A stretch of DNA of 64,000 nucleotides from an uncultured bacterium (GTDB taxonomy: Bacteria > Babelota > Babeliae > Babelales > Vermiphilaceae): the NCBI GenBank assembly GCA_963702025.1, contig OY969699.1:800001-864000 (forward strand). Direction: 5' to 3'. The translations under genes were made by a program, and so were the position numbers. Each line of letters begins with the position of its first letter. The stretch's first letter is position 1. The notes under the pieces were generated by a model, which made no database searches, was not told the DNA's origin, and saw nothing but the letters and a program-made list of their open reading frames with translations. Below, piece after piece: positions 1 to 64,000 of this stretch.

Positions 1-880
1 TGATGCCTGCAGCTTCCATTGCTTTAAGTTTTTCTAACCGAACATGGTGCTCAGGGCTATCATCACTTTGCGTGACTTCAGGTATGGCTTCCACTTTAGC
101 AGTTGTAATTTTATAAGGAGACTCAGCCAATTCAATTTTTTTAAAGGGATTTTGTTCTACAAAATGGTTATCTTTTTTAAGAGTAATAGTTGGATTTTGC
201 TCATCAAGAAATGCAACGGTGACCGTGCCGCCACAATACTTTTGAATAAGTGATGCTAGCTCATTGGTGGCAGCTTCTAAAAATTTTTGATCAACGGGTG
301 GTAATATTTCTAATACAAGAAAAGCATTACGGGTTTGTGGAGTAATTTTTGTGCGATCAGCTTCTTTCCAATTCCATCGGCGGCAAATGGCGCCATTCTC
401 ATCTTTATAAAAGACTTCGCCCTCGTTGGGAGTTTTAGCCTCTTTTTCACCCAATAAAATCGTAGGATTTTCATTTTTGCCAGCAAAAGTAAGTTCGATA
501 TCACCTTTTATGGTATCCAGGTCTTCGCCACCTGCAGGCAACATATATTTAAGTGAAATAATATTATAAATATCAACCAGGGAATTTATTGATCTAAACG
601 GCGCTCTTTTAATAACCCTACTAAGGAGATTTTCAATAGAAGATAAATGTTCTTTTGGCTTGGCCCCAAATTTTTTATATGCTTCGCGCCATGTTGTGAT
701 AGAGGGATGTTGGTTTAAGGTATCATGAGTTAAGTTGGTAACAACTTTTTGTTGCTGTTGCTGTAGTAAATCAACGATTTCTCTGGTTTCCTTAGTATTA
801 TTAGTATCTTTTGCAATAACAATACCAATACGAGCACCAGGGTATTCCTTAAAAATTCGTGGATTTATTTTAAACTGCAT
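1..880 (-). CDS. B3/4 (PheRS-beta editing-like) domain protein, open off the window edge; probable N-terminal fusion to lysine--tRNA ligase
   Basis: Manual translation from ATG at 880 (not in ORF track): MQFKINPRIFKEYP...WREAYKKFGAKP...SSIENL...INSLVDIYNIISLKYMLPAGGEDL...CRRWNWKEADRTKIT (B3/4 motifs), then a linker and EHHVRLEKLKAMEAAGI, resembling a LysRS-II N-terminus; no stop before position 1. Confidence 0.8.
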   Translation of the reverse strand, partial: MQFKINPRIFKEYPGARIGIVIAKDTNNTKETREIVDLLQQQQQKVVTNLTHDTLNQHPSITTWREAYKKFGAKPKEHLSSIENLLSRVIKRAPFRSINSLVDIYNIISLKYMLPAGGEDLDTIKGDIELTFAGKNENPTILLGEKEAKTPNEGEVFYKDENGAICRRWNWKEADRTKITPQTRNAFLVLEILPPVDQKFLEAATNELASLIQKYCGGTVTVAFLDEQNPTITLKKDNHFVEQNPFKKIELAESPYKITTAKVEAIPEVTQSDDSPEHHVRLEKLKAMEAAGI

Positions 881-980
881 AGCAAGTCCTTAAATCAGAT
901 ATAGTGTCTCAACAATTTCTTAGTATAGAGATTTTACCCTTTTTTTCTATTGGTAGGTCTACGCTCCCGGCTATGCCTAC

Positions 981-1008
981 TTGACAAAAGCAATCAGCCA
1001 TCTATACT
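981..1008 (+). promoter_or_regulatory. Putative sigma70 promoter for 1049 gene
   Basis: TTGACA-16 bp-TATACT; GGAG Shine-Dalgarno before ATG 1049. Confidence 0.55.
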
Positions 1009-1048
1009 AATAATTGCTATATGAAATTATTAAATATGGAGTGTTATT

Positions 1049-1897
1049 ATGTTTAGATATTTTATCTTATCAACTTTTCTATTTGTAACTTTAAACCTGC
1101 AAAGCATGGAGCATAAAGCAGGAAATCAGGAAGAAGATCTTATTGAAGAGGTTCAGGAAGAAGCTGACACCGTGGAATTAGTTCCTATGGAATCTCCTGC
1201 TGAAACGAATGCTCCTCTTGCGCCAAATGCTCCCAAAAAACGCCAATTTTTTGTTCATGTAATTTCTCCTAAAAAGTCAAAAACTGTTGCATTTGCTCCC
1301 GTGACTGAACCTCCATCGCTTAAGACCATATGTGCTCAGACGATTAATAACTTACTGCGCACCAGTAAATTGACCCTGTCAAACTGGGTAAAATATATAT
1401 CTTCAAAACCTGATGAGCTGCAACATATACTTTTTTCTGATCTTATCATTCGAAGCCAAGTGGAAAACCCTAACCTTGATAAAATTCATCGTTTAGAACT
1501 ATTAGAATTATGCGAAAAAATTTGTTCTGAGCTAAAAAAAATAAAACAAGATAATTGTTATGCCTCTTTTCTAGATGCTATGCTTGAAAACCTAACCCAA
1601 ATGAGCACCCGCTCCTTTCGCCTTCAGTGCATTGCACAGATACTTCAAGAAAACACATCTTTAGGTGAGCGAGTTCTCAAACGTCTTACTGACAAAAATG
1701 GCTATCATTTGTACCCTTATAAAATAGATGAAGCAAGATACTATCTCATAGCACATGAGCAGATAAAAGACTTTACCTATGAAAAAGTTGGAATGACCCA
1801 AGTTGTTAATGACAAAATTAGTGTCACCAGTAGCGCCATTACCCAACAACTCAATGCTAAGATTAAATCCGCTAAAAAAAATATTGAATTTGAGTAG
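1049..1897 (+). CDS. Secreted hypothetical protein with internal BC-box/SOCS-box-like motif
   Basis: Signal peptide then MEHK; acidic/Pro-rich linker; PPSLKTICAQTI...KPDELQHIL. Confidence 0.75.
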   Translation: MFRYFILSTFLFVTLNLQSMEHKAGNQEEDLIEEVQEEADTVELVPMESPAETNAPLAPNAPKKRQFFVHVISPKKSKTVAFAPVTEPPSLKTICAQTINNLLRTSKLTLSNWVKYISSKPDELQHILFSDLIIRSQVENPNLDKIHRLELLELCEKICSELKKIKQDNCYASFLDAMLENLTQMSTRSFRLQCIAQILQENTSLGERVLKRLTDKNGYHLYPYKIDEARYYLIAHEQIKDFTYEKVGMTQVVNDKISVTSSAITQQLNAKIKSAKKNIEFE

Positions 1898-2509
1898 TTA
1901 TTTTAGTGGATTTAAATAATTCTGTTCCGCCTGATCCCAGTTAACCACATGCCACCAGGCAGTAATATAATCGGGCCGTTTATTTTGGTATTTTAAATAA
2001 TAAGCATGTTCCCAAACATCAAGACCAAGCACCGGCTTATATCCTTGTAGCATAACCGGATCTTGATTTGGTGTAGAAATTACACATAACTGACCATTTT
2101 TGTCCAGCACCAACCAGGCCCAACCGCTGCCAAACACTTTCTTTGCAGCAGCATTAAACTCTTCTTGGAATTTTTCAAATGAGCCAAATTTTTTATCGAT
2201 AGCTTTGGCAAGCTCCCCCTTGGGACTGCCACCACCATTTTTTTTCATGAGCGGCCAAAAGAATGAATGATTAAAATCCCCGCCCGCATTATTTTTTACC
2301 GTCGTTTGTATTTCTTTAGGGAGTTTATCTATTGATTGGATAATTTCCAGCAAAGACTTTTTTTGCCATTCAGGCAAATCTTTTAATGCCGCATTTAGAT
2401 TATCAATGTAGGCTTGGTGGTGCTTGGTGTAATGAATTTCCATGGTACGCGCATCGATGTATGGTTCAAGCGCATCATAGGCGTAGGGTAATGGTGGTAA
2501 AACAAACAT
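1898..2509 (-). CDS. sodA: Superoxide dismutase (Mn/Fe)
   Basis: LPPLPYAYDALEP, HYTKHH, DVWEHAYY; start at MFVLPP with GGAG SD. Confidence 0.95.
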   Translation of the reverse strand: MFVLPPLPYAYDALEPYIDARTMEIHYTKHHQAYIDNLNAALKDLPEWQKKSLLEIIQSIDKLPKEIQTTVKNNAGGDFNHSFFWPLMKKNGGGSPKGELAKAIDKKFGSFEKFQEEFNAAAKKVFGSGWAWLVLDKNGQLCVISTPNQDPVMLQGYKPVLGLDVWEHAYYLKYQNKRPDYITAWWHVVNWDQAEQNYLNPLK

Positions 2510-2525
2510 AAGAATCTCCTCAAAT

Positions 2526-2650
2526 ATGGTTCGATACGATTGCTCCGCAATCACTCACCACGAACGGATTTTTCCGCTCATCCTGCCGTGCCCGCCGAAG
2601 CTTTATGCGAAGGCTGGGAGTAGAAACCGAAGGTTTTCATATCGAAGGAT
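2526..2650. repeat. Inverted pair of REP-like hairpins, second one interrupted by a nested hairpin
   Basis: atggttcgatacgattgctccgcaatcactcaccacg, near-identical to 45143; ccgctcatcctg[33 bp]agtagaaaccgaaggttttcatatcgaagga. Confidence 0.85.
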
Positions 2651-2928
2651 TAAACTAAATAAATTTCTTCATCAGCGCGGGCCATCTGCAATTGTTCCCG
2701 CGCAATTTTTTCTTTAAAAAAGGGATGACTCTTTTGTAATGCAATATGCGAACGCAATCGGTCAACCTCGCCGGTGAGAAGCACAACTTCTTTTTCAAGA
2801 GCAGTAATATCACTTTTCATGTGCAGCATGTCCATGATACCATTGGTGCCAAAAAAATAAAAACCCAGAAAAAGAATCAATTCTCCGGCAAAAAGAATGC
2901 GCACAACATACCGTTTATGAAATACCAT
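2650..2928 (-). CDS. Septum formation initiator (FtsB/DivIC family)
   Basis: Single TM, FGTNG, coiled coil, EKIAREQLQMARADE. Confidence 0.8.
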   Translation of the reverse strand: MVFHKRYVVRILFAGELILFLGFYFFGTNGIMDMLHMKSDITALEKEVVLLTGEVDRLRSHIALQKSHPFFKEKIAREQLQMARADEEIYLV

Positions 2929-3031
2929 TTTTCTATCCTCATTTCTATCTACAGATAGTTTTCTACAAAATCATAGAAAAAATCAAACAAAAAAGTTTAG
3001 TGTTGTAGAAATTAAGATACAAGGAGAGATA

Positions 3032-4738
3032 ATGGTCATTTTGCTTATATTTGCATTTTTATCAGGAATCATCACCGTTCTTTCGCCTTGCATCTTGCCC
3101 GTACTGCCTATTTTGCTTGCCGTGAGTATTGGTGAAGGAAGATATCGGCCATTGGGGATTATTTGTGGGTTAATAATCAGTTTCACTTTCTTTACTTTAT
3201 CACTCACTGCACTAGTTCACGCGACCGGTATTTCAGCAAATGCATTACGCTATTGCGCCATTGGGCTATTAATACTCTTTGGGCTCACTTTGATATTTCC
3301 GCGCTTGGAACTTTTCTTTTCTCAACTAACCGGCGGCATTGCCAACCTTGGCACACAAATAGAATCACAATCGGCACGGTTGGGCGGTGGATTTTGGAGT
3401 GGCTTTATGGTCGGCAGTGCACTTGGTTTGATTTGGGCACCATGCGCCGGACCAATTTTGGCTACGATTGTTACGTTAGTGGCAACCAGCTCCATAACGT
3501 TGGGCACCGTGCTCATCACGCTTGCCTATAGCGCGGGCACTGCCTTACCAATGTTTTTAATAATGTATGGCAGCAATAAAATTATCAGCTCAACTATGAG
3601 TCTGGGTGCTTACACTCCACTCATTAGAACTCTTTTTGGTATCATAATGATTGCCGGCGCATTGGCAATCTTATTTCATGCCGATGTTGCGTTGCAGCAA
3701 TTTACGCTCAACTATTTCCCTTCGCTTTCTATTGAAAATAATCCAACAATACGCAACGAAATTGAAAAATTTAAACAACAAGCAACCGGGATTCCTTTGT
3801 TATCCGCCGCACCGCGTCTGGGTGGCGCTGCCCCCGATTTTGTTGGCATACAAGAGTGGGTCAATTCACCACCGCTTTCACCTGCCACATTGCGCGGTAC
3901 GGCATTTTTAGTAGATTTTTGGACCTATAGCTGCATCAATTGTGTGCGCACTCTTCCTTATTTAAAAAAATGGTATGCCGATTATCATGATAAAGGTTTT
4001 ACTATCATCGGTGTTCACACGCCAGAATTCGAATTTGAAAAAGATCGGGCAAATGTTATAGCCGCAGTGAAACGCTTTGGTATCGAGTATCCCGTTGCAT
4101 TAGATAATGAATATAAAACATGGCAGAATTATCACAATAGCTATTGGCCCGCCCATTATCTTGTTGATCAAAACGGCATAGTCAAAGAGATACACTTTGG
4201 TGAAGGCAACTATACCGAAACTGAAAACGAGATACGAAAACTCTTAGGATTAGAGCCGGTTGCACAGATAAAAGAAGAAGTGGTCCGTGCACGCCAAACG
4301 CCTGAAACCTATTTAGGAGCATCACGCGGACGCAGTTATATTAATAGCCTAAAACCCAACCAAATTAGCGATTATTCTTACAGCAGCGCCCTCATGCATG
4401 ATCAAGTTGGTCTGACCGGCCAATGGTACGTGGCACCTGAATTTATACAATCAAACAGTGATTCGGCAACATTGAGTATTAATTTCACGGCAAATCGTGT
4501 TTATCTGGTTATGGCATCGCCAGAGAGCAAATCAATTATTCTCTTTTTGGATGGCAATCCATTACCCGCAGAATTTTCCGGCAAAGATGTAACAAACACC
4601 AATACACTGACAGTTAAAGAATCACGCATGTATGATCTGATTGATCTTAAAAAAAATAACGGCAACCATCTACTCACCCTTCAAGTGCCAAAAGATGTGC
4701 AATTGTTTGCATTTACCTTCGGTAGTGGTGTGCAGTAA
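3032..4738 (+). CDS. dipZ: DipZ-like cytochrome c biogenesis/thiol-disulfide protein (DsbD-TM + thioredoxin + C-terminal domain)
   Basis: SPCILPVLP, WAPCAGPIL, DFWTYSCINC, GVHTPEF, TPETYLG. Confidence 0.9.
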   Translation: MVILLIFAFLSGIITVLSPCILPVLPILLAVSIGEGRYRPLGIICGLIISFTFFTLSLTALVHATGISANALRYCAIGLLILFGLTLIFPRLELFFSQLTGGIANLGTQIESQSARLGGGFWSGFMVGSALGLIWAPCAGPILATIVTLVATSSITLGTVLITLAYSAGTALPMFLIMYGSNKIISSTMSLGAYTPLIRTLFGIIMIAGALAILFHADVALQQFTLNYFPSLSIENNPTIRNEIEKFKQQATGIPLLSAAPRLGGAAPDFVGIQEWVNSPPLSPATLRGTAFLVDFWTYSCINCVRTLPYLKKWYADYHDKGFTIIGVHTPEFEFEKDRANVIAAVKRFGIEYPVALDNEYKTWQNYHNSYWPAHYLVDQNGIVKEIHFGEGNYTETENEIRKLLGLEPVAQIKEEVVRARQTPETYLGASRGRSYINSLKPNQISDYSYSSALMHDQVGLTGQWYVAPEFIQSNSDSATLSINFTANRVYLVMASPESKSIILFLDGNPLPAEFSGKDVTNTNTLTVKESRMYDLIDLKKNNGNHLLTLQVPKDVQLFAFTFGSGVQ

Positions 4739-4752
4739 CAAAGGAGAATCTC

Positions 4753-6303
4753 ATGAATAAAATATTACTTCTCATTATCTGCTTATGTATAAACATCTAC
4801 CCAAAAGAAAAAGAGAAAGAAAAAGTGCCGGACAATTTTGATGAAACGGTCTATTCCTGGTCTCGCACCTTTGCCGAAACAGTACAATTAACCAACCAAA
4901 AACATTATAAAATAGGCGACGGCCAACAATGTTGGATCAATGCCATCCGCACCTTTTTAAGTTCAGTTGATCCACACTCAGATCTGCTTGATCCTAAAAC
5001 TTATAAAAGTATGCTCCAAGCAACCAGTGGAGAATTTTTTGGTATCGGAATTGTGATTGATAACACGCGTAATTCAAAAGATAAACAATTAATAGTTATC
5101 GACACTATTCCTGATGGCCCGGCCGATAAAGCGGGTATGAAACCCTTTGATAAAATAGTTGAAGTTGAAGGCAAGGCGCTTGAAGGAATGCCCACCGAAG
5201 AAGCAACCGATATGCTCAAAGGAGAACGTAACACAAAAGTGCACGTAAAAGTAATGCGAGAAAATCAACCGGAAATTCTCTCATTTGACATTACGCGTGA
5301 CGTGATTAAGGAACAGAATTCACTCTGCTTTTATTTAGAGGATCAAGATATCTATTATTTATCGCTCAATATGTTCACCGAAACATCCGCAACGCAACTT
5401 GAGCAATTGCTCGCCAAAGCGCATCAAAAAAAATTTAAAGGGCTCATTCTTGATTTGCGGAATAACACCGGCGGCTTATTAACTTCAGCCGTTGATATTG
5501 CCGGATTATTTTTAGATAAAGGCAGCTTGGTGGTTACCACAAAAGATAAACATGGCGCAGTAACCGAAGAATATCGCACCACCAGAAATCCCATCGCGAG
5601 CAACATTCCTCTTTTTATTCTGATTAATAACTACACTGCCTCGGCGGCAGAGATTTTGGCAGGCGCATTAAAAATTCATGCCAGCAAAGAAGTTAAAGAA
5701 AACCCATCGGCCCGCGCAGGGCGAGCGGAGGCTCCGATTCAGGCTGAGGCCAATCGAAGCAAACAAAAGAAAAATAATAATCAGATGGTATTTTTGGTCG
5801 GCACCAGAACGTTTGGCAAGAGTTCGGTGCAGGAAGTGATACCGATCAGCAACAATTGCGCCATCAAAATTACCACCTCATTATACTTTCTTCCTAATGA
5901 TACTTCCGTGCAAGCAGAAGGAATCACGCCGGATTTTGAAATTGAACGTTGCTTGCCACCCAGCGACCAACACCAGTGGCTCACCAAATTTTATGGCCGT
6001 GAGCAAGCATTGCCTAATCACATCCAAATAAAAGAAAAAACTGAGCAGGAAAAGAAGGAAGAATCTGCCAAGGGATCAAAGGATACAATAAAAAGTTGGA
6101 CCGAACGGGCAAAACAAGTGCTCCTTGCTGATAATCAGTTCCGCGAAGCTATTACATTGATGAATCTTCTTGCCATGGGACAAAAACATTGTTCGGTTGA
6201 TTTACAAAGCAGACAAGGCGCACTCGATTTTATTAACGGTATATTTGTTTCTAATAAGAAGTTAAACTTGGTGGAAGTTAAAACGAACAAAAATGAGAAA
6301 TGA
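4753..6303 (+). CDS. S41 carboxy-terminal processing protease (PDZ)
   Basis: FFGIGI PDZ, LDLRNNTGG, TASAAEILAGAL, TFGKSSVQ; signal peptide. Confidence 0.9.
   Translation: MNKILLLIICLCINIYPKEKEKEKVPDNFDETVYSWSRTFAETVQLTNQKHYKIGDGQQCWINAIRTFLSSVDPHSDLLDPKTYKSMLQATSGEFFGIGIVIDNTRNSKDKQLIVIDTIPDGPADKAGMKPFDKIVEVEGKALEGMPTEEATDMLKGERNTKVHVKVMRENQPEILSFDITRDVIKEQNSLCFYLEDQDIYYLSLNMFTETSATQLEQLLAKAHQKKFKGLILDLRNNTGGLLTSAVDIAGLFLDKGSLVVTTKDKHGAVTEEYRTTRNPIASNIPLFILINNYTASAAEILAGALKIHASKEVKENPSARAGRAEAPIQAEANRSKQKKNNNQMVFLVGTRTFGKSSVQEVIPISNNCAIKITTSLYFLPNDTSVQAEGITPDFEIERCLPPSDQHQWLTKFYGREQALPNHIQIKEKTEQEKKEESAKGSKDTIKSWTERAKQVLLADNQFREAITLMNLLAMGQKHCSVDLQSRQGALDFINGIFVSNKKLNLVEVKTNKNEK
5703..5760. 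repeat. GC-rich REP-like hairpin insert in frame within the S41 gene
   Basis: atcgg...ccgat stem and gc-TGAG-gccaa-TCGAA-gc motif matching the intergenic family. Confidence 0.55.
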
Positions 6304-6380
6304 TGCCAATTGCTCTTTTTGCAATAAACATTATCCTTTAACAAAAATGAAATTGAAAATATTTTTGTAAAGGAATGGTT

Positions 6381-7673
6381 ATGAATCGTTTTCTTGCCCT
6401 TTTTTGTCTCACACTTGGATTTGCTACCCATTTCTACGCCGATGAACCGTCAAAAGTAAAAACATTATTCGGAAATAACATTGAAATGAAACATAACCCC
6501 GAATGGATAGAACAACTTAATAAAGCAATCGCGCAAGAAGATCCGGCACTGAAAAAGAAACTTGAAGATAATTGCGCAGCACTGCCACTTGCCAAGCAAT
6601 TTCCGGCACTCAGAATTCCTCATATTTCATTGTGCAAGCTGCCAACACCGGTACAAAAACTAGAAAATCTCAGCAAAGAATTGGGCACCACTATTTTTAT
6701 TAAAAGAGATGATATGACCGGGGGCCAATTATATGGCGGCAACAAGCCCCGCAAATTAGAATTTGAACTTGCCCGTGCATTAAGCCATCAAGCAAAAAGT
6801 ATCGTAACATTTGGCTGCGCAGGATCCAACCATGCAGTTGCAACCAGCGAACATGCGCGCAATTTAGGCTTAAAGCCAGTCTGCATGTTGAAACCGCAAG
6901 CAAATTCTCAGGTTGTGCGAAAAAACTTACTCCTTCATCTTGCCAATGGCACCGAACTTCACTATGCCCCTAATAATGATGTGAGAAAAGTGTCTGCCAT
7001 TAGCACGTGGCTTGATCTGGTAAATAGAAAATTGCAACCGTATTATATCCCAACCGGCGGATCAACACCATTAGGCGCGGTAGGCTTTGTGAACGCTGCG
7101 TGCGAACTCAAAGAGCAAATTGATGCCGGCTTGATACCAATGCCTGATTATGTTTATGTTCCCTGCGGCAGTTGTGCAACCACCGTTGGCTTAACATTAG
7201 GATTTAAAACTCTCAATTTACCAATAAAAGTTATGGCAATTGCCGTTGAACCGGAAGAAGAGCCGCAAGAATTTAAAACTACTATCACCAAACTCTTTAA
7301 GGCAACCAATGAATTACTCAATAAAGTTACCAATGGCACATTCCCAATCCTTGAACTGAAACCGGAAGACATCGAAATAAACCTTAATTTCACCGGACCA
7401 GAATACGCTGTCTTTACCCAAGAAGGAATTGCAGCTCGTGAGCTTTTAAAGAAAACTGAAGCAATAACGATTGATGGCACGTATACCTGCAAAGCTTTCG
7501 CAGCGCTCTTGGCAGATATTAGATCAAAGAAAAGTGAAAATAAAACAGTTCTCTTCTGGAACACCTACTGCGGCGCTGAATTTCAAAATCGTGTAGCTTC
7601 GGTCAATTATAAGGATCTACCAGCATGCTTTCATGCTTATTTTGAAGAAGATGTGCAAGAATTGGATAAATAA
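6381..7673 (+). CDS. PLP-dependent D-cysteine desulfhydrase/ACC deaminase-family protein with signal peptide
   Basis: PTPVQKL, IKRDD, GGNKPRKLEF, SNHA, IPTGGS, DGTYTCKA. Confidence 0.85.
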   Translation: MNRFLALFCLTLGFATHFYADEPSKVKTLFGNNIEMKHNPEWIEQLNKAIAQEDPALKKKLEDNCAALPLAKQFPALRIPHISLCKLPTPVQKLENLSKELGTTIFIKRDDMTGGQLYGGNKPRKLEFELARALSHQAKSIVTFGCAGSNHAVATSEHARNLGLKPVCMLKPQANSQVVRKNLLLHLANGTELHYAPNNDVRKVSAISTWLDLVNRKLQPYYIPTGGSTPLGAVGFVNAACELKEQIDAGLIPMPDYVYVPCGSCATTVGLTLGFKTLNLPIKVMAIAVEPEEEPQEFKTTITKLFKATNELLNKVTNGTFPILELKPEDIEINLNFTGPEYAVFTQEGIAARELLKKTEAITIDGTYTCKAFAALLADIRSKKSENKTVLFWNTYCGAEFQNRVASVNYKDLPACFHAYFEEDVQELDK

Positions 7674-8960
7674 TTATGTGTCTTGAAACTCAAACGGCAA
7701 CATTCTTTTTGCAAGCTCAAATTTTTCAATAATTTCTTGTCGGTCACGGCCACCGATATTCATGAGGCCATACCGATAACTCTTGCCATCTTGCAACTGA
7801 TCGGAAAGTAGTTCACCTTCGCTGGTATATACGTATATTCGAATATCAGGTATCGCTTCTTTTACTTTTTCTATATCAGCTGAGCTGGGCACTTTTACTA
7901 CTTTTTTATTTTCAAAAAGACGCAAAACACAGCTTGCCGCCATCGCATAGTTACCCTTTGCCCGCGGCAGCACGGGTTGTTTTCCTGTTGCAACGTCGAG
8001 TGCAACACGGTAAGCGTTAAAGCCTTCAACTTTTTCATAAAGATCGGCAAATTGTGAAGAAAATCGCGGGTTAACTTCTATAATATGAATCTCATCGGTT
8101 ACCGGATTATACATCATTTCTATATTAAACAATGAATTATTAAAATTGATGCCCGTTAAAAAACGCGCAGCAATATCTGCCATTCTTTGCTGCACATTTT
8201 CAGGCAATACGGATGGATATTCAAAGCGAGAAAAGCTTATGGTTCCGGGGAACATAATTGAATCAGTAATACCAATAGTATGGCACACATTATCTTGCAC
8301 AAACCCTTCAACGTTCACTTGCTGGCCGTGCAAGAATCCCTCGGCAATAAAATAGTCCCCGCTCATATCTATGGAAGAATAATGCTGAAGAAACCAATTA
8401 AACTGATATAAAAACCGATCAGACATACTGCCCGTTTTTGTTACAAAATTCGTAAGCTCCGGTAAAGATTCAATCTTATTGGCTAAAAAAGAAAAATATG
8501 CTTTTACTGGTTTTACAAAAACAGGAAATTGCAAAGAAAATGTTTTTGGATCAAATGAATTGGGATTAATAAGTTCAAATCCGGGTGTAGCTTCAGGAAC
8601 CAATTGGGCCTGTAAACAGCGTGCATAATATTTATGCTGGCATTCTAATATTGGAGCAGATGAAGGTGCAATGAACTTTTTATTGTAGGCAATAATACTG
8701 GCATAAATGCTTCCGGGGTAATCGTCGGAAGAAAGAACACCCGTTATTGCATGCGTATCACAAAATTCTAATAATTCGTTAATAATAAGTGCGGGATTAC
8801 TTTTTTCAAATTGTCCATCATAGTTTCTGGCGAGAATGCGCTCAAATGATGTTTCATCATAATCATGAAATTCTACTACTACATCACCAATTATATGTGG
8901 TGATGATAATTCACACCTATCTCTCTTGGTAGGACAAATTACTAAAATTTTTTGCTTCAT
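7674..8960 (-). CDS. ATP-grasp domain protein
   Basis: HKYYAR, FPVFVKP, IAEGFL, IIEVNPR. Confidence 0.85.
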   Translation of the reverse strand: MKQKILVICPTKRDRCELSSPHIIGDVVVEFHDYDETSFERILARNYDGQFEKSNPALIINELLEFCDTHAITGVLSSDDYPGSIYASIIAYNKKFIAPSSAPILECQHKYYARCLQAQLVPEATPGFELINPNSFDPKTFSLQFPVFVKPVKAYFSFLANKIESLPELTNFVTKTGSMSDRFLYQFNWFLQHYSSIDMSGDYFIAEGFLHGQQVNVEGFVQDNVCHTIGITDSIMFPGTISFSRFEYPSVLPENVQQRMADIAARFLTGINFNNSLFNIEMMYNPVTDEIHIIEVNPRFSSQFADLYEKVEGFNAYRVALDVATGKQPVLPRAKGNYAMAASCVLRLFENKKVVKVPSSADIEKVKEAIPDIRIYVYTSEGELLSDQLQDGKSYRYGLMNIGGRDRQEIIEKFELAKRMLPFEFQDT

Positions 8961-8986
8961 TAGATCTCTTTTTGAAACTTGCTCGA

Positions 8987-9170
8987 ATGGTTCGATCCGG
9001 CCTACGCCCCGGCTTCGGCGGACAGGCCGAGCGTTTACTCCCTCGCTTGCTGCGCCCGGCGTCCTTCGATACGAAAACTGCGTTTTCTACTCAGGATGAG
9101 CGGAAGAACGCGGTTACTCCCGAGCCCTGTCGAGGGACTTGGTCAAGACGGGTCGAAGGGTGCGAGTGGT
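8987..9170. repeat. Composite REP-like cluster
   Basis: gtccttcgatacgaaaactgcgttttctactcaggatgagcggaagaacgcggttactcccgag, similar to 38714 and 38963. Confidence 0.85.
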
Positions 9171-9215
9171 AAAAACAACATAGTGTCAAAAGAAGTCTAG
9201 TATAGATTTTTTTGT

Positions 9216-11060
9216 TTATTCAACCGTAACCGATTTTGCCAGATTTCGCGGCTTATCAATGGGTCTATTTAACTCTTTTGCTATCTGATACACAAAAAAT
9301 TGCATAAGACCGGTCATTGCAAGCGGTACCAATAACGGCTTAATGCGTGGCATAACAAACACTTGATCGGCAAGCGCCATAATCTCGTGTTGCCCTTCTA
9401 AAGCAAAAACCACCAGATGCCCCTGACGGGCTTTAATTTCTTGTGCATTCGATACTAATTTTTGATAAATAAGAGGATCTTCATGAGAAAAGATGAATAC
9501 CGGCGTCTGCGAATCAATCAATGCCAAAGGCCCATGCTTTAATTCGCCTGCCGGATAACATTGGGCAAAAATATAGGAAATTTCTTTTAATTTCAGCGCT
9601 GCCTCGAGGGCAAAGGGATAACTGATATGTCTTCCCAAAAAGATCGCTTTTTTAAATTGGGCATAAAATTTTGCTAACCGTTGAATAATGTCACGCTTAT
9701 AGTTTTCAATACTGTTTTCAAGAACTTCCGCAACCACCAAGAGATCTTCTTCGGCCGTTTCCAGTTGCGCCCGGGTAATAATTCCCTTTTCTAATGCCAG
9801 ACGGTGGGCAAGCCAATATAATGCAGTGATCTGTGTTGAAAATGCCTTGGTGGAGGCGACGGCTATTTCTTGGCCCGCTTGCGTGAGTAAAAAACCATCC
9901 GCTTCGCGCACCATAGTGCTTGAAGGAACATTGGTAAGCGCAATTGTTGGCAAATGCATTCCATTGATCATGCGCAATGCTTCGAGTGTATCTGCCGTTT
10001 CACCCGACTGTGAAATAAAAATATAGGCACTATTTCTTTCAGGGAAAAAAGACATGTACCGAAATTCGGAAGCCAAATGTACTCGCGTAGGAATTAGACA
10101 GATTTGTTCAAAGAAAAATTGCGCAATTCTTGCAGCATGCCATGACGTGCCACAACCAATTAATATTATCTTTTCCAAATTCTTTGCTTGCTCCTTTGAA
10201 AGTCCCACATGATCCCAAATCATCGTACTGATTGAACGCAAAAAGATAACACTGTTGTAGATTGCATTTTTTTGATCATAAATCTCTTTGAGCATATGAT
10301 GCTCGTATCCCTTTTTTTCTGATTCTGACCAATCGATCTTTATTTCTTGCACAGGCAGCGGTAAGGGTTTGCCCCAAAAATCATACAATTCGATCATATC
10401 TTTTTTAACCAATGCAAAACTTTCATCGGGTAAAAAAAGTATTTTGTCTGTTTTTCCGGCAAAAGCGAGCGGATCGGATGCAATAAACATCTCATTATCG
10501 CCAACGCCAATGCACAAGGGTGACCGTTTGCGCACTAAAAGCATTTGATCATCATAATCCTGCAAAAGAATCGCACAGGCAAATGCACCTTCAATGCGCG
10601 CAAGAAGATCAACGATGGCACCTTTTAATGTGCTGTGAGAAGCTATGAGTATTTCTAAAAGATGCGCAATGGGTTCTGTATCTGTTTGCGAATGAAAAAT
10701 GTGACCGGCTTCTTCGAGCCTTGCGCGAATTTCATGATGATTTTCTATGATGCCATTATGAACAATGGCGATTGTTTTTTGACAATCAAATTGAGGATGG
10801 GCGTTTTCTTGTGATGATGTGCCGTGCGTTGACCACCGCGTGTGGCCCATGCCAACATGACCATCAATGGGATGTAAATCAAGTTCATGGATTAAATTTG
10901 AGAGGCGACCGGGAGACTTTTGATATAAGAATCGACTATCGACAGGATTCAAGCAGGCAAAACCGGCCGAATCATAGCCACGATATTCGAGCCTGCTCAA
11001 CCCATCCATCACAAATGTTTTGCTATAGTTTTTACCTATATAGCCAACAATTCCACACAC
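9216..11060 (-). CDS. glmS: Glutamine--fructose-6-phosphate transaminase
   Basis: MCGIVG, GHTRW, SQSGETADT, LKHGP, PRNLAKSVTVE. Confidence 0.98.
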   Translation of the reverse strand: MCGIVGYIGKNYSKTFVMDGLSRLEYRGYDSAGFACLNPVDSRFLYQKSPGRLSNLIHELDLHPIDGHVGMGHTRWSTHGTSSQENAHPQFDCQKTIAIVHNGIIENHHEIRARLEEAGHIFHSQTDTEPIAHLLEILIASHSTLKGAIVDLLARIEGAFACAILLQDYDDQMLLVRKRSPLCIGVGDNEMFIASDPLAFAGKTDKILFLPDESFALVKKDMIELYDFWGKPLPLPVQEIKIDWSESEKKGYEHHMLKEIYDQKNAIYNSVIFLRSISTMIWDHVGLSKEQAKNLEKIILIGCGTSWHAARIAQFFFEQICLIPTRVHLASEFRYMSFFPERNSAYIFISQSGETADTLEALRMINGMHLPTIALTNVPSSTMVREADGFLLTQAGQEIAVASTKAFSTQITALYWLAHRLALEKGIITRAQLETAEEDLLVVAEVLENSIENYKRDIIQRLAKFYAQFKKAIFLGRHISYPFALEAALKLKEISYIFAQCYPAGELKHGPLALIDSQTPVFIFSHEDPLIYQKLVSNAQEIKARQGHLVVFALEGQHEIMALADQVFVMPRIKPLLVPLAMTGLMQFFVYQIAKELNRPIDKPRNLAKSVTVE

Positions 11061-11094
11061 AGGATCTCCCTTTTTTTGGAGAGGTAAGCGTGTA

Positions 11095-11541
11095 TTAACG
11101 TTTTACAAACTGGAATCTTCTACGAGCTGCTTTGCGTCCGTATTTTTTACGTTCCTTCAAACGCGAATCAACTGTCAAAAGATCATGTTGACGAAGTGCG
11201 GGTCTTAAGCGACTATCAACTGCCAACATCGCACGCGAAATGCCAAGTTTAATTGCATCAGCTTGTGAGCACACGCCACCGCCAATTACATTCACTTCAA
11301 CATCGAACAGAGCTTCAGCCGGAAGCACGCGAAATGGGGTTGATGCTCTAAGACGAGTTACTTCTGTGTCAAAATAGTCTTTAAAATCTTTACCATTAAC
11401 TACAATTGCCCCTTTTCCGGCACGAAGCCATACACGAGCAACAGAGGACTTACGACGACCCACGCCGTGAGCCAAAGGTGCTACTGAACGAACTTTAGTT
11501 TTTGGAGTTTTTGTAGCAGTAGTGGTTTTTGCTTTGATCAT
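11095..11541 (-). CDS. rpsI: 30S ribosomal protein S9
   Basis: GRRKSSVARV, KERKKYG..ARRRFQFVKR. Confidence 0.97.
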   Translation of the reverse strand: MIKAKTTTATKTPKTKVRSVAPLAHGVGRRKSSVARVWLRAGKGAIVVNGKDFKDYFDTEVTRLRASTPFRVLPAEALFDVEVNVIGGGVCSQADAIKLGISRAMLAVDSRLRPALRQHDLLTVDSRLKERKKYGRKAARRRFQFVKR

Positions 11542-11620
11542 AATGAATGAACCTAATAACCTTATTTTTTTGCTGAAATATACATCATTTCTAGAATATC
11601 GAGGATCGCAAAAATGTCAA

Positions 11621-11819
11621 ACCGTCTACGCTTGTCCGGGCCTTTCATCCTTCGCTAAAGCTTCGGATGACGCGGCCGGCTTTTGGCAAGCGGAGTTTAT
11701 CCTGAGCAAACGTAGTGAGTCGAAGGGGCGCGCAACCTTCGCTTTTTGCTATCAAGTTGTATTAATATCAATCCTTAACATGCTGGCGACAGCCAACCGT
11801 AGCTCGAAAGAGCGAAGGT

Positions 11820-11822
<3 letters not shown>
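11621..11822. repeat. REP-like hairpins downstream of tRNA-Thr
   Basis: ccttcgctaaagcttcgg; gccggcttttggcaagcggagtttatcctgagc shared with ~38485; ccaaccgtagctcgaaagagcgaaggttgg overlapping the tRNA CCA. Confidence 0.8.
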
Positions 11823-11894
<72 letters not shown>

Positions 11895-11903
11895 ATGAGT
11901 TTA

Positions 11904-11967
11904 CCCGTTCGTCCTGAGGAGCACCGAAGGTGCGTCTCGAAGGATACTTCAGGATCAGCACGAATGG
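11904..11967. repeat. REP-like hairpin upstream of tRNA-Thr
   Basis: ccgttcgtcctgaggagcaccgaaggtgcgtctcgaagga. Confidence 0.8.
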
Positions 11968-12106
11968 TACCAATAATACCATATTTTTAGAAAAGCGGAA
12001 TAAGCGAGCATGTTATTGAAAGAATTTGACTGATGCCAAAGAAATCGATTAGCAATTATTCAAATTGCATTTTTTTAACGCACGAGTGTTATAGTGTCAT
12101 TATTGC

Positions 12107-12469
12107 CTATTCTTCAATCCCTTTACCCTCTTCAAATGCTTCTTGGCACGCCAAACAACGCGTAGCATCCGGGTATAATTTTAGGCGTTTTTCAGAGATT
12201 GGCAGTTCACAATCAACGCAAATGCCATAGGTGCCTTCATCGATCATTTTTAAGGCTTTTGCAATGCGATTCAATTCCCCGATCCAAGTGTCTTGTAATG
12301 AAGATCTAAGGCTTTCCATGGTGGAGGTCATTGCTTGGTCGCCCGGATCTTGCACTTCATCATCAGAGAACTTTTTAGAATTGGCAAGCTCTTGTTCAAG
12401 CTCTAATTTACGTGCCAGAAGATCTTTTTTAACGTGTTCGAATTTTTTTTGGTTCTTTGCTTCACTCAT
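12107..12469 (-). CDS. DksA/TraR C4 zinc-finger protein
   Basis: Start MSEAK; DPGDQA coiled-coil tip; YGICVDC...RCLACQ. Confidence 0.9.
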   Translation of the reverse strand: MSEAKNQKKFEHVKKDLLARKLELEQELANSKKFSDDEVQDPGDQAMTSTMESLRSSLQDTWIGELNRIAKALKMIDEGTYGICVDCELPISEKRLKLYPDATRCLACQEAFEEGKGIEE

Positions 12470-12944
12470 TTTTTTTCCTTTTTTGTTTAAAAAATTGCTG
12501 CAAGAGCAAAATGGAATCTTTTTCAAGAACTCCGCTAATAATAGCAAGAGAATCTTTTTTGTATAGCCTTTCTGGCTGCTCTTTTTCAATTTTACTTGAA
12601 CCAAATAACGGGGAAGCGGCTCCAAAAATCACCGTGTCCAACCGAGAAAGAATTATCGCGTTCATGCACATGGCGCATGGTTCAAGCGTTACATACAACG
12701 AACATCCTTCAAGTCGCCAGTCTCCCATTTTTTTTCCCGCTTTTGCAAGAGCACGCAATTCGGCATGAGCAGTTTGGCTCTTTTGACGCACCACGGCATT
12801 ATTGGCACAAGAAATAATATCCCCTTTTGCATCAACTATGACGGCCCCCACAGGAACTTCATCATGAGCTACTGCTTTTTGGGCCTGCTCGATTGCTTTA
12901 CGCATATACTGGGTATGATCAGCGGAAGGGGTAATAGTTTTCAT
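12462..12944 (-). CDS. tadA: tRNA adenosine(34) deaminase
   Basis: EVPVGAV, TAHAE, TLEPCAMC. Confidence 0.92.
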   Translation of the reverse strand: MKTITPSADHTQYMRKAIEQAQKAVAHDEVPVGAVIVDAKGDIISCANNAVVRQKSQTAHAELRALAKAGKKMGDWRLEGCSLYVTLEPCAMCMNAIILSRLDTVIFGAASPLFGSSKIEKEQPERLYKKDSLAIISGVLEKDSILLLQQFFKQKRKKNE

Positions 12945-13010
12945 CAGATAGTCTGTTGTAGTTAAAGTTAGAAAAAAATATTAATTTTTGTTACAATAAA
13001 TAGTAAATAA

Positions 13011-15535
<2,525 letters not shown>

Positions 15536-15536
<1 letters not shown>

Positions 15537-16513
15537 TGCATCATAAAAAACTAAAAGCAAACATCGCTACTTACATTGAAAAAAAGGGCCTCATTAATGA
15601 TGGGGCCCGTCTCATTATTGGTCTCTCGGGTGGCCCGGACTCCGTTTTTTTATTACACTTCTTGGCAAGCCTTCGTGAAGAAAAAAAATTAACACTCATT
15701 GCTGCGCATCTTGATCACGGCTGGCGCCCTGAATCTGCCAACGATGCACAATTTTGCAAAGAGCTCGCGAGCAACTATAACATTCCCTTCATTGGCAAAA
15801 CCATCACCGATTTACAGCTTTCGTTAAAATTTAATGGTTCACAAGAAGAAATTGGCAGAAAAGCACGCCGTGCATTTTTTGAATCTGTGGCAAAAGAACA
15901 TAATGCCACCGCAATTACTCTGGCGCATCACGCCGATGATCAGATGGAAACTTTTTTTATCAGGATGATGCGGGGCGCATCTTTATCCGGTCTTGTCGGC
16001 ATGAAGGCACAAGAAGGCTTGTACATTCGCCCATTACTGGAAACAAAAAAAGCTGTAATTCTTGCCTATCTTCATGAAAACAAGATTACTTATCTTCTCG
16101 ATGGGAGTAACCAATCCGATTCGTATCTACGCAACCGAATCCGCAACACCGCGATTCCCGGGTTGCAGCAGGTCGATGCCCGTTTTGACCACAATTTCAA
16201 CGCTACTCATGCACACTTGGCACAAACAGAAGAATTTTTGCAAGAATTGGCGCAACAAACAGTACGCACTATTTGCAATGAATCAGGCTCACTTGCCGTT
16301 GACAAATTACTTGCATTACATCCCGTTATTCGCCATCGCGTTTTAATTAATTGGCTGGTGGCACACCGGGTGCCATTTACCCCGTCACAAGGCTTGCTTG
16401 ATGAAATAATCAGATTTTTAGAAAAACCCGGAGATGGTCAACATATTTTTTATGGTAAATGGACCATTAATAAAAATAGTAATTCTGCATCAATTATTCT
16501 TATACGATCATAA
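15536..16513 (+). CDS. tilS: tRNA(Ile)-lysidine synthetase
   Basis: SGGPDS, AHHADDQMET, IRPLL, RNRIR. Confidence 0.95.
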
Positions 16514-16637
16514 GAAAGCCTTTTATCAAAAAATTTCAATTATAGGCTTACCATTTACAGCGCTGTATCAAATCATGTAGAATGAATGTGATAATAATTC
16601 GCCAATTATTTTTACCGATTTAAAACCAGGAGGTTAT

Positions 16638-17168
16638 ATGATCAAACAATTATTTTTAATTTTCACTTTCATAACTTATAATTGCATCGCTGAAGAGGAC
16701 CAAACGAAAATTACGACTATTCGAGAAACATACAAAAAATATATAGCCTATCTCATGCCCCAGGACGAAGAGCAAAAAGAAAAACCACAATACCGTTTAA
16801 TGGCCGAAATACTCAAAGAAAAACCGAATATTACCGCAGTGTCTTCGATCATAAAAGATAATGCTGTTGACCAGATTGATGATGGCCAATTCATTTCCCC
16901 CTTAATGGCAGCAACTATTTTTGGGCATAACGCTATTGTAGAATTGTTAATCAAAGCCAAAGTTGATATTAATCAAATAAATATAAGACAACAAAATGCC
17001 GTAATGATGGCAGCATTTGCCAACAATCAAGACGCTTTGAAAAAGTTAATCGAAGCGGGTGCAACGTTAGACGCCTACGATAATCTGTGTTGTGACGCGT
17101 TCGATTATGCAAAATGCAAAGAACATACGCGCGTAATGCAAATCTTATTAGAGGCTAAGCAAAGATAG
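16638..17168 (+). CDS. Secreted ankyrin-repeat protein
   Basis: Signal peptide; SPLMAATIFGHNAIVELLIKAKVDIN and further Ank repeats. Confidence 0.85.
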   Translation: MIKQLFLIFTFITYNCIAEEDQTKITTIRETYKKYIAYLMPQDEEQKEKPQYRLMAEILKEKPNITAVSSIIKDNAVDQIDDGQFISPLMAATIFGHNAIVELLIKAKVDINQINIRQQNAVMMAAFANNQDALKKLIEAGATLDAYDNLCCDAFDYAKCKEHTRVMQILLEAKQR

Positions 17169-17174
17169 AAAAAT

Positions 17175-17762
17175 CTATTTCTTAGAGACAAAGGCATTAT
17201 CTTTAATATAAAACCGTAATTTTTCATGTGATGCCTTGGAAATTCCCACGCGAGTAGTTACAACAATATCTTTTTGAGGAATCTCAGGCGCGTCAAGGAC
17301 ATATAATGGTCCCCGCTTGGTCACGTCAAGACCATTTAAATCGCCATTAATCGCCAACGCCTGGGTAAGTTTACCCGGACCGTTGGTCAGTCCGTTCACC
17401 GTATGTTTATTGCGCTTCTTCTCCATATATTCAATGCCTTCAAGTGGTTGCACCGCACGAATTAACACCCCGCCCGCAACACTATCTACTGAACGTGCAA
17501 CAAAATTTACACAATAATACATGCCATAGGTAAAATAGACGTAGGCATGCCCAACTTGCCCAAAAAGTGGCGCATTGCGATTTCGCTTGCCCCCATAAGC
17601 ATGGCTGGCCGCATCGTGAATACCGGTATATGCTTCCGTTTCAACAATAATTGCTTTTAAAATAGTAGTTTCATCAATCACGCGAACAATGATTTTGCCC
17701 AGCAATTCCTGCGCAACTAAAACCGTATCGCGGTGATAAAATGATCGTGTGAGTATCTTCAT
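17175..17762 (-). CDS. DNA-3-methyladenine glycosylase (MPG/AAG family)
   Basis: IVETEAY, AYVYFTYGMYYC, VLIRA, GPGKL. Confidence 0.93.
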   Translation of the reverse strand: MKILTRSFYHRDTVLVAQELLGKIIVRVIDETTILKAIIVETEAYTGIHDAASHAYGGKRNRNAPLFGQVGHAYVYFTYGMYYCVNFVARSVDSVAGGVLIRAVQPLEGIEYMEKKRNKHTVNGLTNGPGKLTQALAINGDLNGLDVTKRGPLYVLDAPEIPQKDIVVTTRVGISKASHEKLRFYIKDNAFVSKK

Positions 17763-17866
17763 ACTTAAAAGTATGCACGGCCGGGCAGGATAAATCAAAT
17801 CTAGTAAAGCCCCGGCAAATACCCTAAACTTGTTTTGAGAGAATATTGCCAGAAAAAGGGAACCGC

Positions 17867-18841
17867 ATGGAGCAAAGCCGCCGCCGTATCCGCGCACTAA
17901 TTATTAGCGTCTCTTTACTCGTACATTTACTGGCACTCATCTTTTTTTTAATTTTGTATGAGGCCCCCGCATCACATAATTTTTTGATGTCCTTTGATAC
18001 GGCAGACATTCCCCATATACCTGAGACCATTTTTTACAACCAACCCAATGCATCTTCTGAAACCGCACCCGATGATCAGCACAATAATACTCAAGAAGAT
18101 ACCGAATGGGCTGCCCTCAAACCGCGCGCCAGCACCTTGGCAGCCTCCATGGAAATGCCGTATGAAGAAATTGGCCCTGAACAAGATGCTGCACCCCAAG
18201 ACATTTCTTTTGATGATTCAGCAGTTTTTGAAGATCAGCCGACGCAGACTGCGAATGAAGCAGATACTTCCAGAATGGTTGAAGGCATTAAGGGGGAAGA
18301 AATAATCCCGGGCCCCTCTACGATTGTGGTCACCAAAGAGGGACCGGCAGCAGCACACAAAAAAGCAGCGCAAATAAAAAAAGCAAAGGCACAAAGAGCG
18401 ATTGCCAGCATAACGCGGGGCTACTTGGAACAATTAACCAATGAGGGAACTGATTTGATAAAAACAATTGGTGGTGATCCCAATAAACGGCCGACCGCCC
18501 AGCAGTTAAAACATGAGCGCTATTTGGCCAAAATACAATGGTGCTTGCAAAACTCCCATAATATCAATAAAGAGAAATGTCTCACTGCTGAGCCAATTCA
18601 TGCAACGATGAAGGTCTACTTTGCTCTCAAAAAAAATGGGGCAATGGAATCATTACAGATCCTGCAATCTTCGGGGAATCCATTTGTGGATAATTACATA
18701 AAAACATTATTTGAACATGCCAGCAGCTCCTTTCCACCCGTACCATCATATATCACCGAAGAACCGTATAAGCTACTCTATCATGTATTGGTTAACTGGA
18801 ATGTGAGCCAACCGTACAATATGGGTTTTTACCGTGAATAA
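17867..18841 (+). CDS. TonB/TolA C-terminal domain protein
   Basis: N-terminal TM SLLVHL, low-complexity linker, ILQSSGNPFVD...FPPVP. Confidence 0.75.
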   Translation: MEQSRRRIRALIISVSLLVHLLALIFFLILYEAPASHNFLMSFDTADIPHIPETIFYNQPNASSETAPDDQHNNTQEDTEWAALKPRASTLAASMEMPYEEIGPEQDAAPQDISFDDSAVFEDQPTQTANEADTSRMVEGIKGEEIIPGPSTIVVTKEGPAAAHKKAAQIKKAKAQRAIASITRGYLEQLTNEGTDLIKTIGGDPNKRPTAQQLKHERYLAKIQWCLQNSHNINKEKCLTAEPIHATMKVYFALKKNGAMESLQILQSSGNPFVDNYIKTLFEHASSSFPPVPSYITEEPYKLLYHVLVNWNVSQPYNMGFYRE

Positions 18842-18939
18842 ATTCAATTGAAGAAGTTATTTATCATACTCTTGCATCTAAAAAAAAATAATCTTAAGCT
18901 GAATCAAAATCGTTATAATTCTCAAGGTAAGGAGATGTT

Positions 18940-19098
18940 ATGAAAATAGTTAAACTTTTATTAGCAGTTGCTCTTGTAGCAGGTTGCAGCTTGCAGGCAG
19001 ATGAACGCTGTGGTTGTAATAAACCAAACAACAACCCGGCTAACCAAAATAAACCCCGCCCAGGAATGCCAGTTAAAAGGGTGCAACCAAAAAAATAA
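18940..19098 (+). CDS. Small secreted/lipoprotein peptide (52 aa)
   Basis: AAGGAG SD; MKIVKLLLAVALVAGCSLQADERCGCNKPNNNPANQNKPRPGMPVKRVQPKK; followed by terminator; below ORF-track cutoff. Confidence 0.75.
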   Translation: MKIVKLLLAVALVAGCSLQADERCGCNKPNNNPANQNKPRPGMPVKRVQPKK

Positions 19099-19115
19099 AA
19101 TCCGTTTTAGATTGC

Positions 19116-19147
19116 AAGAGGAGGGCACTTATGCCCTCCTCTTTTAT
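19116..19147 (+). terminator. Rho-independent terminator
   Basis: aagaggagggca-ctta-tgccctcctctttt. Confidence 0.85.
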
Positions 19148-19607
19148 TGAACATCCTTCCTTTGAAAGCGATTAATCAAAGAATAAAAATACAATTTGAA
19201 TTTTTAAAATTTATCATATTGACATTTTTTTTAAATTAGAGATCCCAATAGATAGTTATTCGTTAAAAAAATTCATTTAATGAAGACATTACATCCCTGT
19301 TGTATGATGGGTGACACTGAAGATAAAAAAAATTACGAAGCGGTGGTGCATTCCTTCTATAAACACTTGGTTTACCATACAATAGTAAAAAAGCTACCCT
19401 CGGCCAAGAATCATTTGCATTAACCGCACCATCAAAACAAGAATTACAGGCGTTGTATGAATTACCAACCTGTAAATTTTGCAAATGAGTAAAACTCCTT
19501 CAAAGGTAAACTGAACGCGCGAAATTCATACTTTTGCTTATTTTTTTATGCTATACTTGTGATAATCCAAACACATCAACAATATTTTCTATTAAGAAGT
19601 CAAAAAT

Positions 19608-20741
19608 ATGAGCAAAAAAGATTTTTATGACGTGCTGGGCATTCCCCGCACCGCCACTACCGACGAAATAAAAGCTGCCTACCGCAAATTGGCCCTGAAA
19701 TATCATCCTGATAGAAACCCAGACAATAAAGAAGCTGAAGAAAAGTTTAAAGAAGCGGCTGAAGCCTATGAAGTTCTTTCGGATGAAAAAAAGAGAAAAA
19801 CCTATGATCAATTTGGCCATGCAGGCATGGGTATGGGCGCCGGAGGAGGGCATGGTCCTCAAGGCATGAATATGGACGATATTTTTGCCAATTTCGGAGA
19901 TATCTTTGGGGACATTTTTGGCGAACAGCATCGCCCCAGCCGCAAAAAAGCAACAGGTCCTGAGCCTCGACGGGGCCATGATCTGCATAAAGATATCACC
20001 ATTAGCTTTAAAGAATCCTATACGGGCTCAAAACAAGAAGTGGGTTACTACCATTTTGAAGTATGCGATACCTGCAAAGGAAAAGGAACAAAGCCCGGCA
20101 CCAAACCGCAAGCATGCGCCACCTGTAAAGGAAGCGGGCAGATTCACTTTAGCCAGGGATTTTTTATGTATTCCCAGACCTGTTCAACCTGTGGCGGTCA
20201 AGGGTTTACCATTCCATCTCCCTGCCCAACGTGTAATGGCCAATCGCGCAAGCAAGTTTATGATAAATTCAGCGTTACAATTCCTGCCGGCATTTTTGAC
20301 GGCGCCGAATTACGCATTGCCGGCAAAGGTGATGCTGGTGTGTATGGTGGCTCATCCGGCGATCTCTTTTTGCGTGTCCATGTTACACCCGATGTCCATT
20401 TTAAACGAGCTGATGATGATTTAACCTGCACCGTTTTGCTTACCTATCCGCAGCTTGTTTTTGGCAGCCAGGTTGAGATTACCAATATTGATGGCACAAA
20501 AGAAACAATAAAAATCAGCAAGGGCTGTCCGGTTGGTGAACGCATTATGGTTGCCGGCAAAGGATTCCCTAAGCTCCGCGGATCCGGAAGGGGTAACTTA
20601 GTTATTATCACCAATTGTGATATTCCTAAAAAATTATCAGAAAAGGCAAAAGATTCTCTCACTGACTATTCAAAAGAGATTGGCACCGACACCCAAGGAA
20701 ACTCAGGAATTGCCGGCTTTTTTAAGAAATTTTTGGGCTAA
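19608..20741 (+). CDS. dnaJ: Chaperone DnaJ
   Basis: HPD J-domain, G/F region, four CxxCxGxG-type repeats. Confidence 0.98.
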
Positions 20742-20764
20742 GCCTTATTGATAAAAAAGGAGAA

Positions 20765-21526
20765 ATGATGATAGTATTTGCCTTTCTATTTCCACTGTTA
20801 AGCAGCTTTAATTGTTCTTTAATCGCAATGGACCTTAATACGCAAAAACAAACAATAGAGCGCCTTGTTTTTTTCACTGAACACGGCCTAAAAAAGAAAG
20901 CTCAAGAATCTAAAGAAACTGATGAAATACATTATTTTTTTTCAAACACTGAGCAGCACCTCTCTAATTGTGTAACACATACTAATTTTTTATCTGACGA
21001 TAATACTGAATCAGTTATTACTGATTTGTGCAAAAAAAAGAAACCAATGGTCTGGTGGGTGACACCTTTGAGCAAACCAGAAAACCTTGAAAGGTTACTT
21101 CAAAAGCATGGATTCGATCCGTATCCTTTAACTGCAATGGAATGTTGCTTGCAAAATGTTACGGAAGAAACCTTAGACAAAATAATGAATGTTCAATCGC
21201 CAAATACCATATCAATTAGTAAGAACAAGATTGATGATGCGGATCAATACCAACTGCTGTGTGATAATACATTAGCTAGTTGTTGTTCATACATTATACT
21301 TGATACCTGGGCAGCTCTTTATAGCTTATCTACACAAGGGGATATGCGTAATCAGGGCTTTGCAACAAAACTTATTGCTACCATATTAAAGGATCTCAAA
21401 AAACAAAAATGTACCGCTGCTTATATGATAGCCATGCCGATTACTGTCAGAATTGGCAACAAATTAGGATTTAAAGAAATGGGTATCATTAATTATTATC
21501 ACAAATTAAAATTTGAAGCTTCTTGA
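20765..21526 (+). CDS. GNAT acetyltransferase with signal peptide
   Basis: MRNQGFATKL acetyl-CoA motif, KLGF; signal peptide then MD. Confidence 0.8.
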   Translation: MMIVFAFLFPLLSSFNCSLIAMDLNTQKQTIERLVFFTEHGLKKKAQESKETDEIHYFFSNTEQHLSNCVTHTNFLSDDNTESVITDLCKKKKPMVWWVTPLSKPENLERLLQKHGFDPYPLTAMECCLQNVTEETLDKIMNVQSPNTISISKNKIDDADQYQLLCDNTLASCCSYIILDTWAALYSLSTQGDMRNQGFATKLIATILKDLKKQKCTAAYMIAMPITVRIGNKLGFKEMGIINYYHKLKFEAS

Positions 21527-21582
21527 GAAAACCTTTATGGATTTAATACCGGTCAAATAGTTTAAAAAGGAGGATATGGCTT

Positions 21583-22713
21583 TCAAACGCTCATTCCCCT
21601 TTTTTTCATGCTTTTTTGAGAAAAAGAGAGGTGTCTTTTGCGCTCAAGACCCAATTTGGTAATCAAATGGTAAAAGAATTCCCTGTCTGGCCCTTTGACC
21701 ACTGCCTGCTCATGCGCTTCAGCCAGTGCCACCGGATAGCCGCGCCCTTTAATTGCTTGATCCAAAATGATCTGCGCCACCATATTCAGGTGAATCTCAT
21801 CCTTAGCGATCCAGGCAGGAATTTCTATACGGGCAATTTCAGTCCCCACATCCATGTAAAAAAAATGGGGAACCAAATGCGGCGGATAACAGGCACCAAT
21901 TTGCGCATTACTTTTAAAGACAATTGAGCGGGTCCCTGATTGCAAAAAAAATCCGGCCACATTGGTATCAACCAAATGTTGCACCGCCTCTAATTCTTTG
22001 CAGCCTTCGATTTTGAATTTGCACAGCTCAACCCGAATGAGATTAACCAATTCTTTGCTCTTGGGCATACTAATATATCCGGCACAGAGTATCTTAGATT
22101 GCGACAATGCATTAAGCAAGCTTAAGTATTTGTTTAAGAAAATCTCTTTTAAACGTAATTCTTTTGATTCCAAGTGCCAAAAAATGAGTGACCCATCAAA
22201 CAAAAATGCAAAGGGAATTTCCGGATTTTGACTGGTAACTTCGCTGCTTTTTTCCAGCCCCGTTTTAAATTCGTATTCTTGCCGTGAACAATTTACCATA
22301 TCCTGACCGTTGGCAAGATCATCCTCTTGTTCACCGGTAAACGTATACGGACGTGAATCAAAAACAACTGCCTTGCTCGTAGACCCTTGTCCATACCGTA
22401 GCAGCACCGAACCGATATTTATTAAAAAACAAGGGGTTCCTTGATGCCGATCCGGATAAATCTGGGAACCATCAACACCCAGCACCGTATAAGGCCCGGA
22501 AATTGGAAAAACTTTTATCACCCTCTTAAGATCCTCATACCAATCAGGAACCAACCACGGCGTTGAAATTTGACGTATTTTATAAAGAAATGTTGGATCA
22601 TCAATGATCCGCTGCCACGATTCTTGCGCAATGCGAAATTCAGGCGAAATATCCAGAAACAAGCCTTCAGAAATGGATTGCAATTGCTCCATTAATGCTA
22701 CTCTATTGAGCAT
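21583..22713 (-). CDS. nurA: NurA-family nuclease
   Basis: GVDGSQ, FDGSL, GYPVALAEAHEQAVV. Confidence 0.85.
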   Translation of the reverse strand: MLNRVALMEQLQSISEGLFLDISPEFRIAQESWQRIIDDPTFLYKIRQISTPWLVPDWYEDLKRVIKVFPISGPYTVLGVDGSQIYPDRHQGTPCFLINIGSVLLRYGQGSTSKAVVFDSRPYTFTGEQEDDLANGQDMVNCSRQEYEFKTGLEKSSEVTSQNPEIPFAFLFDGSLIFWHLESKELRLKEIFLNKYLSLLNALSQSKILCAGYISMPKSKELVNLIRVELCKFKIEGCKELEAVQHLVDTNVAGFFLQSGTRSIVFKSNAQIGACYPPHLVPHFFYMDVGTEIARIEIPAWIAKDEIHLNMVAQIILDQAIKGRGYPVALAEAHEQAVVKGPDREFFYHLITKLGLERKRHLSFSQKSMKKRGMSV

Positions 22714-22714
22714 A

Positions 22715-23092
22715 TTATTCTACCGGTTTATAGTCGTATAACCCTTGTTGGACCGCATGCAAAAAAAGAAGGGCACATTTTAACCGATTGAGGCCCAATT
22801 GAATGCCAATTAAGCGGCGCACATCATCGGCAGTAAGTGCCATAATAAAAGAAATGGGCTTATCTTTAATGAGTTCGCACATCATAGAAGCAGTGGCTTG
22901 GCTTATAATGCAGCCAGCCCCATCAAATGCTATTTGGTTAATGCAATTTTGAGTAATGATAGCCTGGAAGGAGACCTGATCACCACAGGAAGGATTGTGC
23001 ATTGCTGATATCACAGTAGGGTGGCTCAATGCCCCCTTATAGCGGGGGAAGCGATAATGATCCAATAATTCTTCTTTGTACAAGATTTCCAT
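22715..23092 (-). CDS. sufU: SufU/IscU-type Fe-S scaffold/sulfur transfer protein
   Basis: LDHYRFPR, NPSCGD, GCIISQA, RLKCALL. Confidence 0.9.
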   Translation of the reverse strand: MEILYKEELLDHYRFPRYKGALSHPTVISAMHNPSCGDQVSFQAIITQNCINQIAFDGAGCIISQATASMMCELIKDKPISFIMALTADDVRRLIGIQLGLNRLKCALLFLHAVQQGLYDYKPVE

Positions 23093-23224
23093 GAGTTTTC
23101 CGTTATAAGAGGCTCTTTTTTAGCGTAATAGATTGGCCATTATCGTCAAGACTTTTATTTAACATGAATTCAACCTAAGAATTTAAAAAAAGGCACTCTC
23201 TGGCAAAAGAAACTATGGGTAAGG

Positions 23225-23348
23225 CCGCTCGTGGTGAGTAGAAATCGTAAGATTTCGTATCGAACCATGCGGCCTTTAAAGATGAATATTTATAAGACCC
23301 GCATGGATTCGATACACTCGCTATGCTCGTTACTCACCACGAGCGGGG
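23225..23348. repeat. Inverted pair of REP-like hairpins
   Basis: ccgctcgtggtgagt...tatcgaaccatgcgg / ccgcatggattcgatac...actcaccacgagcgg. Confidence 0.85.
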
Positions 23349-23391
23349 TTTATGATTAACTTTTACAATTCTTAGCTCGAATTTGCATTAT

Positions 23392-23805
23392 TCAAGAATC
23401 TAAAACCTGCCCGATAGCGTCCCACTGCTCTTGAGTAATTGTTTTAGGGTCTCTGCTCTGTACAAAGGTGGTAACTAACCCAGGTGACCATGATAGAATC
23501 GTTCTTGGGCTGATATTACCCAAAAAGTCTGCTTTTTCAGTATCAATTTGTGCTCGAATATATTTCCGATGCCATCCAATTGCTTCCAATTCATTACAGC
23601 TAAAACGGGTCCATCGTGATTGTTTAATATAACTCTCAAGCTGTTCTTTACTCATGGATAAAATATAAGAATGCTTTATCCTTTGATACTTTTTCTTATC
23701 AAGCGTTTCTTTAATCTGCTCTTTTGGTGTCATAGAAAAGAGGGGCATATTCAATGCGTATGCACAGAATATGCCCCTAAAATATAGTTTTCGCAACGAT
23801 ATCAT
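23392..23805 (-). CDS. Hypothetical secreted protein
   Basis: ORF in tandem with neighbours; signal-like N-terminus then Met. Confidence 0.6.
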   Translation of the reverse strand: MISLRKLYFRGIFCAYALNMPLFSMTPKEQIKETLDKKKYQRIKHSYILSMSKEQLESYIKQSRWTRFSCNELEAIGWHRKYIRAQIDTEKADFLGNISPRTILSWSPGLVTTFVQSRDPKTITQEQWDAIGQVLDS

Positions 23806-23813
23806 GCAATCGT

Positions 23814-24488
23814 TTATTTGCTTCGAGCCAATAGGCTTGATGCAGCGTTGCCAATTGCATAGGCAAGTTTTACTTGATACATATTGTTAGCAAACAGCGC
23901 TGCCCGACTCTTAAGAGTTGCATCTTTTTTCCAAAAACTATTGTCGCGGTAAGTTTTCCAACCGGCTTGAGTTAAATCCACTGCTTCCAAGGCAATAATC
24001 AAAGACTTGCGCGGGTTCGTCTGTATCCAGGCATGAAGATCATGCCCTTTTGCTTTCGCATAATCCCATGATTTGCAGAGCAGTGATCGATGGTGGTGAT
24101 GCTTACGCTTCTTATGTTCTCCAGAACTACCAGCAGAGTTATTTAATATTTGAGAAATACTGGTTCCGGAATTATTATTACTTTCTGATGTAGGAGTTTG
24201 ACTTACTTGCTCTTTACGAGTTGAAGAAGAGCCAAGCAAGTTTTCTATATCTTCTTTGGCTTGATCGACCTTATTTTCAAACTTGTTTTCAAGATTCTGC
24301 AGATCAGTCCCGGCAGCTTTCACTTTTGTTTTAACTTCGCTTTCAACATTCTGCGCTGCATTCTGAAGTGCAATCACTTCTTTTTCGACACCTTCTCGAA
24401 TTTCTTCAAGCGTTTCCATCGCATGAAGACCAACAGTCAATGCACCAAGAAGGAGCCCTAGAAGTGTATTTTTTACGAATAAATTCAT
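23814..24488 (-). CDS. Hypothetical secreted protein (coiled coil, basic/His tract)
   Basis: LHA|MET; HKKRKHHHHR NLS-like tract. Confidence 0.75.
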   Translation of the reverse strand: MNLFVKNTLLGLLLGALTVGLHAMETLEEIREGVEKEVIALQNAAQNVESEVKTKVKAAGTDLQNLENKFENKVDQAKEDIENLLGSSSTRKEQVSQTPTSESNNNSGTSISQILNNSAGSSGEHKKRKHHHHRSLLCKSWDYAKAKGHDLHAWIQTNPRKSLIIALEAVDLTQAGWKTYRDNSFWKKDATLKSRAALFANNMYQVKLAYAIGNAASSLLARSK

Positions 24489-24500
24489 TTACTTTTCCTT

Positions 24501-25022
24501 TTAGTTATTACGATTATATCGAACGCTCTTTTTTTGTTCTTTTTTAGCAGTTACTGCTTTATATATTTTATACGTAACATACGTAGCCAATGCAAGAGTT
24601 GCTGCCGCGGCCAGAACACCAACGGTTTTTTCTGTGGTTGTTAATTTGGACCAGCCACCATTTTTTTTGTCTTTAAGATACTTAACAACTGATAAATCAG
24701 CCACCGCACCGGAAAGATTATTATATTTTGTTGCAATAGAAGTTTTAATAGATTTAAAATAGCCATCTTTTTGGATTGGCAAAACGTCTTTTGGGCAATG
24801 ATTTGGGCAACCATCGTGGTTTGGCACCGCCGATTGGTTTGAAGGCGCTACCGGTGTAGATTGTATCACCACTACAGATCCTTTTGGCGCTGGCGGCACT
24901 ACCGGCGGATTGGATGGCGTAACTACCGGCGGAGTATTTGCTTCCATAGCCATGGTGTTACCATTGCTTGAAAGTAAAGCGATTGACAAAACAGCTGAGG
25001 ATAACAAGAAAGATTTATTCAT
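24501..25022 (-). CDS. Hypothetical secreted Pro-rich protein with C-terminal TM
   Basis: TMA|MEA; PPVV repeats; TM followed by basic tail. Confidence 0.75.
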   Translation of the reverse strand: MNKSFLLSSAVLSIALLSSNGNTMAMEANTPPVVTPSNPPVVPPAPKGSVVVIQSTPVAPSNQSAVPNHDGCPNHCPKDVLPIQKDGYFKSIKTSIATKYNNLSGAVADLSVVKYLKDKKNGGWSKLTTTEKTVGVLAAAATLALATYVTYKIYKAVTAKKEQKKSVRYNRNN

Positions 25023-25329
25023 AATAAACCCTGAAGTAAAAAGGTGTTGTGATAATTATTTTCTAACTCGCATTACTATCAGTTTTTTTTGTAACTTTTT
25101 CTGAACAAAAAGTATAACGTATTATAAAAGACCTATTATTTATGTCAAATCTCACAAGCAACAAACAATAACTCTCTTTATATTCAAATTGAAATGATAA
25201 ATCAGCATAAAGCTTCGCTTATTATTATATTTTGCATAAAAATTAATTCATATGTTGCGATTTTTTACAAAAAATGTTTACACTAGGGTAAAAGAAACTC
25301 TTAATTGAAATGGAGTATAAAAACAAATT

Positions 25330-26199
25330 ATGAATACTGTGTTTAGTAAACCAATCTCTTTGCTTCTGGTGCTTTGCACCCTCGCAACCCCGCAACAAAG
25401 CCCTGCGGTTAACATTATTTGTGATTTAGGGGATGTACTGGTTGAAACACGAATGGCGCGCAGTTTTTGGAATATCGGCCCTTTTGCTATGGCCTATTAT
25501 GCAGCAACCCTTAAAAATCCGCTTAATTGCCATAAAAAACTTTTTGATCTTCTTGATGCAATAAAACCCCGCAACCCCCAAGAGCCGATGGTAAAAGATG
25601 GCCACAATCATGTTTTACCACAACTCATGAATGACTGGCTCAAAGGATCTATTTCCGGCAAAGAAATTCTTGAACTGGTTGACACAACGCCGGGGCAGTT
25701 TGATAACTGGGCCGAAGAGTCATTGGTTCGTGCCTTGGCACATATGATTTTTTCTAAAGAAATATTTGTAAGCACACGCTATTTAGTGCCTGATGGTGTA
25801 GCCTTTATACGCCATTGCAAGCAAGCGGGCCATAAACTCTACATTCTTTCAAATTGGGATCCGGCATCATTCACCATTATGCAAGAACGTTATGCAGATT
25901 TCTTTAATTTGTTTGATGGTATTATAATCTCGGGCGATGTGGGCATGTTAAAACCAGATCCGGCAATCTTTGCATATTTGCTGCAACGCTACAATTTAGA
26001 CCCCGTCAGAACGTTTTATATTGATGACCGCCCAGAAAATATTACAGCGGCACAGGAGTTTGGCATTCATGGATGCTTGTATGAAAAAAAATCCGGTCTG
26101 CTCTTCAAAACCTATGGTTTTCAAGAAGTCTGCAAAAAACTCAACAAATGGCTGCGATCAGACTATTTTCCAATATCTGCTCAGGATAACCGGGGTTAA
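25330..26199 (+). CDS. HAD-family phosphatase with signal peptide
   Basis: CDLGDVL, LSNW, KPDPAIF, YIDDRPEN. Confidence 0.85.
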   Translation: MNTVFSKPISLLLVLCTLATPQQSPAVNIICDLGDVLVETRMARSFWNIGPFAMAYYAATLKNPLNCHKKLFDLLDAIKPRNPQEPMVKDGHNHVLPQLMNDWLKGSISGKEILELVDTTPGQFDNWAEESLVRALAHMIFSKEIFVSTRYLVPDGVAFIRHCKQAGHKLYILSNWDPASFTIMQERYADFFNLFDGIIISGDVGMLKPDPAIFAYLLQRYNLDPVRTFYIDDRPENITAAQEFGIHGCLYEKKSGLLFKTYGFQEVCKKLNKWLRSDYFPISAQDNRG

Positions 26200-26847
26200 A
26201 ATCAGGGCTAAAAGTCCAGTAAATGCAAGTACCATTGAGAATGAAAAAATGTCGCTAGGCCCAGTAATGTTCATAAACTGTGTGCCGATATAGGCAAAAA
26301 CAATTGCTGATGGCAGTACGCCCAAAGCCGTTGTCCATATAAACGTCGAAAGTTTAATGGTGGTCATTGCGGCCAAGATGTTAACCAAGAAAAATGGAAC
26401 AAGCGGAATACACCGCAATAGTAGCAAATAAATCCATCCATTTTTATCGATCTTTTGATTAAAGTGATGTAACTTTTGCGCATATTTCTTTTGTATTAGG
26501 TCACCTATTACATACCGAATCATTAGAAAAAAAATAGTTGCACCAATGGTAGCCGCCACCACAATACACACGATACCCAAAAATAAGCCGAACAAAAAAC
26601 CACCCATAATATTTACCAGAGAAACGCCCGGCAAACTGCAGACAACAAGCCCAATATATCCCCCGATATAGCAGAGGATAGTTTTGCCTGTATTCAATTG
26701 TGCCTGCTCTTTGAGCCAGGCAGAATTACGTTTTATAGCATCAAACGAAAGCAACTTATAGGCGCCGCTCATCCAAAAAAGGATGATAAAAATAAATAAC
26801 AATACTACTATAACTATGCGCTTTTTAAAAAGTTTACTACTGTACAC
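26158..26847 (-). CDS. DedA/TVP38 (VTT domain) membrane protein
   Basis: GGFLFG, LRCIPLVPFFLVN. Confidence 0.9.
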   Translation of the reverse strand: MYSSKLFKKRIVIVVLLFIFIILFWMSGAYKLLSFDAIKRNSAWLKEQAQLNTGKTILCYIGGYIGLVVCSLPGVSLVNIMGGFLFGLFLGIVCIVVAATIGATIFFLMIRYVIGDLIQKKYAQKLHHFNQKIDKNGWIYLLLLRCIPLVPFFLVNILAAMTTIKLSTFIWTTALGVLPSAIVFAYIGTQFMNITGPSDIFSFSMVLAFTGLLALILTPVILSRYWKIV

Positions 26848-27529
26848 GAAATAGTCCTTTTATTTTCTCAATAAAAAATGGGGCTAGTGAAATGAGTGCA
26901 AGAATGGCCAATAACGTAATAATGGTCGGCGAAAAAATATCCTTATATGACCGCATTAAACTTAATTGCCGTCCGGCCAACGCACATAAAAAGTTCAATG
27001 GAAAAGTACCTACAATGGTAACCCACAACACCGTCTTGAAGGGAATATTTGCCATCGCCGCAACCAAATTAATTAAAAATAATGGTATCACCGAAAGAAA
27101 ATGGAGCACCAATAAATAGCCGGGCCCATATTTTTGTATCCGAGCCAGAAACTTGTCAACCTGGGCGCTATGCCAGTCTTTAACAAAACTTCCAAAAACA
27201 TATCTGAGTGCCAGAAATGAAATAATTGAACCGAGCAAACAGCTTATACCCGCATAGATTACACCAAAAAATATGCCGTATAAAAAACCACCCAGCAATG
27301 CAAAGGGCATAACCACCGGCAAAGCACAGGCGAGTGCCATGGTAAACAATGATATGTAGACCAACACCGAAAAAAAATAATGCCGTTGCACAAAACTGCT
27401 CAAAATTTTATTGTGTTCTTGCAACTGTTTTAACTCGAAATACTCATTAAGGCGAAAATAGTAAAAGAGCGAAATAAAGGCTATCACCAGTGCGCAGAGA
27501 ATAACAATTTTTTTTAAAGAGATCTTCAT
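26837..27529 (-). CDS. DedA/TVP38 (VTT domain) membrane protein, tandem paralogue
   Basis: GGFLYG, VIPLFLINL. Confidence 0.88.
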   Translation of the reverse strand: MKISLKKIVILCALVIAFISLFYYFRLNEYFELKQLQEHNKILSSFVQRHYFFSVLVYISLFTMALACALPVVMPFALLGGFLYGIFFGVIYAGISCLLGSIISFLALRYVFGSFVKDWHSAQVDKFLARIQKYGPGYLLVLHFLSVIPLFLINLVAAMANIPFKTVLWVTIVGTFPLNFLCALAGRQLSLMRSYKDIFSPTIITLLAILALISLAPFFIEKIKGLFRVQ

Positions 27530-27622
27530 TCTATTCCTGTCTTTGAAAATGCTACTTTGGGATCATCACCTGATTTCTAGGTATTTTTAGCATAATAGGT
27601 GAACAGCAAGAAAAACAAGGAG

Positions 27623-28171
27623 TTATTGCTCACAAAACTCTTCCTGCCCCTCCTCACTGCAGTAGATATTTACTAGATAATCTAAAAGACAACCAATGCA
27701 TCGTTTGATAAATTGATTTTTGGCAACACTAAATGCAAATCCAGCTGACATTCCACCATCATTAATAATTGGCGGATACCACTCAGGCAATAACCGAATC
27801 ACTTGATGCGCAATGCAATCAAGAACCGCATACCGGACTAATTGCGCGGGAATTGCATCAACACCATAATAGGCGCCGGCCCAGACCGCTTGCGTGCCAT
27901 ATTCTATGCCATAATGCCGCGCATAAGCATCAACAAAAGTATTACCTGAGAGGGGCACCGCATAATCGACTCCATAGCCGAGCAACAATTTTGCCGCATC
28001 GTCCCAAGGGAAAAAGAGGGTTATAAGCAACTGCGCCATCGTTAGTTGCTGCACTATGGGAATGCATGAGATAAATCGTTTAACAGATTTTTGTTTGATC
28101 GGTACAGAAAAAGAAAGAACAGATTGTGAAAATCCAGTAACAGTAATAAGAAAAATGATGGTAGGCTTCAT
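27623..28171 (-). CDS. Hypothetical protein with signal peptide
   Basis: ORF in co-oriented run; hydrophobic N-terminus. Confidence 0.6.
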   Translation of the reverse strand: MKPTIIFLITVTGFSQSVLSFSVPIKQKSVKRFISCIPIVQQLTMAQLLITLFFPWDDAAKLLLGYGVDYAVPLSGNTFVDAYARHYGIEYGTQAVWAGAYYGVDAIPAQLVRYAVLDCIAHQVIRLLPEWYPPIINDGGMSAGFAFSVAKNQFIKRCIGCLLDYLVNIYCSEEGQEEFCEQ

Positions 28172-28181
28172 TACCTGCTAA

Positions 28182-28739
28182 CTAACTGAACTTGGCTGAA
28201 ATTACACTGCACGCATAATCTATTACGCCGTAGCCCACAAAGGCAGTAAATTGCCTATCTATTAATAATTGGCGATATGATTTATCTTTCAAAGCCAAAA
28301 TTTCAGGTTTTAATGCCGCAGTACCTAGTAGTAACACTTGATTACTAAGCACTTCTCCAGCTGTTTTTATAACGCAACGCTGTGCGAGAAATTGCATGGG
28401 CAATCGTGGCTCAATATATTTATTAATACCTATATACGTAGCTAAATTAAGTGACACAGTAGCCGCAAGCTTCTCATAATTTTTAGCATCAGCAGCAACG
28501 CCAGATTTTTCAAATAAATATTTAACAAGTCGCTTATTTACGTGTTCATATATCCCTAACTGAACATATAATGCAGCGACATACTTTATTAGGTCGATCT
28601 CTTTATTATCTTCGCTTTTTTGTTCTTTTTTTTGGTCACTCAGCGCCGCAATGCGACGCTGAGTAGATTCAGGAATTTCATTATTGCACAAGAGACTATT
28701 TGATATGATTAAGATGGTGAGTAACGCACGATGTTTCAT
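28182..28739 (-). CDS. Hypothetical protein with signal peptide
   Basis: ORF in co-oriented run; hydrophobic N-terminus. Confidence 0.65.
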   Translation of the reverse strand: MKHRALLTILIISNSLLCNNEIPESTQRRIAALSDQKKEQKSEDNKEIDLIKYVAALYVQLGIYEHVNKRLVKYLFEKSGVAADAKNYEKLAATVSLNLATYIGINKYIEPRLPMQFLAQRCVIKTAGEVLSNQVLLLGTAALKPEILALKDKSYRQLLIDRQFTAFVGYGVIDYACSVISAKFS

Positions 28740-28767
28740 ATGTTTTAATTATCCCTGCTGATTTCAT

Positions 28768-29385
28768 TTATTTTTTAACGAGCTTCAATGCAGTATCAAA
28801 AGTCCAATCATATCCCTTTACTAGTGCATAGGTTACGCTTCTATCAGCAACATAAGAAACCAAAGCAAAATACTTATGATGTTTTACTGCATGAGGAATC
28901 TGCACTGCATGCACAACTTTATGCAAAACGGGATCAATTATTTTTGTGCGCGCTGCTGCTACAACTTGTGCTCGCGCAAACTCATACAACTGGTCTTTTG
29001 CAACACCTGTTATTTGGTCCGTTGTGATTTTTCCATTACTATTTTTATTTTTTGCTTCTTGTAATGCAAGCGCAATTACGGCAGATTTTGCAATTACATC
29101 ATTGCTGGTAATTTCATAGCCACCAGGCAAAGAAATTAATTTCTTATTGGGAACAATATCATCAACAGCTTTCTCAATTTTCTCTTCATTTGAAAGGATT
29201 AAAATGGCAGTTGCAGCTTTATTAATTGCATGATCACCTTTCACTACTTCAATTTTTACTGAGGGCTCAAATTGACCCTTATGGTTAAACAGATGCGCAT
29301 TAAGGTGCGGATTAAACTCACCAAACATTGTGGGAGCAATAAATAATGTTCCTATTCCTATCACAATATAGTTATTATTCTTCAC
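28768..29385 (-). CDS. Hypothetical protein with signal peptide
   Basis: GTG start after AAAGGA; hydrophobic N-terminus. Confidence 0.7.
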   Translation of the reverse strand: MKNNNYIVIGIGTLFIAPTMFGEFNPHLNAHLFNHKGQFEPSVKIEVVKGDHAINKAATAILILSNEEKIEKAVDDIVPNKKLISLPGGYEITSNDVIAKSAVIALALQEAKNKNSNGKITTDQITGVAKDQLYEFARAQVVAAARTKIIDPVLHKVVHAVQIPHAVKHHKYFALVSYVADRSVTYALVKGYDWTFDTALKLVKK

Positions 29386-29416
29386 AAAAGTTTCCTTTCT
29401 ACAATAGGTTTTTCAA

Positions 29417-30628
29417 TTAATTAACTCTTAGCAGTGTAATGGCTTCTAAAAATTTCTCAACTTCTTCTTGAGTATTATAGACATGAAAGCTCGCGCGTAC
29501 CCAGGAAGATACTCGCATTTTTTTGGCCAATGGTTGTGCACAGTGGTTGCCCGCACGCACGGCAATGCCATAATTGCTTAAGTGGACAGCAACATCATGC
29601 GCATGCATTCCGTCAACAGTAAAACTTACCAAGTGCCCGCTTTTTTTAAGCTGCTCAACCGGTCCATAAATGCGAATCTTTGTATGTTCTGCCAGACCTT
29701 CAATTAATTGCGCGCACAATAGCGCTTCATGACGAGCAAGTTCATCAAACGGCACATTTTTTTGCATATAATCTATTGCTGTCCCTAACCCAATCGCTTG
29801 CGCAATGGGCGGCGTTCCGGCTTCAAATTTCTGCGGCGACTTTTGCCAGGATGCTTTAAAATAGTCCGCTTCATACACCATGCCACCGCCAAACTGATAG
29901 GGCGGCACCTGGTCATGCAACTCTTTTTTTATATATAAAATACCAATACCGGTCGGCCCAAGAACTTTATGGCCCGAAAAAGCCAAAAAATCGCAATCCA
30001 TTTTTTTTACATCTATTTTTTGATGCGGCGCTGATTGAGCCGCGTCAATAAGCACACGCGCGCCAACAGCCCGTGCCGCAGCAATAATGGTGGCAACATC
30101 ATTATGAGTGCCCAATGCATTTGATACGTGAACCGCGCCAACCAGTTTTGTTCTATCGGTAATAATGTTTGATAAGGTATTCAGATCCAAAATTCCATCA
30201 GCCATTACCGGAATATACCGCAGCTCAGCATTATTTTTTTGTGCCAATTGTTGCCAGGGAATCATATTTGAGTGATGTTCCAACTGCGTTATTACGATAT
30301 TGTCACCCTTTTGTATTGTGTTGGCTCCCCATGAACCGGCAACAAAATTTATCCCATGCGTGGTGCCTTGGGTAAAAATGATCTCTTCCGGTTCAGCATT
30401 AAGGAAGGCCGCAACCTTTTTTCTGGCATTTTCATAGGCAGCAGTTGCCTGCTCGCCAAAATCATACATTGATCTATGAGTGGTGGCACAGTAATCATGA
30501 TAATAAGCAGAGACTGCATCAATAACCGCTTGAGGTTTTTGGCTCGTGGCCGCATTGTCAAAATAGATTAAGAGTTTGCCATTAACTTTTTGACGCAGCA
30601 TGGGAAAATCATTGCGATGATTATTCAT
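29417..30628 (-). CDS. sufS: Cysteine desulfurase SufS
   Basis: YFDNAATSQKP, FSGHK, RAGNHCAQP. Confidence 0.96.
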   Translation of the reverse strand: MNNHRNDFPMLRQKVNGKLLIYFDNAATSQKPQAVIDAVSAYYHDYCATTHRSMYDFGEQATAAYENARKKVAAFLNAEPEEIIFTQGTTHGINFVAGSWGANTIQKGDNIVITQLEHHSNMIPWQQLAQKNNAELRYIPVMADGILDLNTLSNIITDRTKLVGAVHVSNALGTHNDVATIIAAARAVGARVLIDAAQSAPHQKIDVKKMDCDFLAFSGHKVLGPTGIGILYIKKELHDQVPPYQFGGGMVYEADYFKASWQKSPQKFEAGTPPIAQAIGLGTAIDYMQKNVPFDELARHEALLCAQLIEGLAEHTKIRIYGPVEQLKKSGHLVSFTVDGMHAHDVAVHLSNYGIAVRAGNHCAQPLAKKMRVSSWVRASFHVYNTQEEVEKFLEAITLLRVN

Positions 30629-31329
30629 TGGTTCTCCTTGGATTCAGATTTGGCAACAAGTCTTTTAACCATATTATTGACACAATCTGCATCAAGATAG
30701 TCTTGGAACGTTTGATAAAAAAATCCTGCCAAGAATAGTTTTTTTGCCTGACTTTCAGGAATGCCCCGTGTTTGGGCATAATAAATATGTTCTTTGTTCA
30801 ACGGACCGACAGCGCTGCCATGAGCACACTGCACCCGATTAGTATCGATCTCTAATGCCGGAATGGATATTGCATGAGCACGATCACTGCAGATTATTGT
30901 TTTATTTTCCTGGCTGGCATTGGTATCATGCGCCACTTTCTTTACTTCAATGATACCTTGATACGTAACAGTTGCCGCATCGTTGGCCGTCCCATTAATC
31001 ACTAATGAACTGCGGCCATTTTTTCCTCGATGTTCTTGGCGCGTATTGATAGTATACCGCTGCTCATTTTCCAAGGCATATGCCCCCCGAATTATCGCGG
31101 TGGCATTATCCTCGAGAATGATGGTAATTGATACGGTGACGGCACTGCCACCGGTTATGATCGGAAAAAAATATAGTGTGCTATTCTCTAAGAGTCTAAA
31201 ATAAAAATCTGCGTGGTAATTCTGATTATCGGCGCACTCTATCTGGCATATAAATGCGCGCGATGAGTTAGCCTCCAGAATCCATTCATTTTTTTGCGTA
31301 AGTGGCGACGCGATATGTTCAATAATCAT
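30625..31329 (-). CDS. sufD: Fe-S assembly protein SufD (short)
   Basis: [24 protein letters not shown]. Confidence 0.88.
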
Positions 31330-32693
31330 CCGATGGATCCTTCCATTTCATGGGCTATGAGCCGATTTATTTCGACCGCATACTCCATCGGTAATTCTTT
31401 AACAAACGCATCAATAAATCCGTTCACAATCAATGCGCGGGCCATCACCTCATTTAAGCCCCTGCTCATTAAATAAAATATCTGCTCTTCACTGATTTTG
31501 CTCACCGTTGCCTCGTGCCCCATGTCGGCAGTCTGATTATCAACCACAACCGTGGGATAGGTATCAGAGCGAGAATGCTCGTCTAAAATAAGCGCATCGC
31601 ACTGCACCCGCGATTGGGCATTGTGTGCATTTTTGCCAATTTTTAACAGCCCCCGATAACTGGAGCGGCCGCCATTTTTACAGATCGATTTTGAAATAAT
31701 ATGGGACCGAGTATCAGCGCCCAGATGAATTACTTTTCCCCCCGCATCTTGATGTTGCCCCTTACCGGCTACGGCAATGGAAATAATTTGTGCTTTTGAG
31801 CGGGCCCCTTTTAAAATAACGCAGGGATATTTCATGGTCACTTTACTACCAAAATTACCATCGATCCATTCAATGGTGGCACCCTCGTGCGCCATGCCCC
31901 GTTTGGTTACCAAATTGTAGACATTATTCGACCAGTTCTGAATGGTGGTATATCGAATATGCGCATTATCGTGGGCAATCAACTCAACAACGGCGCTATG
32001 TAATGAACTTTTACGGTAGAGCGGCGCGCTGCAGCCTTCAACGTAATGCACAAAACTGCCCGGTTCAGCAATAATCAACGTGCGCTCAAACTGGCCCATG
32101 CTTGCCGCGTTGATGCGAAAATATGCCTGCAAAGGCATCTCAATCTGAACACCCTGCGGCACATAAACAAAACTACCACCACTCCAAACGGCAGAATTGA
32201 GCGCCGCAAATTTATTGTCGTGGGCCGGAATAATGGTCGCAAAATATTTTTGTACGAGTTCGGGATTATTTTTGAGCGCGGTACTCATATCGGTAAAAAT
32301 AACCCCCGCATCCGCCCACCTTTTTTGTAACCGTTTATAAATTACTTCCGATTCAAATTGCGCTCCAACACCCGCGAGAAATTTTTGTTCGGCTTGAGGA
32401 ATACCCAGTTTTTCAAAGGTTTTTTTGATCGAATCCGGCACCGTATCCCATGAGTTATGTTGATCCTCCAGTGGGCGTAAATAATAATAAATATCTGCCA
32501 TGTCCAAAGCACTTAGATCCGCTCCCCAGTTTGGTAGAGGCAAGCGTTCAAAAGTATCCAGTGCCCGAAGCCGAAAATCGGTCATCCAACCCGGCTCATT
32601 TTTTTGCTCTGAAATTTGTTCCACGATGGTGCGGTGCAACCCTTTTTCTACTTTAAAAAAAGGCTCATTTTGATTATAAGCAGATTCCATCAT
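31326..32693 (-). CDS. sufB: Fe-S assembly protein SufB
   Basis: [34 protein letters not shown]. Confidence 0.97.
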
Positions 32694-33420
32694 ACCCCCG
32701 TTGCTCGATGAGCTGCGCCAGTTCTTTGGTGCCGGTTTTGATGAGTGTTCCTTTTTGCATCACGTGGACAGCATCCGGTTCTAGATAGCAAAGAAGACGT
32801 GGATAATGGGTGATGATAATAATGCTCATGTCGGGATCTTCCTGCCGCGCCACTGTGAGTGCCTGGGCAACAATCTTTATTCCATCAACATCGAGCCCCG
32901 AATCAATCTCGTCAAGAATTGCAACTTTTGGTTTGAGCATTAAAAGTTGAAGTAGTTCCAAACGCTTTTTCTCGCCGCCCGAAAAACCACAGTTGAGCGC
33001 ACGTTGAGCAAATGATTTATCAATACCCAATAAACCCATTTTTTCATCCAATGTTTTTTGGAACTCCTGCACCGGAAGTGGCTGATTGGTGAGCGCATAA
33101 CAAGATTGTTTAATAAAATTAAAAACCGTTACTCCCGGAATTTCAAAGGGATGCTGAAATGCCAAAAAAAGACCCTTCTGGGCTCGTTTGTCAGGAGCAA
33201 GATCATTAAGGTCCTCACCATTAAAAGTTATTTGCCCCGCATCAATCTGATAATTGGGATGACCCATCAGCGCATAGGCAAAGGTGCTCTTTCCCGAGCC
33301 ATTGGGCCCCATCAAAACATGGAGCGATCCGGGTGCAATCGCCAGATCCAATGAATGAAGAATCTTTTGTTGATCGATAGAGACTGAAAGGCTTGAGATT
33401 TTAATCAATTGATCTCCCAT
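32674..33420 (-). CDS. sufC: Fe-S assembly ATPase SufC
   Basis: [26 protein letters not shown]. Confidence 0.96.
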
Positions 33421-33770
33421 GGCAACCTTCTTTGTTCATTATATACACCGAATTTGTACCCCGCCACAAATGATACCACCAGTGCCGAAATCGCAGTAGC
33501 AATATAATAACGCTGAAAAAAAGGCACTTGCAAATCAATGATTCTTTCGGTGAGATCTTGCGTTGCCTGAGCATCATTTTTTTGTTTTGCTGCTTTACGC
33601 TCTAATTTCAAGCTCTTAATAGTTTCAGGAGCTGCTTTTTGAGAGCCATCTGTTTGCTCCTTGGTAAAAATGGCCAAGAGTTTTGAAAGAGATGCCAATG
33701 AAGGTTGACTGGCCATGCCAACTAGAGGTATACCAATAAAAAGAAGAAAAACAAAAATATAAGGTTTCAT
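33405..33770 (-). CDS. Hypothetical secreted/membrane protein
   Basis: Signal peptide then MAS; C-terminal TM. Confidence 0.65.
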   Translation of the reverse strand: MKPYIFVFLLFIGIPLVGMASQPSLASLSKLLAIFTKEQTDGSQKAAPETIKSLKLERKAAKQKNDAQATQDLTERIIDLQVPFFQRYYIATAISALVVSFVAGYKFGVYNEQRRLPWEIN

Positions 33771-33853
33771 TTTTTATAATTCCTGACTCAAAAGACAAAA
33801 AAGTGCTTTATTTGTAGTATAAAAGCCTTTTACATAAAATCTAGGAGAGATCT

Positions 33854-34498
33854 ATGAAGAACTATGCCCAACTGCTGATTTTGGCGCCGCTGGCCATACT
33901 CGGGATGGAAAAAAATGCTCCTCTTAAGAGAGTAGATTTTGACCTCACCAATTGCGCAAGTCGTCTTTTGCCCGGTCTTCGTGCAGCAGTACTTTCTGCC
34001 GACGCACAACGATTAGAGCAGCTACTAAAGAATGAGCCACCTTATTTAAATACCCATTTTATTGGCAAAACAAATGGCGAGAAAGAACATACAGAAGATG
34101 AGAGGGAAACACTATTATTGGCAGCAATTACTGATACAAAAGACGACACTTATAAAAAGCAGCGTTTAGAAAATATTGTTGCTAACCTTATAACGCATGG
34201 GGCAGATGTAGATGATTCATCTTCAAGCGGACTCACCCCATTACTCAAAGCAATACTTTACGAGCAACAAGAAATTGCCAAAATCCTTATTGAAAAAAAG
34301 GCAGCAGTTGATAAAGGAACAATCACTATTAACCGCACCCCAATGACACCCTTACAATTGGCAGATAAAATGGGGCAGGCTGAAATTGTAGCATTAATAG
34401 AGGCGCGATTAGCGCATCAGGAGAACAAAAAACTAAAATCGAGAAAATCAAGAAAAACTCTCTGTCTGTTGGAAGCAAAAAGCGCTGCGTTATCTTAA
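33854..34498 (+). CDS. Secreted ankyrin-repeat protein
   Basis: ILG|MEK; GLTPLLKA, TPLQLA; basic C-terminal tail. Confidence 0.85.
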   Translation: MKNYAQLLILAPLAILGMEKNAPLKRVDFDLTNCASRLLPGLRAAVLSADAQRLEQLLKNEPPYLNTHFIGKTNGEKEHTEDERETLLLAAITDTKDDTYKKQRLENIVANLITHGADVDDSSSSGLTPLLKAILYEQQEIAKILIEKKAAVDKGTITINRTPMTPLQLADKMGQAEIVALIEARLAHQENKKLKSRKSRKTLCLLEAKSAALS

Positions 34499-34505
34499 GA
34501 ACTTT

Positions 34506-34946
34506 TTAAGCAATTTGCTTAAGCTCTTCTTCCATTTTTTTTATCTCCTGCGCTAAGATGCTTTCTTTTTCAATTAAGTCTCTTTCGACATCAAACCAAC
34601 ATTTAATTCCGAAAAAAAGCGCAGCTAAAGTTATAGAACTTCTAATTTTATGTGTTTTATCAGCAATACTCGGAGCAGCAATATCTATCGTAAAGACTTC
34701 GATTCCGAAAACTAACCATTGTGCCATTAAGTTTTTCCAAGATTTCCATTTTAGCTTTGTCAATTCCTCTTTAAGCAAAACCTTCTTAGATTTATATTCC
34801 TTGAATAGAGCTTCTTGACTTTTAGGAACTGCATTTAACGATGCAGCAAAAAACAAGCATGCGATTAGTGCAATAATTAAAGAATTTATTTTGATCATCA
34901 TATAATGCCTTTTAGGTATAGTTAGTAATGGAATAAAACGCTTCAA
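34506..34946 (-). CDS. Hypothetical secreted/membrane protein
   Basis: Signal peptide (real start probably at MMIK), two hydrophobic segments. Confidence 0.55.
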   Translation of the reverse strand: MKRFIPLLTIPKRHYMMIKINSLIIALIACLFFAASLNAVPKSQEALFKEYKSKKVLLKEELTKLKWKSWKNLMAQWLVFGIEVFTIDIAAPSIADKTHKIRSSITLAALFFGIKCWFDVERDLIEKESILAQEIKKMEEELKQIA

Positions 34947-35296
34947 TTCTTTAACTCTTGCCCGTATTTAACTATTTCCGTGTGAAAATCATTTAAATGT
35001 GCAATGCATCCCTCATAACGATTAAAATAGTCATGCTTTAGCTCAATGGCTTTTTTAACTAAATCTGCAAAAAGAAACGCTTCACGCCTAGATTTCAAAT
35101 ATTCAGCTATATCTGCATAAACGCCACCAGGACCATATGTATTTTGATCAGTTTCCTTTAGTAATGGCTCTAATTGTGAAGTCAGCCTTATATTCTCTTT
35201 TTCAATTATAGAAAGAATTGCTTCATGAAGAACTCCAAATAATAGGTTTGAGAGTTTCAAAATCATTTTTCTATCACAATCAATCATTACGGACAT
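34943..35296 (-). CDS. Hypothetical protein, candidate immunity protein
   Basis: 117 aa; its start overlaps the stop of an upstream start-less ORF. Confidence 0.65.
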   Translation of the reverse strand: MSVMIDCDRKMILKLSNLLFGVLHEAILSIIEKENIRLTSQLEPLLKETDQNTYGPGGVYADIAEYLKSRREAFLFADLVKKAIELKHDYFNRYEGCIAHLNDFHTEIVKYGQELKN

Positions 35297-35529
35297 AGGT
35301 TTCTCTTTAAAAAAGATTCAATCAATTCAGAAGATTTTTTACTCTGTGATGAATTTTTTGCATCTATAATAATTGTTCTTTCCAAATCTTTTATTGTCAG
35401 TTCATTAAATAGCTTTGTAAATAGCTCTTCACGATCCTTCAATGAAAGATTGGTAACTTGTATTATTATATTCTCAGAAGGATCTTGTTCAAAGGCTCTT
35501 TTTAGGGAATCAATAAATTCCCTTCGTGC
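35287..35529 (-). pseudogene. Start-less 80-codon reading frame, toxin C-terminal-like fragment
   Basis: Manual translation ARREFIDSLKRAFEQDPSENIIIQVTNLSLKDREELFTKLFNELTIKDLERTIIIDAK...RNLCP*, in frame directly after the ATPase stop. Confidence 0.5.
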
Positions 35530-36696
35530 TTATGCAATTATTCGCGCAAGTTCAGACAAACTAATAATGCCCTGTTCAACTTTAGTAAGGCCATCATCGA
35601 TTAAGGTTTTCATGCCGTCAGCACATGCCTGTGAATATATATCGTCAAACGAGGGATACCGCACAATTAACGAGCGTAGCGAGCTCGTCATGCCAAGAAG
35701 TTGGAATACGCCGACTCTTCCTTTAATGCCAAGACCAAGGCACTGTTGGCATCCTTTGCCTTCAAAGACAGATGTTAATGAGCTATCAAATCTTTTTAAC
35801 AGCTCCCGTTCTTGATCGGTAACGGGCCGTTCAAATTTACATTGAACGCAAATTCTGCGCGCAAGACGTTGGGCCAGAACCCCGGTGAGTGCCGCGTTAA
35901 TTAAAAATGGTTCAATGCCCATATCCATTAATCGCATCACCACGCTGGGCGCATCATTGGTGTGCACGGTGCTGAAGACCAAATGTCCGGTTAATGCCGC
36001 TTCAATTGCCGTGCCGGCCGTGAGTTTATCACGAATCTCGCCGACCATAATAATATCCGGATCCTGGCGCAACAATGAGCGAATACCCTTTTCAAAGGTA
36101 AAACCTGCTTCCGGGTGAATTTGGGATTGGGTAACATTCGCCACACAATATTCTACCGGATCCTCAAGAGTGATAATATTTTTATCTGATTTGTTAACCG
36201 CATTTAACGCGGCATACAACGTGGTTGTTTTACCAGAACCGGTGGGCCCGGAAACGAGAAAGAAGCCACTTGGTTTGGCAATAAGCGCAGCAATCTGTTC
36301 TTTCATTTCCTCTTGGAACCCAAGATTTTCAAGAGATAGAGTGTACATGGCGCGATCAAGAATGCGCACCACAATTTTTTCACCGTACATGGTGGGAAAC
36401 GTTGAAACCCGCAAATCAATCTCACGCTCACCACATATAATGCGAAATTTGCCATCTTGCGGCACCCGTTTTTCGGTAATATTAATATTGGCAAGTACTT
36501 TAAGACGAGTAAGAAATTGTTGCATAACCGCGGTATTGAGAGTCTGGTGATCATATAAAACACCATCAATACGAAGTCGAACGCGTAAATGATCCGGTGT
36601 CGGTTCAAAATGAATGTCGGATGCCGCTTGGGTGACCGCCTGAGAAAGAACCGTATCAACCATGCCAATAATTGGAAAATCTTGTTCGATCTGCAT
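35530..36696 (-). CDS. GspE/PilB-family secretion ATPase (lacking N-terminal domain)
   Basis: ASDIHFEP, PQDG, GPTGSGKTT, LRQDPD, tetra-Cys CVQC/CQQC. Confidence 0.93.
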   Translation of the reverse strand: MQIEQDFPIIGMVDTVLSQAVTQAASDIHFEPTPDHLRVRLRIDGVLYDHQTLNTAVMQQFLTRLKVLANINITEKRVPQDGKFRIICGEREIDLRVSTFPTMYGEKIVVRILDRAMYTLSLENLGFQEEMKEQIAALIAKPSGFFLVSGPTGSGKTTTLYAALNAVNKSDKNIITLEDPVEYCVANVTQSQIHPEAGFTFEKGIRSLLRQDPDIIMVGEIRDKLTAGTAIEAALTGHLVFSTVHTNDAPSVVMRLMDMGIEPFLINAALTGVLAQRLARRICVQCKFERPVTDQERELLKRFDSSLTSVFEGKGCQQCLGLGIKGRVGVFQLLGMTSSLRSLIVRYPSFDDIYSQACADGMKTLIDDGLTKVEQGIISLSELARIIA

Positions 36697-37271
36697 TATT
36701 CTTCCTCACCCAAATCTTCTTCGACGGTAGGAAACTCTTCATCTTCATGAATTAGTTCATGATAGCGTTCTTTTTCTTCCAACTGTTCTTCCGTATAGTC
36801 TTGTTCATCCAGCAGATCCGTTGGTGATTTATCATAATATTCTTTGACCGCATCAGTAATATCGATGCTCAATCCAACATTGAACCGAATATCCTCTGAG
36901 GTGTAGGCACCCAAGGCCGGTAATAGATCGGGATTATCCGGCTCACTGGCAACAATAACGAGTATATCATCTTCCATTTCTAACGGAATAATTCTGTTTC
37001 TGAGTAGAAAATCTTTAGGAAAATTACGGAGTAACAAAGTGTCAAAAAAATATCCGGTGACATCAACGGCCGGCACTTGATAATGTTCTCCCAATGCCTT
37101 TAAGAGATCCTCTTCATCAACTAAGCCTTCTGAAAGTAAAAAATCATCAAAATTTTCTTTTGCCGAATTTTTAAATGAACGTTGCAATGCACGTGCTTCT
37201 GCTTCACTAATCACTTTATGCTGAACTAAAATGGCACTAATTGCTTGAGCAAATGACTCTCTCTTTTCCAT
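36696..37271 (-). CDS. Stand-alone T2SSE_N/MshEN-like N-terminal domain with acidic tail
   Basis: FLLSEGLVDEEDLLKALGEHYQVPAVD...IIPL...VASEP pattern; TAATG overlap with the ATPase. Confidence 0.8.
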   Translation of the reverse strand: MEKRESFAQAISAILVQHKVISEAEARALQRSFKNSAKENFDDFLLSEGLVDEEDLLKALGEHYQVPAVDVTGYFFDTLLLRNFPKDFLLRNRIIPLEMEDDILVIVASEPDNPDLLPALGAYTSEDIRFNVGLSIDITDAVKEYYDKSPTDLLDEQDYTEEQLEEKERYHELIHEDEEFPTVEEDLGEEE

Positions 37272-37285
37272 AGCTCATCCCTTTT

Positions 37286-37681
37286 TTAGCTAACCTTGGC
37301 ACCAAAGCAAAAACCGATAATAAAACTGAAGATAATAAGTAGATTTTCTTTTGCCCATTGCCAGAGCATGCTTATCACATCAGGGTCCGAAGCAACCGGG
37401 CGAATGCCGCAACAATCTTGGATCTTTACCCAGTTAATAGTTACCGTAATTATTTCAAGTTGATTCAGAAGAATCAGTAATGCAATAAAAAAAATGCTCG
37501 CAATCACATAGTTTGCATATCGTTTCCATAAGAATCCGATAAAAAACCCGATGCCAAAAAACAGCGCCATATCTAATAACTTATGGCTGGATATGTTCAA
37601 CTTTTCCGCTAATTGATCGAATTGCAATGAATTTTTTAATTTATCGAACCACCCTGTTTCGACATTGTTCGCTCCTACCAT
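37286..37681 (-). CDS. FUN14-family membrane protein
   Basis: GFFIGFLWKR, IITVTINWVKI, FIIGFCFG. Confidence 0.7.
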   Translation of the reverse strand: MVGANNVETGWFDKLKNSLQFDQLAEKLNISSHKLLDMALFFGIGFFIGFLWKRYANYVIASIFFIALLILLNQLEIITVTINWVKIQDCCGIRPVASDPDVISMLWQWAKENLLIIFSFIIGFCFGAKVS

Positions 37682-37819
37682 TGCACTCTCCTTTTATCCT
37701 TTTTATTATTCTCAAAATACTCTCACGAATGCCCATACCAATACCATGATGAAAGAATTGCACGGTTCGAGTATACTGATCTCTCCTACGCGGGTGCAAT
37801 AATGAAGCAAAACTCGTTG

Positions 37820-37868
37820 CCCGGCCTACGTTTATCCGGGCCTTCAGGCTCGGTAAACTTCGGCGGGT
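37820..37868. repeat. REP-like hairpin
   Basis: ccggcctacgtttatccgggccttcaggctcggtaaacttcggcggg; related to the tRNA-Leu 3' flank and 11622. Confidence 0.75.
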
Positions 37869-37926
37869 ATTCTCTCCCGCTATTCACCAAACTTAGAATG
37901 ACTTGCTACTTTTGGCGACAGAGAAT

Positions 37927-37957
37927 AAAAAAGGCACCAATTTCTTGGTGCCTTTTT
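37927..37957 (-). terminator. Rho-independent terminator of hup
   Basis: aaaaaaggcaccaa-tttc-ttggtgccttttt. Confidence 0.85.
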
Positions 37958-37979
37958 GGAATATTCTAAAATAGATTGT

Positions 37980-38252
37980 TTACTTAACAACCGATTTTAA
38001 TGCTTTTCCTGCGCGGAATTTAGGAACTCGTTTAGCAGGAATTTGCATTTTCTTACCAGTTGCAGGATTTACGCCCACTCTGCTTTTTCTTTTCATAACG
38101 GTGAATGTACCAAAACCGGTTAAAACGACATCTTTATTTTGTTTTAAAGCACCGCTCACTGATGAAATAAAAGCTTCTAAAGCTTCTTTACAGTGAGATT
38201 TTGACATTTTGGTCATTTTAGCCATGCTTTCAACTAATTTTGCTTTGTTCAT
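37980..38252 (-). CDS. hup: DNA-binding protein HU
   Basis: MNKAKLV, GFGTF, GVNPATG, PKFRAGKALK. Confidence 0.95.
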   Translation of the reverse strand: MNKAKLVESMAKMTKMSKSHCKEALEAFISSVSGALKQNKDVVLTGFGTFTVMKRKSRVGVNPATGKKMQIPAKRVPKFRAGKALKSVVK

Positions 38253-38433
38253 GAAAAGTTCCTTATATTTTTAATTTTTTGTTTCTTACAATTTTTGCCA
38301 ACAAAAACTAATACTAGTTTGTACATTATTAAGAGAAAAAAAAATGTCAAGTTTTTTTAACTTAATAGAGGTAAAAAAATTTTTTGCTCCAGAGTTTACT
38401 CTCGCATTGCGCCATAGCCATTTGCCGCTTTAA

Positions 38434-38675
38434 CCTTCGAAGACTAAAGCCCTACTTCGCTGCCTAAGCAGCTATGAAGAGCAGGCCGGCTTTTGGCAAG
38501 CGGAGTTTATCCTGAGCTTAGTCGAAGGGACGGACAGCCTCCGCATTTTTCTAGTAAAATTTTTTGTTCTACCTTATTAAGCTGCGCAGCCAGGCCCTTC
38601 GATGCTTCGCCTGTCCTCAGCACAGGCGGACACGTTTACTCCTGAGCTTGCCGAAGGGTCAGGATAAACTCCGCT
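38434..38675. repeat. REP-like cluster
   Basis: gcggagtttatcctgagcttagtcgaaggg and inverted cccttcga...tcaggataaactccgc. Confidence 0.8.
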
Positions 38676-38691
38676 TTTTAATGAAATTATA

Positions 38692-38825
38692 CCTTAACTG
38701 GCGCTAGCCAGGTGTCCTTCGAGACGCAGCTTGCGCTGCTCCTCAGGATGACCGGAAGGACGCGCTTACTCCCGAGCGAAGTCGAGGGGTTGCCGAGCCG
38801 GAAGGCCCGGATAAGCGTAGCCTGG
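38692..38825. repeat. Composite REP-like element, copy 1 (attached to tRNA-Leu 3' end)
   Basis: ccttaactggcgctagccagg...ttgccgagccggaagg, near-identical to 38942. Confidence 0.9.
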
Positions 38826-38908
38826 TGCCGAGAGCCGGACTCGAACCGGCACGGGCAAAACCCGAAGGATTTTAAGTCCTTTGCGTCTACCAATTCCGCC
38901 ATCCCGGC
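38823..38908 (-). tRNA. tRNA-Leu(TAA)
   Basis: GCCGGGATGGCGGAATTGGTAGACGCAAAGGACTTAAAATCC...GGTTCGAGTCCGGCTCTCGGCACCA, long variable arm. Confidence 0.97.
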
Positions 38909-38941
38909 ACACTAATATATTTCAAAGTCAAAAAATTTATT

Positions 38942-39058
38942 CCTTAACTGGCGACAGCCAGGCGTCCTTCGAGACGCAGCTTCCGCTGCTCCTCAGGATG
39001 ACCGGAAGAACGCGTTTACTCCCGAGCGAAGTCGAGGGGGTTTGCCGAGCCGGAAGGA
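38942..39058. repeat. Composite REP-like element, copy 2
   Basis: Direct repeat of 38692-38806. Confidence 0.9.
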
Positions 39059-39137
39059 CAAAGAGCAGGCCATGCAGCCCTACTTCGCTTAGTGCTATGG
39101 ATGTCAAAATTATAATTAAGTCAATCCTTTAAAGAAG

Positions 39138-39171
39138 CTGGCCTACCATACGAAGCCTTGGCGAAGTATGG
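39138..39171. repeat. REP-like hairpin overlapping tRNA-Cys CCA
   Basis: ctggcctaccatacgaagccttggcgaagtatgg. Confidence 0.8.
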
Positions 39172-39242
39172 AGGCGGCACCCGGACTCGAACCGGGGATC
39201 AAGGTTTTGCAGACCCATGCCTTACCACTTGGCTATGCCGCC
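39169..39242 (-). tRNA. tRNA-Cys(GCA)
   Basis: GGCGGCATAGCCAAGTGGTAAGGCATGGGTCTGCAAAACC...GGTTCGAGTCCGGGTGCCGCCTCCA. Confidence 0.97.
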
Positions 39243-39258
39243 GCTTTTTTTCAAGAGT

Positions 39259-39774
39259 CTACTGAGCTAATATACCATTTATTTTCAATTTTTCACGTAA
39301 TTCTTCGGCTGAAAGAGTCGGTACGGATGAAGGCGCTTCATGTTTCTCATTTGGCGCATTTAAATACCCTGCTTGGCATACACCGCGTACCGGGAATTTA
39401 CCTTTGCCTTCTTCCGCTAAACCAAGCTGACGCCACTCTGCGGTGCCGCCTTCATAAGCCCATACTTTTTCAAAGCCCATTTGCTTCAGTTTTTCCGCAG
39501 ATGCGCCGCTTGCGGTGCACATGTAATTGGCGCAGTAGAAGACCACTTCAGCATCCTTATCAAGACCTTGTGCAAATTTTTCAACATCCTCAAATGGCAC
39601 GTTAATCGAACCCTCAATATTACAATCATCAAACGCACTTTTATCAAGAACGTTTACCAAGTAAAACTTTGGCTTTTGTTCTGACTTTTTCCCAAAGGGC
39701 CAACAGGCGGGAAGAAAAGGCAACGAGAGTAACGAAAAAACTGCTAATAGGAATTGCTTACTATTTAATATCAT
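39259..39774 (-). CDS. Rhodanese-like domain protein, probable lipoprotein
   Basis: IEGSINVP, VVFYCANYMC, YEGGTAEW; LPAC after hydrophobic stretch. Confidence 0.85.
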   Translation of the reverse strand: MILNSKQFLLAVFSLLSLPFLPACWPFGKKSEQKPKFYLVNVLDKSAFDDCNIEGSINVPFEDVEKFAQGLDKDAEVVFYCANYMCTASGASAEKLKQMGFEKVWAYEGGTAEWRQLGLAEEGKGKFPVRGVCQAGYLNAPNEKHEAPSSVPTLSAEELREKLKINGILAQ

Positions 39775-39866
39775 TTCTTAACTCAATTTTTAAAGTTGAT
39801 AATACTGTACCACAAATATTGTAATCTGCAATGGCTTCTATTGCTGCACCTACCTTTGTTCTAAGA

Positions 39867-40850
39867 TTAATAAATCCATTGGAAGAAACGGCTCCAACGT
39901 ATACGTGTCCAAAAATCGATCGGATGCTTGAGAAGGTCAATAATAATCCAATCATCATCGCTATCAATTGAAAGTATTCTAAATAGAATTCTGCCATGAA
40001 TTAATCGGCCATCAATAGGTCCAAACACACGGCTATCGGCACTGTTTAATCTATTGTCACCCATCAACCAGTATTGATTATCACCAAGCTTCACTCTAAA
40101 AACATCTGAGCGGTCCCAGTAGTTTTTATCCTCGGGCGCTTGATTGGCGCCAAGCTTTGATTCTTCGGTGATGGTACCCGGATAGGCAAGATCCGGATTG
40201 CCATTTGCATCACGCGCTATTAGTGATTCTTGAATACGATAGAATGGCTGATCCTGATATGAAACGGCCGGATCATATGATTTTCTTACAATATTGCGCG
40301 CTATTGAACCATTAAAATATTCTTCAAATTGCTGCGGCGTTAACTTGTTTTGCGATATTAATGAAAGCGCTTCGCTTTGTGCACTTTTTGCTAATAATTT
40401 TGGGTCTTTGCGCCATACGGTAATGAGCGGATACTTATTTAAGTATGGTTCATCCAACTTTTGACCGTTAATATAGATAACCGGCTTACCCTCTTCTATC
40501 TTGCCTTCAACAAGATCTCCCGGCACACCAATAATACGTTTGGTTAAATTTTGCGGACCCCACACATATTCTTCAAATAATCTTTTGAAGGTATTATCCG
40601 AATATTTAAATAATGGACTATTGAGTGAAATCACATGGCCCCGTTGCGGTTTACTAAAAAGATACGTGAATTTATCCGCAAAAAATCGTTCCCCTACAAG
40701 CATTGTTGTTTCCATCGAACCGGTAGGCACTTGATATAAGCCAAATATAAAAGTTCTTATAAGAAATACCACGAGCAAAACAAATGCTATTTGTTTCACC
40801 TCAGCTAAAAATCCGGATTGCTTTTTTTGTGATTTAGAAAAGAAAGTCAT
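39867..40850 (-). CDS. lepB: Signal peptidase I
   Basis: PTGSMETT, LTKRIIGVPGD, MGDNRLNSADSR. Confidence 0.95.
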   Translation of the reverse strand: MTFFSKSQKKQSGFLAEVKQIAFVLLVVFLIRTFIFGLYQVPTGSMETTMLVGERFFADKFTYLFSKPQRGHVISLNSPLFKYSDNTFKRLFEEYVWGPQNLTKRIIGVPGDLVEGKIEEGKPVIYINGQKLDEPYLNKYPLITVWRKDPKLLAKSAQSEALSLISQNKLTPQQFEEYFNGSIARNIVRKSYDPAVSYQDQPFYRIQESLIARDANGNPDLAYPGTITEESKLGANQAPEDKNYWDRSDVFRVKLGDNQYWLMGDNRLNSADSRVFGPIDGRLIHGRILFRILSIDSDDDWIIIDLLKHPIDFWTRIRWSRFFQWIY

Positions 40851-40985
40851 AATAAAAAATCCTAGTTAGAGACATTTTTTCTTTTTGCCAACCCTGATAG
40901 TGTACCATTCCTTTATCTTTCTATCTAGATGAGGTATATCAAAAACTATAGCGTCTTTAATAGTATCGATTTTAAAAGGAGTCCT

Positions 40986-41495
40986 ATGAAAAGATTAGCC
41001 TTTATCGTCTGTTTTTTTATTAGCAACACATTGACCATGGAAGAAAAGATAAATCAGCTTTCAATAAGCCAGACAATTCATGGTATAAAGGAACAACTGC
41101 AACCAGCATCCAGCAAGCCTGCTCAGCACTCGCAACCCCAAACCAGCAAGGCAGAAGAGTTCCACTCGAAATTTAATAAGATACTCGATGCTTTAGCACT
41201 TCAATTAGCAGCTATTGACGATACTGGTTTTTTAATAGAAGTGAATAGTTTGGTGGCAAAGCACGAAACACAACTAGGTGAATTAGAAAAACAAAACAAT
41301 GAACTGCTAAAAAAATTAGAGATAGTCGAAACGGAAAACAAAGATCTTACCGCAAGTAATGAGCTATGCAAAGCAGTTGCAAAAACACTATTTGCGAGAA
41401 TCAGTGAGTTAACGGTACAAAATCAGCAATTGCTCAAAGAGGCAGCAGAATTAAAAACTGAAAATGAGAATTTGCATTTTCTACGCAATATATAA
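40986..41495 (+). CDS. Secreted coiled-coil protein
   Basis: AAGGAG SD; MKRLAF...TLT|MEE; heptad repeats. Confidence 0.75.
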   Translation: MKRLAFIVCFFISNTLTMEEKINQLSISQTIHGIKEQLQPASSKPAQHSQPQTSKAEEFHSKFNKILDALALQLAAIDDTGFLIEVNSLVAKHETQLGELEKQNNELLKKLEIVETENKDLTASNELCKAVAKTLFARISELTVQNQQLLKEAAELKTENENLHFLRNI

Positions 41496-41500
41496 CTGCG

Positions 41501-43417
41501 CTATTTTAACCGTGTTCCGTTGGGAACTTTGTTTCCCGGTTGTATTATCACAAGTTTTTTCTCTTCGGTTTCAGCGGTTAACAACATTCCTTGCGATTCA
41601 AGTCCCATCATTGTGCGCGGCTTTAAGTTGGTAACAAATACTGCCTGCTTACCAATGAGATCTTCGGGTGTAAAATGTTTGCGGATTCCAGAAAGGACTT
41701 GGCGTTTGCCAATTGGCCCAAAATTAACTTGCAACTTATATAATTTGTCAGATTGCTCAATTATTTCGCATTGTTCTATTGTGCCAATTGTCAAATGAAT
41801 CTGAGCAAACTGCTCAATGGCTATATTTTCATCAGGCAGGACCGCTTGAACCGGTTGTATATCTTGTGAAGGGTTTTCCAACGGTTTTACAAAAAGATTT
41901 TCAATTTTCTTTAACATAAAAGTCTTATTCCATGTTTCATGTGCCAAAGGATCAATATTATTTACGCTAAGATTAAGCTCAACACCAAGGCTAGCAAGTA
42001 ATTCTTCCATTTTTTTTGGCATTATTGGCCATAAGAGGAGTGCTATAATCCGCAAAGAATGCGCAGTTGCGGATAAAATCTCTTTAAATTGTTCAGGATC
42101 TTTTTGTGCCACTTTCCACGGCTCTTGCGAATGGAAATACGCATTAGTTTCATTTATAAACTTCCATAGCCGTGCCAAAGCCATATGGAACATAAACTCA
42201 TCCATATGAGCTTGAAATTCATTATTTGTTATCAAACTTTCTTCATAGAGTTCTTGCGAAACCTTTGACCATTTTTGCGGTGGCACGAGTTGGGCAAGAT
42301 TATATTTTTGGGCCAATGTTACCATGCGATTTAACAAATTACCCAAATCATCGGCCAGATCTGAAGAAATTTTTTGCTCAAGATCTTCAATGGTAAACTC
42401 ACCATCATGGGTTATCGCCATTTGGCGCATTAAATAATAGCGAACTGGATCAGCACCATAGGCAGTATAAAGTTCAACCGGGTCAATGACATTGCCCAGA
42501 GATTTAGACATTTTTTGGGTACCAACTTTGAACCAACCATGCACCAACAAATGCTTTGGCAATGCAAGGCCGCTTGCCATCAAAAATGCTGGCCAATACA
42601 CCGCATGAAATCGCACAATATCTTTGCCCATCACCTGAACATCAGCCGGCCACCAAAAATTAAATTCTTTCTCTTTCTCTTTTTGGCCCCAACCTATTGC
42701 AGTGATATAGTTGTTAAGCGCATCGGCCCACACATAGGTAACATGATGTGCATCATTAGGAAATGGAACGCCCCATTTAACAGTTGTTCGGGAAATACTC
42801 AGATCTTTTAATCCGGATTTTACAAAATTAATTATTTCGTGAGATCGCTCGCGAGGAACTATAAAATCAGGGTTTTTCTCATAAAATTCAAGTAACTGAT
42901 CCTGATAGGCTGATAGCTTAAAGAAATAAGCCTCTTCAGACAACCACACCGTTTGACGCCCGCATGATGGGCAATTGGGGGCTTCTTTTGAAAGTTCATG
43001 TTCAGTAACAAATGTCTCGTCAGGAATACAATACCATCCCTGATAAAATGATTTATAAATATCACCTTTGGCCATAAGACTAAGAATCCATTCTTGAACT
43101 GCTTTAACATGAAATTTATTAGTTGTACGCATGAAGATGGTATAGTCTATTTCATAATCGCGCCAAACGGTTTTATAGGCATCGATAAAACTATCAACAA
43201 ATGTTTGGGGCTCTTTTCCTGCTTTTTCAGCTGCTTGCGCTATTTTCTGCCCAAATTCATCAGTTCCGGTCAAGAAACAGACTTTATTGTTTTTGAGTTT
43301 GTGCCAGCGCGCCAAAACATCTGCAATAACGGTGGAATAAAGATGACCAAGATGCGGTTTTGCTGTTACATAGTAAATAGGGGTGGTAACGTAAAATTTG
43401 TTTTTTTCCGTATTCAT
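41501..43417 (-). CDS. metG: Methionine--tRNA ligase with C-terminal tRNA-binding domain
   Basis: TTPIYY..PHLGH, KMSKS, C-terminal NLKPRTMMGLESQGM. Confidence 0.97.
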   Translation of the reverse strand: MNTEKNKFYVTTPIYYVTAKPHLGHLYSTVIADVLARWHKLKNNKVCFLTGTDEFGQKIAQAAEKAGKEPQTFVDSFIDAYKTVWRDYEIDYTIFMRTTNKFHVKAVQEWILSLMAKGDIYKSFYQGWYCIPDETFVTEHELSKEAPNCPSCGRQTVWLSEEAYFFKLSAYQDQLLEFYEKNPDFIVPRERSHEIINFVKSGLKDLSISRTTVKWGVPFPNDAHHVTYVWADALNNYITAIGWGQKEKEKEFNFWWPADVQVMGKDIVRFHAVYWPAFLMASGLALPKHLLVHGWFKVGTQKMSKSLGNVIDPVELYTAYGADPVRYYLMRQMAITHDGEFTIEDLEQKISSDLADDLGNLLNRMVTLAQKYNLAQLVPPQKWSKVSQELYEESLITNNEFQAHMDEFMFHMALARLWKFINETNAYFHSQEPWKVAQKDPEQFKEILSATAHSLRIIALLLWPIMPKKMEELLASLGVELNLSVNNIDPLAHETWNKTFMLKKIENLFVKPLENPSQDIQPVQAVLPDENIAIEQFAQIHLTIGTIEQCEIIEQSDKLYKLQVNFGPIGKRQVLSGIRKHFTPEDLIGKQAVFVTNLKPRTMMGLESQGMLLTAETEEKKLVIIQPGNKVPNGTRLK

Positions 43418-43711
43418 GAATAGTTCTCAATTAAAATTGAATGCTTTATTCATTATAATACTGAAAAAACAAACTATTACCAAATAGGCCCTTAATGTGC
43501 TTGAGTTTCAACAGAACAATAAATCCATCGTTACCCTTTGAGCAAGGGCCCAAAAACCGATCTGTCCCTCCTTTTACAGGTTCAAAATTAATAGCGATAC
43601 TATTTTTTTAAAAACTATTGATTTATAGCCTTCTACATTGTTATAATTACAATTAGAATAGAGTAATGGTTACTCTATAGGTAATACTATTTTATAGAAA
43701 AGGAGAAAACT

Positions 43712-44299
43712 ATGAAATCTCTTAAATATAGCATGCTAGTGCTTTTAGGCTGTTCATTAACATCGGGATTATATTCAACAACGGCGGATGTTAAATTAGC
43801 TGCAGAGAAACTACGTAGTGATTTTGATAATCTTGGTGAAGCAATAAAAACCTCAACACAAGAGCAAGCAAATGCAACGATAACTAAAATGAAAACTTGG
43901 GTTCAACAGCAAGAAGATATCTTCAGGAATGCACAAGCAAAATTGCAAGGTGATATTGAACAAACACGAGAAACTACAAAAGCTAAAATTAATGCAATAG
44001 CAAACGCTGTTGAAACGGATGATGAGGCGAAAGCTAATGCCCTTCTAAAGCAGTTGGATACTGAGATAAATTCAAACTTACAAAAATTACAAGAATCCGC
44101 AAAAGCAATACAGGATAAGGTTGAAGCTGCGCAAACTGAGGTAAAAACAAAATGGAGCAAGGGATTAGAAGAGTTAAAAGCGAAAAATCAAAGTAACCTA
44201 AAAAAATTCAATGATTCACTCAATGAAACAAAGAGTTATTTTAGGGGTTTTAGAGATATCATCAAAAGAAATGTCGCGAAACACTTAATAGAAGAATAA
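43712..44299 (+). CDS. Secreted amphipathic helical protein
   Basis: AAGGAG SD, signal peptide, A/K/E/Q-rich helices. Confidence 0.8.
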   Translation: MKSLKYSMLVLLGCSLTSGLYSTTADVKLAAEKLRSDFDNLGEAIKTSTQEQANATITKMKTWVQQQEDIFRNAQAKLQGDIEQTRETTKAKINAIANAVETDDEAKANALLKQLDTEINSNLQKLQESAKAIQDKVEAAQTEVKTKWSKGLEELKAKNQSNLKKFNDSLNETKSYFRGFRDIIKRNVAKHLIEE

Positions 44300-44347
44300 G
44301 ACTAATTCTTAAAACAGCTCGTTCTGGCTCATTCAAAAACCTTAACA

Positions 44348-44379
44348 AGAAGCCTTTGAAAGTTTTCAAAGGCTTCTTT
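44348..44379. terminator. Bidirectional terminator
   Basis: agaagcctttgaa-agtt-ttcaaaggcttct between convergent genes. Confidence 0.8.
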
Positions 44380-44390
44380 CAATTCAAAAT

Positions 44391-44957
44391 TTACGAGTTA
44401 AATTTGCAACACAACTGTTCACGATAAATCGTCTTGAGCCAAGAAATAACTGACAATTGGGCATCATCTATATCCTGGACAGTATTAAATTCCTGTTCGC
44501 CAACCGATTCATCAGTAAGATTTCCTACTACTACGCGAAGATTCTTTACTTGATTAAGCAATTGTTTTAACAATGATTCAATTTCATCAAGACGTTTTAA
44601 CGTTTTATGACAACACTGCTGGGATTCGTGGTGTTCTTGTTCAAGATGGTTCACCAATTCTTGTAATATCTGGGCGATCAAGAGTTCAAACTGATCAATA
44701 CGTGCAAGGATTTTGTCACAGCACTCCTTTGAATGTTGCCCCTCATTAACGGTCAAACTCAGAACAAAATTTTGAATTTGTTCCGCAATTTGATTTAATA
44801 CGCCAATTGATTTTTTGATAGACAGAATTGGATCTGAACTAATGTGCTCAAGCTCGTCTTTTTCTTTTTTGGTAAGTCGGCTTTCAGGCACTGTGGCAGA
44901 ACCAATGATGGCCATCATTAATCCTAAACAAATTATCCCGAAACGAATCATTTTCAT
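44391..44957 (-). CDS. Secreted coiled-coil protein with Cys-Cys motifs
   Basis: AAGGAG SD, signal peptide, ECC/QCC/LCC. Confidence 0.75.
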   Translation of the reverse strand: MKMIRFGIICLGLMMAIIGSATVPESRLTKKEKDELEHISSDPILSIKKSIGVLNQIAEQIQNFVLSLTVNEGQHSKECCDKILARIDQFELLIAQILQELVNHLEQEHHESQQCCHKTLKRLDEIESLLKQLLNQVKNLRVVVGNLTDESVGEQEFNTVQDIDDAQLSVISWLKTIYREQLCCKFNS

Positions 44958-45072
44958 ATTGTTATCTCCTTGTAACTAAGATTTAAAAACTATACCTATT
45001 GTTACAAAGAAATTCACGCAAAAGTCAATAGACCTTATGCGTAATTATTTTAATAAAAAAGGTATGCTTAGC

Positions 45073-45184
45073 GCGCTCGCCCTGAGTGCCGCTCGCAGAG
45101 CGGTGTATCGAAGGGTTATTATGATTTAAATTTTTCAAATTATGGTTCGATACGATTGCTTCGCAATCACTCACCACGAGCGGT
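45073..45184. repeat. Inverted pair of REP-like hairpins
   Basis: cgctcgccctgagt..tatcgaagggt / atggttcgatacgattgcttcgcaatcactcaccacgagcgg. Confidence 0.85.
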
Positions 45185-45239
45185 TTCTGGCGAATTCATT
45201 TTTTACGCAGCTTATTGCACATAAGGTTTAATAAATAGG

Positions 45240-46301
45240 TTATGACGCCAAAACATCAATCCAGAGCTCATTTAATTCTTGATCAGAAATAACGTCCCTA
45301 AAAAAATCAAGCTTTTGCCAAGGCACTGCAGGACAGAATTTTTCTTGACCTGTTACTGATACATCGGAAAGTGGCGAACAAAAACCAAACATATCGGTGT
45401 GATGCATAATCACTTCAGGTCTATACAAATAATTAATAAACTCATAGATCAAATCATCTTTGGTTGTTGTTTTGGGTATAGCAAGAGAATCAATAATTAA
45501 AAAAGTTCCTTCTTGAGGAATAATCATGCCAAAATTAGGGTGTTCCCTGCTCAACCGCCATAATTCCGGACTAATAATTACCCCAAAATTACAACTCTTA
45601 CTTTGTAATAAATTATCGGATCGCGCCAATGAATAGACATCAACGCTCTTTTTTTGCTCAATCAATAACTGCTTTACCTGCTCACGTGCATGCGCATCCT
45701 TTAAGGCATCTATGGATCCAAAAAGATACTGAGCGGCTATCATTATTGCTTCACGCGGATCATCGGTCATACAAACGCGTACATTTTTTTCAACTGGCGG
45801 GAACAACAACGACCAACTATTTTTAATCTCGTTTGGCTGATCGAGTGCATCATACCCAACGCCATATATTCCCCAATAATAGGGCACTGAATATTTATTT
45901 TCAGGATCAGCGTACGTTGCGCGCAATTGCGGATTTAAGCGTTCAAAGAATGGGATCTTTTGCTTGTCGATATTCTTGAGTAATCCCTGCTTAATCAACA
46001 TCTGCAATGAATGGTCATCAGGCAAAATAATATCGTAACCGGCCCCTTTGGTTGCTGCCAACTTACTCAATAGTGCCGAACCATTTTCAAAATAGGTTAT
46101 GTATAATTTTATTCCCGTTTGTTGTTCAAATTTTTTCAGATAGATTGGATCGAGCAAAAGGGGCCAAGTGAAAACTGTTAAACTTTTTTCTTGAAAAAAA
46201 TGGTTCCCGATAGTCGGCAGCATGAGTATCATGCAAATTATTGCGGTCCAAAACAAACAAATTATGGATCGAATCACTATTTTGGCTATTGATACATTCA
46301 T
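45240..46301 (-). CDS. potD: Spermidine/putrescine ABC substrate-binding protein
   Basis: FEQQTGIK, YDIILP, YSVPYYWG, PQEG, FINYL. Confidence 0.88.
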   Translation of the reverse strand: MNVSIAKIVIRSIICLFWTAIICMILMLPTIGNHFFQEKSLTVFTWPLLLDPIYLKKFEQQTGIKLYITYFENGSALLSKLAATKGAGYDIILPDDHSLQMLIKQGLLKNIDKQKIPFFERLNPQLRATYADPENKYSVPYYWGIYGVGYDALDQPNEIKNSWSLLFPPVEKNVRVCMTDDPREAIMIAAQYLFGSIDALKDAHAREQVKQLLIEQKKSVDVYSLARSDNLLQSKSCNFGVIISPELWRLSREHPNFGMIIPQEGTFLIIDSLAIPKTTTKDDLIYEFINYLYRPEVIMHHTDMFGFCSPLSDVSVTGQEKFCPAVPWQKLDFFRDVISDQELNELWIDVLAS

Positions 46302-47089
46302 TGTAATAAATCCGCTTTTTTAATTTTTAAGGATGAAAAAATAAGAACCAGCGCGCTACTCACCACCAATAAAATAGTTGATAACGCATTCACGATCGGC
46401 GTTGCACCGGAACGAATGGCTACAAAAATATAAATCGGAAGGGTTTGCGTGGAACCACCAGTACAAAAAAATGAAATAAGAAAATCATCCAGCGAAAGAA
46501 CAAATACCAAAAGAGATGATGCTAAAATAGCCGGCAATAATAAGGGGATCATGATAAAACGCAGCGACTGCCCTTCGGTAGCTCCCAAATCAAGCGATGC
46601 TTCCATATATTTTTTATCAAGTTCATCAAACCGCGATTGCAATATAGGAACAACATAGCCAAGGCCAATCAGCGTATGCCCTGCTATTAATGTTGTTAAG
46701 CCAAGCGGTACGGAAAAAAACGCAAATAAACTGAGCAATCCGACAGCAATAACAATTTCGGGTGTTGCCAAGCTTGCATAAAAACCAATAAAAAAACGAT
46801 GCAAAAAATTTTTCCAGCTATAAAAAACGTACAGCAAACCCAAGGTAATACTTAAAACTACCGATGAAAAAGCAACAATCAAAGAATTTTTTAATGCGTG
46901 CCAAATATCATTCGATGCCCAGAGCGCATGATACCATTTTAAAGAAAATCCTTCCCAGGCAAACGGCAAATCGGAACTATTAAATGAGAAAATTACTAAA
47001 ATAATGATCGGTATATACAAAAATAAATAAACACATATCGCCAATACCGGTAACAAATAGGTAAGAAATGCACTTCGTGATCGTACCAT
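46298..47089 (-). CDS. potC: Polyamine ABC permease
   Basis: FLYIPI..FSFN, EASLDLGA, SLDDF. Confidence 0.92.
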   Translation of the reverse strand: MVRSRSAFLTYLLPVLAICVYLFLYIPIIILVIFSFNSSDLPFAWEGFSLKWYHALWASNDIWHALKNSLIVAFSSVVLSITLGLLYVFYSWKNFLHRFFIGFYASLATPEIVIAVGLLSLFAFFSVPLGLTTLIAGHTLIGLGYVVPILQSRFDELDKKYMEASLDLGATEGQSLRFIMIPLLLPAILASSLLVFVLSLDDFLISFFCTGGSTQTLPIYIFVAIRSGATPIVNALSTILLVVSSALVLIFSSLKIKKADLLQ

Positions 47090-47968
47090 TTACATTTTTC
47101 CTTTTGCAGTTGGATTACCCATACATTTTTTAAAAAAGAGATACAATAAGCCAACTGCTGCCAATAATATAATACTGCTAATACAGGTAAATGCTGCACC
47201 CAACGCAGGATTTCGAGCAGATAAAAAGTATTGCATAATTAAAGGACCAACAAAAAGCTGCTTGCCCCCGCCCAAGAGAATAGGAACTACCAACTCACCA
47301 AAGGAAGGCACAAAAACCAGAAAGAAACCGGTTCTAATGCCCGCCATTGAAAGTGGAACGGTAACGCGGATAAATGTTTGCCACTGTGTTGCCCCCAAAT
47401 CTGCCGCTGCTTCAAACACGCGGCGATCAATTTTTTCAAGGGCACTATACAATGGCATAATCATGAATGGCAAATAACAGTAGACCATTACCAGATAAAT
47501 GGCGAACGTATTATTGAGCAAATGGAGAGGCTGCTGAATCATGCCAAGTTTTAAAAGTATTGTATTCAGTAATCCATTATGCTCTAAAACAAAAAACCAT
47601 GAATAGACCTGCACCATTAAACTGGTCCAAAATGGCAAAATTAAAAAAAATAAAAAAAGATTTTTGAATCTATTAATTTTTATCGCCAAACAATATGCCA
47701 CCGGATAGGCGCACAATAGACACAAAATGCCATTAACCAGGCCCAAAAGCAGTGACCTTAGAATCACTAAAAAAAAGCTCGGACTTAAAAAATAAATATA
47801 GTTTTCAAGCGTTGCGGTGGGAAATCCACCAGATACTCCCACCCGAAAAAAACTGATTAAGAAAATAAGGGCAACCGGGATATAAAAAAAAAGCACTTGC
47901 CATGTAACGGCGGGTACCGCCCAAAAAAACGAAGATTCTTTTGCAACTATTTTTTTAATGCTACTCAT
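47090..47968 (-). CDS. potB: Polyamine ABC permease
   Basis: LPFWTS, YLPFMIMPLY, EAAADLGA. Confidence 0.92.
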   Translation of the reverse strand: MSSIKKIVAKESSFFWAVPAVTWQVLFFYIPVALIFLISFFRVGVSGGFPTATLENYIYFLSPSFFLVILRSLLLGLVNGILCLLCAYPVAYCLAIKINRFKNLFLFFLILPFWTSLMVQVYSWFFVLEHNGLLNTILLKLGMIQQPLHLLNNTFAIYLVMVYCYLPFMIMPLYSALEKIDRRVFEAAADLGATQWQTFIRVTVPLSMAGIRTGFFLVFVPSFGELVVPILLGGGKQLFVGPLIMQYFLSARNPALGAAFTCISSIILLAAVGLLYLFFKKCMGNPTAKGKM

Positions 47969-47970
47969 CG

Positions 47971-49062
47971 TTATTTTTCCAATAAGACTACGTTTTCTTT
48001 TTGCCAATACAGATATACCGTATCATCATAATCAATAATTTCTTTAGGAAAATGCTCCTCATTTTGCTCAAAAACCTGAATCACTTGATTATTAGCTAAA
48101 CGCACGTTGTATTGCGTTGACCTGCCATGATACACAATAGAGGCAACAACGCCCTGCAATGAATTTGAAAAGCCCTCAAGCGGACTCTTACTGATATCTA
48201 TTTTTTCGGGCCGCACACTCATAAGAGCATGAGCACCCTCTTTTGCCCATTCTTTTTGTTTTGGGATAACCAGTTCGCACGCACCAACTCCCTCAACTTC
48301 CAACCATTGTTTATCATCAGTAATGCGCAAAATACCTTTAAAAATATTGGTTGAGCCAACAAATTGCGCCACAAACGAGGAAATGGGAAATTCATAAATT
48401 TCTTTTGGTGTTCCAATTTGCTCAATTTGCCCGTCAGGATTCATAATCGCCATGGTATCAGCCACCGTTAATGCTTCAAATTGATCATGGGTCACATACA
48501 CAAAAGTGGTATTTAAACTACTTTGCAAATCAATAAGTTCAAGCAAAATCCGCTCACGTGATTTAAGATCAAGCGCAGCCAATGGTTCATCAAGGAGCAA
48601 AACTTCCGGCTCATTAATGATGGCTCGCGCCAATGCTACGCGCTGCTGCTGCCCGCCAGATAATTGTTGAATCGATTTATATAAATGTTTTTCCAAATGT
48701 ACTGTTTTAACTATTTTGGCAACTTTTTGTTGAACAACCTCTTCGGGTACTTTGCGGATCCTTTGGCTAAAGGCTATGTTATCGTACACATTTAAATGGG
48801 GAAACAAAGCATAGCTTTGAAACACCGTATTGATATGCCGCTCATTGATCGGAACGTGAGTAATATCTTTATCGCCCAAAATTATTCTGCCCTCATCAAC
48901 CTCTTCAAAACCGGCAATAAGCCGCAAAATGGTAGTTTTACCACTACCACTGGGCCCCAATAAGGCAAAAATCTTTCCACCCGGAATTGTTAAATTTAGA
49001 TTCTCAAGGATAACTTCGCCATTAAAACGCTTGGTAATATTTTCTAATCTAATGCTTCTCAT
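47971..49062 (-). CDS. potA: Polyamine ABC ATPase
   Basis: GPSGSGKTT, VFQSYALFPH, LSGGQQQR, TOBE tail. Confidence 0.95.
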   Translation of the reverse strand: MRSIRLENITKRFNGEVILENLNLTIPGGKIFALLGPSGSGKTTILRLIAGFEEVDEGRIILGDKDITHVPINERHINTVFQSYALFPHLNVYDNIAFSQRIRKVPEEVVQQKVAKIVKTVHLEKHLYKSIQQLSGGQQQRVALARAIINEPEVLLLDEPLAALDLKSRERILLELIDLQSSLNTTFVYVTHDQFEALTVADTMAIMNPDGQIEQIGTPKEIYEFPISSFVAQFVGSTNIFKGILRITDDKQWLEVEGVGACELVIPKQKEWAKEGAHALMSVRPEKIDISKSPLEGFSNSLQGVVASIVYHGRSTQYNVRLANNQVIQVFEQNEEHFPKEIIDYDDTVYLYWQKENVVLLEK

Positions 49063-49756
49063 TTTTTCGCGCCATCCTTGCGTATGCTATAGGGACCACC
49101 ACATCCGATAATGTGCAGGGGATCACCACAGCCATGATAATAAAGAGAAAAACAAATCCAATACTGGCGTACCAGTCTATAAACCCATGCGACACTAAGT
49201 AAAACGTGGAAGCAAGGGAGCTCACAAAAATATGAATAAAGTGAGAAAAGATAGAATACACTTTTTGATTTTCATCACGATGCTTGCTCATCACAAATCC
49301 ATTGAGAATACCTACAAAGAGAAATGGCAGCACATTGGAAAGCTCAGTAAAAAAGCACAGATGAAAACTCATGTTAACGCCCAAGGCGCGTCCTCCCAAA
49401 TAGGGCAATATCGAGTCGGATAAGGTACAAAAAAGAACCGGCGACCAAATACCAACAAGTAAAGCAGGAAAAAGATCTTTGCAAAACCGGCGAAAAGTTA
49501 TAATGGTGCCCGTAGCAGCAAACACAATATGCATAAAGTGAAAGCTGTGAAAAAGCATGAGCGCACCCTTGTGGGCTATCTGCTTATCAATATTTATTAA
49601 CGCGAGCGTAACAAAACTTAAAATTATCAATGAAAAGGCAACAGAAAAAATTGCATAGGGCAGATGATGAAAGAGCTCACTTTTCAAGGTATGCTTATGA
49701 TCATGGTAATGGTCGTGGTCATGATCGTGGTTATGATGGTCCATTAATATCCCCAA
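49049..49756 (-). CDS. His-rich polytopic membrane protein
   Basis: DH repeats at N-terminus, ~6 TM with HSFHFMH and HFIH. Confidence 0.75.
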   Translation of the reverse strand: MGILMDHHNHDHDHDHYHDHKHTLKSELFHHLPYAIFSVAFSLIILSFVTLALINIDKQIAHKGALMLFHSFHFMHIVFAATGTIITFRRFCKDLFPALLVGIWSPVLFCTLSDSILPYLGGRALGVNMSFHLCFFTELSNVLPFLFVGILNGFVMSKHRDENQKVYSIFSHFIHIFVSSLASTFYLVSHGFIDWYASIGFVFLFIIMAVVIPCTLSDVVVPIAYARMARKNEKH

Positions 49757-49897
49757 ATAACGGTGATTGAATAACGATATTTTTAAATTAATCGTTTTTT
49801 CAAATAAATCAAAAAAACAGCGTAAAAATCTAGCATTTTCTTGTTAATTTGTTAACTTGATTCAAATTAATTCAAATTTAACGCGTAAAGGACCATT

Positions 49898-50356
49898 ATG
49901 AACTTAAAATACTCCCTGCTGTTTTTAGCAACTTTTGTTACTAATTCCCCCGCTTTACCTACTTACGAAGAAATCCGCCAACAAGTGGAAGATGAAGCAA
50001 ATCAACAAATAGAGATTGCTAAAGCTACCTTTGAAAAAGATTATACCAGTTCATGTCAAAAACTGTTTTTAAGCAGCGGACTTACCGGCCTTCTTACTGT
50101 TCTTATTTTACGAGATGGAACAAATTTGAGTTATTTATATGGTGCACTTGCGGGAATCTTTGGGTATATCACGTTACTACAACATGCAGAGCTCATGGAA
50201 AAACGACGCGTATGCAACAAAGAAATTCATTATGCAGACCAGGTCTATCACCAAAAACTTGATCATCTGCATACTCGCCATTACCAAAATGATATTGCCA
50301 AGTTTATTGTTAAACGCTTGGAAGAGCTCTTAACAAAGAGTTCGGCTATTCAATAA
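49898..50356 (+). CDS. Hypothetical secreted/membrane protein
   Basis: Signal peptide, two-TM hairpin. Confidence 0.7.
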   Translation: MNLKYSLLFLATFVTNSPALPTYEEIRQQVEDEANQQIEIAKATFEKDYTSSCQKLFLSSGLTGLLTVLILRDGTNLSYLYGALAGIFGYITLLQHAELMEKRRVCNKEIHYADQVYHQKLDHLHTRHYQNDIAKFIVKRLEELLTKSSAIQ

Positions 50357-50624
50357 TACGCAGTGCGCCACGATAATCTTTTACCTTTACAAAAGGCTCG
50401 ATATTTGGTGCCTGAGCACCCAGAAGCGCCGCTTCTTTATGAATTAGATCCACAAACTTATCAACATCTTCTTTGGTGCCACAAGCGATTATCTTCACCT
50501 CGCTTTGGGTAGCAATATATTGAATGGTTCCTTCAATATTAAGCTTTGCCCCCTTTTTTTGGATCTCGTGCACAAAAGAATCCTGGCTTGCACCCATAAT
50601 TGAAATTTTGAGACATTTCTTCAT
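50346..50624 (-). CDS. Acylphosphatase-fold protein, catalytic motifs degenerate
   Basis: KISIMG..., LNIEGTIQ, EVKIIACG..DVDKF; no VQGVGFR/N motifs. Confidence 0.6.
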   Translation of the reverse strand: MKKCLKISIMGASQDSFVHEIQKKGAKLNIEGTIQYIATQSEVKIIACGTKEDVDKFVDLIHKEAALLGAQAPNIEPFVKVKDYRGALRIIE

Positions 50625-50748
50625 ACTCCTAACTCCTTCTTTTTTGATCGATGCTAGCAAAATAGCCTCTTTCCTGTCAAAAAAACTTATTTATTAAAAG
50701 AAAAGCGGCCTTAGTAGACGAAAAATTAAATCAAAAGTAGAATTAAGG

Positions 50749-52197
50749 ATGTCTTTAAACTTTACGGATACCATGAATATAAATACCCCAATTCGCGTTC
50801 GCTTTGCCCCATCGCCCACCGGCCTCATGCACTTGGGCAACGTGCGCACCGCCTTAATGAACTATCTTTTTGCCCAACAAAAAAAAGGCACTTTTATCAT
50901 TCGTATAGAAGATACTGATACCCAGCGCAACTATGATCCGCAAGCCACCAAAATTATTGCTGATTTAACGTGGCTCGGTCTTGATTATCAAGAAGGGCCC
51001 ATCAAAGGTGGCCCATATGCCCCCTACTTTCAAACGCAACGCACTGAAATTTACCAAGAATATATTAAAAAATTGGAAGATAAAAAATTAGTATATCGTT
51101 GTTTCTGCACTCCGGAAGAGCTGGAAAAAAGGCGTCAACGGCAATTAGCGCTTAAGCTCCCGCCACGCTATGATCGCACCTGCCTCAAACTTACACCCGA
51201 GGAAATTGAGCAACTGCTCAAAGAGAAAAAACCATTTATCCTCCGTGTCCAACTTGATCAATCCGGATCAATTAGTATTCATGATTTGGCACATGGCACC
51301 ATCACCTTTGAATTTAAAAATTTCTCCGATTTTCCCATTACCCGGGCTGATGGTTCTGTTACCTTTATTTTTGCCAATTTTGTTGATGACTTGGTGATGA
51401 AAATTACTCATGTGATCCGTGGTGAGGATCATCTGACCAACACTGCCAACCAAGCGGCACTCTATGAAATTTTTAATGCACCGATTCCAACCTTTTGGCA
51501 CTTGCCCATTTTGTGCAATGCCGAAGGTAAAAAATTATCCAAGCGTGACTTTGGCTTTTCATTAACCGATTTAATGGATGCGGGTTACTTGCATGAGGCA
51601 ATTGATAATTATCTGGCAATAATCGGCGGCGGTGTTTTTGAACAAGAAATTATGAATTTGAATGAGTTGGCACAAAAATTAAATTTTGATCATATACATT
51701 CAACCGGCCATGTCCGCTATGATGTGGAAAAATTACGCTGGCTCAACCATAAATGGATAGCAAAACTTTCGCCACAAGATTTAATGGAACGGTGCTTACC
51801 TTTCTTGGTCAAATCCTACCCGCAGGCCGAGAAACTAAGCCGCGATACATTGATAACACTTATTCAAGCCATTAAAACTGATTTGCAGACACTTGCTGAT
51901 ATCAGCACCGCATTATCATTTATTTTCCATGCACCGGTTATTGATAAATCAATTCTCACGCCGGAACATATTGCCGTTGCAACCATAGTAAAAAATCATC
52001 TTGATCAGATTGCCAAGCCGGAAGAATTTGTTGCTACACTCAAACAAGAAGCAAAAAAACAAAATATTCCCCTCAGCCAACTATTCTGGTTTTTGCGTAT
52101 GGCATTGATTGGCAAAGAACATGGTCCGGCAATTCATGAATTGATTGCAATGCTGGGGGCTCAAGAAGCACGAGCCCGAATTGAGAAATTATTATAA
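50749..52197 (+). CDS. gltX: Glutamate--tRNA ligase
   Basis: RFAPSPTG.MHLGN, RIEDTD, KLSKR. Confidence 0.96.
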   Translation: MSLNFTDTMNINTPIRVRFAPSPTGLMHLGNVRTALMNYLFAQQKKGTFIIRIEDTDTQRNYDPQATKIIADLTWLGLDYQEGPIKGGPYAPYFQTQRTEIYQEYIKKLEDKKLVYRCFCTPEELEKRRQRQLALKLPPRYDRTCLKLTPEEIEQLLKEKKPFILRVQLDQSGSISIHDLAHGTITFEFKNFSDFPITRADGSVTFIFANFVDDLVMKITHVIRGEDHLTNTANQAALYEIFNAPIPTFWHLPILCNAEGKKLSKRDFGFSLTDLMDAGYLHEAIDNYLAIIGGGVFEQEIMNLNELAQKLNFDHIHSTGHVRYDVEKLRWLNHKWIAKLSPQDLMERCLPFLVKSYPQAEKLSRDTLITLIQAIKTDLQTLADISTALSFIFHAPVIDKSILTPEHIAVATIVKNHLDQIAKPEEFVATLKQEAKKQNIPLSQLFWFLRMALIGKEHGPAIHELIAMLGAQEARARIEKLL

Positions 52198-52233
52198 TAA
52201 CGCGAACTCGAGCTAAAAACTTGGGACACAAAT

Positions 52234-53463
52234 CTGAAGTTCGGACATAAATAGAAGAGACTCCTGTTCTGGTGTATTTTTAAAAAAAACAAAGAAACAC
52301 CAAAAACAGGAGAATCATGATTGCCAAAAAAGATATCATAAAAATGATTAATTCGCTAAAAGTATTTAACATTCATGTTGCCGACTTCATCGGATCGATG
52401 ATTTGGGGGTTCCAACAAGCAAAAAAGCTTAGAATTTCCAGCATTTCTGCTGCATCACCCGGCAAGTATGAATCTAACTATAAAAACATCACAAGATCTC
52501 TAAATAAATTAGAAGTTTCTCAGCTTTCAGAAGCTCTTTTGTCATTTCAGGACCAAGCGAGTGATATCCTATTGCTCGATTTTACTGAGATGACTCGAAA
52601 AAATGCTAAACGCACTGCTTATATTGGATATTTAAAAGATGGAGAAACACTTGGCTACAGCATATTGGCACTGAGTGTACCATTCAAAGGAAGATCTAAA
52701 ATAATATTTGCTGATGTAATATCTTCTTCAATCATTGCTGAGAGCGCAACTGGAAAGTGGAAGCTTATTCAAGAAGCTTTACGCCCATTAATTCCTTTGC
52801 TTCAGAGTAAGATAATTGTCATTGATCGTGAACTTTGCAATGAGGAGATGATCAAGTTCTTTCATAAACATCAAATTCATTATTCAATACGCTTAAAAAT
52901 AAGTGCTGGAAAAAACCAAATTATTATTACTGACAAAAAAGGCAGCAGGATTAACATTTCTATTACTCGCGGCTCAAAGAAAAATTGGAAAGGGGTTTAT
53001 TATAAAGGGAAAATCAAAGTAAATATTGCTGCTGAATGGCAAAGCAATATGCCTGAGCCAATGTATATAATTACAGATTGTCAGCCAAGTGAAGGTTTAA
53101 AATACTATAAAAAACGCATGAAAATAGAGGAAAGTTTCAAAGATATAAAAGATAAATTGGGCTTTACAAAAATCATGAATAAAACTTTAGGCAATCTCCT
53201 TAAAATGCTCCTCATTGGATTAATTGCCTACAATCTATTGATTTTGATAGGCGAAATGCTGCGATTACAAGTGCTCACGAAGCGCGAAAGGCTTAAGTTC
53301 AGCGGTTTGCATTTATTGCTTAATATGATTTATTCATATTCTCGATCCAAACTTCGGAAAGCACTACGTCAAGTTGAATTCCATCTGCTTGAAAATAATT
53401 CAGATGATGTTGTTTGGTTAAGAGCCTTTAGGAATTGTTAAAATGAAATTGTCCGAACTTAAG
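52234..53463 (+). mobile_element. Complete IS4-family insertion sequence (1230 bp)
   Basis: TIRs ctgaagttcggaca / tgtccgaacttaag; 8-bp TSD ACACAAAT at 52226-52233 and 53464-53471. Confidence 0.9.
52317..53441 (+). CDS. IS4-family DDE transposase
   Basis: LLDFT, VIDRE, YKKRMKIEESFKDIK (YREK). Confidence 0.9.
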   Translation: MIAKKDIIKMINSLKVFNIHVADFIGSMIWGFQQAKKLRISSISAASPGKYESNYKNITRSLNKLEVSQLSEALLSFQDQASDILLLDFTEMTRKNAKRTAYIGYLKDGETLGYSILALSVPFKGRSKIIFADVISSSIIAESATGKWKLIQEALRPLIPLLQSKIIVIDRELCNEEMIKFFHKHQIHYSIRLKISAGKNQIIITDKKGSRINISITRGSKKNWKGVYYKGKIKVNIAAEWQSNMPEPMYIITDCQPSEGLKYYKKRMKIEESFKDIKDKLGFTKIMNKTLGNLLKMLLIGLIAYNLLILIGEMLRLQVLTKRERLKFSGLHLLLNMIYSYSRSKLRKALRQVEFHLLENNSDDVVWLRAFRNC

Positions 53464-53475
53464 ACACAAATTGGA

Positions 53476-54207
53476 TTAGGCCACAATCTCTTGTCTAAGC
53501 TCTTCTGGCAGTAATTTTATTTGTTCAGCACTAAGTTTATCTTCATTAAAAATAATATATTTAATACAGAGTTTTTTAAGTGAAGGAACCCTTTGAAATC
53601 CATTCGGGCCATGAGCCACTTTGCCACCAACCATTGCCAACATTCCTAATCTATATAACTGATAGTTACAGCGCGGAGAACAATACGGAACTTTTAAAAA
53701 TTTCTCTACCAGTAACGCCAAAGTATCTTCAAAGGTAGTATTATTAGCATTATTCCCCAATTGTTTGCAAACCAATTCTAGATTACATTTATGCTTGGTA
53801 TGAAAAAGTTTAACAATGGAATCTTCTTTTTTATCTTTAACTACCGAATACGGTAAAAGTAATGGAACATAGTTGAAAAAAGGACCTGCTTTTTTTGGAT
53901 CTGTACTTTTGGCTCTCACCCTTACAAATGGATCTGAACGATCAAAAGTTAATAGCAGATCACAAGAATTTTTCATGTCACATAAACTACACATAACGTC
54001 CTCTCTGGTACCACATTGATAAAGCAAATAGTCATCCACTATGCTCAACTCTCCTTTAATGGTTGGATATGCAGTCGCTTCCATGTCCGCATTTTCTTGC
54101 AAATATTCAACAGGAGGCTGTGTATCCACATCAGGAATATTTGGCAGCATTGGCACTATTGCTGGAAAATATGCGGCAAACAAGAATACAAATACTATTT
54201 TCTTCAT
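53476..54207 (-). CDS. Secreted protein: unnamed domain + SOCS/BC-box-like tail
   Basis: Signal peptide; VPSLKKLCIKYI...IKLLPEELRQEI. Confidence 0.8.
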   Translation of the reverse strand: MKKIVFVFLFAAYFPAIVPMLPNIPDVDTQPPVEYLQENADMEATAYPTIKGELSIVDDYLLYQCGTREDVMCSLCDMKNSCDLLLTFDRSDPFVRVRAKSTDPKKAGPFFNYVPLLLPYSVVKDKKEDSIVKLFHTKHKCNLELVCKQLGNNANNTTFEDTLALLVEKFLKVPYCSPRCNYQLYRLGMLAMVGGKVAHGPNGFQRVPSLKKLCIKYIIFNEDKLSAEQIKLLPEELRQEIVA

Positions 54208-54222
54208 GACAATCTTCTTTTA

Positions 54223-55605
54223 TTACCACAACTTATAACTATATTTAGTTGGAAAATCTGTTTTAATATTATCGCTTCCACCATTACTCGGTGTAAGTAC
54301 GCGAACATGGTAGGGATTTTGATTGGCAGCATTTTCCAAATTTGTTTTTATTTCTTTTTCCAAAAATGCAAAAATTCGCTCAGTAAGATATCCAGTTATT
54401 AATCCTAGACGAATTAAATATTCAAAGTTATTTTTCAAAAATTTAACTGTGGCTGCATAAGATTTGTTCCCAAAGTATTCTTTGATAGTCACTGCACACA
54501 TACCTGCACAGGCTCCAAAGAGACAAAGCAAAAGTCGTTCCTTCTTGATACCCTTAAATGCGACTATATTACTTTTTGCCGCAAATGATTTGAGCCAAAA
54601 TAACATTTTTGCCAAAGAGGTTTGTTTGAAGATGATATTTTGGGGATTTAAAGGAGTATGGGCAGCATTCAGCAAAAGTTTTTTATATTGTGCCGGATTA
54701 TCAAGACAAACAGAAGCAAGAGGATTATTAGGTAGAGATATACGCTCAATATCTTCATCAATTTCTTTATTTGAAACTGACTCAATACCATTTTTACTTA
54801 AATAAATTGATTTCGAATGGGGAAAAACTTTTTTTAGTGCTTTCACACTAAATGTTTTGATAGGCTCATCAAAAATGTTTATTTGTTCAATCTGATCAAG
54901 AGGTAAAGATTGTCCAAACTCCTTAAGAACCTCTATTCCCTCTAACGATCTAATTTTTTTTGTAATTTTCAATGCTTTAGAAATCCTGGACAAAAAGAAA
55001 ATATTATAGTTATAGTTGTTTATAACCGAATCACCGAGAAAATTCTTCTTAAAAATTTCGAGCCAGTTTTCTTTTCCTTTTACATCAGCCATAAATTGAG
55101 TAAAATCCAGATAATAGGGCAAATTAATTGCAATCGTATCTTTTAATAAGCGTAAATCACTTAATCTCTGCAATTGCTCAATCTTTTGATTCTGTTCTTT
55201 TATTGCTTCAATCTCTTTTTCTAATGCCGTTACATTTTTTTGAACCGATGGGTATGCGCGATTGGCCAGAGCTTCACTGATATTTTCCGGCGCTTGCAAA
55301 AAGTCTGCCAATTCAAATAATTGAGTAAAAAGAGCCTCATTTTTTATTTGATCCAGATATTTTATATCATTGATGACCTTAATTAGCTCAGCAATATTTG
55401 ATGCTGTCATAAAAGCATTCGGCTTAAAACTGATTCTTTCACCGGCAGCAGCCTGTGGCTTGCAATGCTTTATAAAGTCGCAACATTTCAATGCTTCCTC
55501 TTGTTGTTCGGTAAGCTCAACGCTCGGTATTTCCATTGGATATGACATTGAGCAGTATGAAATCAAAAAAGATGCAAGTGCTATTTTTTTTATTACTTTT
55601 TTCAT
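54223..55605 (-). CDS. Secreted protein: BTB/Skp1-like + coiled coil + LRR + hydrophobic segment
   Basis: GGAGG SD; LFELADFLQAP; IYLSKNGI, ISLPNNPL. Confidence 0.8.
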   Translation of the reverse strand: MKKVIKKIALASFLISYCSMSYPMEIPSVELTEQQEEALKCCDFIKHCKPQAAAGERISFKPNAFMTASNIAELIKVINDIKYLDQIKNEALFTQLFELADFLQAPENISEALANRAYPSVQKNVTALEKEIEAIKEQNQKIEQLQRLSDLRLLKDTIAINLPYYLDFTQFMADVKGKENWLEIFKKNFLGDSVINNYNYNIFFLSRISKALKITKKIRSLEGIEVLKEFGQSLPLDQIEQINIFDEPIKTFSVKALKKVFPHSKSIYLSKNGIESVSNKEIDEDIERISLPNNPLASVCLDNPAQYKKLLLNAAHTPLNPQNIIFKQTSLAKMLFWLKSFAAKSNIVAFKGIKKERLLLCLFGACAGMCAVTIKEYFGNKSYAATVKFLKNNFEYLIRLGLITGYLTERIFAFLEKEIKTNLENAANQNPYHVRVLTPSNGGSDNIKTDFPTKYSYKLW

Positions 55606-55790
55606 GATAACCTCCAAATTATTTTATTATATTTATGGTTTTTGTTCATCTTTTGTCGATGGTTCAATCTGTTCTCGTAATTCTTCCGGCAACAATTTTA
55701 TTTGTGCTCGCTGCTCTGCGGTTAATTTGTCTTTATTAAACAGAATATATTTAATGCATGTATCTTTGAGTGAACCGGGAACTTTACCAA
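55424..55790. repeat. Direct repeat copy 1 spanning gene 3' end, spacer and next gene 5' end
   Basis: Near-identical to 56582-56948 (offset 1158). Confidence 0.9.
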
Positions 55791-56763
55791 AGCCGTAGGG
55801 GCCATGGACATAGAGCAGAGATTCTTTATCAAATGCCATAACCTTCAAAGCCTGTAATTTTTTCTCGCAATCTGAAGAATATCTTTGCGGATTTTTTAAA
55901 AATTCTTGTTTTAGTCTTTCAAGCGCATTTTCAAATGTTTCACTCGTATGCGCTTCGTCAAAGCTCGCTTGTTGACACGTAAGTTCTATTATACTCTGCT
56001 TCTGCAAATTAAAAATTCTCACCATATCATTTTCTTTTTTATCAGCAAGTAGGCAATAGGGCAAAAATAGTGGGAAATACCCCACTTTGGGGTGATGAAG
56101 GGTCATCCAGTCATCCGATTCAGGACTGCGCACAACTACTTGCACTAAAGGATCTGCCGGATTGCACGGTAACAAAAGATCATGGCGCTGCTTTAAATCA
56201 AAAAAACATTCGCCACACTGATATTGCAATTGCTTGGCAGTTATCTTAAGTGAACCTTTCACCGAGGGCAATGTATTTGCAGTGGTATCTTGCAAGTTTA
56301 ATAAATCAGCTAATTGCTCTGCTGTTTGTTTTTTTTCACTGTCAGTATTTGTTAATTCTTTCTCTAATTCTTTTATTCTCTCTTGCACAACGGGGCAAAT
56401 GCGTTCGGCAAGCGCTACTAAAATGCATTCTGGCGCGCACAAGAAGTTTGCCAATCGAAATAACTCGATGCACTGAGTATTATCTACGATTCGAAGAAAA
56501 GCGTAAGTATCCAAATATTTAACATCTTGAATCACTTTAATGAGCTCTTCAATATTTTTTGCTGTCATGAAAGAATTCGCTTTAAAACTGATTCTTTCAC
56601 CAGCAGCAGCCTGCGGCTTGCAATGTTTTATAAAGTCGCAACATTTCAATGCTTCCTCTTGCTGTTCAGTAAGCTCAACGCTGGGTATTTCCATGGGATA
56701 TGACATTGAGCAGTATGAAATCAAAAAAGATGCAAGTGCTATTTTTTTTATTACTTTTTTCAT
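55633..56763 (-). CDS. Secreted chimeric protein: BTB/Skp1-like + unnamed domain + SOCS/BC-box-like tail
   Basis: N-terminus identical to the 54223 gene for ~60 aa; LFRLANFLCAP; GSLKDTCIKYI...LLPEELREQI. Confidence 0.8.
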   Translation of the reverse strand: MKKVIKKIALASFLISYCSMSYPMEIPSVELTEQQEEALKCCDFIKHCKPQAAAGERISFKANSFMTAKNIEELIKVIQDVKYLDTYAFLRIVDNTQCIELFRLANFLCAPECILVALAERICPVVQERIKELEKELTNTDSEKKQTAEQLADLLNLQDTTANTLPSVKGSLKITAKQLQYQCGECFFDLKQRHDLLLPCNPADPLVQVVVRSPESDDWMTLHHPKVGYFPLFLPYCLLADKKENDMVRIFNLQKQSIIELTCQQASFDEAHTSETFENALERLKQEFLKNPQRYSSDCEKKLQALKVMAFDKESLLYVHGPYGFGKVPGSLKDTCIKYILFNKDKLTAEQRAQIKLLPEELREQIEPSTKDEQKP

Positions 56764-56948
56764 GATAACCTCCAAATTATTTTATTATATTTATGGTTTT
56801 TGTTCATCTTTTGTCGATGGTTCAACCTGTTCTCGTAATTCTTCCGGCAACAATTTTATTTGTTCACATTGTGCCGCACTTAATTTATGTTTATTAAAGA
56901 AAATATATTTAATGCACGTATCTTTGAGCGAATTGGGAACTTTACCAA
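56582..56948. repeat. Direct repeat copy 2
   Basis: Matches 55424-55790; partial third copy at ~57592-57775. Confidence 0.9.
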
Positions 56949-57582
56949 ATCCATATATACCGTGCGCAAAAACAAAAGGATTTGTATCTACAATAGCCTC
57001 TTTAGCAGATTCTCTTTTTGCCACAATTTTTAATTTTTCCAAGGCTTTTTCGCAGGTGAACCGGGGATATGCAAATCGTAAAAAATGTTGTTTCATCGTC
57101 TCCAATCTCACCTCAAAAATAGGGTTTGTTAATGGTTGGTCATCGAAGGTGGAAGGAGATGGGATCATAAAACTGCTCGCCTTACATACTAACTCTAATA
57201 CACTATTAGTTTTGCTATCAAAAAGCCTAATAAGATCATTCTCTTTTTTGTTTGCAAGTAATGAATAAGGTAATTTGACTTGAAAAAATCCATTTAAATC
57301 GTGACTCAATCTAAATTCTAAGCTAACAAGAGGATCATCATTCTGCTTAAAAGACACATGATATCGGGAACTGTTTTTTTCATCAGTTTCACACAAACCA
57401 CATTGATATTCGATGCAATCATCAAGATACAACTCCCCTTTCACTACTGGATCGATGAGAGTTTGATTTTCCTTTTTTTCTGAAGTGGCACCATTATTAA
57501 GCTCAGGTTTTTCCATAGCAAAAGTGCTGCTAAAAGATACCGATAAGCCAAGTGCAAGTAACGTAGTATTTAATTTATTCAT
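56791..57582 (-). CDS. Secreted protein: unnamed domain + SOCS/BC-box-like tail
   Basis: TFA|MEK; NSLKDTCIKYI...LLPEELREQV. Confidence 0.8.
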   Translation of the reverse strand: MNKLNTTLLALGLSVSFSSTFAMEKPELNNGATSEKKENQTLIDPVVKGELYLDDCIEYQCGLCETDEKNSSRYHVSFKQNDDPLVSLEFRLSHDLNGFFQVKLPYSLLANKKENDLIRLFDSKTNSVLELVCKASSFMIPSPSTFDDQPLTNPIFEVRLETMKQHFLRFAYPRFTCEKALEKLKIVAKRESAKEAIVDTNPFVFAHGIYGFGKVPNSLKDTCIKYIFFNKHKLSAAQCEQIKLLPEELREQVEPSTKDEQKP

Positions 57583-57608
57583 AAAGCCTCAAAATTATTT
57601 TATTATAT

Positions 57609-58352
57609 TTATGTTTTTTGTTCATCTTTTGCCAATGGTTCAATCTGTTCTCTAAGCTCTTCCGGCAATAATTTTATTTGTGCTCGCTGCTCTGCAGTTA
57701 ATTTGTCTTTATTTAAGAAAATATATTTAATGCATGCATCTTTGAGTGAACTGGGGACTTTACCAAATCCATATGGACCGTGGCTTATTGATGTACCTTC
57801 TTGTGCTAAAATCTTTAATTTTAACAACAACTCCCCTTGGCACCAAGCGCCTAATTTTGCTCTATTTAAAAATTCTTGTTTTTTAATTTTTAAGCATTCT
57901 TCAAATGATTGCCAATTATGCCAATTATTATTACCACTGCAAACCAATTCAAAACAACAGTTCTCCTTATCATTAAAGAATCGAACAATATCATTTTGTT
58001 TTTTATCTGCGAGCAAAGAATAAGGCAAATACCGGGGAATTCCATTGTCCGTTCCAACAATACATTTTGTTATAGGTACAACTGGATCATGCGGCTGGTA
58101 TAACAACGAATAATTAGAGGTTAAATTTTTCTCATCCCATCGGCATTTGCCACATTCATAAATAATACTGTCTTGAAGACAAATACGCAGCTCCCCTTCT
58201 ATAATCTTCGGTCCAACTGCTATTAATACTGCTTCTTTCATATCTTGTGTTTTTGAAATTGCAGTTTTTGCCTCAGGCAGTTCCATAGCACCTATAGTTG
58301 CCAAAGTTCCCAACAAGCTCATCGCCAAAGACATTTTATTTAATCTATTCAT
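57609..58352 (-). CDS. Secreted protein: unnamed domain + SOCS/BC-box-like tail
   Basis: IGA|MEL; SSLKDACIKYI...LLPEELREQI. Confidence 0.8.
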   Translation of the reverse strand: MNRLNKMSLAMSLLGTLATIGAMELPEAKTAISKTQDMKEAVLIAVGPKIIEGELRICLQDSIIYECGKCRWDEKNLTSNYSLLYQPHDPVVPITKCIVGTDNGIPRYLPYSLLADKKQNDIVRFFNDKENCCFELVCSGNNNWHNWQSFEECLKIKKQEFLNRAKLGAWCQGELLLKLKILAQEGTSISHGPYGFGKVPSSLKDACIKYIFLNKDKLTAEQRAQIKLLPEELREQIEPLAKDEQKT

Positions 58353-58535
58353 CAACTCCCCAAAAGGGTAAAATTCGTTTTTTGAGAAATAACTACTTTT
58401 TAATACTATCAGGAATTAGTTAATAGTCAATATTTTCTATTTGTAACTTTTTAGGAGTGTTTCAGGTTACAAATCCATTAACCTGGAGGTGTTGCTCTCG
58501 AAAAAATTAATATTATTAACTTAAGCATTTTATAG

Positions 58536-59041
58536 CCCCTGCGCGGCGAGCGATAAACCTGGAGGTGTTCTCGAAAACACCTCCAGACCTCCATTCGCCC
58601 AAGGAGGGCCTTGGGAATCCCTGTGCGATAAACTCACCAACACATCTCCCTTCGGGAGCTGCGTCGGTTCATACATATATCGCAATCAGATCTAACGTTT
58701 TATACATTAACTATACGTAGAGAGCCCGCAACGATGCTTGCCGGGCGCGAAAGCGCCCGAGCGGGCTCTGTTATTTTTTCTCTTTAACGTAGACGCGCTA
58801 ACTCAGAAGTTTTAAGAATGCTTCGACACGCTCAGCCCGAACGGTTTAAAAACTTTAATAAGTAAATTCAGACAAGTGCCACTGAGTGATTGGAGCGCGC
58901 AGCGCGAGGTCGCGAATTGGCACGAAATGAGGGATCCTAAGGCGCAGCCTTGGTCTGGGGATTCCAAAGGGTGTTCAGATTTAACACCCTTTGGCCACCG
59001 CCCGGAGGGCGATTAATAATAATATTCCTGCCGCCGCAGGC
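58536..59041. repeat. GC-rich multi-hairpin non-coding element
   Basis: ctggaggtgtt/aacacctccag, cccaagg/ccttggg, agagcccgc/gcgggctct, gtgcca/tggcac, ccaaagggtgtt/aacaccctttgg and others. Confidence 0.75.
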
Positions 59042-59130
59042 AAATATAAAAATTCTTAATGGCATTGGTCTCATTTGTATCAATAAAAGTAAATAGCTAA
59101 GCTTGAATTAGCATTAAATGAAAGGGCACA

Positions 59131-59331
59131 ATGCGCGCAATAGAATTCACCTCTGATACCAAAGATGGCATCATTCAAATTCCTAAAAAATATCTTAAGA
59201 ACCTTAAGAAAAACATACGCGTAATTATTCTCATTGAAGAAGAAGAAAAAAAAATCAAAAAATTTCCTAGAAAAGGACTTACTACCTTAAAAATAAAAAC
59301 CAAAGGGCTATCATTTGCAAATGAACGGTGA
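59131..59331 (+). CDS. Small protein, probable orphan type II antitoxin
   Basis: MRAIEF...KDGIIQIP...IRVIILIEE...ANER pattern; no toxin ORF downstream. Confidence 0.55.
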   Translation: MRAIEFTSDTKDGIIQIPKKYLKNLKKNIRVIILIEEEEKKIKKFPRKGLTTLKIKTKGLSFANER

Positions 59332-59334
59332 AAC

Positions 59335-60642
59335 TCATATCTCAATCGTCAACAATTCCTGCCAACTCGTGGTAAAACGAGCCGATCTTTTCTCAACTTT
59401 CGTTTTCCAGGGATGATCAACGCCCGTTGCGGCAAAGGTCACCGTTTCATTGCCCCATTTGGTAGTAATATGATCCATGGTGGTCATCATGCGAGCTTGT
59501 TTGCTAATATCCTTATCCATCTGGCTCATAGTGAGCTGCAGATTGTCCGCATCAGTAATATCATTGAGCATAATGCCCACTTTTTTATAGATAAGGCCCT
59601 TTTTAAATACAATATCAATGCATGCTTTAACGGCACTAATTATTGCGGGCGTATATGATGTGGCTTGCGGCAATTGTATGCTGGCACTTTTATAATAGCG
59701 CTGAGGATCATCGTAACTTCTAACCAATACAAAAGCAGATACATGCGAGGCTACAAGTTTTTGTTTGCGTAATTTGCGCGCACCGCTGGTTGCATGCACC
59801 GATGCCGCTTGCTTTAAATGAGTGATATTTGTTATCGGTTTGCCAAATGAGCGGGAGACCACAAAGCTTTTATTCGGCTCAATTTCTTGATCGATGGCAA
59901 AACAGGGAATGCCGCGCAATTCGTGCACCATTCGTAACCCATTAATGGTCATCTTTTTGCGTGCCCACGCGTCAGGGGCATATTTAAGGGCCTTTGCCGT
60001 GGTTATCTTATGGGCAATTAACATTTTTTCATAACGGCGACCAACGCCCCAAATATCGCCGACAGGAACTTTTTCAAGCAGTTCATCAACGTCAGCACGA
60101 TCGGTGATGTCAAAATAACCACCCAATGTCGGATTTTTCTTTGCAATTTTATTGGCAACTTTAGCAAGTGTTTTGGTTGGTGCAATGCCAATAGAAATAG
60201 GAATACCCGTATACTGTTTAACTTTACGAATTAATAATTGAGAGCGCGCGGCGAAATAATCGGGATCTTGCTCGTGACCATAATCAACAATATGTAAAAA
60301 TGCTTCATCAACCGAATAGACTTCAATATCAGCAGCCTCTTGAGCAAGCGTTTGCATGACGCGGGAAGACATATCGCCGTAGAGTGAAAAATTGGATGAA
60401 AAAACATGCACCTTATGTTTTTTAAAAAACGGCTCATATTGAAAGGCCGGTGCGCCCATGGGAATTTCTAATGCCTTGGCTTCATTAGAACGCGCGATAA
60501 CACAGCCATCGTTACTGGAAAGCACCACAACCGGCTTGCCAATCAATGTTGGATCAAATACGCGTTCACACGAAACAAAAAAATTATTGCAATCAACCAG
60601 CAATATTCGTTTAGGTTTGCCGGATAATATAGGTGACGACAC
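59335..60642 (-). CDS. umuC: Y-family DNA polymerase V subunit UmuC
   Basis: VDCNNFFVSCERVF, LSSNDGC, YSVDEAFL, DVWGVG-like, C-terminal RFTTSWQEL; GTG start overlapping umuD. Confidence 0.93.
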   Translation of the reverse strand: MSSPILSGKPKRILLVDCNNFFVSCERVFDPTLIGKPVVVLSSNDGCVIARSNEAKALEIPMGAPAFQYEPFFKKHKVHVFSSNFSLYGDMSSRVMQTLAQEAADIEVYSVDEAFLHIVDYGHEQDPDYFAARSQLLIRKVKQYTGIPISIGIAPTKTLAKVANKIAKKNPTLGGYFDITDRADVDELLEKVPVGDIWGVGRRYEKMLIAHKITTAKALKYAPDAWARKKMTINGLRMVHELRGIPCFAIDQEIEPNKSFVVSRSFGKPITNITHLKQAASVHATSGARKLRKQKLVASHVSAFVLVRSYDDPQRYYKSASIQLPQATSYTPAIISAVKACIDIVFKKGLIYKKVGIMLNDITDADNLQLTMSQMDKDISKQARMMTTMDHITTKWGNETVTFAATGVDHPWKTKVEKRSARFTTSWQELLTIEI

Positions 60643-60988
60643 CCCACACCTCAAAATCTCTATCAGCAGTAATGGTTAAGGGTTCATTATTCTTTCCATC
60701 TCCCAATAAGATTAACGCATCGGGCGCAATCTGTACACGCCGCACCAACAATTGGCCATCCAAACGGGCAATAATAATTGTATGATTAGAAAGAGAAAGT
60801 GAGCGATCAACCACCAAAATATCGTTGGACCAAATCCCTTCATCGAGCATTGTATCGCCCTTCACGCGCACAAAAAAAGTGGCTGCCGGATGTTGGATAA
60901 TCAGTTCATTTAAATCAAGCGAGAGAGAAAAATCATTTTCGGCCCAGGAATGGAAACGGGTAGATACGGAAATTTTTTTGTTATTCAT
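60611..60988 (-). CDS. umuD: UmuD-like S24 protein, catalytically degenerate
   Basis: LDLNELIIQHPAATFFVRVKGDTM, LVVDRSL, EVWGVVTYII. Confidence 0.85.
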   Translation of the reverse strand: MNNKKISVSTRFHSWAENDFSLSLDLNELIIQHPAATFFVRVKGDTMLDEGIWSNDILVVDRSLSLSNHTIIIARLDGQLLVRRVQIAPDALILLGDGKNNEPLTITADRDFEVWGVVTYIIRQT

Positions 60989-61144
60989 TGGTATTCTTTA
61001 TTTATTAACCTCCAGTTCATGCTGGCCCTTTTGCTAAACTCGGGAAAAACTCGCCAATCCCCATTCATGTTCAGGATGAGTGAAATGGAAAAGTTCTATA
61101 TCAAAATGATATCATTTATTATATATTATTTAATATTACAGGAG

Positions 61145-62472
61145 CAATACTCCGGACAGTTTTAACATCTAATCATCCCGAATTTAATTGCACTTTTTAA
61201 CCCTGGATCGAATTTTATTAAATTCGGGTCCAATCCTAACTTTGAAATAATCTGTTTTGTGAGCATTTCATTGTAGTTTTTGCGCTTATGACTTGCCATG
61301 GAAAAAGGAACTTTTTCCGGCAAGCTTTTCTTGGCTTCAACCTCCTGAACCTTGGCTATTGTAAGAGCGGAAAAAGAGGCATTAAAGTGATGATTGAGCT
61401 TTTCTTTGCTGCGCGCTTGAGATTCGGTAAGTCCTGTAAATTGTTTCGCATCACGAAAAACAAACTCAATTTGAAAACGTGCCTTGTAAAAGTCATAAAT
61501 ATCACGCGCGCTTAACGAAAAATCTGTTGAAAAAAGAAGACAAATAGATTCTTTGTTTTTAACACATACAACTCGAACCGTTCGCTTAAGACTTATGCTG
61601 TAATAATCAGCAAAATACAATGAAATGTGTTCATCAATTTTATCTGAAAAATTAAAATTGCTGAGATCTTTTACATCAACTTTCTTTCCGTACTTTCTTG
61701 GCCTTCCGCGACCTCTATTTTGCTCAAAAACTAAATATCGTAAATTAGCATCAGATCGCAATCGACTTATTACATGATAATTATCAGATCTCATCGCCGA
61801 TACAAATTGTTCTTTTGCAAAATAAGCATCACAAACTAAAAACTTTATATCAAATTTTTCTTTGATTTTGGGAAGCTGCCCTTGAAGGCTATGAATATAA
61901 AAATTGATTCGAGTTGCATCAGATTTGCCAATTATTTGAACAATTTCATCTTTTGGTGGTGTTTGCTGAACAGAAAGCGGATATCCAATATTTTCGTCAA
62001 CATCGATTAATGCTAGCCCGCTTGCCTCTAATCCTTTTTCAGATTTGCTTTGTGAACCATTCCAGAATGATTCTCTACCGTAAGTTTTTTTGCCTGATTT
62101 TTCTATGAAAAATGGATCAAATGCCAAGATCAGTCGCTTTTCTTGAATGATTATTCTTTTCACCGCAATGAGGTTGAATTGAAGATAATCAAAGCATTTA
62201 GCAAAGTTTCGAGAAAAAGTTTTTTCGCTCATATCAGCATATCTAGCCATGTTGGCAAAATTTACGCGACCAGCCATCGAAAGTATCGTGCTCATCAGGT
62301 CATTTACAAACTTTTTTTGAGGTTTCGAAATTTTTGTCATTTTTTCCAAAATTTCCTGTATAATTTTCATTGCCGCATTTCCCTTTTTTGAGGAAGTTTG
62401 ATTGACTCCCACTAATTATGGATATGCGGCCTAAACTTTCAAGTCACTTTCAAAAAACTGTCCGAACTATTG
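61145..62472 (-). mobile_element. Complete insertion sequence, IS4/IS701-like (1328 bp)
   Basis: TIRs caatactccggacagttt / aaactgtccgaactattg; 7-bp TSD ACAGGAG at 61138-61144 and 62473-62479. Confidence 0.9.
61162..62370 (-). CDS. DDE transposase (IS4/IS701-like)
   Basis: AFDPFFIEKSGKKT, CDAYF, RGRPRKYG, YKARFQIEFVFRDAKQ. Confidence 0.9.
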   Translation of the reverse strand: MKIIQEILEKMTKISKPQKKFVNDLMSTILSMAGRVNFANMARYADMSEKTFSRNFAKCFDYLQFNLIAVKRIIIQEKRLILAFDPFFIEKSGKKTYGRESFWNGSQSKSEKGLEASGLALIDVDENIGYPLSVQQTPPKDEIVQIIGKSDATRINFYIHSLQGQLPKIKEKFDIKFLVCDAYFAKEQFVSAMRSDNYHVISRLRSDANLRYLVFEQNRGRGRPRKYGKKVDVKDLSNFNFSDKIDEHISLYFADYYSISLKRTVRVVCVKNKESICLLFSTDFSLSARDIYDFYKARFQIEFVFRDAKQFTGLTESQARSKEKLNHHFNASFSALTIAKVQEVEAKKSLPEKVPFSMASHKRKNYNEMLTKQIISKLGLDPNLIKFDPGLKSAIKFGMIRC

Positions 62473-62510
62473 ACAGGAGAATTTATCCGAAAACTATTAT
62501 AAGGACCCTT

Positions 62511-62810
62511 ATGTCACCCCAAATAAATCCTGATGACAAAAAAGAAGTTATTCATGCAGTGGAATACCATTATCCCGATGCAAAAATAATTCTGTTTGGA
62601 TCACGTGCCCATGGAAAAGCAAAAGAGGGTTCCGATATTGATATTGCAATTGATATCGGCGAACCTATCCCGTTGCATGAAATGTCGCGTATACGAACTA
62701 CAATGGAAAACTTAACAATACCATTAATGGTGGATGTCGTTGATATGCAACGCATACCCGAAGAATTCAAGCAGATAATTTTGAAACATGGTATTGTATG
62801 GAAAAATTAA
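62511..62810 (+). CDS. Minimal nucleotidyltransferase (MntA-type antitoxin)
   Basis: LFGSRAHG...SDIDIAI (GSx10DxD), VDVVD. Confidence 0.9.
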   Translation: MSPQINPDDKKEVIHAVEYHYPDAKIILFGSRAHGKAKEGSDIDIAIDIGEPIPLHEMSRIRTTMENLTIPLMVDVVDMQRIPEEFKQIILKHGIVWKN

Positions 62811-63268
62811 AAATATCACTCCATTCTCTCAATAAAGCATTAAAAACCTTAGATTCTTCGCTTATCACATTACAAAAAGCAAAAGATTTAAAAATTGAAG
62901 AATTTATCTTGGCAAGTCAAGATTCAGTTATTCAAAGGTTCGAATATTGCTATGAAGGATTTTGGAAATTTTTAAAACAATATTTAGAAAAAACACACAA
63001 CATAGAAACTGAAGAAATAAAAAGTCCCAAAAAAGTTTTTCGCTACGGTGTTAAAATAAGAATTTGCTCTGAACAAGAAGGGAAAATACTTATCCAAATG
63101 TCAAATTCTCGTAATGCAACTTCTCACACCTATAGCCTCGAAGAAGTGCATGCAATCTTACCCAATATTCCTCTCTATCACGAATGCATGTTAAAGATAC
63201 GTGATCGTATTATAACAGCCATTAGGCACACCCAGACATGTGATGAAATTCATAACTTATTAAACTAG
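62798..63268 (+). CDS. HEPN/HI0074-family toxin (HepT-type)
   Basis: IQRFEYCYE, SPKKVFR, RNATSHTY (Rx4HxY); overlaps MNT stop. Confidence 0.9.
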   Translation: MEKLKISLHSLNKALKTLDSSLITLQKAKDLKIEEFILASQDSVIQRFEYCYEGFWKFLKQYLEKTHNIETEEIKSPKKVFRYGVKIRICSEQEGKILIQMSNSRNATSHTYSLEEVHAILPNIPLYHECMLKIRDRIITAIRHTQTCDEIHNLLN

Positions 63269-63519
63269 AGCTGTTGCATCGGATCCATTAATCGATTGGG
63301 TAATTTTTTTATATTACTCACCAAGTGATTTTTTTCAAAATAGCGCATCAAATCCAAAAATTCCTGTTCTCGTGCCGGCGTCACATAAAATTCAAAAAGA
63401 TTTGTATGCGAATCAAGGGTGCGGTCAAAGGCGAGATGTTCATAACTTTTTAAAATGGCAACCACATACCAACAAAATGTTTTATCAACATACGAATGAT
63501 AGTAAGGACAATAATTCAT
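63265..63519 (-). CDS. Small conserved hypothetical protein (DUF4911-like)
   Basis: ILKSYEHLAFDRTLD pattern; family assignment from recall only. Confidence 0.55.
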   Translation of the reverse strand: MNYCPYYHSYVDKTFCWYVVAILKSYEHLAFDRTLDSHTNLFEFYVTPAREQEFLDLMRYFEKNHLVSNIKKLPNRLMDPMQQL

Positions 63520-63607
63520 ATAAAGCTCATTTTTGGGATTTGACGAGTTCTGCGCAAAGGTGCTATACCTATCAACATAATGATATCAAAATTAAAAGGA
63601 TAGAGAA

Positions 63608-64000
63608 ATGTCGGTAGTAAAAAAGCAACACGTGGTCATCATTATACTTAATATCCTTGCCGGTATATGCTCCAATACGCTGTATGCTCAATGGCCAACC
63701 AATACCCGCAATGATCCATTTAAAGTTTTTAGTGCTGTCCAACCCCATTACTTCTTAGAAGAGCGAGAAAAACAACTGCTCTTTGGCATGGCAGATGAAA
63801 AAGGGTCGCCTGAACGGGTTATGATCGCCCTTTCGCCCTTCGGTCAAAATGCGGATACCGCTAAAACGTTGGCCGGGCATTATACATCGATTGGCACCCT
63901 AGGTGTGCCAAACATACAAAATCCCGTCGCCAATGCTACCCTGGGATGCAATCAAGTTTATTGTAGCATAGTTCCTCCCACGCCTAACTGTAATCTCTGT
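63608..64000 (+). CDS. Secreted hypothetical protein, truncated by window end
   Basis: MSVVKKQHVVIIILNILAGICSNTLYA|QWP..., open to 64000. Confidence 0.7.
   Translation, partial: MSVVKKQHVVIIILNILAGICSNTLYAQWPTNTRNDPFKVFSAVQPHYFLEEREKQLLFGMADEKGSPERVMIALSPFGQNADTAKTLAGHYTSIGTLGVPNIQNPVANATLGCNQVYCSIVPPTPNCNLC

Follow-up and report, generated by a model that had tools for sequence, protein, structure and literature searches.

A tandem array of predicted secreted proteins with candidate VHL-box-type tails in an uncultured bacterium

CRL2 receptors that carry a VHL-box (KLHDC2/10, APPBP2, PRAME, FEM1; PMC4878042, PMC10591846) combine two motifs in order, a BC-box, with the consensus (S,T,P)LxxxC/S/AxxxΦ, and a Cul2-box, ΦPxxΦxxxΦ (PMC4878042; PMC6918085), in a three-helix tail that lies at a terminus and adjoins the binding domain. 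SOCS-box proteins (ASB, WSB, SOCS; PMC4812663) end in a unit of about 40 aa made of a BC-box plus a cullin-box, the latter with the motif LPΦP. Parasites encode BC-boxes as well: ASFV MGF505, HIV Vif, adenovirus E4orf6 and EBV BZLF1 (PMC13342108, PMC4812663) are viral mimics that act in animals, and MGF505 is a paralogous multigene family in which a conserved box is joined to divergent bodies. Elongin C recruitment is known mainly from such animal viruses; hijacking of cullin ligases by bacteria is documented for mimics of the F-box (Skp1). These F-box/PRANC effectors (Orientia Anks, PMC4148323; a Babela F-box protein, PMC4378268) are adaptor mimics exported by intracellular bacteria, fused to repeat domains, and use Skp1-Cul1; for Babela, genes for F-box, RING and deubiquitinase proteins have been reported (PMC4378268). 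Bacterial BC- or SOCS-boxes have been suggested before, for Listeria InlC, whose BC/cullin boxes are putative (PMC6918085), and in SOCS-box annotations of Endozoicomonas (PMC9743535), in each case as a lone motif match or a Pfam annotation and not as an expanded, phylum-wide family.

The window analysed here, the whole stretch of 64,000 nucleotides, contains five co-oriented minus-strand ORFs at 53476-58352, with intergenic gaps of 15 to 29 nt (Table 1). All five proteins start with a basic-hydrophobic leader, recognized by eye and by a crude hydropathy rule, so that the five signal-peptide genes of the preliminary description are confirmed, the peptides being predictions. Its four related tails are also present: four proteins end in SLKxxCIKYI-x(11-14)-IKLLPEELRxx(I/V). 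What it missed is a core of about 150 aa that makes up most of the length of these same four proteins. Genes 1, 2, 3 and 5 are thus paralogs built of signal peptide, core and tail, and the mix-and-match kit proposed earlier reduces to copies of one cargo domain. The bacterium likely belongs to Ca. Dependentiae, a group of protist parasites, and likely lives inside single-celled eukaryotes. An Rfam scan of the window gave three tRNAs and nothing else.

Table 1. Features of the array and its surroundings (positions in the window; res, residues of the protein)
Feature	Position	Strand	Remarks
Gene 1 (P0005, 247 aa)	57609..58352	-	predicted signal peptide, core res 52-196, BC/Cul2-box-like tail
Gene 1 BC-box + Cul2-box-like tail	57642..57749	-	res 202-237
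Gene 2 (P0004, 263 aa)	56791..57582	-	predicted signal peptide, core res 48-212, tail
Gene 2 BC-box + Cul2-box-like tail	56824..56931	-	res 218-253
Gene 3 (P0003, 376 aa)	55633..56763	-	chimera: predicted signal peptide, POZ-like module, helical linker, core res 169-325, tail
Gene 3 degenerate BTB/Skp1 (POZ)-like module	56392..56694	-	res 24-124, lacks first beta strand; weak likeness
Gene 3 core domain	55789..56259	-	modelled, pLDDT 92 with tail
Gene 3 BC-box + Cul2-box-like tail	55666..55773	-	res 331-366, three short helices in model
Gene 4 (P0002, 460 aa)	54223..55605	-	predicted signal peptide, POZ-like module res 24-122, degenerate LRRs about res 215-320; tail-less
Gene 5 (P0001, 243 aa)	53476..54207	-	predicted signal peptide, core res 51-204, tail
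Gene 5 tail	53485-53583	-	res 209-241
Junction repeat, 197 nt (tail, intergenic gap, start of next gene)	55611..55807		copies 56769-56965 (87%), 57587-57783 (89%)
Repeat, 300 nt (5' end of gene 4)	55351..55650		copy 56509-56808 (92%, 5' end of gene 3)
Insertion sequence encoding a DDE transposase (52317-53441)	52231..53464	+	closes array; 5 near-identical genome copies; outside system
Conserved left flank, presumably a glutamate-tRNA ligase-like gene (named from motifs)	50749..52197	+	used for synteny and taxonomy
Conserved right flank, presumably a umuDC-like gene pair (named from motifs)	59335..60988	-

Like the tails of VHL-box receptors, those of the array present both motifs in order, are predicted (in the gene 3 model) to form three short helices and adjoin what would be the binding domain. 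Unlike these receptors, the array proteins are bacterial, bear predicted signal peptides and have an uncharacterised partner domain. They recall MGF505 in that the tails are 69 to 86% identical to one another, as against 36 to 44% for the cores; they differ from the viral mimics by the Sec leader and by belonging to a bacterium with likely protist hosts. The tail fits the Elongin C type, in contrast to the Skp1-Cul1 type of the F-box/PRANC effectors.

The BC-box consensus is found in 4/4 array tails and in 19 of 25 family members, a downstream Cul2-box in 4/4 and 23/25, and both together in 4/4 and 18/25. Unlike in SOCS-box proteins, LPΦP is absent from all four tails and from 24/25 family members; the SOCS/VHL assignment made earlier is therefore supported for its BC-box and Cul2/VHL half and needs correcting for its Cul5/SOCS half. 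The published BC- and Cul2-box consensus is more frequent than expected by chance: 10 of the genome's 1526 ORFs have it within their final 55 aa, against 0.55 (maximum 2) over 20 shuffles, and 31 have it anywhere, against 10 (maximum 14). A profile built without the array recovers its four tails (iE 3e-6 to 3e-4; best match in the reversed proteome, 0.19). Pfam SOCS_box (PF07525) matches neither the array proteins at E<=1 nor the isolated tails, and among 25 family members it matches one, encoded elsewhere in the genome, over positions 1-38 of 39 (24.5 bits for a cut-off of 23.5; 20.5 bits, under the cut-off, when the whole protein is scanned). When the gene 3 model was compared with 992 re-aligned chains, Z reached at least 2 for two only, both CRL2 receptors and both on the tail: APPBP2 9-88 (Z 3.0, rmsd 3.0, 45 aa) and KLHDC2 360-405 (Z 2.0, rmsd 5.9, 45 aa). 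The structural Z values were only 2 to 3, and in a wide search unrelated helical chains tied with APPBP2, ASB9 and ZSWIM8. Given the consensus in all four tails, a family that includes a SOCS_box match, and these weak structural matches to CRL2 receptor boxes, we regard the tail as a credible BC-box/cullin-box mimic of the VHL-box (Cul2) rather than the Cul5/SOCS type.

The array is not a self-contained system: it fills a gene slot of variable content between conserved flanks, and its tails belong to a family spread over the genome, whose 29 proteins are mostly secreted by prediction and about 25 of which are encoded outside the array. The crude signal-peptide rule is passed by 26 of 27 box ORFs, against 840 of 1499 other ORFs. 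The box lies in the C-terminal half of 13 proteins and in the N-terminal half of 16, as a portable module would, at either terminus; the domains that accompany it are various, and 6 of 24 scanned box proteins have ankyrin repeats, a combination shared with SOCS-box proteins. With a profile built from the present genome, the family is detected in 28 of 261 genomes of the phylum, while SOCS_box reaches its cut-off in one of the 261. Searched against PDB sequences, the 25-box profile retrieved no BC-box protein, its sole matches being coiled coils made by design and one designed LRR. The genome also has Skp1_POZ matches (three over the cut-off), F-box-like matches and a 12-member POZ family whose genes adjoin box genes at several loci; no match to the Elongin_A family was found in it.

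An uncharacterised domain joined to a tail matching the docking signal of animal enzymes for protein disposal suggests that the tailed proteins likely hijack such machinery in the host. Specifically, we consider it somewhat probable, judging from sequence, that the four paralogs are secreted substrate receptors which dock on the host's Elongin C and thereby bring the core onto a cullin-RING ubiquitin ligase. They would be exported by Sec and pass to the host cytosol; Leu and Cys of SLxxxCxxxI would enter the Elongin C groove, LPEELxxxI would contact the cullin of the protist host, and the fast-diverging core would bind a host protein, likely the substrate, which would then be ubiquitylated. 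A Sec leader by itself is insufficient to reach the host cytosol. Two secretin genes are present in the genome. Whether protists own such a ligase is a point on which papers disagree: Cul2/Cul5-elongin ligases are held to be animal-specific in one comparison (PMC2785787), and the BC-box receptors KLHDC2/3 are reported from amoebozoans and SAR in another (PMC10591846).

The core of gene 3 is modelled with confidence. Its predicted fold resembles those of two giant-virus ORFans, from Tupanvirus (A0A6N1NIC4; E 5.9e-7, rmsd 2.8 over 123 columns, 19% identity) and Satyrvirus (A0A3G5AEI5; E 5.8e-3), neither of which has a known function. Both ORFans are signal-less. The core had no match in Pfam, PHROGs, PDB sequences, the ESM Atlas or PDB structures, the last by the Foldseek check per module that had been suggested. 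VIA-align of the modelled core, linker and tail gave nothing at Z>=8, its matches falling on the coiled linker or the tail only; this lack of a structural match is no proof of a new fold. Weak SUMO-E1 ubiquitin-fold matches were rejected (prob 0.06-0.14, rmsd about 12), and an FKBP/GreA-like motif was unsupported in any of these searches. In the genome, four further matches of the core (L032-L035) are weak and were discounted as covering the leader only, and P0038 is a false repeat match. Pattern scans revealed no relatives in named genomes or IMG/VR, and no close kin of a signal-less relative was found.

An alternative, which we consider unlikely, is that the tail does bind Elongin C while the core is a self-acting enzyme or inhibitor, the tail serving to stabilise it, localise it, time its destruction or soak up Elongin C. 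The core evidently works without the tail, since 69 of 77 core rows lack it and 8 have it; five polar residues (P0003 numbering: His320 kept in 94%, Tyr181 in 87%, Gln265 in 83%, Cys263 in 75% and His224 in 67%) could form a site; a similar fold occurs in proteins that lack a signal, and the tag, with 29 different carriers in a single genome, could serve as a sink for Elongin. However, no enzyme fold was matched, some relatives stop short of the His-Gly motif, and the core has been fused repeatedly and independently to ligase adaptors, as in substrate receptors: to the BC-box in one clade, and in P0064 to an N-terminal F-box-like module (E 5.7e-4), on a branch separate from the tailed group. 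In this quick core tree, the tailed group has an SH-aLRT of only 82, with rows gathered by tailed queries.

It is more improbable still that the tail, instead of being a BC-box, is a truncated F-box/PRANC (Skp1-binding) or a ubiquitin-binding motif, based on the LPxEL helix that these have in common. One family member matches PRANC (E 0.0054; 0.015 in a second scan), the P0001 tail matches UBM (E 0.24; best UBM value among the boxes, 0.02), and the F-box of Cyclin F (28-70) is among the weak structural matches (Z 2.5). All the PRANC and UBM matches are nevertheless under the cut-offs, and Pfam gives no F-box match on the array proteins. Moreover, nearly all members have an invariant Leu and an S/P-L-x3-C/A/S-x3-Φ helix upstream of LPxEL; F-boxes and UBMs are not known to need such residues. 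The three-helix F-box/PRANC motif, which takes LPxEI plus about 40 residues, is absent: the array proteins end 6 to 14 residues past LPEEL, which leaves no room for helices 2-3 of an F-box.

The preliminary description had also noted a module with LFxLAxFLxAP in two genes, and this stands: it is found in genes 3 and 4 (55633 and 54223), whose first 61 residues are identical. Its assignment to BTB/Skp1 survives as a weak POZ likeness. Against the in-genome POZ family, hhalign gives 4.4% (E 0.009; score 20.0, against a maximum of 16.5 in 30 column shuffles), and against Elongin C 3.8% over 79 columns, both weak; a language-model lead on a protein with the module was BTB+LRR (0.88). Conversely, Pfam BTB/Skp1_POZ matched 0 of 19 homologs, the 12-member POZ profile did not recover the array genes, a PDB sequence search retrieved nothing relevant, and the first beta strand present in relatives is missing. 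In the single-chain model of gene 3, built with an alignment of 3 rows only, the module is all-helical at pLDDT 40-70. From its sequence, it is thus only weakly POZ-like. The LRRs announced for gene 4 are degenerate, with one canonical motif (residue 286) and no Pfam match on the protein at E<=1; of its syntenic relatives, 6/6 of those scanned have LRR matches (E<=0.012, one over the cut-off), the two closest orthologs having none. Gene 4, which also has a hydrophobic segment near residues 356-375, may, on this weak ground, encode a Cul3/Cul1-type adaptor mimic.

The copies of the 300-nt repeat are spaced by 1158 nt, which equals the spacing of the junction repeat. A sister strain has a three-gene array lacking genes 3 and 5, its gene 2 ortholog being 94% identical, and run X1 contains an identical contig that spans the fusion junction of gene 3. 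Gene 3 is a young, strain-level chimera, and its absence from the sister strain leaves the idea that it bridges or poisons two CRL types unsupported. In the receptor reading, gene 4 is the ancestral resident of the slot, and gene 3 a recent in-frame fusion that arose when junction repeats recombined; gene 3 is most simply regarded as a fourth tailed paralog whose N-terminal module is a passenger. Least probable of the alternatives is that the tail never meets host Elongin C: its partners would be Skp1/Elongin-C-like POZ modules of the bacterium itself (in cis in gene 3, or else in trans), or it would have a role in export or folding inside the cell. The POZ family can be aligned to Elongin C of eukaryotes with 97% probability, its genes neighbour box genes and gene 3 combines both modules, but that comparison, which covered Elongin C alone, shows no special likeness to it, the gene 3 model is of low confidence in the N-terminal module, the fusion is missing from the sister strain, and the tag is no general export signal, as several hundred ORFs have a leader and just 29 carry the tag.

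Returning to Elongin-C-recruiting receptors, CRL mimicry is already known, and a bacterial BC-box family this large was not found in the literature searched. In a broader reading, possible if slightly doubtful, Dependentiae would run a phylum-wide, so far undescribed class of VHL-box-type Elongin-C-recruiting effectors, expanded in this genome to about 29 genes, and with it reprogram a protist BC-box ligase; the array would arm a new fold shared with amoeba giant viruses and joined in separate events to adaptors of the BC-box, F-box and POZ-like kinds and, in the boldest form, the bacterium would also supply its own Elongin-C/Skp1-like adaptors. The core domain is predicted with confidence, lacks a solved relative and is shared with amoeba giant viruses. 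If the reading is true, the large BC-box family would be a new adaptor class among bacterial effectors, and would bring genetic evidence that protist hosts own a BC-box ligase worth attacking.

The array comprises five minus-strand genes, each opening with a basic-hydrophobic leader when judged by eye and by a crude leader rule, in keeping with the co-oriented signal-peptide genes of a preliminary description. The C-terminal tail claimed there was borne out by alignment in four of the five proteins (genes 1, 2, 3 and 5), and the LFxLAxFLxAP module (hereafter N-module) opens two (genes 3 and 4, the latter combining it with LRRs). What had been overlooked is a core of about 150 residues, which the alignment shows to be common to all four tailed proteins and to make up most of each. 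Pairwise identity among them is 69-86% for tails and 36-44% for cores; a Pfam scan gave a family over cut-off for 0/5 array proteins. The genome is a single contig of 1.596 Mb with 39% GC, and the bacterium is likely a member of Dependentiae/Babelota.

Array genes and other features (window coordinates; C1, coordinates on the whole genome contig)
Feature	Position	Strand	Remarks
Gene 1	57609-58352	-	First in transcription order
Gene 2	56791-57582	-	Second in transcription order
Gene 3	55633-56763	-	Third in transcription order
Gene 4	54223-55605	-	Fourth in transcription order
Gene 5	53476-54207	-	Last in transcription order
Leader-bearing 282-aa protein	1049-1897		BC-box-like helix at residue 87, no cullin-box; sub-threshold for box profile
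tRNA genes	11823-11894, 38826-38908, 39172-39242		No other Rfam matches in window
DDE insertion sequence	52231-53464		Five near-identical copies in genome
Non-coding region upstream of array	58382-59130		GC-rich repeats that attract numerous short contigs belonging elsewhere; may be mobile elements or repeated palindromes
Second, different DDE insertion sequence	61162-62412		Two identical and two diverged partial genome copies
Nucleotidyltransferase-like and substrate-binding-like gene pair	62418-63268		In some genus members, not in others; presumably MNT/HEPN-type
Box carriers (examples)	C1 429263-431832, 462358-466101, 714108-728242, 1264961-1267218, 1364930-1365889		
POZ protein loci	C1 399345-401363, 552436-555514, 685413-688589, 720644-730010, 748996-751562, 1446597-1447958		
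Secretin genes	C1 366024-371191		

The relevant passages of PMC4878042 give the BC-box as (S,T,P)LxxxC/S/AxxxΦ and the Cul2-box as ΦPxxΦxxxΦ, and those of PMC4812663 and PMC6918085 define the Cul5-box by LPΦP. The tails had been described as SOCS/BC-boxes followed by a cullin-box; the BC-box motif stands, as does a cullin-box motif of Cul2 type, the two consensus patterns being satisfied by 4/4 tails, but the SOCS part does not, for LPΦP, which is proper to SOCS-box proteins, occurs in 0/4, and Pfam SOCS_box has no match to the array tails alone. The published consensus is independent of the present genome; scored genome-wide, the combined motifs fall within the last 55 residues of 10/1526 ORFs (0.55 in shuffles); with no limit on position, 31 of 1526 have them (10 in shuffles). 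A confident core+tail model (pLDDT 92, pTM 0.84) predicts the tail as a set of short helices. When this model was re-aligned to 992 chains, Z>=2 was reached for just APPBP2 9-88 and KLHDC2 360-405, both CRL2 receptors that superpose on its tail, while a search of 48,161 chains gave APPBP2, ASB9 256-293 and ZSWIM8 72-110 at Z 2.4-3.0, amid unrelated helical chains and Cyclin F. These model-based matches are consistent with the BC-box reading, if weakly so; the box profile recovered no BC-box chain among PDB sequences.

A box profile iterated from 16 hand-picked motif matches retrieves 29 ORFs of the genome at iE<1e-4, of which 13 carry the box in their C-terminal half and 16 in their N-terminal half. 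Because circularity was to be avoided, a second profile was built without the array, from 21 boxes elsewhere in the genome, and it recovers all four array tails (iE 3e-6 to 3e-4; best reversed match 0.19); a profile made from just the four tails finds no other box at a significant level (best 0.2). In an alignment of 25 boxes, the BC motif is present in 19, Cul2 in 23, both in 18 and LPΦP in one; this sole LPΦP box (C1:1365008), with ankyrins downstream, scores against Pfam SOCS_box positions 1-38 slightly above the cut-off in one search and below it in another. The crude leader rule is passed by 26/27 box ORFs versus 840/1499 other ORFs, and 6/24 box proteins scanned have ankyrin repeats. Among 261 genomes of the phylum (about 0.7-2.4 Mb for those listed), 28 have box matches at E<=0.01, with 25 matches here and 1-5 in each other genome, a contrast that is inflated because the profile originates from the present genome. 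Fourteen of the 38 matches inspected in other genomes satisfy both motifs, and most lie directly behind a leader; Pfam SOCS_box exceeds its cut-off in just 1/261. The array represents a single case of a box module that extends across the genome and the phylum. Box carriers, found at 29 loci in this genome, bear leaders and pair an N- or C-terminal box with ankyrin, WD40-like or unknown domains, frequently as tandem triplets.

Against 1.84 billion representatives, the core profile finds 66 proteins at E<=0.001, a figure that includes those of the window itself and a repeat protein matched falsely. Most of these consist of a leader and a core terminating at an HGPNG motif, without tail, and in none of the relatives does any Pfam family score above cut-off in the core. 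The core occurs in 28/261 phylum genomes, or about 24 once leader-only matches are removed, often in tandem copies; core and box are fused in 0 of the inspected loci outside the present genome. A quick tree built from 77 rows places the eight tailed cores in one group (SH-aLRT 82). Elsewhere in that tree lies the public protein P0064 (245 aa), in which the core follows an F-box-like module at the N-terminus (E 5.7e-4, short of the cut-off) and has no C-terminal box; four leaderless relatives of 144-155 aa (P0050, P0053, P0061 and P0069) end ahead of the His-Gly motif. A structure search of the PDB with the core+tail model gave no match, and predicted ORFans of Tupanvirus (E 5.9e-7, rmsd 2.8 over 123 columns) and Satyrvirus (E 5.8e-3) resemble the core. 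Its conserved polar residues are Tyr181, His224, Cys263, Gln265 and His320 (gene 3 numbering).

The N-module had been called BTB/Skp1-like. Neither Pfam nor an in-genome POZ profile (12 members, from the genome's Skp1_POZ matches) recovers it, and no BTB class can be assigned. Its homologs, mostly of the same genus, open with an I-x-D-x-x-G hairpin and then show the POZ order of elements; this first strand is missing from both array copies. Profile alignment gives 4.4% with the in-genome POZ family (score above 30/30 shuffles) and 3.8% with Elongin C (a collinear match of about 80 columns), against 97% between that POZ family and Elongin C. A language-model search ranked a eukaryotic BTB+LRR cluster first (0.88), a lead only, and the structure model is all-helical and unreliable in this region. 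Judged from sequence, the N-module is probably a decayed POZ. True Skp1_POZ matches occur in 45/261 phylum genomes versus 0/14 controls. In the present genome, twelve leader-bearing Skp1/BTB POZ proteins have WD40, LRR-like or M48 peptidase domains as fusion partners. The locus at C1 685413 encodes a 1058-aa protein with POZ at residues 505-646 and, near its start, a box-like stretch that the box profile misses; it is possibly a second carrier of both modules.

The slot bounded by the tRNA-ligase gene and the umuDC-like pair differs within the genus in the leader-bearing genes that it contains: in seven genomes we found N-module+LRR genes (three), other genes (three) or too short a contig (one), and core or box in 0/7. 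The array genes are joined by a 197-nt junction repeat (three copies) and a 300-nt repeat (two copies, 1158 nt apart, a spacing also seen in the junction repeat). In a sister strain known from contigs of three studies, the left flank, about 90% identical, runs straight into the LRR-gene end, the insertion sequence and gene 5 being absent. Its array has three genes (a tailed gene, a gene-2 ortholog and an N-module+LRR gene; extra copies may be collapsed between repeats), matched by public proteins P0008, P0078 and P0075. Residues 1-80 of P0075 match gene 3 at 98-100% identity. The core nearest to that of gene 3 (50%) belongs to P0008, an unfused leader-core-tail protein. Given the sister array, the P0075 start and the unfused P0008 core, gene 3 is a strain-level chimera. 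Its fusion junction (56134-56338) is spanned by an identical contig from sequencing run X1; although this run may have a link to the source sample, the contig speaks against mis-assembly. Low-depth contigs (depth 2-3) of runs X2 and X3 skip 55649-55886, and would represent a gene 3 variant without core end and tail.

All evidence combined, the tail is predicted, with fairly good confidence, to bind Elongin C. That it does so while the core works alone seems unlikely to us; less likely still, despite the faint PRANC and UBM matches among the boxes, is a truncated F-box or ubiquitin-binding motif. Least probable is a bacterial POZ module as partner, or an internal role of the tail. An F-box in a bacterium, Orientia, is reportedly the subject of one paper. 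Earlier bacterial cases of the box are a putative one in Listeria InlC (a passage of PMC6918085) and SOCS-box annotations in Endozoicomonas (part of PMC9743535); beyond these we found none. Searches of main texts in a full-text library with few subscription journals yielded no description of such a bacterial box family, nor anything on Dependentiae with a SOCS box or on an Elongin BC box in bacterial secreted effectors. The words 'SOCS' and 'BTB' are absent from the Babela paper PMC4378268, as is 'BTB' from the Chromulinavorax paper PMC6561590.

According to these two papers, cultured Dependentiae live as obligate parasites of amoebae and flagellates and encode numerous proteins with signal peptides, along with predicted components of the ubiquitin system. 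Cul2/Cul5-elongin ligases are held to be animal-specific, with a yeast Cul3-elongin complex noted (passages of PMC2785787), and BC-box receptors KLHDC2/3 are reported from amoebozoans and SAR (passages of PMC10591846); excerpts of the Dictyostelium papers PMC3515798 and PMC10539598 give no answer on the cullin used. Two large secretin genes lie 4 kb from each other in the genome and are candidates for a route of export across the outer membrane. On balance we lean towards the view that the tailed proteins are exported, passage beyond the periplasm being inferred, and act as putative Elongin-C-recruiting substrate receptors. Their mode of action may be likened to that of the viral mimic ASFV MGF505 (part of PMC13342108). 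From sequence and models, they would work like VHL-box receptors, the conserved tail docking on Elongin C and the variable core picking the target.
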